A stretch of 63,758 nucleotides of DNA, filler included, from Octopus bimaculoides (GCF_001194135.2; 6 parts of 6 records of this genome joined end to end with filler, not necessarily neighbours in it), one strand, 5' to 3'; numbered from the whole stretch's first letter, positions 1-63,758 are shown. Notes: generated by a model from the sequence alone, not told the origin. Numbers and translations are program-made.

Positions 1-67
1 GTTCTTTCTCTCTTTACACACCCTAAAAAAATTCTAATCGTGAGTCATGTATCCCATACTATTGTTC

Positions 68-714
68 TTTATGTGCATATTCCAAAATTTCAGTCTTCTG
101 GAACCTGTAAAAAGGATTTTGCTCCTGAAAAATGGAGCTCATGGAGCTCTAAAATGTGGGAATGAAGGTCCCTATTGGGGGTGGGGGTGTTAATGTCAAC
201 CAGAGAAGTTGAATTGTTGGGAATGTTTTTAACTTGCGACATGTTATTGTTTCACTTTTGACAGGTAATACTGAAATAGTGGAATAGTTTCATTGTTAAA
301 GTGAAAGTATCTGACATTACAGTAGAGTGATGTTATTGTTTCACTTTTGGCACGTAATACTAAAATAGTGGAGGAGATATGATATTGCTGTGGGCTTGAA
401 CTATGCAAGACGTAAAAAAATTTTTTGGCCTAAGACACTACATGGACTCTAAGTAAGGCATGTGTTAATTTGGAATGAAATTGGTTGTGTAGTTTTCGAT
501 TTTTAGAGATTCACACAGACACACATTCTCATCTTTATATATCTGATATTTATGTGCACATTCCAAAATTCCAGTGTTATGGACCCTGTAAAAAGGATTT
601 TGCTCCTAAAAAATGGAGCTCATGGAGCTGAAAAATGTGGGAGTTAAGGCCCCTATTGGGGTGGGGGTGTTAATGTCAACCACAGAAGTTGAATTGTTAG
701 GAATCTTTTTAACT
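68..714. repeat. Diverged direct repeat pair (~167 bp; 68-234 and 549-714) plus a shorter pair (241-287, 329-375), probably inside a non-autonomous Helitron/Helentron-like element
   Basis: Both copies read tttatgtgca.attccaaaatt...ggagctcatggagct...gggggtgttaatgtcaacc...tttttaact. The Helitron-like label rests only on the style of the 480-545 segment (gtagttttcgattttt...cacacattctcatctttatatat). Confidence 0.55.
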
Positions 715-2121
715 GGGGTCTTATATGTATTGTTTGAATTTCTTTGAAATAGGAAATATATGTATGTTCACTGAGTTTGTAAAAGAGAGCAAAGCTACAG
801 GAAACCAAAAGACGAATGATCGCGATAATCAGTTAGCTACCCTAGCCTAGTCGTTACTACTCCCCAATGTAGGATTCCTCACCATACAGGTGACAGGAAC
901 AGCTGTAAGATGCATTATGGATCTATAGCAATTGGAAGGGCATGACCCAATTGAAATAAAAACGTGTGACGTTTGGAGTAAAAGGAAATGAAAGTGTCAC
1001 CTCTGGAATTTGCAAATGACCACTCTACCGATAGGTAACTGGGCAGAAAATATTTACAATCAATAAATGTCTTAGAACAACCAGTCACTCATCTGGGAAG
1101 GCCTTGAAATCAATGTTACCAACTGGGGACTATATGTGTCGCAGTGGTAATAAAAAGACTCAAAGGAAGTCTGCAACGAAATAATTTTACTCATCACTTT
1201 GCAAGTGAATCAGTGGAGGCAAAGATGCGTCTCATTTACTTGACAATTTATGCACCGCATTGCAGAAATCACAATGTAAGTATATCTGAAAGGATAGTCT
1301 TACACTGTTGTACCGTTGAATTACAAATAATGCTCATCTGTTATGTTCAGGTGACCCTATAGGTTCCAATAGTACAACTGTATTCGTCTTTGCTTAGGAA
1401 AAATGACTAAATTGGAGTGTGAAGTCCCCATGAAGGGGTCTTTGTAACTTCTAAGAAGAAGAAATTTTAGAAATATTACTTTATTTGTGTGTTAAAATTT
1501 CATCAACATCAAAAATATATGAATTTTCATGGCCGTTATGCATAGAATATAATTTCCAAATTTCATAAAGATCCATTCAGTACTTTTGACGTAGTTTTGG
1601 ATAAAATAACAAATGACTAATGTGTGTGTTTGTGTGCATGTGTATGTGTGTGTATGCATGTATATGTGTGTATATATGTGTACATATACATCTACACACA
1701 ACCTTTGTTTATCACTCACTACATTCACCTTTACCACCATCTCTGACTATTTGTCACTCTTCTCTTATACTCTTATGAAAATATGCACCCTCTCCTTCTC
1801 CCCTGATCCTCAATCCATATTTTCTTTTATACTTACCTTTTTGTACCATGTGACTATGCATTGTCAACCTCACCACCAACATCTTTATTTTCTTTCCAAT
1901 TACTTCCCCCACCCCTATACAATGCAGGGTAACCATTTATTACCTGCATAGTAAGCTATCTGTGCTTGTCCCTCTATCAATCTTTAGCTTTTCAACATCT
2001 AGCATAGAACCACTCCCCCTACTCTCTCAAATGCACTCCCTCTCAATCTCAGGGGTTTTTCCTCTTTTATGGATTGCAAGTTACTTGGTGGCTTCATTAG
2101 TTAGTGCCAGTTTCAAGAAAA

Positions 2122-2297
2122 AAAAGCATCCAGCATTTACTGCAAAGTGGTTGGCATTAGGAAGGGCATCCAGCCATAGAAAACATGCCAAAATTGATAC
2201 TGAAACTTAGTGTAGGTTTGCAGCTCATCAGATCCTATCAAACCATCCATCTCGTGTCAGTTTGGAAAATAGGCATTAAATGATGATGATGACGATA
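2122..2297 (+). mobile_element. SINE family B, 3' part (gtggttggc.ttaggaagggcatccagc core, (GAT)n tail)
   Basis: Homologous to copies at 26340-26611, 46425-46575, 54580-54757, 58753-58905 and 58921-59210; ends taaatgatgatgatg. Confidence 0.75.
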
Positions 2298-2763
2298 AGT
2301 TTTAAGATGCAGGGGTTGTTTTCACACAAAAATATTTTACGGAAAAACAAATACATTTTACAAAACAAGAAAATCATATTTTAGTGATCAGTTTGTGCTT
2401 ATTTTCATTTTATCATTTAGTACAGCTTACTCTCAATGGAATTTTTGAAGCTTTCATTAAAAATACATATTTTACATGTGTGTGTGTGTCATTGTTTATC
2501 AGTTAAGTTTTGCACTGGCATGGGCATGTGTTTGATGGTTAGTTAGGATAGGATTGAAGAGCAACAAATAATACACAAGTTGGAGATAGGAGAGAGCAGC
2601 TGATTAACAGTGCAAAAAGAGAGTGAAGAGCAGAATAATAATGATGATGACAATGATGACGATAAAGCATTGGACCAAGCAGTGATGGCGGAGATCTCAT
2701 AAATGTACAACCTCATAAATGCTGCCTCAAAATGAATGAAAATGTCAAATTCAGTAGTCATAA

Positions 2764-5018
2764 CACTGGTCAACAGCCAATTTTCATCAGGGATATTATA
2801 TGGTGTTTTATATGTAGTTTTGCCTGCGGATTTCAAAAATGTAATCGGTTTCCTTCTATCAGGCACAGTTTTTCTGATGTGATAAAAGAGGTATATAACT
2901 CCCATCAGCAGTATCGCTACATGTAAACATCTTATACAGGTAAATTCTGACTTCTGTTTTATAACTATTTGTGTTAATTTTGTAATTTTATGTTTTCATA
3001 ATCTTTTCTTTTCATAAATTTTACTTTGTGTTTAAAGTGCCAAGTCATTATCAAATTCTACTCAGGATGTCAAGGCATTGCAAGAACAGTCCTGATATAT
3101 TTTGTCATGTCTGTGGTTCATTTACCACCAAAGCTCAGCAACGTGTCATCACAATTGAAATCAAGGTCTACCAGTTATACTTTGACTGCTCTCTCGGGGA
3201 TCAAGATAAGAGTTGGGCCCCGCACATCATCTGCTCAGCTTGTTCAAATGGACTAAAGGATTGGCTAAATAAGAGGAAGAGAGCAATGTCGTTTGCAATA
3301 CATATGATATGGAGAGAGCCAAAGGATCATTTCATGGACTGTTATTTCTGCAGCGTTAATGTATGTGGGCTTACTGTAAAAACCAAGCATAGGATTGTGT
3401 ATCCCAAATTGGAATCAGCAAGAAGACCAGTACCACACAACGATGATGATCTTTCTATTCCAATACCACCAGAAAATGGCCTTCAGATGTCTGACAAAGA
3501 TGTATTTCCTGAAGAAAATACTACTGCTGTGGAAGACACCGAAATGGATGCAGATTTCACGATTGAAAATGAAGACGTACCACAGAAATCTTCTCAATGA
3601 GAGTTAAATGATTTAGTCAGAGACTTGTCATTGTCGAATAATAAAGCTGAACTATTAGCATCTCGCCTACAAGAAAAGTGTCTGCTTATGTTTGTATTAC
3701 TCATTTCAGGAAGAGAAATAGGGATCTGACTTCATGCCTCTCTGTTGAAGGACCACTTTGTTTCAGTAAATAACACTGATGAGTTATTTCGCTGTTTGTT
3801 CCAAGAGCATGTTTCGGGTGAATGGTGCATATTCATTGAGTCATCTAAGAGAAGCCTCAAGGTAGTACTACTACACAACGGCAATAAGAAACCATCCATT
3901 CCCATAGGACATTCAGTGCACATGAAGGAGTGTTATGAAAACATGCAAGCACTCCTCAATGCCATAAAGTATACAAACTACAGCTGGAAAATATGTGGAG
4001 ACTTGAAGGTGATTGGAATGTTAATGGGAATCCAATCTGGGTTCACGAAATATTGTTGCTTTTTATGCCTATGGGACAGTCATGCAACTAACAAGCACTA
4101 TGTGCAATCAGAGTGGCCTTTGCGAAAATCATATGAGCCGGGAGTTTCTAGCGTCCAGAGTAAGCCACTTTTAAACCTAGAAAATGTTCTTCCCCCTCTT
4201 CACATAAAGCTTGGCCTTATGAAACAATTCGTGAAGACACTTGCTCGGAAAAGTTCAAAAGGTTTTGAATATGTGAAGGCCAAATTTCCAAACGTCACCG
4301 AGGCAAAACTGAAGCAGAGTGTATTCATAGGTCCGCAGATAAAAGAACTCCTGAAGGACAACCACTTCCTCACAGCACTGGATGAGATTGAGCGTAAAGC
4401 CTGGGAATCATTCAAATGGCTCCGTGAAAATTTCCTGGGCAACAAGAGATCACTAGGGTTTCAAAATGGAGTGAAATATCTTCTAGACTCTTACGCAGCA
4501 ATGGGTTGTCGGATGTCACTAAAAGTCCATTTCCTTGATTCACATCTGAACTTATTTGCAGAGAACCTTGGAGCAGTGTCTGATGAGCAAGGGGAACGCT
4601 TTCATCAGGATATTGCATCGATGGAACAACGATATCAAGGATTTGGGAATGCAGGAATATTAGTTGACTACTGTTGGATGTTATACAGGGATGAGCCTGA
4701 GACAAAACACCATAGAAAGTCCAAATCCCAAAGATTTTAAGTTGTTATGCATTCGAGTGTATTCTAACTTATTTGCACACAATAATTTTAATTTTGTACA
4801 ATAAAAAGCCATGAAATTATCATATCTTGTATTCATTATACTTTATATAGACATGCTTTACGTATCCTATAAGTTAAAACAGTAAGTATCATTAACATGA
4901 AAATGTGACTTAATAGAGGAAATCGGACTTCAGATTCGTAATCAGCATCAAAAATTAACCCAGAAAAGTCAATCAGCAACTCTGATGATTAAAAAAAGTT
5001 TCATTTTGTTGACCAGTG
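2764..5018 (+). mobile_element. Chapaev3-like (CMC superfamily) DNA transposon, full length
   Basis: 12-bp perfect TIRs cactggtcaaca (2764-2775) / tgttgaccagtg (5007-5018); 3-bp TSD TAA at 2761-2763 and 5019-5021; internal transposase. The superfamily call comes from the CAC...GTG termini, the TWA-type TSD and my recollection of the protein family. Confidence 0.8.
3067..4740 (+). pseudogene. Chapaev3-like transposase with a premature stop and frameshifts
   Basis: N-terminal Cys-rich MSRHCKNSPDIFCHVCG...WAPHIICSAC...WREPKDHFMDCYFC. TGA at 3598-3600 interrupts SQ*ELNDLVRDLSLS...AELLASRL. Frameshifts lie around 3690-3770. The C-terminal part has CGDLKV, CFLCLWDS, PPLHIKLGLMKQFVK and SDEQGERFHQDI. 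Confidence 0.85.
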
Positions 5019-5021
5019 TAA

Positions 5022-5720
5022 TCAATCTGCCCAATGATTGACAGACCAGGCAAGGGTAACTTGTATAAATGATTCAATTACAGAATCAGAAGTTGAAGTA
5101 ATTCTGCGAAGATTAGAAAATGAACAGGAAGGGCGTGAAGCAACAGTAGTAAGAAATGAAGACAAACACTATGTACCTGAGAATGCTAGTGAACTACATA
5201 GTGAAGCAGATGAAACTGGATGAGTAACAAATGTTGGACAAGACTTGGAGATTCTAGAAATGCTGTGAGGTAAACAATGGAACGCTAACAGATTTAAGGT
5301 ATATAGGCAGAGAAAAAGTAAGGAGAGCCACAAGCAAAGTAAATGGCATTTTGAGTTTGGTTGAAATAGAGAACATCATAGCTGCAGTTAATGCAGCTGA
5401 CATGATAGGATATAAATGGAAGACAGTTGAAAGAAAAGAAACAACCAAACTGGAGGCAAAAAAACTGGACAATTAAATAGGATAATGAAAGGCGAACTCA
5501 ATAATGAAGCATTAATCAGAAAATTGATTGAACAGTACTGGTTAAGGGAGAGGGGAAAGCAAACTACATAAAGAATTGTCACAAAATTCTTGGTGGTGAC
5601 ATTAAAAGTCAAATTAAAACTCATGATGCTAGATGTAAAGGTTTTAATCAGAATAGATTGTTTCAGTCTAATAGAAGATGGATTTTTGAGGAAATAAGAG
5701 AACAACACCCCTATTTTCCC
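5022..5720 (+). mobile_element. Degraded R4/Dong-like (RLE clade) LINE, N-terminal region
   Basis: Broken translations Q*LTDQARV..NDSITESEVEVILRRLE, EQYWLRERG and ARCKGFNQNRLFQSNRRWIFEEI resemble the pre-RT region of R4/Dong-type ORFs (from memory). Confidence 0.55.
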
Positions 5721-6149
5721 GAAATTTATGAGGGGAAAATGTCTGATCCTGTAAATTTTCCAAAACTCCTCTCCCCAACCCCTCAACAAATCTTTACATA
5801 CACTCAATTTACAGGATATAAGCGATTACTTGGTGAAAGTTTCGTTAAAAAGTATCCATTTTTCTGGAGGTTGTGAGGTGCAAAATCAGTGGGGTAATAA
5901 ACTGTAGTTATGCCTTTTTCAATGAACGTTAAAGTTGACGGATTATCGTTAACTTCCATTACATTTTCAAAGAATTAGCAGACTAACGATTAACGAAGTT
6001 GACTTTTTGGTTAACTGATAAATGATGCTTTTTGGTTAACAGATTAATAACTTTTCGATTAACGGTGCCCACCTTTGTATATATATATGTATGTATGTAT
6101 GTGTGTAGAGAGAGAGAGAGAGCGAGAGAGACAGACAGAGAAAGAGAGA

Positions 6150-8825
6150 TAGAGTAGAAAGGGCTTTAGTTAGGGCTCTAGATGAAGCACTGGAATCTGG
6201 CTCAGTGCCCCGAGTTTTAGCTGCAAGAATGGCACTTAACCATCACCTCGAGACCAAAACAAAGGATGCGTAGTCAGGGCCAAGCAACATGCAATGGGTC
6301 AGGAAGAAATCAAAGACACAGGATGGGGTCGTGTGATAGAGACCCAACGTGGTAATAATGGCACTATAAGGTCTTTGATGAATAATCAAGGGAACTTGGT
6401 AAACGAACCTGAGGAGATGTGTAAGGTCTTTCAGGAGCATTTTGCCCTGCTTTTCGGGTGGGGTAGCAGGCTGGAATGGAGGAGAGACCTCACAGACTTC
6501 CTCGCTGGTGTGCCGCATCTCTCGGGGCAAGAAGCGGATTACTGTGAGGGGCCAATCACAGCTGCAGAGGTGCAGGAGGTTTTGCTGAACTGTGGTGGGG
6601 ACAAGTCGCCGGGACTAGATGGTCTCCCCTATGAACTTTATAACAGTATGCCAGACTTGTTCGGGCACCTCCTGGCATGTGTCTTCAACAACTAGCAACA
6701 GAATGGATTTATACCCAGATCTGTAAACCAGAGAGTGGTGATGCTGCTTAGAAAGGACCCAAACAAGGGGGATATTATAGATAATTTTAGGCCCATCCCT
6801 TTCCTTAATACAGAGTTGAAGATTTTGGCCAAGGTGTTAGCAAAATGGTTGGCATGTGCCGTGGGTGGAATTGTCAAGGCAGCACAAACTTCTGCTGTTC
6901 CTGGCAGATCCATACACGATAATCTCTATCTTCTATGCTACACCTTAGAGAGGGTTAACGAGTATCCTGGCAAGGGTGGGGCTCTGTTCCATTTAGACCA
7001 GTCCAAAGCTTTTGATAGGGTTGACCATTGGTATCTGGTGTTGGTCCCCGCAGCATTCGGGCTCGGCCCTGTCTTCCGCAGGTGGATCATTGCTCTATAC
7101 AGTAAAATCAACTCAATCGTTCAGGTGAATTGGGTTCTTCTTGAAGCCATTCAACATCAAGCGCTCTGTTCATCAAGGGTGTCCTCCTTCCCCCCTTCTG
7201 TATGTGTTGGCTCTAGTGCCCTTACTGCAGAAGTTGGAGGGCTTGAAGGGAATCCCACGCAATCTAGGCTGCAGTAGGAAGGTTTTAGCGTACGCGGATG
7301 ACATCACCATCACTGTGTCTGAGATGGTACACCTACAGAGGGTAGGCAAAGCCATTAAAGAGTATGAGGTGGTGGCAGAAGCAAAAGTTAACCGGGATAA
7401 GTCAGTCAGTTTGCAACTCGGCACCTGAAGCAAGATGATACTTCCCAACAACATCGTAGGGTGTTGGACAGAGGGGCTGGTTAAAATTCTAGGGGTTTGG
7501 TTTGGCCCAGACCTCCAGATAGAGAAGAATTGGAGCAAGGTGATGATCAGAGTGAACCACCTAACTCAGACCTAGTCTGAGCGACAGCTATCCATGAAAG
7601 GAAGGGTGGAGGTCACAGGAATGTTTATCACTTCTGTGATTACCTACCACCTAACCATCGTGCCCGTTTGTGACTGATCAAGTTGAAGCAGCTGCTCTTC
7701 TGCTTTGTGTAGAAGAGTAGAAGTCCTCTTGTAAAGTGCTCTGTCTACTGCCAGTACTCGCTGAAGGGTGGGCTAGGGATGCCCTGGCTGTTGATGCGCA
7801 GACATGCGCTGAGGCTGAGGCATCTATGGCTCTGCCTGGACGGTGAACAGGTTTGGTCTCCGTTTGTTCAGTTGAAACTTCTTGAGCTTATTAGTTTGAA
7901 TGAACTAGGACCTTGGATCAAGTGTAAACCAAAGTTGGGTACTTGGCAAGCAAGCAGAGTGTCATGAAGCACTCAAGCTTCTCTGTCACACAGGCAATGC
8001 CAGCCAACTTTCTAGAGGATTAGTAGAGGCTCAGTGCAACGACATCCTATGGGAGACTCTAGGCTTCGATGATGGTCAACTAGCCGACCTGTTCCAAAGG
8101 ACATTCAGGCCAGGACCCTTGGATAACTTCCAAGGATCCCTGGCCTGGCAGTTTTACCGAGGAGCCTTACCGGTTCACGATAAACTCGCAAGACATGGTG
8201 CCCTTTGTTCACCCATGTGCCCAAGATGCGAGCAGGACAGGGAAACCATTCTGCACATGATTGTGCAGTGCCCCAAAATTTTGGAAATGTGGGTTTATTC
8301 TAAACACCTGCTGTCACGGCAGAGAAGAGTACAACTATCTTCCAAGTCGATTGTAAAGATTGTTCCTCCTCCCTCTTTTAACAAAGAAGGCAAGGCTTGT
8401 TTTCTTGATGTGGTCACTATAGCGAAAGAAGTGGTATGGAAGACCCACGTGAAAGGAATCATGACAGGCATCTTCATCTCCAGCCTTTGGTTAATTTCCT
8501 CACTTACCACCTTAAGAGGAAAATAAGGGTGGAGAGAAAATGCCTGTCACCTGATGTAGATGGAAAAAGATGGAAGGCTGTAGTGAGTTTGTTGAGAATG
8601 AATGAACCCACATAGTACTTCCATAATGTTATACAAAAGGTTACAGTAGTGGCTCGGGGCTTGCGAGGTCGAAGCTAAACACGTACCCCACTTCGTTGTA
8701 TGTGTTCTTGTTATCATCCGATTTATATAAATTTTTAAAAGTCATTCGTTTTATTGACCCCACTCCCTCATTTGTATCATCCCCTCTATGTTTGGTCCCT
8801 TGTGGGCAATAAAGACATAGTTGTT
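6150..8825 (+). mobile_element. 5'-truncated Tx1/L1-clade LINE (RT plus C-terminal zinc knuckle), disrupted
   Basis: KSPGLDGLPYELY, NFRPIPFLNTELKILAKVLA, LDQSKAFDRVDH, QGCPPSPLLY, YADD at 7291-7302, CPRCEQDRETILHMIVQC; aataaa near 8809; several stops and frameshifts. Confidence 0.9.
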
Positions 8826-8838
8826 ACAATCTTCTGAA

Positions 8839-9670
8839 ATGGAACTGTCAAAGCACGATATTTGGACAATTTTGCTATTCAACTTCAAAAAAGGGCATAA
8901 AGCAGCTGAAACTACCTGCAATATCAACAGAATGTTTGGTAAGAAAAATGACCAGTGAGTAGTCAGCTCGAAAATGGCTTAAACAATTTTGCAGCGGTGA
9001 CCTGAGCCTTGAAGATCATGTGTGTAATGGATGCCCATCTGTCATCGACGATGGTCAATTAAAGACAATCATTGAGAAAGATCCATGTAAAACCATTTGA
9101 AAACTGGCAAAAGAACTTCAAGTTATCCAAAAGTTCTTCCTTTCTTCTATTTGCATGTGATTGGAAAATCAAAAAAGCTCAACAAACGGGTACCACACAA
9201 TTTGAATGAAAATCAGAAAATGCACAGATATGAAATCTGCTCGTCACTTCTCCGTAACCAGACCAATCCATTTCTTGATTGTATTGTAACTTGCGACGAA
9301 AAGTGGATTCTGTACAACAATAAAAAATGTTCTTCACAGTGGTTGAACCAAAATGAAGCACCGAAAACCTTCCCTTAACCTGAGCTCTTCAGAAAGAAGG
9401 TTATGATGACTGTTTGTTGGTGTACTGCTGGACTCATCCACTATAACTTCTTAAAAGCCAGAAAAACCATTACTGCAGAAACATATTACCATGAAATTGT
9501 CAAAATGAACGAAAAACTGCTACTCCTGTCCCTGACTGGTCAACAGAAGAGGGTCAATCATTCTTCAGGACAATGCTTGACCACAGGTTTCACTAATGAT
9601 GCTCCAGAAATTGAGGGAATTTGGCTTCGAAATTCTTCCCCACCCAGCTTATTCCCCGAACCTGTATTTT
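8839..9670 (+). pseudogene. Mariner transposase relic
   Basis: ATG 8839 MELSKHDIWTILLFNFKKGHKAAET, RVPHNL (WVPHEL-like), IVTCDEKWILYNN, KKVMMTVCW, PAYSPNL (YSPDL-like); frameshifted. Confidence 0.85.
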
Positions 9671-9794
9671 AGTCAAATTAAACATTAAAATTGAGAATTA
9701 TGGAAATATTATTTGCACAGTTATTGTATATAATAAAACAGGAAAATTGAAAACTGTTTTTTGATATTTATATTCTTTTTTTTATTTTATTTTA

Positions 9795-10129
9795 TTTGTT
9801 TCAGTCATTGGGCTTTGGCCATGCTGGAGCACTGCCTTTAGTCAGAGAAACTGACACCAGGACTTATTCTTTGTAAGCCTAGTACTTATTCTATCAGTCT
9901 CTTTTGCTGAACCGTTAAGTTTTAGGACATAAACACACCAGCATCGGTTGTCAAGTGATGGCAGGAAGAGGGGAACAAACACACACACACACACAAATAT
10001 ACATATATATATAGTTTCCATAAGGCTTTGGTAGGCCCAAGGCTATAGTAGAAGACACCCAAGGTGCTACGCAGTGGGCCTGAACCCGGAACCATATGGT
10101 TGGGAAGCAAGCTTCTTACCACACAGCCA
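9795..10129 (-). mobile_element. tRNA-derived SINE family A
   Basis: Minus strand begins tggctgtgtggtaagaagcttgcttcccaacc (A-box-like) and ggttcaggccc (B-box-like); internal (TG)n; tail gctccagcatggcc...actgaaacaaataaaat. Confidence 0.85.
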
Positions 10130-10153
10130 ACCTTAGCCTATATATATATATAT

Positions 10154-10724
10154 ACTAGCTGAGTATCCTGTAATTTCCAGATCATTTTCACAAGAGAATG
10201 CCCTGGTGGATTTTTTGAAATAGCACACTCACATAAGTTGGATTTTCTCTATTTTGATAGGGATTTTTCAAATTTGTTTTTCACCACACCCTTGGAAATG
10301 ATGGAAGGAAGCTTTTTATAAAATAAAATTATGGAAAATTTATGAACCCCTACCCATTTCCTGACCGATTTTGTCCAAATTATTTTTCCACTACGTACTT
10401 TAAAAAAAGCAAGCATGCATTCACAGTGAAAAAAAACAAAAATTTGAAAATTTATGAATTTTTTTTCAAACCCATTTCCCCACTCAGTACTGTTTTTGGT
10501 CGATAGTTTTCATACTATGCACTTAACACATAAAGCGTGATGGGCCACAGTCATGGCCGTCAGGCACGGGCTGACAGGCCATGATCGTGGCTCAGATAGA
10601 TGCATTTAATTTATGGGCGTTTGTTGGGGGTCTATTGTCACTCAAACACTCTAATACCCCGCAGAATGCAAGAGGACTAATGACTTTTTAGATGATGTAA
10701 AACTTGCCACCATTATATACTAAG
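10154..10724 (+). mobile_element. Possible non-autonomous Helitron/Helentron-like element
   Basis: Starts actagctgagtatcctg after a TA run and ends aaacttgccaccattatatac. Similarity is to the general style of such elements only. Confidence 0.3.
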
Positions 10725-11225
10725 GAGTTATTTTAACTATTTTGAGCTTTTTAGGTGTGCATTGTAGTTTTATTTTCCTAAAATGTGCTCAGCAGTCCAT
10801 GCTATTGTAAGTGCAAATCCCAGTGCTTTATGGGTTAAAATGATTGGAGAAACCATGAAGGTTAAAAAAAAATAGTTTTGGAAATCAGCAATCACCATTA
10901 CAATCCCCACTTCTTTTATTTTTAAATAGAAAATGAAATGTACTTTAAAAACAATAGTGAAATTTTTTAAAAAACCTTCATTAAACCTGCTCCACACTCC
11001 ATCAATCCTAAAATATATCATCATCATCTATACACACACATATTTATTTCTATATCACTGCATATCTTTTGCATCTTTGGCTCAAGGGAGTAGAGCCTGT
11101 GTTCTTCCAGTCTCACTCATTTGAACATTTGTTGCACTTAGGCAATCTTCTTGGTGTAACAGTCTTGGATTGCCACAAACTCCAGTTTGTTAATTTGACT
11201 CTACATGGTAACTATTACAGGTAGC

Positions 11226-11337
11226 TAAAGATTTCTAGGTATGTGGTACTTTGTTATGCAAACACAATATACTATAAGGTATACCTTGTAGTATGTTGTG
11301 TTTGCATAACGAAGTACCACGTACCCACAAATCTTTA
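11226..11337. repeat. Near-perfect 112-bp palindrome (56-bp arms, no loop)
   Basis: Arms centred on aaggta|tacctt; 50 Watson-Crick pairs, 4 T/G and 2 true mismatches. Confidence 0.95.
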
Positions 11338-12234
11338 ATGTTTATATACCAGCCCCAGGAATGCATCTAATATGTAAATTGGTATATCCAATAACTTAAC
11401 ACCACTGCATGCGGTGGCTATATAAGCAATGTGTTCAGAAGCAATAGCAAGTTAGATGACTGCTGAAGGAGGGGCAACAACCCCCACAATATATGGTATA
11501 TACACTCATTACCCACTTTTGTCTTCAATCACATTGTCTATTTACAACTGACATCTCAATACAAAATGTTGTAGCAAAAATCAGTGCTGGATATAAGTTC
11601 TATAGAATATCTGTAGAAATAATCTTAACAAAATTACTGGGAGAATTAGTCTCCAGGTGATTGAGAACAATTCTTTTCTCAGTTCCAGTATGGTTTCCTT
11701 GTTTTTCATTCTGATTGATCTCAGAATTCAACAACCCAGTCATTTGCACATTGTTACTATCCTTATACGATGCAATTTATTCATGTGGATTGTCAGATCA
11801 TGTACCAAATGTGACTCTGTGTTTGCAATACCTCTTGGTCCCATGTATTTTGATTTTAATTAAATGTAAGCAGAACTGCATGTTTCAGCTTTGCCATGAT
11901 ACCACTTATCCCCACCTTTCTCAGCACCCAAAACCATTTCAGTTATTCATCTTTTATTCTTAATACTGCGTTCTCCACCCATATTTTACATTGATCATCC
12001 TCCTGAGCCAACAAATCAACTCTACCACAATATGTCTGCTCCAAACTATTACAATCTAACTACATGTCATCTCCCTCTCTTCTTTTTGCCCACCTTCTCA
12101 CTCTCTCTCTCTCTCTTCCCCTGTCTACTATATCATTATTATCATCTTGACTCAGGATTTGTCTTATTCCTGGTAGAATTTATATGGGTAGTGAGTTTCT
12201 CCCTCTAACCTTAGATATTCATGATTTCAATAAA

Positions 12235-13700
12235 CCATTAAATGCTCAGAACCTTTCCAATGACTTTTCCTGTTCCTATGTGACAAACCTTCTGTAGCTC
12301 AACAGGATATTCCACTCCAATGTCCTTTATCTATTTCATCACTTACAGTCCCTAATGTGCCAATTATCACAGGTACAATTTTTACAGATATCAGGCTCCA
12401 AATCTTTACAATCTCAAGTTTTAAGGAGTTATACTTTTTTGACTTTTCATCTGCTTTCTTCAAAATCCTGGTATCGAATAGACATGACAGATTAATCAGT
12501 AAACAAATACAAATTTCCTTGTCTGTTACTTTATATTTGGATCATTATTATGTTCCATCTGTTTGTTTGAATTAGAAAATTCCACAAAATTGTGCATGTT
12601 TCCACCTCAAGTACTCTTTCTACCTGATGATGGTACCATGTAGTTCCTGCTTCAAACCCCAAATTTTGATAAAGCTTCCAGTATAAAATGCTTACAACTT
12701 GATCATGCCTCTATTTCTTATAATCTCTCAGGAACAACTTGGGGCATTCTGCAATAATGCATGTCATTGTTTCATTCCTAAGTCCATACACTCTACATTC
12801 TGCTGACATCTTCTCCTCAAACACATATTTTCACAAGTTGTTTGTTTGCAGTGTTTGATTTGAGTATCTATAATAAAGCTCCCTGTTTCTTTTTCTAATC
12901 ATCCTTTTTCAACCGAACCCAGGATTTTTTGGAGAAAGAAAAAAGTAGGAGTGCTATTTAATCATTTTCTAAAGTAGAGCCAGAAACAAAAGTTTAGACA
13001 TTTTTGTATACAAATATGTCTATATAAACAATGCTATCAAAGATAGGAAAATAGGTATTAGATGTATATGCACATCTGCCATACACTTTCTCTGTTAACC
13101 TTCCTATGAGACTAATGTACCTCTTATGTGTCCATAGATTGCACTGAGAACACAGTAAGGACCTTCTACCTACACCTTTTTCTACATACCAAGTGGTTGA
13201 TGGAAGTGAAATAGAGAAATGATCTTAAATAGTTACAAAGGCATTTCTCTTAGCTACTCAGGATAGTATATCTAAAATGCTATGTAACTGTTTGGCCTCA
13301 TTGTTAATGTTATCGTGTGTTTGAGCAGGGAACCCTCTTATGGCTCTGTTTAATACTATTCTAAAATGTCTATCATATGTTTTGCTATCTATGCTATAAA
13401 GGTTTTTTGTTGTATCAGAGAAAAGTGAAGTCTTATTTGAATTTTTAAGGGAAAGGAAGCTTGCACTGGAAAGGGTTAGAGGACTAAAAGAAATTTAGTT
13501 TGAGATAATGCTCAAGTGGGTCACTTCAAAGGCTTCTGGGATTTTTCTATCTTGGGGAGGAATCTTCTAGACTTGATACAGTAAAAATTGATACTTGTTC
13601 TATCAGAATCTTTTGTTCAATAGCTAAGTTCTTGGGACATAAACAATCAAACAACATGATACACAAAATGTACCCTAGGTTATTTCTTTTTTTCTTTCAC
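12235..13700 (-). mobile_element. Degraded R4/Dong-like LINE, 3' half (CCHC knuckle plus restriction-like endonuclease)
   Basis: Minus-strand ETMTCIIAECPKL..DYKK*RHDQV..ILYWKL, then LLINLSCLFDTRILKKADEKSKKYNSLKLEIVKIWSLISVKIVPVIIGTLGTV and LQKVCHIGTGKVIGKVL*. The upstream RT part is heavily decayed. Confidence 0.75.
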
Positions 13701-14298
13701 ATTTCATACTTCTGTGTACAATACATAATTAAAAACTACAGGTGTTGTTTTCAACAGCCTTACATCTAAAATATAAAAGAACTAGCTGTTTTTCCCAGTT
13801 TCACTCGGGCAGTGTGGTGGATTTGGTTAAAGGCTATTTCCTATGTATATTTTGAATAATAAAAAGAACTACAAATAAGAAAAACAAAAATTCCAAAAAC
13901 AAAAAAAAGTAAGAACAATCCAAAAACAATACGATGCTAAGGATTTTGGGGATCGATATTGTAAAACTAACTTCACGTGTGTACCCATAGCCCCATGTAG
14001 TCACGGAACCTTATTTGTGGTATAACCTCGCCTTAAAAGAAAAATATATGGTAGTGCGGTTGTTGTATTGGCGACACAAGAATGTTAATCAAAACTGTTC
14101 AAGATCAATCATAGGTTGGACGTTCATGTACACTGATTAGAATTGTGAATTTCAATTATTGAAAACGCGTTCCTGGATGGATACAATTGTGCAGAGTCCG
14201 TTTGTCTCAATATGGAAAAGCTGTTTGAATGTTGACGTTTGAAGACATTTGTAANNNNNNNNNNNNNNNNNNNNNNNNNNNNNNNNNNNNNNNNNNNN

Positions 14299-14310
14299 TT
14301 AATTAATTAA
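14299..14310. other. Scaffolding linker TTAATTAATTAA inside N gaps (also 27219-27230, 37961-37972, 55755-55766, 61411-61422)
   Basis: Identical 12-mer (stops in all six frames) centred in ~100-base gaps five times; assembly artefact. Confidence 0.95.
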
Positions 14311-16125
14311 NNNNNNNNNNNNNNNNNNNNNNNNNNNNNNNNNNNNNNNNNNNNAAACATAATTAAGGGATCAGCAAGCATTTGTTTATAAATGTATAGG
14401 AACTTTTAAATAAGTTCTCCACCGATAATGGTGTTTACATACCGAAGGGCTTGGTAAAAATTATTAATTGTTGATTTATTAATAAATTAATAAATTGATA
14501 AACCTTTACCCTTTTAATTTGTAATAATTATATATATATATATATAACAGAACAGAAAGTCTTAAAATTTTTTGGTATTATTTATTTACCGTTACACATG
14601 TTTCATTTGTTAATAAAAATTTCACAGTGGACAGACATGTAAGGGATTTCCTATTAGAAATTCTTTAGACTGACAAATTAAATAATCCAAACACATGTAT
14701 ACAAATTTTCATAAACACATATTTATGCGCACTTACATATAAAGGTACACAAACACACTCACTCATAAGGAAGTTCATATACATAAACATTTACATAGAT
14801 ACATACATGATCACATGCTAAATCTGAAAGATGTTTACAGATTGTATAAAAACGATTCTGACATTCTTTCATTTTCTTCAGTCGTTTGACTGTGGCCATG
14901 AGAAGAAAAAAATACAAATATATGTATAAAAAATATATAAATAAATAAATAAAGCAATAAAACAATTTTTTTATAGGAAAAAGAGGAAATGTAGATATAT
15001 AATAGTGAGAATACTATTTCATGAAAAACAAAAGGAAAATTTAAAAAATAAATAAAAGAAAAATAAATAAAAAGAAAAAGAAAAAAATAGTTAATAAAAT
15101 TTATATACAAACATATACATACAATACACGCTTATATTTTGTTGTACGTAACTAGCATTTAAACAGNNNNNNNNNNNNNNNNNNNNNNNNNNNNNNNNNN
15201 NNNNNNNNNNNNNNNNNNNNNNNNNNNNNNNNNNNNNNNNNNNNNNNNNNNNNNNNNNNNNNNNNNNNNNNNNNNNNNNNNNNNNNNNNNNNNNNNNNNN
15301 NNNNNNNNNNNNNNNNNNNNNNNNNNNNNNNNNNNNNNNNNNNNNNNNNNNNNNNNNNNNNNNNNNNNNNNNNNNNNNNNNNNNNNNNNNNNNNNNNNNN
15401 NNNNNNNNNNNNNNNNNNNNNNNNNNNNNNNNNNNNNNNNNNNNNNNNNNNNNNNNNNNNNNNNNNNNNNNNNNNNNNNNNNNNNNNNNNNNNNNNNNNN
15501 NNNNNNNNNNNNNNNNNNNNNNNNNNNNNNNNNNNNNNNNNNNNNNNNNNNNNNNNNNNNNNNNNNNNNNNNNNNNNNNNNNNNNNNNNNNNNNNNNNNN
15601 NNNNNNNNNNNNNNNNNNNNNNNNNNNNNNNNNNNNNNNNNNNNNNNNNNNNNNNNNNNNNNNNNNNNNNNNNNNNNNNNNNNNNNNNNNNNNNNNNNNN
15701 NNNNNNNNNNNNNNNNNNNNNNNNNNNNNNNNNNNNNNNNNNNNNNNNNNNNNNNNNNNNNNNNNNNNNNNNNNNNNNNNNNNNNNNNNNNNNNNNNNNN
15801 NNNNNNNNNNNNNNNNNNNNNNNNNNNNNNNNNNNNNNNNNNNNNNNNNNNNNNNNNNNNNNNNNNNNNNNNNNNNNNNNNNNNNNNNNNNNNNNNNNNN
15901 NNNNNNNNNNNNNNNNNNNNNNNNNNNNNNNNNNNNNNNNNNNNNNNNNNNNNNNNNNNNNNNNNNNNNNNNNNNNNNNNNNNNNNNNNNNNNNNNNNNN
16001 NNNNNNNNNNNNNNNNNNNNNNNNNNNNNNNNNNNNNNNNNNNNNNNNNNNNNNNNNNNNNNNNNNNNNNNNNNNNNNNNNNNNNNNNNNNNNNNNNNNN
16101 NNNNNNNNNNNNNNNNNNNNNNNNN

Positions 16126-16179
<54 letters not shown>

Positions 16180-16412
16180 GCATATATCTACATGCATAAA
16201 CATACACACGCAATTATATACATACATATATATACACGCAAACACAGACAACTGTGTATATGCATATACACATGCATACGTTATATATTACTGCATATTT
16301 GATTACCACGCAAAAATACATAAAATTTGTATACATATACACCAACACACAAACACACGCGCACTCATGGACACGCACACCGATGCACACACACATCTAT
16401 AGCAACACATCC

Positions 16413-16830
16413 ATATCGCTGCTATTATGTTAAACTATCGTATGTCCAAATTTGGCCAAACGCGGGTTTTTTGGGGTTTTTTTTTTTTCAATATTAGAAT
16501 TTTGCTTGCAATAGCCAGTTCTTTTGGTCAAACTATCGTATCTCCAGCTGCTTCAGATGCCCAAATATGAAAATTGTCAAAGTGTAGAGCAACGGCTTAG
16601 CATTTTTCAAAAGTGTAGTAAGTCCTACATATGACAGTTTTTCAGTAATATTTCTGACTGAAAATATCATACATGCATGGAGTTACGATTTTAATGCACC
16701 CAACAAAGTATTACTGTTGAGCTGAAACTGTTGCTAATGTTAAAAGAAATGGAATGGAGAAACTATTTTTTCGTTTTCTGAAAAAGCAACGTTTTGGAAT
16801 TACGACACTTTTCCATAATAGCAACGATAT
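16413..16830. mobile_element. MITE, ~420 bp, with TIRs
   Basis: atatcgctgctattatg (16413-16429) / cataatagcaacgatat (16814-16830), 1 mismatch; imperfect similarity extends to ~38 bp; no ORF. Confidence 0.75.
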
Positions 16831-18378
16831 ATGTATATGTGTGTGTGTGTGTGTTTGTGCGTGTGAGTGTGTACATACACAAGTATATACACACACATAC
16901 GCATCTATATATATATATATATATATATATATNNNNNNNNNNNNNNNNNNNNNNNNNNNNNNNNNNNNNNNNNNNNNNNNNNNNNNNNNNNNNNNNNNNN
17001 NNNNNNNNNNNNNNNNNNNNNNNNNNNNNNNNNNNNNNNNNNNNNNNNNNNNNNNNNNNNNNNNNNNNNNNNNNNNNNNNNNNNNNNNNNNNNNNNNNNN
17101 NNNNNNNNNNNNNNNNNNNNNNNNNNNNNNNNNNNNNNNNNNNNNNNNNNNNNNNNNNNNNNNNNNNNNNNNNNNNNNNNNNNNNNNNNNNNNNNNNNNN
17201 NNNNNNNNNNNNNNNNNNNNNNNNNNNNNNNNNNNNNNNNNNNNNNNNNNNNNNNNNNNNNNNNNNNNNNNNNNNNNNNNNNNNNNNNNNNNNNNNNNNN
17301 NNNNNNNNNNNNNNNNNNNNNNNNNNNNNNNNNNNNNNNNNNNNNNNNNNNNNNNNNNNNNNNNNNNNNNNNNNNNNNNNNTATGTGTGTGTGTATGTGT
17401 ATGTGTGTTATGTATTCTCACATGTATACATACATACATACATATATAAATATATATATATATTCATATACATATAGTCACATATATATCTATGCATATA
17501 TACATATATGTAGGTATGTTTGTATTTATGTACGTGCGTCTGTATGTATGTATGTTTGTATTATATATATGTGTGTGTATATAGAGGGGAAGATTCATAT
17601 ATATATGCACATATATATATATATAGAATATAGATATATGTATGTATGTATGTATGTATGTACGTAGGTATGTATGTATGTATGTATGTATACACACACA
17701 TTCATATGGAGCCATGTAAGTATGGGCATAGATGTGTGCGTATCTAAATATTGTGTGTCTGTTTCTGTGTAGTAACGTATAAATGTGTATATGTATTGAA
17801 ATATCTATTTTTGCACAATTATACTATATTCGTACGCGTATACAACATATCTATTTATATGCAGACATGTTTGTATGCGTCTATATTTGAGCTCCGCGGG
17901 TGCAACTATGCATGCTGTAATGTGTGCATACAACAAAACTTGCTCACATTCCAAGCCATTTGAAGTGGGAGGGATGTTTGCATTTGTTTTTCTTTGTTTT
18001 TTGTTTTGTTTTTATTTTTATTTTAACAGCATCACGTCACGTGACGTCATTTTTCATTCTCATCACGTGATCGAAGTGGCTCAAATGTAATTCAGGTTGC
18101 TCTTTACGGATGAAAATATTGTTGCATACTTCTCCTTAATTTGGTGACTCATTACAAAATTCTAGATTTACACAAATAGATGCACACACAAACACACACA
18201 CGCGCACACACATACTCACACGCACGCACGCACGCACACACACACATACACACAAACAAAATTTTTATTGATACCTCTATTTTATGAACATATACCTCTG
18301 TGTGTATATGCATTTCTGTATGTATATAAACTTATATATAACCGCATGTATATATACATATACACTCATATACGTACA

Positions 18379-19178
18379 CCCGCATCAGTGGCCAGTGCCC
18401 GGGCCGGAAACGGCATAGGCTGGCCAGTCACGCACGAATACGCCGGCTGGTGGCTAGGGAAGCAGAACGGTAATGTTGGGTAGACGGATGGGAGCCGGTC
18501 TACCGGGTAGCTAGGACCAGGCTCATCCCCGACCTGGTGTTTCGCAGCTCTGACGAGGTAGATGTGTTGGATGTTACGGTACGATACGAGCAAGGCACGG
18601 CGCTGCACGATGCAGCTCGTGAGAAGGAACGGAAATAACGGCCGATGATCTCTCTCTCTCTCTCTTCGGACGAGAGCTAGGCTTGCCTGTATAGGTGTTC
18701 GGCTGCCCAGTAGGGGTCTGCGGCGCTTGGAGCCGCGAGGTTGAAAGGATGCTAGCCGTGCTGCGAGATCACGACTACTGAGCAGTACCGCAATGCTCTG
18801 TACGTACAGCATGTTGAAGGACTGATCCCTGCGAGGGTGGATCATTCGGTGAGATTAGGTATTGATTACTATAGGGTCGAAGGTGTGTCTTCTCCTATGC
18901 GGGCGTTGGTGTCGCTGCCAAGGCTCCCACCGCTGGATCCATCGGGCGGTGTTCGAGAATTGGTACGAATGGGAACGCTTGCGTTCGAGGTATCGGATAG
19001 TGGCCTCCGCCAACACCATCAGGCAGTGGTCGGGAGTTGGTGAATTTCGGTGCGTTCGTGTTCGAGTGTTTTCGTCGGCGCGTCGGACGTTCGCCACTGC
19101 TAAGACCGTCGGGCAGTGACAGTGTGTAGTAGTCCGACGAGAAAGTAATCAGTACCGCTCTGACCATCTGCAGTGCAC
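18379..19178 (+). mobile_element. R2-like (RLE clade) LINE 3' fragment, CpG-rich
   Basis: RISGQCPGRKRHRLASHARIRRLV...EPVYRV..RLIPDLVF....VLDVTVRYE..L.DAAREKERK*, then VFGCPVGVCGAW; possible 6-bp TSD cgtaca (18373-18378, 19179-19184). Confidence 0.65.
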
Positions 19179-19230
19179 CGTACATATACATATGTGTGTG
19201 TGTGTATACGTGTATATATATACATATATA

Positions 19231-19989
19231 TATAAGGCAAATAATAAAATGGAGAGGATAATCAATCGACAAACATCAGCCTGTAAACGTTCATTTAGAT
19301 CTATTTATTAATTAATTACAGTCATAAATAAATAAATAAATAAAGTAAATAAATAAATAAAAATAGATAAATGAATAAGAATAAATGAGTGAATAAATAC
19401 TAAACTCTTACAGCTGTTTCTACTTTAAGGGCGTCTAACTTGCCAAGGTTTCCACATCATACCAGTAATGTACAGGGATTGTACAAAGGTTGAACAAGCA
19501 TTGGACAGGGGTTGGACAATAATTGAACCCCGAAGCTTCATCAGAAAGACCATAATGTTAGGAATCTAACATGTGAGGAAGTAAGATAAAATAATAAAAT
19601 AAAATGATAAAAATAGTAAGGAATGGTAAAAAAAAAAGTTAATTCCAAGGTAATATCCATAAGTTATGGGATTACATCTTATGGTGAAGAAAGCCACTTC
19701 CAGAAACAATTTCCATAGATTATGAGAGTTGCATCCTAGGGGGGAAATAGCAATGGTAGGACGTCGTGGAGTGACTTAAACTCACTTCACGGCCGTAAGA
19801 GTTTAGTATTTTTCACTCATTTATTCTTATTCATTTATTTATTTTTATTTATTTACTTGTTTATTTGTTTATTTATTTTGATTACTTATGCATATTGATT
19901 TTAATTAATTAATAAATAGATCCAAAGGAATGTTTACAGGCTGATGTTTGTTGACTGATTATCCTCTCCATTTTCTCATTTGCCTTATA
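19231..19989 (-). mobile_element. Non-coding element with ~190-bp inverted repeats enclosing a hammerhead motif (Penelope-like derivative)
   Basis: 19231-19416 (tataaggcaaat...ctaaactcttacagctg) is the reverse complement of ~19788-19989, with indels in an (AAAT)n tract. Confidence 0.8.
19405..19548 (-). ncRNA. Type I hammerhead ribozyme candidate with long stem II
   Basis: Minus strand: CUUU CUGAUGA [~120 nt] GAAA CAGCUGU A AGAG; palindromic stem III ACAGCUGU; GUA site; 4-bp stem I. Confidence 0.6.
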
Positions 19990-20599
19990 AATTCTGGGTA
20001 AATTTCTGCGTCCCCCCCCCCNNNNNNNNNNNNNNNNNNNNNNNNNNNNNNNNNNNNNNNNNNNNNNNNNNNNNNNNNNNNNNNNNNNNNNNNNNNNNNN
20101 NNNNNNNNNNNNNNNNNNNNNNNNNNNNNNNNNNNNNNNNNNNNNNNNNNNNNNNNNNNNNNNNNNNNNNNNNNNNNNNNNNNNNNNNNNNNNNNNNNNN
20201 NNNNNNNNNNNNNNNNNNNNNNNNNNNNNNNNNNNNNNNNNNNNNNNNNNNNNNNNNNNNNNNNNNNNNNNNNNNNNNNNNNNNNNNNNNNNNNNNNNNN
20301 NNNNNNNNNNNNNNNNNNNNNNNNNNNNNNNNNNNNNNNNNNNNTGTATGTATGTATGTATGTATGTATGTATGTATGTATTATAGATGGTGAAATATAC
20401 ATCAGGGTTGCTGTATCCCACGTAGAAACTACCGAAGCTGCTTAAAGCTATTGGCAGTTCTTCTCCAGATGGTGACTAAAGCTTTAACGATATTAGGAAC
20501 GGTTCCGAGGTTATTTCAGAAGCATAACCGTTCGTTTCTTCGCTTGTGCTCTTCGCCTGCGTGGCCAGGGGAGACAGAATGAGGCTTCGCCTGTTACAG

Positions 20600-21045
20600 A
20601 ATGGTTCCATTTGCGTTCTCTTGTCAGCCAGAACCACCTTCAACTCTTTGGGGCTGCCATGGCTATCTTCTTGACGGCTTTCTACAGTTGTTAGTGTGCC
20701 TAACCGATTTTCTCCAATAGAATTACTGATCATGCTAAGTAACTGCAATAACCAACTCCAATGGGGAATGAGGTTACATATCATCGATCCATTGAAAGGG
20801 TTTCACCAACCAAGTCCTGATATTTGGCTTTTTTCAGTTAGTGAAAAATGTCAAGCTTGTTTTCCAAGAGCGTTGTGTGTTCAGCCATGACTTTTGCGTT
20901 TGTGTTCCTGATTAAAATGGACAAGACGTTCCTCATTAAAATGGGCATGACCAATTGGGGCAATGCTGTTGACAACTCTTCCGAAAAGATCAATCTACCC
21001 TTCAGATCCACCTCCACTGAACTCTCCAAAACTGGTAGCTTCTGC
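20600..21045 (-). mobile_element. Hero/NeSL-like RLE LINE 3' fragment
   Basis: Minus strand VDLKGRLIFSEEL..., H*LKKAKYQDLV..., FPIGVGYCSYLA*SV..., KAVKKIAMAAPKS*RWFWLTRERKW; resembles the Hero-type endonuclease C-terminus (from memory). Confidence 0.65.
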
Positions 21046-21734
21046 TTCCACTCTTAACCTACATCTCCGTAGCTAGCGCACCAACTGCTTTGATCTTGCC
21101 ACTGTCCCTGAGGTGATTATACATAATAAGTAATCATAGTAATAACAATACATGCAGAAGTAGAAGAGACGGTTGTAATGGTGCTGGTAATAATCAGTGA
21201 CAGTAACGTGTTAGTAAGCGAGAAATGGGCTGATTAGTCACATATACATCACATACACGTCACATATGCATACACACACACATATACACATATCTAAATA
21301 TATATATTACCTCTCTATATATATACATATAAACGCATTTATATATGTATATGTATGTATCTATGTTTGTGTGTATATATTTATGTATATTTGTATGCAT
21401 ATAAACAGTTCACAGCAGTCACAAGATTCATTACTGTATGAATAATTAAACACATGTGCTCTTTGCACTACCACATACATAATCATATGCGCATATGCAT
21501 ACACACTACTAACCAACTGTACATAAACATATATATATATCTAAGTATGTATGTATGTATATATGTATGTATATACAAATACAGAATAACGATTATACAT
21601 ATCTATATATGAGTATACACAAGCGCACACTTGCATAAACACACGAATAGTGTACAGTTGTTCAGTGGTGTGTATGTATATATATATATGTATATATATG
21701 TATATATATGTATATATATATTCTTTTATTCTTT

Positions 21735-21897
21735 TATTTGTTTCAGTAATTTTGACAGCAACCATGCTGGAGCAACTCCTTTAGTCGAACAAATCGACTC
21801 CAGAACTTATACTTTGTAAGCCTAGTCTTTTTGGCCAAACCGCTAAGTTACGGGGACGTAAACACACCTGCATCGGTTGTCATGGACACAGACACAG

Positions 21898-21940
<43 letters not shown>

Positions 21941-22100
21941 AGATGGGCTTCTTTCAGTTTCTGTCTACTAAATCCACTTACAAGGCTTTGATCATCCCGA
22001 AGCTATAGTAGAAGAGACTTGCCCAAGGTGTCACGCAGTGGGACTGAACCCAGAGCCATGTGGTTGGTAAGCAAGCTACTTACCACAGAGCCACGCCTGC
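21735..22100 (-). mobile_element. tRNA-derived SINE family A
   Basis: Same head, core and tail as 9795-10129. Confidence 0.85.
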
Positions 22101-23077
22101 GGCTATGTATGTATNNNNNNNNNNNNNNNNNNNNNNNNNNNNNNNNNNNNNNNNNNNNNNNNNNNNNNNNNNNNNNNNNNNNNNNNNNNNNNNNNNNNNN
22201 NNNNNNNNNNNNNNNNNNNNNNNNNNNNNNNNNNNNNNNNNNNNNNNNNNNNNNNNNNNNNNNNNNNNNNNNNNNNNNNNNNNNNNNNNNNNNNNNNNNN
22301 NNNNNNNNNNNNNNNNNNNNNNNNNNNNNNNNNNNNNNNNNNNNNNNNNNNNNNNNNNNNNNNNNNNNNNNNNNNNNNNNNNNNNNNNNNNNNNNNNNNN
22401 NNNNNNNNNNNNNNNNNNNNNNNNNNNNNNNNNNNNNNNNNNNNNNNNNNNNNNNNNNNNNNNNNNNNNNNNNNNNNNNNNNNNNNNNNNNNNNNNNNNN
22501 NNNNNNNNNNNNNNNNNNNNNNNNNNNNNNNNNNNNNNNNNNNNNNNNNNNNNNNNNNNNNNNNNNNNNNNNNNNNNNNNNNNNNNNNNNNNNNNNNNNN
22601 NNNNNNNNNNNNNNNNNNNNNNNNNNNNNNNNNNNNNNNNNNNNNNNNNNNNNNNNNNNNNNNNNNNNNNNNNNNNNNNNNNNNNNNNNNNNNNNNNNNN
22701 NNNNNNNNNNNNNNNNNNNNNNNNNNNNNNNNNNNNNNNNNNNNNNNNNNNNNNNNNNNNNNNNNNNNNNNNNNNNNNNNNNNNNNNNNNNNNNNNNNNN
22801 NNNNNNNNNNNNNNNNNNNNNNNNNNNNNNNNNNNNNNNNNNNNNNNNNNNNNNNNNNNNNNNNNNNNNNNNNNNNNNNNNNNNNNNNNNNNNNNNNNNN
22901 NNNNNNNNNNNNNNNNNNNNNNNNNNNNNNNNNNNNNNNNNNNNNNNNNNNNNNNNNNNNNNNNNNNNNNNNNNNNNNNNNNNNNNNNNNNNNNNNNNNN
23001 NNNNNNNNNNNNNNNNNNNNNNNNNNNNNNNNNNNNNNNNNNNNNNNNNNNNNNNNNNNNNNNNNNNNNNNATATAT

Positions 23078-23478
23078 AGGCGCAGGCGTGGCTGTGAGGT
23101 AAGAAATTCGATTCCCAACCACATGGTTCTGGCGTCAGTCCCATTGCGTGGCACGTTGGGCAAGTGTCTTCTATAGCCTCGGGCCGACCAAAGTTTTGTG
23201 ATTGGATTTGATGGACGGAAACTGGAAGAAGCCCATCGTATGTGTGTATGTGTGTCTGTTCTGTGTCTGCGTTTGTGTTTGTCACTCCACCATCGCTTGA
23301 CAACCGATGTTGGTGTGTTTATGTCCCCGTAACTTAGCGGTTCGGTATATCAGATCGATAGAATAAGTACTAGGCTTTCACAGAAATAGTCCTGAGGTCG
23401 ATTTCTTCGACTAAAGACGGTGTTCCAGCAAGGCCCCAGTCAAATGACTGAAACAAGTGAAAGATTAAAAAAATAAAA
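23078..23478 (+). mobile_element. tRNA-derived SINE family A
   Basis: aggcgcaggcgtggctgtgaggtaag...cttgggcaagtgtcttctatagcc...gactgaaacaagtgaaag. Confidence 0.85.
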
Positions 23479-24757
23479 GAACACACACACACACACACAC
23501 ATGATAATTACCGTTGTTGTTGTTGTTATTGTTAATTTCATTTTGAAATATTGATAATTGATATGTTGAATACATCAAATATACATTATCTACTAATATG
23601 CTATCAATATGTTAAACTCATGGGCATTAAATACATAAGAATATATATTAGCTTAATAAATTGATACAAAATATAATATTTACGTACCTACGACAAGTGT
23701 TTGGNNNNNNNNNNNNNNNNNNNNNNNNNNNNNNNNNNNNNNNNNNNNNNNNNNNNNNNNNNNNNNNNNNNNNNNNNNNNNNNNNNNNNNNNNNNNNNNN
23801 NNNNNNNNNNNNNNNNNNNNNNNNNNNNNNNNNNNNNNNNNNNNNNNNNNNNNNNNNNNNNNNNNNNNNNNNNNNNNNNNNNNNNNNNNNNNNNNNNNNN
23901 NNNNNNNNNNNNNNNNNNNNNNNNNNNNNNNNNNNNNNNNNNNNNNNNNNNNNNNNNNNNNNNNNNNNNNNNNNNNNNNNNNNNNNNNNNNNNNNNNNNN
24001 NNNNNNNNNNNNNNNNNNNNNNNNNNNNNNNNNNNNNNNNNNNNNNNNNNNNNNNNNNNNNNNNNNNNNNNNNNNNNNNNNNNNNNNNNNNNNNNNNNNN
24101 NNNNNNNNNNNNNNNNNNNNNNNNNNNNNNNNNNNNNNNNNNNNNNNNNNNNNNNNNNNNNNNNNNNNNNNNNNNNNNNNNNNNNNNNNNNNNNNNNNNN
24201 NNNNNNNNNNNNNNNNNNNNNNNNNNNNNNNNNNNNNNNNNNNNNNNNNNNNNNNNNNNNNNNNNNNNNNNNNNNNNNNNNNNNNNNNNNNNNNNNNNNN
24301 NNNNNNNNNNNNNNNNNNNNNNNNNNNNNNNNNNNNNNNNNNNNNNNNNNNNNNNNNNNNNNNNNNNNNNNNNNNNNNNNNNNNNNNNNNNNNNNNNNNN
24401 NNNNNNNNNNNNNNNNNNNNNNNNNNNNNNNNNNNNNNNNNNNNNNNNNNNNNNNNNNNNNNNNNNNNNNNNNNNNNNNNNNNNNNNNNNNNNNNNNNNN
24501 NNNNNNNNNNNNNNNNNNNNNNNNNNNNNNNNNNNNNNNNNNNNNNNNNNNNNNNNNNNNNNNNNNNNNNNNNNNNNNNNNNNNNNNNNNNNNNNNNNNN
24601 NNNNNNNNNNNNNNNNNNNNNNNNNNNNNNNNNNNNNNNNNNNNNNNNNNNNNNNNNNNNNNNNNNNNNNNNNNNNNNNATATATGCATAAGACACATAG
24701 GTATATAGATATACATACATGCATATGTATAAATGTATGTATATACATATATATTTA

Positions 24758-24805
<48 letters not shown>

Positions 24806-25223
24806 ATAATTACCGTTGTTGTTGTTGTTATTGTTAATTTCATTTTGAAATATTGATAATTGATATGTTGAATACATCAAATATACATTATCTACTAATA
24901 TGCTATCAATATGTTAAACTCATGGGCATTAAATACATAAGAATATATATTAGCTTAATAAATTGATACAAAATATAATATTTACGTACCTACGACAAGT
25001 GTTTGGAACATTTATTTTACAGATTCATACACGCACATACTTACACACGCACACATAGACACATACATTCATACATACGTGTATATATGTGTCTATGTGC
25101 CAACGCACGAAACTCTCAGACCTTGAGTCACACTCTTATTTCTGCTAAATATTGATAAAAATATACATACATTCCTATTTTGAGTACTAATTTTCTGTTT
25201 ACATCAACATGCCTATTATTTAT

Positions 25224-25281
<58 letters not shown>

Positions 25282-25282
<1 letters not shown>

Positions 25283-25427
25283 ATTATAAATAAGGGTAAC
25301 AGAAAAAAAATTCTTTCAAATCACCAATCACCACTTACAATATATTGTATGTGGTGATTAACGATTTAAACTCTATTTCTCAGCATATTGGCATGAAACT
25401 TTTTTTCTTTTGCCCTTAATTATAATT
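25282..25427. repeat. Small element with 28-bp inverted ends and an internal hairpin
   Basis: aattataaataagggtaacagaaaaaaa / tttttttcttttgcccttaattataatt; internal aatcaccac-t-tacaata|tattgta-t-gtggtgatt. Confidence 0.7.
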
Positions 25428-25769
25428 GTTTATAATTTTCACTTTTAAATGTATTTTAATATGCTGGCCACTTGATGAAATTTTTGAAAATTTTTTATCC
25501 TATATTAGAAGTATATATAAATATATATATACTTCTAATATAGGATAAATATATACAGGTTTCTAATATTTGGAAACCTCGAAATCTTTTGGGGAAACCT
25601 CCAAATTAAAGGACGAATCTAATTCAGCCGTTTACACACACACACGCACACACGCACACACGCATATATACATATATGGGAGAATATACAAATAATAACA
25701 ACAGACGAGGACAGGTGGTGTAAATAACAAAAGTATATATTAGTATGACGCTCGGGAATACGGAAAGTA

Positions 25770-25802
25770 TTTGACGTTTCGAGCTACGCTCTTCAACAGA
25801 AA
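25770..25802 (-). ncRNA. Minimal Penelope-type hammerhead motif with a core substitution
   Basis: Minus strand UUU CUGUUGA A GAGC GUA GCUC GAAA CGU C AAA; A6 replaced by U. Confidence 0.55.
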
Positions 25803-25925
25803 GAATACGGAGACAAGGAGAAAAACACGGAGAAAAAAAATTGAATAGTGTTCAGTCAACGGTCAATCATAATAATGATTATTAAATATATATATATACA
25901 TATATATATACATATATATATATAT

Positions 25926-25960
<35 letters not shown>

Positions 25961-26339
25961 NNNNNNNNNNNNNNNNNNNNNNNNNNNNNNNNNNNNNNNN
26001 NNNNNNNNNNNNNNNNNNNNNNNNNNNNNNNNNNNNNNNNNNNNNNNNNNNNNNNNNNNNNNNNNNNNNNNNNNNNNNNNNNNNNNNNNNNNNNNNNNNN
26101 NNNNNNNNNNNNNNNNNNNNNNNNNNNNNNNNNNNNNNNNNNNNNNNNNNNNNNNNNNNNNNNNNNNNNNNNNNNNNNNNNNNNNNNNNNNNNNNNNNNN
26201 NNNNNNNNNNNNNNNNNNNNNNNNNNNNNNNNNNNNNNNNNNNNNNNNNNNNNNNNNNNNNNNNNNNNNNNNNNNNNNNNNNNNNNNNNNNNNNNNNNNN
26301 NNNNNNNNNNNNNNNNNNATATATATATATATATAGGAT

Positions 26340-26611
26340 TTTCGAGTGAGATCGTTGCCAGTGCCCCTGGACTGGCTCTTGTGCGGGTGGCACATAAAAG
26401 ACACCATTTCGAGCGTGGCCGTTTTCGTGCGGGTGACACGTAAAAGCACCCACTACACTCTCTGAGTGGTTGGCGTTAGGAAGGGCATCCAGCTGTAGAA
26501 ACTCTGCCAAATTAGATTGGAGCCTGGTGTTGCCATCTGGTTTCACCAGTCCTCAGTCAAATCGTCCAACCCATGCTAGCATGGAAAGCGGACGTTAAAC
26601 GATGATGATGA
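26340..26611 (+). mobile_element. SINE family B with duplicated 5' unit
   Basis: Two gtgcgggtg.cac.taaaag.cacc units, then gtggttggcgttaggaagggcatccagc...acgttaaacgatgatgatg. Confidence 0.8.
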
Positions 26612-27781
26612 TATATATATATCACACTTCAAAACATTTTATATTAAATTACATAGCAAAACAAATAATGGTGAATGCACACGTACACGATGAACAAAAC
26701 GGATAATGGTAATACTAACTTAGTATCAATAAAATGTCAAATGTTTGGCTACCTAGCATTTTGTCTACCTTGTGCAGTCTAGTATTTTTTTCCTCTTGGA
26801 ATGAAACAACTCAGGAATCTATTGGAACAAATCGAGGTTTGTACTCCTTCAATACCCTGGTTATTTTACAAACTATATATTGGCTGTAGACTTTATAATG
26901 CACGGAGTAATTTTTATCTACTCTACCTCTAAACAAGATATATAACGAATTCATATACACTTATATTGAAGCATACTCACACATATATAGGTGTAAAACA
27001 CGAGTTTATATATATGTATGTATGGTGGTTGTCTACTCCTTACACAGAGTTTGACCACCTCCTGCACCTACACCTTAGCCCTTTCATGGCGTCTGATGTG
27101 GCTTTTTAAATCAGACAATGTTTTGAAAAAACACCCACACAGATTGCACCTCTGATTTGCACCATATATATATANNNNNNNNNNNNNNNNNNNNNNNNNN
27201 NNNNNNNNNNNNNNNNNNTTAATTAATTAANNNNNNNNNNNNNNNNNNNNNNNNNNNNNNNNNNNNNNNNNNNNGAAATCATAAAAACGAAAACAGAAAA
27301 TGATCTTTTTTCGAAGAACAAAAAATACAAACAGAAACGAGACATGCAACATAAAGTGTATACCCGTTCGTCAGTTGTCCCTGATGACGGATCCTTTCTC
27401 TGTGTTTACTCGTCATGTATCCCATTTTTTTCTCGTTGTTTACGTATTTCACTCTTTTTCCCTCGTTTGTTTACGTCCAGTACCTATATATGCACGTATA
27501 ATACATACATATATATATATAGGTAAGCAAAGTTAGCGATTGTAATAACTGTCTAAGGGATGATAGCATCAGTTCTTACTATCGGTATAAATTACCTATG
27601 CTATCCCTGGGAATGGGTATGCAGGCACGCTATGCTCATAGGGTACAGGTAAGAACAGAATAAATACAAGTTTATCAGGATTCAAATTTAAATAATCAGA
27701 AAATAGAGAAAACATTTGTTCAACAAACACATTGACCAACATCGGTTGAATATTTTTTAATACAAAAGATGACATAACATA

Positions 27782-27895
27782 TCATACGACGGTTTCCGTT
27801 TCGAATGTTAGTCGGTGCTTACGAAAGAAATTCTGAAAATGACATTCATCTTTATAGCACATTCGATCTACAACATAGAGCTTCATCAGAGTGAA
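27782..27895 (-). ncRNA. Hammerhead ribozyme candidate (GUC site, long stem II, weak stem I)
   Basis: Minus strand CUGAUGA [~80 nt] GAAA CGG AAA CCG UC; stem III ACGG/CCGU. Confidence 0.5.
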
Positions 27896-28576
27896 TACAA
27901 ATACATAAGATAAAATAAACTGTATATCTATTTATATATATATATATATANNNNNNNNNNNNNNNNNNNNNNNNNNNNNNNNNNNNNNNNNNNNNNNNNN
28001 NNNNNNNNNNNNNNNNNNNNNNNNNNNNNNNNNNNNNNNNNNNNNNNNNNNNNNNNNNNNNNNNNNNNNNNNNNNNNNNNNNNNNNNNNNNNNNNNNNNN
28101 NNNNNNNNNNNNNNNNNNNNNNNNNNNNNNNNNNNNNNNNNNNNNNNNNNNNNNNNNNNNNNNNNNNNNNNNNNNNNNNNNNNNNNNNNNNNNNNNNNNN
28201 NNNNNNNNNNNNNNNNNNNNNNNNNNNNNNNNNNNNNNNNNNNNNNNNNNNNNNNNNNNNNNNNNNNNNNNNNNNNNNNNNNNNNNNNNNNNNNNNNNNN
28301 NNNNNNNNNNNNNNNNNNNNNNNNNNNNNNNNNNNNNNNNNNNNNNNNNNNNNNNNNNNNNNNNNNNNNNNNNNNNNNNNNNNNNNNNNNNNNNNNNNNN
28401 NNNNNNNNNNNNNNNNNNNNNNNNNNNNNNNNNNNNNNNNNNNNNNNNNNNNNNNNNNNNNNNNNNNNNNNNNNNNNNNNNNNNNNNNNNNNNNNNNNNN
28501 NNNNNNNNNNNNNNNNNNNNNNNNNNNNNNNNNNNNNNNNNNNNNNNNNNNNNNNNNNNNNNNNNNNNNNNNNNNN

Positions 28577-28621
<45 letters not shown>

Positions 28622-29226
28622 CATATTTCTATACTAATGGAATAAACGAATATGCTCGTATATCTTAAGCTTAATGAATGTATATCATAAGCACAAGTTT
28701 TAAAAAAAATAACTTTGGTTAACAATGATGTGCTATTTCAACATGTGCTACACGCTTAAAAAGATTAAAAACATGTTATTTATAGCCGATTGTAACCAAA
28801 TCAGAATATGTTCTACCTGAACACTAACTGCAACGTCAAGTTATTGGACATAAAACTAGCAATAAATTAAATTCAATAAGAATGTCACAAACAAAATCAA
28901 ACAATGATTTGTAAGTCACGAGTAGAGTTGTTATCACATTCTACATCCATTTTCTTTATTTTATGAGGACTTGCGAAAAGTAGTTAGTAAAATGCAAGTA
29001 AATATATTAGGCTGTGCTGCATTGAATCGCAGATATTTGTTCGAGCTGAACAATACATCCATAGCTTTAAGTGATGATAAAAAATCGCCATTAAATGATA
29101 AATCAATGAAGACGCATGCATACAAACGTACCCGCACTATCGCATGCACAAGGGTGCAAGCATGTTGTCGGATTGTCACGTTAAACGCAGTTTCTCTCTT
29201 TCAGTCGTTCTTTAATCTCTCTATCC

Positions 29227-29271
<45 letters not shown>

Positions 29272-29415
29272 NNNNNNNNNNTCTCACATTTACATTTTTT
29301 CTTAATTCTGCCAGTTTTCTATGTGTATGTGTACAAATGTATGCATATATAAACTGGTAAGCATAAGCAAAACATACGCACAAACAATCATACAGAATAT
29401 GTTTATGCATGCATG

Positions 29416-29467
<52 letters not shown>

Positions 29468-29709
29468 TGTATGCATACATACATATATATGAGCATGTCT
29501 AGATATGAAACTATATGCATATGAGAATGCATACATAAAGCAAAACATACAAATCTGCACATATATACAAACATACGTACATACAAAAATACCCTGTTGA
29601 CGATGAAATTCCAATGAAGGAGCCTTGAATCTAGGTTAGAAATCGGCTCTTTCTGTATTGCCAAGAAGTCTTGAAATAAAGTTGAACAATGACATACATG
29701 CATATACAT

Positions 29710-29745
<36 letters not shown>

Positions 29746-29970
29746 ATGTATATACATACAAAAATCGAAATCAATGCGCGCGATTGCTGACATAGACACT
29801 TAACGGTAAAAAATTGGGGAGAAATATCCTGCATAAATTCAAACTGTACATAAGAAACATCTCAAACAACTTAGACGCCAAATCCATTCAATTCTTGAAA
29901 ATGAGACCGTGAATGTCTCAAAAAATCTAAGAAATAAAAAAAGAAGACAAAGATAAAAAATAGTCATGTG

Positions 29971-30010
<40 letters not shown>

Positions 30011-30525
30011 TGTGTGTGTCTATGTGTGTGTGTGTGCGTGCGTGTGCATATGTATATATGTATGTATGTATGTATGTATTATGTATGTATAATATATATA
30101 TTGTCTCTTGGGTGAGTCATTACACCAATAATTACACACGCACAGGTTCAATTCCAATTCTTTATCATTAATCAATTGGTTAAATATCTATTCAACTTAC
30201 TAATGGAACATTTGTTTAACTTGCTGGTTAAACAGTCCAGTACTTTTTTTTCCGTCGAAGTTCTTTCGTTGCCATTCGCAACCTTTTTTGTGACCGTTAC
30301 TTCCGAACTCGTTTCGAAGGCTGCTATTGCCCGTTTCTGAGACGGGTGTGAAATTTGAAGAGGCTTCGTGTATCAATAAGAGTACATAGAATATTTGAAT
30401 GCTATCGTTAATTAAATTCCACTTTAAAGATTATCTCTGAAAATTTTGAGTATATTTGAAATATCCATGAAACTAGCATTTTGATTCACAGATGAATATT
30501 CACTACATGAATATTTTCGAATTAA

Positions 30526-30714
30526 AAAATGCCTAGTGGCATTTCGTCCGTCTTTACGTTCTGAGTTCAAATTCCACCGAGGTCGACTTTACCTTTTATA
30601 TTTACGGTGTTGATAAAATAAGTACCAGTATAGTACTCGGGGCCGATATAGTCGACTAGTTCCCCTTCACCTAAACAAATTTCAGGATCTGTGCTTATAG
30701 TAGAAATGATTATT
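30526..30714 (+). mobile_element. SINE family C (5'-truncated)
   Basis: cgttctgagttcaaattccaccgaggtcgactt...ataagtaccagt...agtagaaatgattatt; related copies at 31210-31413 (-), 53201-53390, 59225-59550. Confidence 0.75.
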
Positions 30715-31209
30715 TCTAAAGATGAGGAATTTTTATAATGGCATCGTTCTAATATATGTTGCTTGGCTATTTGCTTTGAAATATCATTGTTTCTGGGTAT
30801 ATTTGCAGATTTTGTTTGCGCACTTAACGTAAATATGATCCGACACCAATATGGAGTAATTTAAATAAGAAAGAAAAAGAAAAGATTATTGACTATTTCT
30901 CCTGGCATCTGAAACTTCGTACTAGCATTTTGCAGGCATGACTTGTTAAGTGATGCAATTTAATAACATTATCGTTCCAATATACTTTGTATATTATTTT
31001 GTGTGAAATGTAATTGTTTCAGGGTATTCTTACAGATGCTGATCAAGTACTTAATGTAAACATAATTTGATATCACTATGCAGAGATTTAAATGGGAAAC
31101 ATTGAAAGAATAAAGTATTTTCTACCTTCCTTGATATTTGAAACGACGTACTAACTTTTGAAGGAAATTAAATATCCTCATTCAGTCTCATGAAAACCTC
31201 GTATTGTAT

Positions 31210-31413
31210 AGGTTTCAAATTTTGGTACAATTGCGGGGGAGAGAAAAAGTCGATTAAATCGACCCCAGTGATCAACCTGTATTTATTTTATCGACGTCGA
31301 GGGGACGAAAGGTAAAGTCGGTCTCGGCGAAATTGGATTCACTACGTAAAAGCGGACAAATGCCGCTAATCATCTTGCCCAGCGTGCTAACGATTCTGCC
31401 AGTTCGCCGCCTT
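31210..31413 (-). mobile_element. SINE family C
   Basis: Minus strand ttaaggcggcgaactggcagaatcgttagcacgc...gaccgagaccgactttacctttcgtccc. Confidence 0.75.
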
Positions 31414-31479
31414 AATCTCGTGCAAAATATTCATGATCTAAATTCTTCAAAAAATCTCAAAACTGTTGCATGATATCTG

Positions 31480-32210
31480 ACTAGAACAGTTCCTTCGAAT
31501 AGTCTGTTGTCTTGCGTTCTTCAGACAAGATGACAAACCACTTTGCTATCATTTCCTGTATCTGCACTCCATCTAATTCTCAGCAATTGCTGATTACCAC
31601 GGTAGCATTTGGGAAGACATAAAGAATCAAACCAAACACTTAGTAAAAAACAGCATACCAAGCACGCACATCCGTCATTGAAAATCCTATATTGGGTTTT
31701 CAAATGTTGGAGAAGATATCGAAGCGTGTGGACTGCAGCTGAATAAATAAATCGACAGATAAGTCGACAGGCAACTAAATATGACGTTCAGCCACTCGAA
31801 CATTATGTTTACCGAGATGAATTTTTCATGACTTCGATCAGATAAATCTAATATAGCAATCGAATACTTGACACTATCTGACCCTAGAGTATTAGTTTAC
31901 TGTGATGCTTTTGGTGAACATGCAAAACTGTTCTGATCACCAAATTTTGCTAAAACAATTTTTCACTAACTCAGATAAATTACTATTACAGTGGTCGAAT
32001 CAAAAATTGCGACAACTTTATTCACAAGCAGTATCCTTACTATCCTCTCAGATATGCAAATTCATTCCAAGTCACTTCAGTTTCTTGTGACACTGTCTTT
32101 TTCTATGACCACTAACAAGTCTCAGTGACAGTGTCTCAGAATCACCGGAGCTTATGTTTCCCTCATGCTCAATTCTATGCTGCATGCTCACGTGTTGGAC
32201 CATGTAAGTA
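31480..32210 (+). pseudogene. Helitron Pif1-type helicase C-terminal fragment
   Basis: VMLLVNM..., ILSDMQIHSKSLQFLVTLSFSMTTNKSQ*QCL and CFPHAQFYAACSRVG match the QFPVRLAFAMTINKSQGQ / FSHGQLYVACSRV motifs. Confidence 0.75.
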
Positions 32211-33150
32211 TTTTTTATTAGAGTTCTAAGCCACAATGGAAGAGCTGTTGTCTCTCTCAGAGATCCTGTTGAATAAAACACGTTTTCCTTTAATTGCATC
32301 TTCGTTAGTATTGTATATCAATTTAGGATTATAAAACGACACATACAGTATAATATAAATACAATATACTGTTCTATATTTTAGAGATGAGGAATTCTGT
32401 ACAGTATTTACATTATTTACTTTACAAAATTAAAATTATCACTAAAAGCTACCTCATAAAAACCTGGAAAATTTCAACTTTAGCCGTGTCTCTATTACAG
32501 TAAGAATATATACCAATATAATTACACAAACGAGAGCACTATATAAAAAATTGCCTTAAGTTAATGCGTTTGACAAAAATGCTTCTACATATTTGCCTCC
32601 TGGGCGGCGTCTGGCTCTCTTGTCTTCAAGGAAAAATGGTTAGAGCTATATCAAGTCAGAAAAAACTCTTGTATCTTGACATTATCATCTCTTCGTATTT
32701 GAACACAGTTACAATAAACATTAGGCATTATTTTGCATTCTTTCGAAGTGAAGATAATTTAATGCACCAAGGATTTAACTTGGATTAGAATACACTCATT
32801 AGTCTTTGTTACCCAAATTTATACCATTGCACTCTCTCATACTTCATTTTTGTTTTAATTTTATAAATACACTATGCCATCAATCGTCTCCACACATTTT
32901 TTATATATATCTAAGCCTCATATATTCTGAAGTACTGGACGTATACGTGCTGTATTTATGACATATAATGAAGCTGAAGCAATTCTCATCAGTTGTCTTG
33001 TCAGCATTAAAAAAAAAACACATTTCATTGAAGTTTGCTGCTCAGGTTCATGCCAGCAGTTGTTCTGTGTTATGTATGTCAGCTAGTTTTTCCTTCAACA
33101 CACGTGCGCGCACACACACACGCACGTACACACGCACATGCACACACACA

Positions 33151-34232
33151 TTGGGTTGTCCCATAAACAATGCAGTTTTTTGTACTTCTTTTATTATTCA
33201 AAATTAAGACAAAGAAACTTCATTTTTATTTTAAAATATACTCTACTTCATTCTCCACAACGCTTTTCTATCTATCTGGTAGACTTGTAAGGCCCCTCTT
33301 CCAAAATTCACTTGTCCGTGGCGAAAAATACTTTTCCAATACTGTTCTGACTCCGTCTACAGAATTCATAATTTTTCCGCCCAAATGATCAGATGGGGCA
33401 ATGTCCGGCGAATATGGAGGGTGGGACATCGTTTCCCATTCAAACTGCTTCAGCCTTTGGAATGTTATCCTCGCTGTATGTCGTCGAGCATTATCCTGAT
33501 GGAAGAACACCTTTCGTTTTGAAACGAAAGATGGATGTTTTCCTTCTAGCGCTGATACAAGCCGCTCAAGCTGCTTGTAGTAGATCTCCTTTGTTATCGT
33601 TTGCTTTGGATTTGGATATAAAAGTTCAAAGTAGACCTAACCTTTCACATCCCACCGAACAGATAACAACACCTTACGTGGGTGATGACCTTCTTTAGTT
33701 TGGAGTGCCAGTTTTTCTCCTTCCCTACCCATTGTCTTCGGCGCTTGACATTTTTATAGAGAACCCATTTCTCATCACCAGTCACTCTTCGGTCCATAAA
33801 TGGTTCATTCGTGAGCCGTGACAGCAAACAAGAGCACACATTCACTCTCTGCGCGCGATTAGACTCGGAAAGTTTGTGAGAAACCCATTGATCCAATTTG
33901 CTGACATTTCCGATGCCACGCAGGTGTCGATGAATGGTTGAATGACCAAATGCAAGCTTCTCTGCTAGTTCCTCGACAGTTACGATGGGATTATCTTCCA
34001 CCAGGGTTTGCAGGACGTCCTGGTCGAGCTCTAGTGATCTTCCAGGACGAGGCTCCTCTTATTGGCTGTAGTTTCCGGCTCGAAAATTCTGGAATCACTG
34101 TTGACACTGGCTTACGCTTATTGTCCGATCCCATTATGCTGCATTAATATTCCTCGCATTTTCCTTTGCACTGTTGCCTTTATTGAACTCGGAAAGCAAA
34201 ATATGTCGAATATGCTCCTTTGTCACCTCCAT
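33151..34232 (-). mobile_element. Mariner element, internally deleted, one TIR retained
   Basis: ATG at 34232 MEVTKEHIRHILL; WVSHKL; VTGDEKWVLY; HQDNARRH; HPPYSPDIAPSD; terminal ttgggttgtcccataa at 33151. Confidence 0.85.
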
Positions 34233-34989
34233 TACAGGCTTGAAAAACTAACTGTTAACATCGAACTGAGCTCTTCAAATCTTGCATTAAGAATAAAAAC
34301 AAGGTAAAATTACTACCTGCATTTATAGCAAGTTGATGCAGGTAGTTTATCCAGTCCCCCTGCAACTTTTAGTTCATGCAATTGAAAAACAAACGCATTA
34401 TTTCTGGAGAACATTTTCTGTTACAAAAGTACATATTCATCCACTCACAAGCTTCTTAAGCAAACGAGGGCTCCATATCACGAGTATTTCGGGTCAAATT
34501 AATCCTTACTGGTGCCGTGACTCCTTTGCCTAGTTTATAGAAAATATCATCCGAATCATTTGCTGATTGACTAAAATGGTGACGTGAAGATTATAAATTG
34601 CTAAAGTGGCTGGTCACAATTTAAAATCACTTAAAGCCATTTGGTTTTAAATTGCGACTAGCCACTTTAATAATTTACACACACACACACACAAACATAT
34701 ATATGTGTGTATATGTGTATATGTGTATATGTATATATATATATATANNNNNNNNNNNNNNNNNNNNNNNNNNNNNNNNNNNNNNNNNNNNNNNNNNNNN
34801 NNNNNNNNNNNNNNNNNNNNNNNNNNNNNNNNNNNNNNNNNNNNNNNNNNNNNNNNNNNNNNNNNNNNNNNNNNNNNNNNNNNNNNNNNNNNNNNNNNNN
34901 NNNNNNNNNNNNNNNNNNNNNNNNNNNNNNNNNNNNNNNNNNNNNNNNNNNNNNNNNNNNNNNNNNNNNNNNNNNNNNNNNNNNNNATA

Positions 34990-35590
34990 CAGGGTGCGTA
35001 AGCTATTTGAGAACATACGTTTTTGGGGCCATTGCTGCATTTTTTGCTAACACTGTATAATCATTGTGCCAGAAATTAATAATGGCAGATCCTCAGCATA
35101 CTTAGGAAATGAAGAGGCATGCTGTTATTGTGGTTATGAAGCCTGAGCATAGCGATTTATAAATATCTCGATTTTTAAAATTTGCCAGACCTGTCCTCTA
35201 CAAAGTCTGTAATAAGCTAGAGACTGAAGATGGAAACGTTTCACCAGTGTCAAAGCACAAAAAGCATTCTAAACGCTCTGAAATCATCAGAACACCTCAA
35301 TTTATCCAGCAAGTTCAACAAATCATTGATTACAATCCCACTAAGTTCATGAGGTCAATTACAAAAGATCTCCATGTGTCAGAAGGAACACTGAGATATG
35401 TAGCCCACGAAGGCATCAAATATAAGACTTATATGATGGGGAAAGGTCAATTTGTCCGAAAAAGCAAAAGAAAACCACTACATCAGATCTAAAAGGCTCT
35501 TAAACCAACTGAAAAATGCAGCAGAAGATTTGATTTGTTTTTTCTGTTTTTTCTCAAGCGAGAAAAACTTTGCCCAAAGTCAAAATGATG
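34990..35590 (+). mobile_element. Tc1/mariner (maT/DD37D-like) 5' fragment
   Basis: TA|CAGGGTG terminus; KKHSKRSEIIRTPQFIQQVQQIIDYNP...SKRLLNQLK...FFSSEKNF (first catalytic Asp region degraded). Confidence 0.65.
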
Positions 35591-35979
35591 TACATTATAT
35601 TTTTATATTCCTTATTTTATTCTTCCTACCAATGCCCTGTCAATTGCATTCCACTTATCTCTGCACCTCCAGCTTCCTGTCCAAGACATCTCTTTCTATT
35701 TATTTTTCTTTCTCTTTATCCCTCAATAGCCACTTCTGCTATCATTCTCATACGTACCATCGATATGGTCGCGTTTCTCTCCTGATATTTACACTATGGA
35801 AGTTACAATCATACCTGGATTTACATAGGATTGCACCTGAAGACTTATGAACTAGCATCTACACTATCGGAAAGCTGAACTGTGAACTTTTAATTTTTCT
35901 TTTTTTCTTCATTTCTTTATTTCTCCAGCCCTTTATTCCATCGTTTCTTTATTCTATACCCTTGACATTTTCCCTATTT

Positions 35980-36035
35980 GTCTCCGATGACGGGATATCC
36001 CATATTTTGGGATATCCCCAAAATAGCTGTAAGAC
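35980..36035 (+). ncRNA. Decayed hammerhead motif
   Basis: GUCU CCGAUGA C GGGAUAUCCC..GGGAUAUCCC C AAAA UAGCUGU A AGAC; stems retained, core positions U4 and G12 altered. Confidence 0.45.
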
Positions 36036-37231
36036 TTTACATTTTTCTGATAATAATAACGGATATGACTTGAGATATTTGTCTTGCCTTGGCGTTTAAC
36101 AAATACACACACACACCACACACACACATATATATAGTTGAAATTTACAGAAAAACAAAAGACGAAGACGGGTGTATAAACAACAAGCAGGTGTATTAGT
36201 TTGACGCTCCTGAAAGTGAGAAAGTCTTTAGCAATCAATCATGGCGATACATACATACATACATACATACATACATACATACATACATACATGCATACAT
36301 ACATACATATATATATATATGTATATATANNNNNNNNNNNNNNNNNNNNNNNNNNNNNNNNNNNNNNNNNNNNNNNNNNNNNNNNNNNNNNNNNNNNNNN
36401 NNNNNNNNNNNNNNNNNNNNNNNNNNNNNNNNNNNNNNNNNNNNNNNNNNNNNNNNNNNNNNNNNNNNNNNNNNNNNNNNNNNNNNNNNNNNNNNNNNNN
36501 NNNNNNNNNNNNNNNNNNNNNNNNNNNNNNNNNNNNNNNNNNNNNNNNNNNNNNNNNNNNNNNNNNNNNNNNNNNNNNNNNNNNNNNNNNNNNNNNNNNN
36601 NNNNNNNNNNNNNNNNNNNNNNNNNNNNNNNNNNNNNNNNNNNNNNNNNNNNNNNNNNNNNNNNNNNNNNNNNNNNNNNNNNNNNNNNNNNNNNNNNNNN
36701 NNNNNNNNNNNNNNNNNNNNNNNNNNNNNNNNNNNNNNNNNNNNNNNNNNNNNNNNNNNNNNNNNNNNNNNNNNNNNNNNNNNNNNNNNNNNNNNNNNNN
36801 NNNNNNNNNNNNNNNNNNNNNNNNNNNNNNNNNNNNNNNNNNNNNNNNNNNNNNNNNNNNNNNNNNNNNNNNNNNNNNNNNNNNNNNNNNNNNNNNNNNN
36901 NNNNNNNNNNNNNNNNNNNNNNNNNNNNNNNNNNNNNNNNNNNNNNNNNNNNNNNNNNNNNNNNNNNNNNNNNNNNNNNNNNNNNNNNNNNNNNNNNNNN
37001 NNNNNNNNNNNNNNNNNNNNNNNNNNNNNNNNNNNNNNNNNNNNNNNNNNNNNNNNNNNNNNNNNNNNNNNNNNNNNNNNNNNNNNNNNNNNNNNNNNNN
37101 NNNNNNNNNNNNNNNNNNNNNNNNNNNNNNNNNNNNNNNNNNNNNNGCGTCATTCCTCACTGTAAATATTCCGATAGATTTGAGGATTATTTTACTAAAA
37201 TCGTCAAACATAACCGATAAACACATTACTC

Positions 37232-37287
<56 letters not shown>

Positions 37288-37792
37288 ATATATATAAATC
37301 CACCAGCGTACAGTAATGAGAAAATCATCAGTAACAATGGCAACACTAAAGATAAGAAGACATAATCAGAGTGGTACGAAAGTTATATAATCTCACTTAG
37401 GGCAACATTCTTTGGCAGTACAACCGTCTTACTGAAGAAGATAATCAAAATCAATGAAGAATACAATGCCACCCGTAACAATTTTCCTTTCATTTTAGTT
37501 CAGATTTCCTCTCATAATTTAAATTCATTTATTTCATCCCTTCAGATTCTCTGGAAAAATAGTCATGTTTACCCATTGTGAAAAGTATAGAAAAGAGTAT
37601 ACTGATATTTGGCTTGTTATTAATGCATAAATCTTTGTCGTGTTTGCTAATCATATGTCAGTGATATCGACCAACCAGAAAGAAAATGTAAGAGATCTAG
37701 GCAATGAATAGAGTTATAAAGCTGATTGTAATGTTAATATTCATGGTTGATGTTAGTTTTGATATACATACACGCATAATTACATATACATA

Positions 37793-37831
<39 letters not shown>

Positions 37832-38059
37832 TTAATGAATATTTTTTATGACTACTCATGTATATTGAATACACACATACACCAATTCGCATATATATAT
37901 ATATATATATATATATNNNNNNNNNNNNNNNNNNNNNNNNNNNNNNNNNNNNNNNNNNNNTTAATTAATTAANNNNNNNNNNNNNNNNNNNNNNNNNNNN
38001 NNNNNNNNNNNNNNNNACACAAACATAGAAAGATCCACTCATACACTTTTATGCAGAAA

Positions 38060-38091
<32 letters not shown>

Positions 38092-38161
38092 TACATATAT
38101 ATGTTTATGATATCTACATAGGCAGCCCTCTCACTGTGTGTATGTATGAATCTTTTATCTG

Positions 38162-38205
<44 letters not shown>

Positions 38206-38787
38206 GTGATACAGTTTCTCCAGTTCCATCAAAGACATCTTACTTGTGATTTTACAGTATTGTTGTTGCTTAATGACTGCAAGACTGGAAATGTACAATA
38301 GTGTGTCAAACATACATACATACATACATACATACATACATAAATACATATATACATAAACACATACATACATATATATATATATANNNNNNNNNNNNNN
38401 NNNNNNNNNNNNNNNNNNNNNNNNNNNNNNNNNNNNNNNNNNNNNNNNNNNNNNNNNNNNNNNNNNNNNNNNNNNNNNNNNNNNNNNNNNNNNNNNNNNN
38501 NNNNNNNNNNNNNNNNNNNNNNNNNNNNNNNNNNNNNNNNNNNNNNNNNNNNNNNNNNNNNNNNNNNNNNNNNNNNNNNNNNNNNNNNNNNNNNNNNNNN
38601 NNNNNNNNNNNNNNNNNNNNNNNNNNNNNNNNNNNNNNNNNNNNNNNNNNNNNNNNNNNNNNNNNNNNNNNNNNGTATGTATGTATGTATGCATACACAC
38701 ATACTTAAACACATGCATACATATATATATGTATGTGTATTATATCTATCTATTACATATATGTGTATGTATATATATATATGTATT

Positions 38788-38822
<35 letters not shown>

Positions 38823-54871: not shown

Positions 54872-55336
54872 CACATGTATGTACATATTGTATCTATGTG
54901 TGTGTGTCTGTGTCTGTTTGTCTGGACATTGCATGCTAGCTGTAAACGAGTGTCCTTGTCATACAAGTGGCGTGATTCGTTTCCAGTCTGTTCTGAAAAC
55001 CTGTCCATGCTAGGGACTAGTGGCAGAGGAAATAGTACGTTGCTTAGAATCAGATGAGGATAGAAAACCTGCAGCTATAAATGTCATTTGATCCATGAAA
55101 ACATGGTGAAGTGGATGTTAAAAGGATGTTGATGATGATGATGGTGATGATGATGATGTGTTTCAACTGACGAAAAAAGGAAGGCTTTGTGTGTGTGGAT
55201 ATATTATAGGTAGAATAAACATATTCATATATATAAATGAATGTATGTATGTATCTATCTACCCCACTCTCTCTCTCTCTCTATCTATCTATCTACTTAT
55301 ATACATATATATATATGTGTGTGTGTAATATATATA

Positions 55337-55427
<91 letters not shown>

Positions 55428-55610
55428 ATGCATGTATGTATGTATGTATATGTGTATGTATGTGCCAGTCTCTGTGTGTGGTGATATATATGGGTATATA
55501 TACACAAACACATCAATATGTAAATATGATTGTATTTGTATAGAAAAGTGTATGTGTACGTATATGTGTGTGCGTATGTATATATGTGTTTTATATACAT
55601 ATACTATATA

Positions 55611-55678
<68 letters not shown>

Positions 55679-56302
55679 CACACTATATATGTCTATATAT
55701 ATCTATATATNNNNNNNNNNNNNNNNNNNNNNNNNNNNNNNNNNNNNNNNNNNNTTAATTAATTAANNNNNNNNNNNNNNNNNNNNNNNNNNNNNNNNNN
55801 NNNNNNNNNNCTAGCAAATGTGTACGGCAACAAAGACCAAAAAAAAACCAAAAAAAAACCGGAGAACATGGTACAGAATTATGAATACAAAAACAAGAAA
55901 TCACAGCAGGTGTTGTTCGACTGAGAACGAATCAAATTGAGCTGGTGTGTATGAGGTGAAAGACTAAAGGCAGGAACATGGGAGATGGACACCAGAGGTT
56001 TTGATGGTATATGTTTATATATTCGTTTTGCAAGATTCTTGATGTGAATTCATATGTTGAAACAGATATTGTATTTGGGGATGGTCATGTTGCCAGTTTT
56101 GTCAATGAAAATACACACACTATATATTTGGTGTTCACTTGCTTCAGCTTTATTTTATATGAATTGTATTTCGGCCACAGTTCTTTCGTCACACTTCTGT
56201 GACCTCACCAGTGCTCCTTTGCTTTCGATTTTGTGTCTCTCCTTCCTAATGATCTGCCATTTTGTATTCCTGTTGTATGTGTCATATATATATATTTATA
56301 TA

Positions 56303-56530
56303 TTGGGTTGTCCGGAAAGTTCGTGCCGATTTTTAAAGGAAAGAAAAGGGTCAATAAACACTAGCCATTATATCTTTAATCAACCAAATACGAACCATTT
56401 TGTTGCACAATGCGTCTCCATCTTTCCTTTAACTTGAAAATACCCTCTTCCCAGAATTGAGGTGGTTTCATGGCAAATAATTCGAAAGATAAGCTACTAT
56501 AAATCGGCATGAACTTTCTGGACAACCCAA
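56303..56530. mobile_element. Mariner-derived MITE (228 bp)
   Basis: 30-bp TIRs ttgggttgtccggaaagttcgtgccgattt / aaatcggcatgaactttctggacaacccaa, TA on both sides; interior reads FWEEGIFKLKERWRRIVQQNG on the minus strand (mariner C-terminus). Confidence 0.9.
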
Positions 56531-56535
56531 TATTA

Positions 56536-56717
56536 CATGAAGGGATGTTACTATAAGTAAATCCACGCGCTGGAAAGGGATGCTAAAGTCAAACTATTTT
56601 ATCTAAATATACACGTGTTGAAGTCAACTTCAGCACATGTGTATATTTTGATAAAGTAGTTTGGTTTTAGCATCCCTTTCCAGCGTGTGGCTTTACTTAT
56701 AGTAACATCCCTTAATG
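56536..56717. repeat. ~182-bp palindromic (hairpin) element
   Basis: ~90-bp arms catgaagggatgttactataagtaaa... / ...tttacttatagtaacatcccttaatg, centre tgaagt-ca-acttca, fewer than 10 differences. Confidence 0.9.
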
Positions 56718-57422
56718 AAATAATATATTTTAAAAAGTTATATACTTAGTATTAATTTTTTACCTTAATTGGTTTCACATGCTGGCCACTTGATAAAATA
56801 TATATATGTATATATATATATATTAGTATATTATAATGTGCAGGTTTAGTTTTCAATGCTACATACACACATTTTATCAAATTACTCCCTTGATTACAGA
56901 ATTACAAAGTACTGTTGCTGAATGCTCTCGTTATGAGATTTTAAAATAGTAACTGTTTTAATTGTCCCATTTTGATTGAAGATTATCTATGAAAAATCCA
57001 ACATCAGACTCTAATCATGAAACTGATACAACTCCTGTATCTCCGCAGAATTTTTCTTTACAATTTGGGCTAAAATATCTGTATTTTGTGGTAATTATTT
57101 TGAGCAATGATTTATTGAAATACAGTTTTTCATTCTGGTTTCTTCACTTGATTAGAATTTGGTTTGGTTAATGAGACCTTCCGTGTTCCAGTAAATTCTT
57201 TGTCTCAAATTTTACTCAGGAGAATAAATGTTACCTGAGATCGCTTTGTCTTATTCACAAGTGGACAGATGTGTGATTTATTTTTTTTTTTGCATTTAAT
57301 TGGGACTAACCTTTGACCATTGGCCCCTAAATCTCCATATGATAAACATTTGTCAAATTATTCATCCTTTTACTGCATAATCTGATATGTATCCACCTAA
57401 AATTTTTGTACTCTTAACTTTG

Positions 57423-57831
57423 GAAAGCAGTGTTATATACTAATCTTTCTTTTGTAGAGGAGACTGCCATATTTGAAACTTTCTTTTTCTGGAGATATGT
57501 CAGATTTTTTGACTTGCAGAAAATACTATTATTACATTTTGGCAGATATTTAACAGCATTACTGGAATAACAATGAAATTTAATTTTCCAGTAATTTGGT
57601 GAACACTTTTACTGTAGAAATCAGATATATCTAGTCAAAATTTCATTACCCTTAACCACAGAAAGCAGTTTTATTTACCAATCTATCTTTTGTTAAGGAA
57701 TGTTATGTTTAAAACTATTTTCTGTTGAGATAGATCAAATTTACTGAGGCAACGTGACTTGCAGAAAATAGCAATTCTGTCTTTTGGGAGATATTTAACA
57801 ATGTGTTGGAATAAACATGAAATTTAATTTT
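57423..57831. repeat. Diverged direct repeat (57423-57587 and 57661-57831)
   Basis: Shared gaaagcagt.tta..., gacttgcagaaaata, agatatttaaca, ggaataa.catgaaatttaatttt. Confidence 0.7.
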
Positions 57832-57890
57832 GTAGTTAAAAGGTTTCATAAAATTGGATATTTTTTATGTTGATGTATTGTGCTTTTTGT

Positions 57891-58342
57891 TTCAACTCTT
57901 AGCATTTAAACTAGCTATATCAGGCCCAGATATTTTACCTTTTTATGCACAAACTAGCCAGATCTGGCCTCTCGCACTTACCCGACAAGTCATTCTAAAC
58001 ATAAAGTCACATCACCAAAATCTCAAAGCTACAAAACATGATTTGTTTGAAATAATGTGAATAAATAAGGGATTTACATTTGACAGAAGAGTAAACAGAA
58101 CACTAAAGGGCTAAATGTAAATATATATTTATCTCTTATTTAGGGTTCAAATATTCCTATTTGTTTTTTTGTGTGCAAATCAGCCAGATCTGACCCCTCA
58201 CACTTACTCTCCAATGTCATTCTAAAAATAAACAATTGTTTCATCAAAATCTTGAAGTTAAAAAATAATGCATATTTAATTTAAAATAATGTGAATAAAT
58301 GAGCCCTTTATTTGACGGAGTAATTTGAATGCTAAAGGGTCA
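57891..58342. mobile_element. Two tandem copies of a piggyBac-like MITE (57891-58114; partial 58140-58342)
   Basis: Degraded termini ..aactcttagcattt / ..ctaaagggctaa and aatgctaaagggtca; shared interior agccagatctg, gtcattctaaa, aaataatgtgaataaat. Confidence 0.5.
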
Positions 58343-58420
58343 CAGTTTCAGAGTTTCCCATTTTTAGATATATAAAAAAAAATAACATGTTGAAACACTG
58401 TGTCCCTGGGTCTCTTTCAG

Positions 58421-58626
58421 AATCCAAAGGAAAGGCTTGGCTGTGTACCTGATGCTGGGTTTGAAGATATCAGAACACATGCATTCTTCCGGCAAATTGA
58501 CTGGGAGCTGCTGGAGCAGAAACAGATAACACCCCCTTACAAACCTGAGCTGCAGTCTGACCGTGACTTGAGGCGCTTTGACGAAATGTTTACCAAGGAA
58601 CCAGTCCAACTTACCCCAGATGATTC
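58421..58626 (+). CDS. aPKC: Atypical protein kinase C, penultimate coding exon (end of kinase domain, AGC C-tail with turn motif)
   Basis: tctctttcag acceptor; NPKERLGCVPDAGFEDIRTHAFFRQIDWELLEQKQITPPYKPELQSDRDLRRFDEMFTKEPVQLTPDD; donor tc|gtacgt (phase 2). Confidence 0.95.
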
Positions 58627-58752
58627 GTACGTAGCAGTGTTGTTTGTTGTGTTCTGCATTCTGACTTTCTTACCATTCTTTACTCTCTTAATTACTCTCC
58701 CTCTCCCAGCTGAAAGGTCCCTGTCTTGTTAGCTACTTGGTGNNNNNNNNNN

Positions 58753-59210
58753 ACTCTGTAAAGTGGTTGGCATTAGGAAGGGTATCTAGCCATAGAAATC
58801 ATGCCAAACAGATGACTGGAGCTTAGTGCAGCCCTCTGGCTTGCCAGTTCCTGTCATACCATCCAATCCATGCCAGCATGAAGGACAGATGTTAAATGAT
58901 GATGTTTGTAGTCAAGTTTTCATCATCATCATCATCATCGTTAAATGTCTGCTTTCCAAGCTGGTGTGGCTTGGACAGTTTTGACTGAGGACTGGCAAGC
59001 TAGAAGGCTGCACCAGGCTCCAATATGGTCTGGCAAGGTTTCTACGGCTGGATGCCCTTCTTAACGCCAACCACTCCAGGAGTGTAGTGGGTGTTTTTAC
59101 GTGCCATGGGTACAAGGAGCCAGTCAGACAGCACTGGCATTGACCATGTTCGGATGGTGCTTTTTACGTGCCACCCGCACAGGAGCCAGTCAGGGGGCAC
59201 TGGCATCGAC
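58753..59210. mobile_element. Tail-to-tail pair of family B SINEs (58753-58905 +, 58921-59210 -)
   Basis: Both carry gtggttggc.tta.gaaggg.atc.agcc and end in (GAT)n tails facing each other. Confidence 0.8.
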
Positions 59211-60376
59211 AGAAATGAAATGAGAAAAAGCTACAATAACTTTGCCTTTCATCATTTCAGGGTTGATAAGTTAAGTACCAGTGAAACACTAGGGTCGATG
59301 TAATCGACTAGTCCCCTCCCCCAACATTTCAGGCCTTGTGCTTTTAGTAGAAAGGATAATTTTTAGCTTTATGTAAGGTGGCAAGCTGGCCACTAAGAAT
59401 TTTGTCTGTCTTTACATTCTGAGTTCAAACTCCGCCAAGGTCAACTTTGGCTTTTATCCTTTTGAGGTCATTGAAATAAGTACCAGTTATGCACTGGGGT
59501 CAATAAAATTGACCTCAGTCTTGGGCCTTATGCTAGAAAGGATTATTAATAGCTTCATGTACTTTAAGATGCATTGTTCCAGAAAAGCATTTTATTCACA
59601 TTCTCTTGAAAGTTTATAAATTCTGATGTCATTTACTGCCAATTCTCACTGGTAAGGATAAAGTTTCTAAAATGGGAGAAGAAATTTCAAGAATTGCTTT
59701 GATCTGATGGTAAAACATCTGTCATGTTTACAGGACACCTTGGTTCAAATCCCACTGGCAGCCCTTGATCTCTTTTCTATCCAACAGAGTTTTTCAACAT
59801 GATTTTGACATGCTGTCCTCTTATAAATGCGAGTAATGTCTTTCTGTCCGTTATGTTTTTATGTTTAACTCCTAGACTGTTGGTGCAAGGGTAACGAAAC
59901 TCAGACCGGCAATTCTCCCAATCCCAGGGAATGTCCTTAGGGGGTCTATTTTTTTATGGGCTACCTAATTGAAGCCCCACTGACCCCACCTCCTGCTATT
60001 TTTACTATATTTTAAACTAAATGGCATTGGCAACCAAATCGGAGCAATGACAATGAATTTCATACCAGGGAATATCGTAAGGAGGTTCAATTTCTGAAGG
60101 GCCTTTTAAATGGGACCCCACTGCCCCTACTATTTTTGTGGGTAGAGAGTTTGGAATGGGGTATCAGATAATACCAGGAGATACATATACAATGAATGTG
60201 TCCGAGTCCATTACATTACACAAAGGGAGAGGGCCATGAAGCATGGCCGGATAGTGGGGCTGAAGGCCTCAAAAGTGCCCTCCGCAGGAGCTATCCTCGT
60301 TCTTTATGTTCTTCAAGATCCACTGTACTAAACAAGAATTACTTCATACTCTTTTTTGCCTGTTTTTGTTTTGCAG

Positions 60377-60464
60377 GAACATCATTGACAAAATCGACCA
60401 AACAGAATTTGACGGCTTCGAATATGTGAATCCTCTGCTGATGTCGATGGACGACCCAGTCTGA
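60377..60464 (+). CDS. aPKC: Atypical protein kinase C, last coding exon
   Basis: ttttgcag acceptor; phase matches the upstream donor (TC+G = Ser); NIIDKIDQTEFDGFEYVNPLLMSMDDPV*. Glu in the hydrophobic motif FDGFEY is diagnostic of atypical PKCs. TGA at 60462-60464. Confidence 0.95.
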
Positions 60465-61179
60465 GGCCCCAGCGCCATGCTCGTTAACTCCTCTCCATTC
60501 CTAACTCTACTCCTGTCCTGTTCTACTCTTCCAAAACAAATAATTCTAACCTGTGACACCTTACCTAAAGACTTAATCTTAATCTGTGTTAAGACTGATC
60601 TTAACATGCAGTGACATCTTACATTAAGACCGATCTTAATCCAAATACGACCTGAATTACATCTGCCTGATTTGATTTGCTTCTTTTTTTTTTTATATAT
60701 ATATTTTTTTTTATCTGACTTAACATGACATGAAGATATATGATATAATATACAATACGACAGGTGGCCATCCACAGAGAAGGGATTGTCCAAGAGTCTC
60801 AGACTTGTCATTATACCTTGATAACCCAACAAGCATTCCAACCATAACTGAAGGTTTATTTGCAATTATTTTTTTTTTACTATTATCATTTGAAATTTTT
60901 TGTTTGTTTTGTTAATTTTTGTTGTTTCTTTTTTTGTGTGATTTTTTTAACATTCCCTACCCCACCACCAACACCATTGCCAACAACAACAACAACACTT
61001 CTGCTACTAGTACCACCACCACTAATAATTACTATTTTGTTTTTTGTTTTCTGTGTGTGTGTGTGTGTGTGTGTCTGTTTAAGGTTTTTGTTTTTTTTCT
61101 CTAGTATAAACTTGGCTATCCCCTGTTGTGCTGCGAGGGTGATACATACATATATATATATATATATAGGCCTAAGTAT

Positions 61180-61336
61180 ATATTATTTATTTAAAGGACA
61201 CAATACATGTCTTAAGTGCTACTGATAGTTTCATATGTTGAGAAATATCTCTAACATATTCATCAGACACAAGCCACATATCGTATATGTGGTTTGTGCA
61301 CTTAAAGACATGTAGTGTCCTTTAAATAAATAATAT
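61180..61336 (-). mobile_element. 157-bp mini-element: ~39-bp inverted repeats enclosing a hairpin and a hammerhead ribozyme
   Basis: tattatttatttaaaggacacaatacatgtcttaagtgc (61181-61219) / gcacttaaagacatgtagtgtcctttaaataaataata (61298-61335). Confidence 0.8.
61216..61270 (-). ncRNA. Type I hammerhead ribozyme, intact core
   Basis: Minus strand GUGU CUGAUGA AUAUGUU A GAGA UAUU UCUC AACAUAU GAAA CU AUC AG UA GCAC: stem I 4 bp, stem II 11 bp, stem III 3 bp, GUA site. Confidence 0.75.
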
Positions 61337-61731
61337 TTATCTCTCACCAGATGGAGTACTTTTTTTNNNNNNNNNNNNNNNNNNNNNNNNNNNNNNNNNN
61401 NNNNNNNNNNTTAATTAATTAANNNNNNNNNNNNNNNNNNNNNNNNNNNNNNNNNNNNNNNNNNNNTAAATACCAAAAAAGGGGTTTTGTATGATCGTGT
61501 ATAGAGGAATATATTATTTTATTTAAAAGAGTTCCAACTCTGTCTGTTTTTTATGTTTTATTTATATTCTTGTAAAATTAATGTGGGATATAGAATATTG
61601 AATATATAATATATAATATAAAAATAAATGGTAAAATGAAATGAAGTATTGAATGTCTTATTGAATATATGAAATATGTCTTATTGAATATATGAAATAT
61701 TGAGTATTCAATATAGAGAATTAAATATATA

Positions 61732-61777
61732 AAGGCTAATACGTATTTTCATGCCTAGTGGCATTCATCAAGGCCTT
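61732..61777 (-). ncRNA. Penelope-type hammerhead motif with palindromic stem III and one extra core U
   Basis: Minus strand AAGGC CUUGAUGA AUGCC ACUA GGCAU GAA AAUACGUAUU A GCCUU; lies just 3' of a Penelope endonuclease fragment. Confidence 0.65.
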
Positions 61778-61971
61778 CGTCTGACAGACTGTAACAGACT
61801 GGCTGGTTTTTTGTCTTTTATACCTATTCCTTAGGACAGCAGCAGAAGGTGTTTGGCTATTTTTTAAAATGATACCAAGTTTATTTTTAGAAATGATGAC
61901 ATTTGAGAGATTTTTTGTGTTTTAGTTATAGGGATAAGATGTTTAAACCGCAAGTAAAATAAATTTAATCA

Positions 61972-62443
61972 TTGTTTGTTAAGAGTGGGTTTGAATTTCT
62001 TAATAAAGTCCTTTTCTTTGCGTTTTCTCTCAATTTCATTCAGGTTGTAAAGTTTATGGAATGGAAATATAAGTTTCACGACCACATGTTGCCAGATGGT
62101 TACTCAGTGGTATTTGGCGGACCTCTGCGTTTTTAATCTGTTGTCGATGCACACGTGAGCGTTCTTAGAGTGCATTACCTGTCTGGCCAACGTACAGTTC
62201 TTCACAATTAGGGCAGTTGATGCAGAAGATTAGATTTCTACTTTTGAAGTTCATGTTCGCATTGGTGAATATTTTCCCTGTTTTTGTGTTCATATATGGG
62301 CCGGTATGAATTGATCGGCATGTACCGCATCGGCTATCATTGCATTTGGACACAGTGAATGTTTGATTTTTGTTGCTTGGATGAATGTATGTTCGTCCTT
62401 TAATTGGAATTTTATCATAGGATTTATAATGTCTTTTCTTCAT
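61972..62443 (-). mobile_element. Penelope-like element, GIY-YIG endonuclease fragment
   Basis: KCNDSRCGTC...NLIFCINCPNCEELYVGQTGNAL*ERSRVHRQQI, then RKRKEKDFIKKFKPTLNKQ after a frameshift. Confidence 0.85.
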
Positions 62444-62717
62444 ACTTTACTTTCGAATTTTCTTATATAAATTCGTATAGGTATGAAAGCTTGTATAGAA
62501 ATAATCAGTATATGACTTAACTTATTAAACAAAGTTCAACAGATTCATTCATAGTCATGTAATGGAGGAGATTAGATGTTAAAATAGGTTATAGTTTCTA
62601 TTTTTCATTTTGCTATACAATAGCTAGTTTTTCTATTAGCTAATGACGAGTACAAATATGACTATTACGATTTTTTCTGTTTATGAATATCTGCGTCCAT
62701 TTGTATGAAACAATTGT

Positions 62718-63103
62718 TGTTGTTGGCACTCCGTCGCTTCCGACGTCGAGGGTTCCAGTTGATCCGATCAACGGAACAGCTTGCTCGTGAAATTAACGTG
62801 CAAGTGGCTGAGCACTCCACAGACATGTGTACCTTTAACGTAGTTCTCAGGGATATTCAGCGTGACACAGTCTGACAAGGCTGGCCCTTTGAATTACAGG
62901 CACAACAGAAACAGGAAGTAAGAGTGAGAGAAAGTTGTGGTGGAAGAGTACAGCAGGGTTCGCCACCATCCCCTGCCGGAGCCTCGTGGAGCTTTAGGTG
63001 TTTTCGCTCAATAAACACTCACAACGCCCGGTCTGGGAATCGAAACCGCGATCCTATGACTGCGAGTCTGCTGCCCTAACCACTGGGCCATTGCGCTTCC
63101 ACT
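62718..63103 (-). mobile_element. Full-length tRNA-derived SINE family D with TSD
   Basis: A-box-like tggcccagtggttagg, B-box-like ggtttcgattcc, (CAA)n tail; 10-bp TSD aaacaattgt at 62708-62717 and 63104-63113. Confidence 0.9.
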
Positions 63104-63185
63104 AAACAATTGTATAGCAACATGAAAAAGAAAAACTATAATCTATTTTAACATCAAATCTCCTCTGTTACATATATATATATAT

Positions 63186-63229
<44 letters not shown>

Positions 63230-63711
63230 GGAAAAATAAGATGAAAAAGGCCAGATGTGTTTTACAAGACCAAAGAATATATTAGAATCATCATAACAAA
63301 AGTATTATACAAAATAAGATTTTGAAGATTCTAATATATTCTTTAGTCTTATAAAACAAATCTGTGTTTTTTCATCATATTTCTTTGCTTATATACTCAA
63401 CCATGTGTAATCACCCACCATACTTTCTGTCTTATATGTGTGTATGTGTGTGCATGTGTGTATGTGTGTGTGCTTGTTTGTGTGTGTAGGGGTCGGCGTA
63501 TATACATATGCGTGTACAGAGACAATTATACGGATAATAATGCTTACCAGGATTCCTCTTATAGTCATTCTCTACTCTGCAGGATTGGTCCCTCGTAGAG
63601 ATATTGGAGTCTAAGTTCGAACAATTTGATCGCTACCAAGTGTTTTCTATATCGAGAATCTCTGGATCTCGTCCGTTGACTAATATGCATACACACACAG
63701 ACACGCACATA

Positions 63712-63754
<43 letters not shown>

Positions 63755-63758
63755 ATGT

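What the first reader, a model, noticed from the sequence alone, without database searches (positions are those of the whole stretch)
61180..61336. 157-bp inverted-repeat mini-element carrying an intact hammerhead ribozyme, antisense to the aPKC 3' end
Seen: the minus strand folds by eye into a complete type I hammerhead (CUGAUGA core, 11-bp stem II, GAAA, 3-bp stem III, GUA site, 4-bp stem I; predicted cut between 61220 and 61219). It is preceded by a 13-bp hairpin (61267-61297) and wrapped in ~39-bp near-perfect inverted repeats. The left arm ends exactly at 61219, the first base after the predicted cut. The other arm (GUGC) competes with stem I (GUGU) for the same GCAC, suggesting active and inactive folds. 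Known: Penelope-like elements and retrozymes carry hammerheads, and Penelope copies can have inverted terminal segments. Inference: this is a very small non-autonomous ribozyme retroelement (retrozyme-like) family with a built-in conformational switch.
Basis: partly seen in the sequence, partly recalled or inferred. Interest (0 to 1): 0.85.

Follow-up and report, generated by a model that had tools for sequence, protein, structure and literature searches.

The report
Foldback mini-element with hammerhead-like side hairpin
About 715 bp downstream of the octopus aPKC stop codon lies a 157-bp DNA palindrome with an extra 49-nt hairpin in one arm that matches the hammerhead ribozyme consensus; it is most likely a dead relic of a known ribozyme-carrying retroelement, not a new kind of switchable mini-element.

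Summary
On the minus strand, 61270-61216 reads GUGU/CUGAUGA/11-bp helix II/GAAA/3-bp helix III/GUA|GCAC. The predicted cut falls between 61220 and 61219, inside a 157-bp inverted-repeat unit (61180-61336). The motif is rarer than chance allows: about 6 per Gb in random sequence, so 1e-5 to 6e-5 expected for this piece.

Three points change the picture:
- With the 49 nt 61220-61268 removed, the rest is one near-perfect foldback (53/52-nt arms, 3-nt apex).
- Both strands fold equally well, so the palindrome is a DNA-level feature.
- No Rfam hammerhead model reaches E<=10, even on a 71-nt stretch. The G10.1-C11.1 pair and the extra nucleotide after A9 are both absent.

The host is Octopus bimaculoides. 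I could retrieve no other copy and no orthologous locus, so family status, target-site duplications (TSDs) and covariation remain untested.

Best reading (about 0.45): a solo relic of the hammerhead-bearing end of a Penelope-like or retrozyme-type retroelement, made palindromic when it inserted and locked in an inactive fold. Main rival (about 0.33): a foldback MITE or local inverted duplication with a chance hammerhead match. The kind is known and the interest is modest.

The parts
61180..61336 (.). Whole 157-bp inverted-repeat unit, 27.6% GC over 61177-61339. The pairing can be extended to 61177/61339 with one mismatch.
   Evidence: minimum free energy -70.6 kcal/mol (minus strand) and -72.8 (plus strand), z about -14 on both
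61180..61219 (.). Outer part of the left foldback arm (40 nt). On the minus strand it is the 3' arm and begins with GCAC, the 3' strand of helix I.
61220..61268 (-). 49-nt side hairpin present in one arm only. It carries all invariant hammerhead nucleotides plus helices II and III. In the minimum-free-energy fold, CUGAUG pairs with UAUCAG.
   Evidence: deleting it leaves a 108-nt near-perfect hairpin
61260..61266 (-). CUGAUGA box (C3-A9)
61233..61259 (-). Helix II: 7 bp, bulged A, 4 bp, UAUU loop. The closing pair is A10.1-U11.1, not G-C.
61220..61232 (-). GAAA box (61232-61229), helix III (A-U, C-G, U-A) with an AUC loop, and the GUA triplet. The predicted cut is after A61220.
61267..61270 (-). 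GUGU, the 5' strand of the 4-bp helix I. Two of its nucleotides lie in the 49-nt insert and two in the foldback arm.
61216..61219 (-). GCAC, the 3' strand of helix I. In all unconstrained folds it pairs instead with GUGC of the opposite arm (61301-61298).
61269..61297 (.). Apex of the foldback: 13 + 13 nt around the loop CGT at 61282-61284. It has one A/C mismatch on the minus strand, which is a G-U pair on the plus strand.
61298..61336 (.). Outer part of the right foldback arm (39 nt)
61325..61330 (+). AATAAA inside the right arm, the first plus-strand poly(A) signal after the aPKC stop codon. Its mirror copy on the minus strand is at 61186-61191.
61142..61168 (.). (AT)13 microsatellite 11 bp from the left end, with (TG)13 at 61052-61078. 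This is the AT-rich microsatellite setting typical of some PLE insertions.
   Evidence: PMC8557442

Best explanation
The unit is a DNA-level foldback with 53/52-nt arms and a 3-nt apex. One arm holds an extra 49-nt side hairpin. On the minus strand, that hairpin plus its immediate flanks forms a complete type I hammerhead consensus.

Most likely it is a single, dead relic of the hammerhead-bearing terminal (pLTR/3') region of a Penelope-like element, or of a PLE-dependent retrozyme-type derivative. Proposed history (inferred):
1. A heavily 5'-truncated copy of about 105 nt was laid down in AT-rich, microsatellite-flanked DNA.
2. An inverted copy was made against it, by snap-back or inverted-copy synthesis of the kind that often gives PLE insertions inverted repeats.
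3. The polymerase skipped the stable side hairpin, so only one arm kept it.

At this locus the ribozyme is predicted to be off. GCAC is held by the opposite arm, and CUGAUG is held by UAUCAG.

Its likely present-day effect is as a long double-stranded hairpin in any transcript that crosses it, and as a supplier of an AAUAAA signal.

Shown: the anatomy, the foldback with its insert, the strand symmetry, and the rarity of the motif. Inferred: the PLE origin, the snap-back history, and the inactivity.
For: - The full core and three helices are in type I order. This is the only such hit in the piece.
- Chance rate is 5.8 per Gb, or about 0.9 per Gb with helix II of 7 bp or more. That is about 5-30 chance hits in a genome of about 2.7 Gb (genome size from my own knowledge).
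- Penelope elements are among the most abundant octopus retroelements, with 31 recently active families in O. vulgaris. Canonical PLEs carry hammerheads in their pLTRs.
- The shape fits PLE minimal hammerheads: helix II longer than usual, helix I of 4-5 bp, and most genomic copies solitary and truncated. The D. virilis variant also has a bulge inside helix II and a small helix III.
- C15.2-G16.2 (GAAAC...GU) is present, although my descriptor did not require it.
- PLE insertions are strongly 5'-truncated, often have an adjacent inverted copy, and favour microsatellites, with (TA)n reported for the Naiad clade. Here (AT)13 lies 11 bp away.
- The nearest-neighbour penalty for the active fold is 7.4-8.0 kcal/mol. 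Experimentally validated coral, mussel and axolotl hammerheads show 4.0-7.6, so the penalty is no argument against it.
- The 60,000-copy axolotl family HHR_Amex2 has U.U at 10.1/11.1 and, in the cloned Ax353 copy, a GUA triplet. Such deviations occur in real families.
Against: - No Rfam hammerhead model reaches E<=10, even on 71 nt.
- Two features that make PLE minimal hammerheads non-random are absent: the nucleotide between A9 and 10.1, and the G10.1-C11.1 pair. Loop 3 (AUC) is not palindromic.
- An 11-bp helix II rules out the usual loop 1-loop 2 contacts.
- No reverse transcriptase or endonuclease remnant, and no second hammerhead, lies in the 5.5-kb piece.
- The palindrome is strand-symmetric. 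The piece holds three other inverted-repeat mini-elements, so a DNA-transposon or foldback origin is an easy alternative.
- Helix I straddles the insert boundary.
- No other copy or orthologue could be examined.
Confidence: 0.45

Rival explanations
1. It is a foldback MITE, or another DNA-level palindromic repeat, whose 49-nt side hairpin matches the hammerhead consensus by chance. No ribozyme ancestry or activity is involved.
For: - Both strands fold equally well.
- With 61220-61268 removed, the element is a near-perfect 108-nt hairpin. That resembles the neighbouring 192-bp foldback at 56531-56722.
- The piece also holds a mariner-type MITE and another inverted-repeat element.
- Tc1-mariner, piggyBac and MITE families are abundant in octopus.
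- Rfam hammerhead models reject it.
- G10.1-C11.1 and the 9/10.1 nucleotide are lacking.
- Helix I has only 4 bp, includes a G-U pair, and is split by the insert boundary.
- A genome-wide screen would give about 5-30 chance matches. The first stage read an unknown number of windows.
Against: - The chance expectation for this piece is only 1e-5 to 6e-5.
- GAAAC sits as an asymmetric 5-nt bulge exactly where a hammerhead needs it. Palindrome decay would not create that.
- C15.2-G16.2 is present.
- No convincing TSD is visible. TA at 61177-78/61338-39 is possible but uninformative in AT-rich DNA.
- Real PLE hammerheads should greatly outnumber chance ones in a Penelope-rich genome.
Confidence: 0.33
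2. One reading: the inverted-repeat-wrapped 157-mer is itself the mobile unit of a very small non-autonomous hammerhead retroelement (retrozyme-like) family. Arm pairing against helix I acts as an on/off switch.
For: - The unit size and low GC fall within non-LTR retrozymes: 150-450 bp repeats, circular RNAs of 170-400 nt, and family consensus lengths of 51-972 bp, with frequent solitary monomers.
- Retrozyme copies that overlap exons tend to lie in 3' UTRs.
- Permuted at the cut site, the 157-mer would be a highly self-paired RNA like retrozyme circles.
- Competing inactive folds are normal for such RNAs.
Against: - There is no tandem copy and no second hammerhead. Nothing can therefore be excised or circularised from this locus.
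- The pairing is symmetric between strands and near-perfect, as expected of DNA palindromy rather than a selected RNA fold.
- The active fold is about 16 kcal/mol worse than the foldback in the full unit, which leaves little room for switching.
- No family member was found by any route.
Confidence: 0.12
3. It is a locus-specific inverted duplication, from fold-back repair or replication, of about 105 bp of ordinary downstream sequence. It is not a transposable element. The hammerhead-like hairpin was skipped when the copy was made.
For: - The 3-nt apex and the arms identical apart from two indels and one transition fit a recent snap-back event.
- There is no clear TSD, and no other copy in the piece.
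- Microsatellite-rich, AT-rich surroundings are prone to such events.
Against: - It does not explain why the skipped hairpin carries a complete hammerhead consensus.
- Several unrelated inverted-repeat elements nearby suggest mobile foldbacks are common here.
Confidence: 0.08

Closest known systems
Minimal type I hammerheads of Penelope-like elements (Cervera & de la Pena 2014, PMC4209133)
   Same: - CUGAUGA / GAAAC / GUH core in type I order.
- Helix II longer than usual, helix I of 4-5 bp, and a short helix III.
- Mostly solitary copies from truncated elements.
- Low intrinsic activity expected.
- The host genome is rich in Penelope elements.
   Different: - No extra nucleotide between A9 and 10.1.
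- A-U rather than G-C at 10.1/11.1.
- Helix II of 11 bp rather than 6-8 bp.
- A non-palindromic loop 3.
- No adjoining PLE body.
- Embedded as a side branch in a perfect foldback.
Metazoan non-LTR retrozymes (Cervera & de la Pena 2020, PMC7229834; Li et al. 2026 preprint)
   Same: - Small, AT-rich and non-coding, with a type I hammerhead.
- Unit length inside the known range.
- Strongly self-paired RNA.
- Solitary monomers and 3' UTR locations are documented.
   Different: - Not tandem.
- No canonical helix I (6 bp) or helix II (4 bp), and no loop-loop contacts.
- The unit ends lie at the tip of a palindrome, not at cleavage sites.
Foldback / palindromic MITEs
   Same: - Long, near-perfect inverted arms with a tiny apex.
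- AT-rich ends, small size, no coding capacity.
- Similar elements lie nearby in the same piece (56531-56722; 56300-56533).
   Different: - Carries an asymmetric 49-nt hairpin with a complete ribozyme consensus.
- The TSD and copy number are unknown.
PLE head-to-head (inverted 5'-truncated) insertions (Craig et al. 2021, PMC8557442)
   Same: - Inverted repeats made of the element's own terminal sequence.
- Strong 5' truncation.
- A microsatellite target.
   Different: Here both copies stop at the same point (a 3-nt apex) and total only about 157 bp. One copy lacks the hammerhead hairpin. Nothing of this size is described in the papers I read.

Membership tests
Hammerhead ribozyme (type I) | Invariant core CUGANGA ... 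GAAA ... UH | tested here: met
   CUGAUGA 61266-61260, GAAA 61232-61229, U61221, A61220
Hammerhead ribozyme (type I) | Three helices around the core, with helix I open and helices II and III closed by loops | tested here: met
   Helix I has 4 bp including one G-U. Helix II has 7+4 bp with a bulged A. Helix III has 3 bp with a 3-nt loop.
Hammerhead ribozyme (type I) | Recognised by curated covariance models (Rfam hammerhead families) | tested here: not met
   No hammerhead family appears at E<=10 on 5.5 kb, 217 nt or 71 nt.
Hammerhead ribozyme (type I) | G10.1-C11.1 closing pair, and loop 1-loop 2 tertiary contacts (helix I about 6 bp, helix II about 4 bp) | tested here: not met
   A-U at 10.1/11.1; helix II 11 bp; helix I 4 bp with no loop 1.
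Hammerhead ribozyme (type I) | Core conservation and compensatory changes across copies | not testable with these tools
   No other copy was found. Octopus genomic DNA could not be reached.
Hammerhead ribozyme (type I) | Site-specific self-cleavage | not testable with these tools
   This needs in vitro transcription. The folding penalty of 7.4-8.0 kcal/mol is comparable to validated ribozymes at 4.0-7.6.
PLE minimal hammerhead | Helix II longer than usual (6-8 bp) and a short helix I (4-5 bp) | tested here: met
   Helix II has 7 bp, then a bulge and 4 more bp. Helix I has 4 bp.
PLE minimal hammerhead | [quoted passage not shown] | tested here: not met
   CUGAUGA is followed directly by A10.1, which pairs with U11.1.
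PLE minimal hammerhead | Palindromic 15.2-16.2 and loop 3 (capacity to form dimers) | tested here: inconclusive
   C15.2-G16.2 is present, but ACUAUCAGU is not self-complementary in its centre (by inspection).
PLE minimal hammerhead | Located in the pLTR or terminus of an element with an RT/GIY-YIG open reading frame | tested here: not met
   No such reading frame appears in the piece. The piece ends 30 bp beyond the element, and comparison with octopus PLE consensus sequences was not possible.
Non-LTR retrozyme | Two or more tandem units, each with a hammerhead | tested here: not met
   Single unit, single core.
Non-LTR retrozyme | Small AT-rich unit (150-450 bp) that folds into a highly paired RNA | tested here: met
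   157 bp, 27.6% GC, z about -14.
Non-LTR retrozyme | Expressed as linear and circular monomer RNAs | not testable with these tools
   No RNA data are available.
MITE / foldback DNA element | Terminal inverted repeats, small size, no coding capacity | tested here: met
MITE / foldback DNA element | Target-site duplication of fixed length | tested here: inconclusive
   Only TA (61177-78 / 61338-39) can be proposed. A TTAA reading would need a 26-bp perfectly palindromic target (by inspection).
MITE / foldback DNA element | A multi-copy dispersed family | not testable with these tools
   No eukaryotic genome collection is searchable. There is no second copy in the 5.5 kb.

The most novel reading that the evidence does not exclude
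The foldback is not incidental. Octopus would then carry a family of about 157-nt hammerhead elements whose RNA, cut at 61220/61219 and permuted, is a branched rod. These would re-insert by priming at the AU-rich tip of the long hairpin on (TA)n targets, giving one-unit copies that look like inverted-repeat MITEs. That would be a retrozyme lineage disguised as foldback DNA elements, with the arm helix gating the ribozyme.
Probability: 0.08. Interest if true: 0.6.

Novelty: new member of a known kind. Interest (0 to 1): 0.28.

Why it matters
If the hammerhead ancestry is real, this would be a cephalopod example of the PLE/retrozyme hammerheads already known across metazoans. I found no paper in the searched library that describes an octopus hammerhead. 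It would also be an unusually small head-to-head relic, which may say something about how such insertions are resolved.

For aPKC itself, the practical point is ordinary. A roughly 52-bp perfect inverted repeat and the first AATAAA after the stop codon both lie in or near the 3' UTR. There they could form double-stranded RNA and influence 3'-end choice (inference).

If the match is chance, the lesson concerns method. Consensus-only hammerhead calls inside palindromic repeats need copy-level covariation before they are believed.

Tried and rejected
- **Rfam scans at three scales.** They return only generic hairpin and miRNA-like chance hits, and no hammerhead.
- **Search for other copies by DNA pattern.**
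  - The arm pattern and the core pattern in JGI metagenomes gave 0 hits.
  - Bacterial and archaeal genomes gave 0 hits.
  - The viral collection gave 28 single hits to a 16-nt pattern, never paired, which I treat as chance.
- **Search for other copies by protein.**
  - A six-frame peptide concatenate against 5.8 billion proteins found nothing.
  - A 44-aa frame against 1.84 billion cluster-representative proteins returned one repeat protein, P0166, at 23% identity. I judge it spurious.
- **Orthologous or same-species locus via exact protein look-ups.**
  - P0001, P0045, P0046, P0047 and three window ORFs are not on record.
  - The O. bimaculoides gene is on record, but it spans 192 kb, so no DNA was returned.
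- **Full-text search for the element's sequence strings.** 0 papers.
- **The thermodynamic argument against activity.** I dropped it after the controls. Validated coral, mussel and axolotl hammerheads carry similar penalties.
- **A custom covariance model from four validated hammerheads.** I abandoned it because MAFFT misaligned helix III and gaps could not be set by hand.
- **The TTAA/Kolobok boundary reading.** I consider it unlikely, since it needs a 26-bp perfectly palindromic target. It is not formally excluded.
- **tRNA/SINE origin.** No tRNA was found.

Full report
**Where the piece comes from**

The two open stretches on the plus strand, about 58421-58626 and 60369-60464, splice into the C-terminus of an atypical protein kinase C. 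The 97-residue peptide is 100% identical to an Octopus bimaculoides protein (exon edges). The stop codon TGA is at 60462-60464. The finding therefore starts 716 bp downstream of the stop codon, on the opposite strand.

No AATAAA or ATTAAA occurs on the plus strand between the stop codon and the element. The first one, at 61325-61330, lies inside the element's right arm. The 3' UTR may therefore run into the element, but that is not shown.

**Checking the observation**

Read on the minus strand, the sequence is:

GUGU (61270-61267) / CUGAUGA (61266-61260) / AUAUGUU-A-GAGA UAUU UCUC AACAUAU (61259-61233) / GAAA (61232-61229) / ACU-AUC-AGU, sharing A61229 / A61220 / GCAC (61219-61216).

That is the full hammerhead core with helices in type I order. 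The inverted repeats and the inner hairpin are also there.

I wrote a deliberately lenient descriptor with these requirements:
- helix I of at least 4 bp;
- helix II of at least 4 bp;
- helix III of at least 3 bp with a 3-8 nt loop;
- G-U pairs allowed.

Its results:
- It finds only this site on either strand of the piece. A looser core-only scan finds nothing else credible.
- It finds nothing in 40 Mb of Markov-chain sequence built from the piece.
- It finds 13 sites in 2.2 Gb of random sequence with independently drawn bases, or 5.8 per Gb. Only 2 of them have helix II of 7 bp or more.

The expectation for this piece is therefore about 6e-5, or about 1e-5 at the observed quality. A whole octopus genome of about 2.7 Gb (size from my own knowledge) would hold about 5-30 chance matches on its two strands. 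The motif is real and unusual for one window, but it is not impossible as a product of a large screen.

**What the element really looks like**

If the 49 nt at 61220-61268 are deleted, the remaining 108 nt form one near-perfect hairpin:
- the arms are 53 and 52 nt and the apex loop is CGT (61282-61284);
- 49 positions match, with one transition mismatch and two small indels.

Three things follow:
- The '39-bp arms' are its outer part.
- The hammerhead-like hairpin is an extra branch present in only one arm.

That branch contains every invariant nucleotide and helices II and III. Helix I is made of two nucleotides of the branch plus two of the arm (GUGU) against four nucleotides of the arm (GCAC).

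The striking coincidence that 'the arm ends at the first base after the cut' is therefore the boundary of the branch. It lies two nucleotides beyond the base of a stable stem, and it needs no cleavage event to explain it.

The two strands fold equally well: -70.6 kcal/mol for minus and -72.8 for plus, both with z about -14. Each strand has one G-U pair where the other has a mismatch. This is the signature of DNA palindromy, not of an RNA structure selected on one strand.

The piece contains three more inverted-repeat mini-elements:
- a mariner-type MITE with 36-nt inverted terminal repeats (TIRs) and flanking TA (56300-56533);
- a 192-bp foldback (56531-56722);
- a 314-bp element (58762-59075).

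The inverted-repeat wrapper is thus commonplace here.

**Is the hammerhead a member of the family?**

Core and topology are met. No Rfam hammerhead model reports the site at E<=10, whether I give 5.5 kb, 217 nt or 71 nt. The best hits are chance miRNA-like hairpins.

I compared the site with the published description of PLE minimal hammerheads.
- Features that fit:
  - the longer helix II;
  - the 4-bp helix I;
  - solitary occurrence;
  - C15.2-G16.2;
  - a bulge within helix II and a small helix III, as in the D. virilis variant.
- Features that are absent:
  - the nucleotide between A9 and 10.1;
  - the G10.1-C11.1 pair (A-U here);
  - a palindromic loop 3.

These absent features are the ones those authors cite as showing that their motifs are not random.

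I first took the folding energies as evidence against activity. The active secondary structure is 7.4-8.0 kcal/mol worse than the competing extended hairpin (CUGAUG/UAUCAG) in a minimal context. It is about 16 kcal/mol worse in the full unit.

I then ran the same calculation on experimentally validated hammerheads from coral, mussel and axolotl. Their sequences come from the supplement of PMC7229834. They show penalties of 4.0-7.6 kcal/mol. The minimal-context penalty is therefore not informative, and I withdrew that argument.

The axolotl HHR_Amex2 family has about 60,000 copies and weak activity. It has U.U at 10.1/11.1 and, in the cloned Ax353 copy, a GUA triplet. Deviations like those seen here therefore exist in real families.

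**Attempts to find relatives**

None of the collections I could search by DNA holds cephalopod genomes.
- Pattern scans of metagenomes, prokaryotic genomes and viral contigs found nothing meaningful.
- I translated the element in six frames and searched the large protein collections for spurious ORFs called over other copies. That gave nothing, apart from one unrelated repeat protein.
- Exact look-ups of octopus aPKC proteins either failed or hit a 192-kb gene for which no DNA is served.

Copy number, boundaries, TSDs, covariation and the orthologous empty site all remain untested. These are exactly the tests that would decide the matter.

**Weighing the explanations**

Penelope-like elements are among the most abundant retroelements of octopus genomes, with recently active families. 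Canonical PLEs carry hammerheads near their ends, and most genomic copies are solitary, truncated remnants. PLE insertions are also heavily 5'-truncated, often carry an adjacent inverted copy, and favour microsatellites, with (TA)n reported for the Naiad clade. An (AT)13 tract lies 11 bp from the element.

Real hammerhead remnants in this genome should therefore greatly outnumber the 5-30 chance matches. I cannot count them, and I do not know whether octopus families look like this one. The individual features, taken together, are roughly neutral:
- C15.2-G16.2 and U7 count in favour;
- A-U at 10.1/11.1, A17 and the foldback context count against.

My estimates are as follows:
- About 0.45: a relic of a PLE or retrozyme-type hammerhead-bearing terminus. 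It would have been made palindromic by inverted or snap-back copying that skipped the stable side hairpin. This history is an inference, not shown.
- About 0.33: a foldback DNA element with a chance match.
Against it stand the lack of any tandem copy or second ribozyme and the DNA-level symmetry.
- About 0.08: a purely local inverted duplication.

**How it most likely works now**

As a ribozyme, probably not at all at this locus. It would need antisense transcription, and in the full unit GCAC is taken by the opposite arm and the core by UAUCAG.

Any transcript crossing the element would form a duplex of about 52 bp with a side branch. The arms also carry mirror-image AAUAAA signals. Effects on aPKC 3'-end formation, or on double-stranded-RNA pathways, are plausible but inferred.

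**Novelty**

Small hammerhead-bearing non-autonomous elements are well documented. They include solitary monomers, units as short as about 51 bp, and 3' UTR locations. At best this is a new member of a known kind, in a phylum-level setting (cephalopods) for which I found no published hammerhead. At worst it is a consensus coincidence inside a palindromic repeat.

Noticed in passing
window 56300-56533: A 234-bp element with 36-nt inverted terminal repeats, 92% complementary (ATATTGGGTTGTCCGGAAAGTTCGTGCCGATTTTTA...), flanked by TA on both sides. It looks like a Tc1/mariner-type MITE in the aPKC intron.
   Followed up: partly
window 56531-56722: A 192-bp near-perfect foldback (88-nt arms, 90% complementary, 16-nt loop) that abuts the MITE above. 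It gives sub-threshold miRNA-precursor-like Rfam hits (MIR5565 at 40 bits against a gathering score of 80), which reflect only the long hairpin.
   Followed up: partly
window 58762-59075: A GC-rich (about 50%) inverted-repeat element of about 314 bp, with 48-nt and 32-nt arm pairs around a (CAT)n run at about 58920-58940. It lies in the last intron, just after a run of 10 N (58743-58752) that looks like an assembly gap.
   Followed up: no
window 61325-61330 (+) and 61186-61191 (-): The first plus-strand AATAAA downstream of the aPKC stop codon (60462-60464) lies inside the element's right arm, and its mirror copy lies in the left arm on the minus strand. The element may supply a polyadenylation signal.
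   Followed up: partly
window 60898-61168: A dense run of low-complexity and microsatellite tracts lies just upstream of the element: T-rich 7-15-nt repeats, (CAA)5-6 at 60981-60997, (TG)13 at 61052-61078 and (AT)13 at 61142-61168.
   Followed up: partly
window 61218-61270 (-): The side hairpin gives a weak, chance-level mir-190-like Rfam hit (14.4 bits against a gathering score of 48, E=1.4), because AUAUGUU...AACAUAU resembles that hairpin. I do not consider it meaningful.
   Followed up: yes
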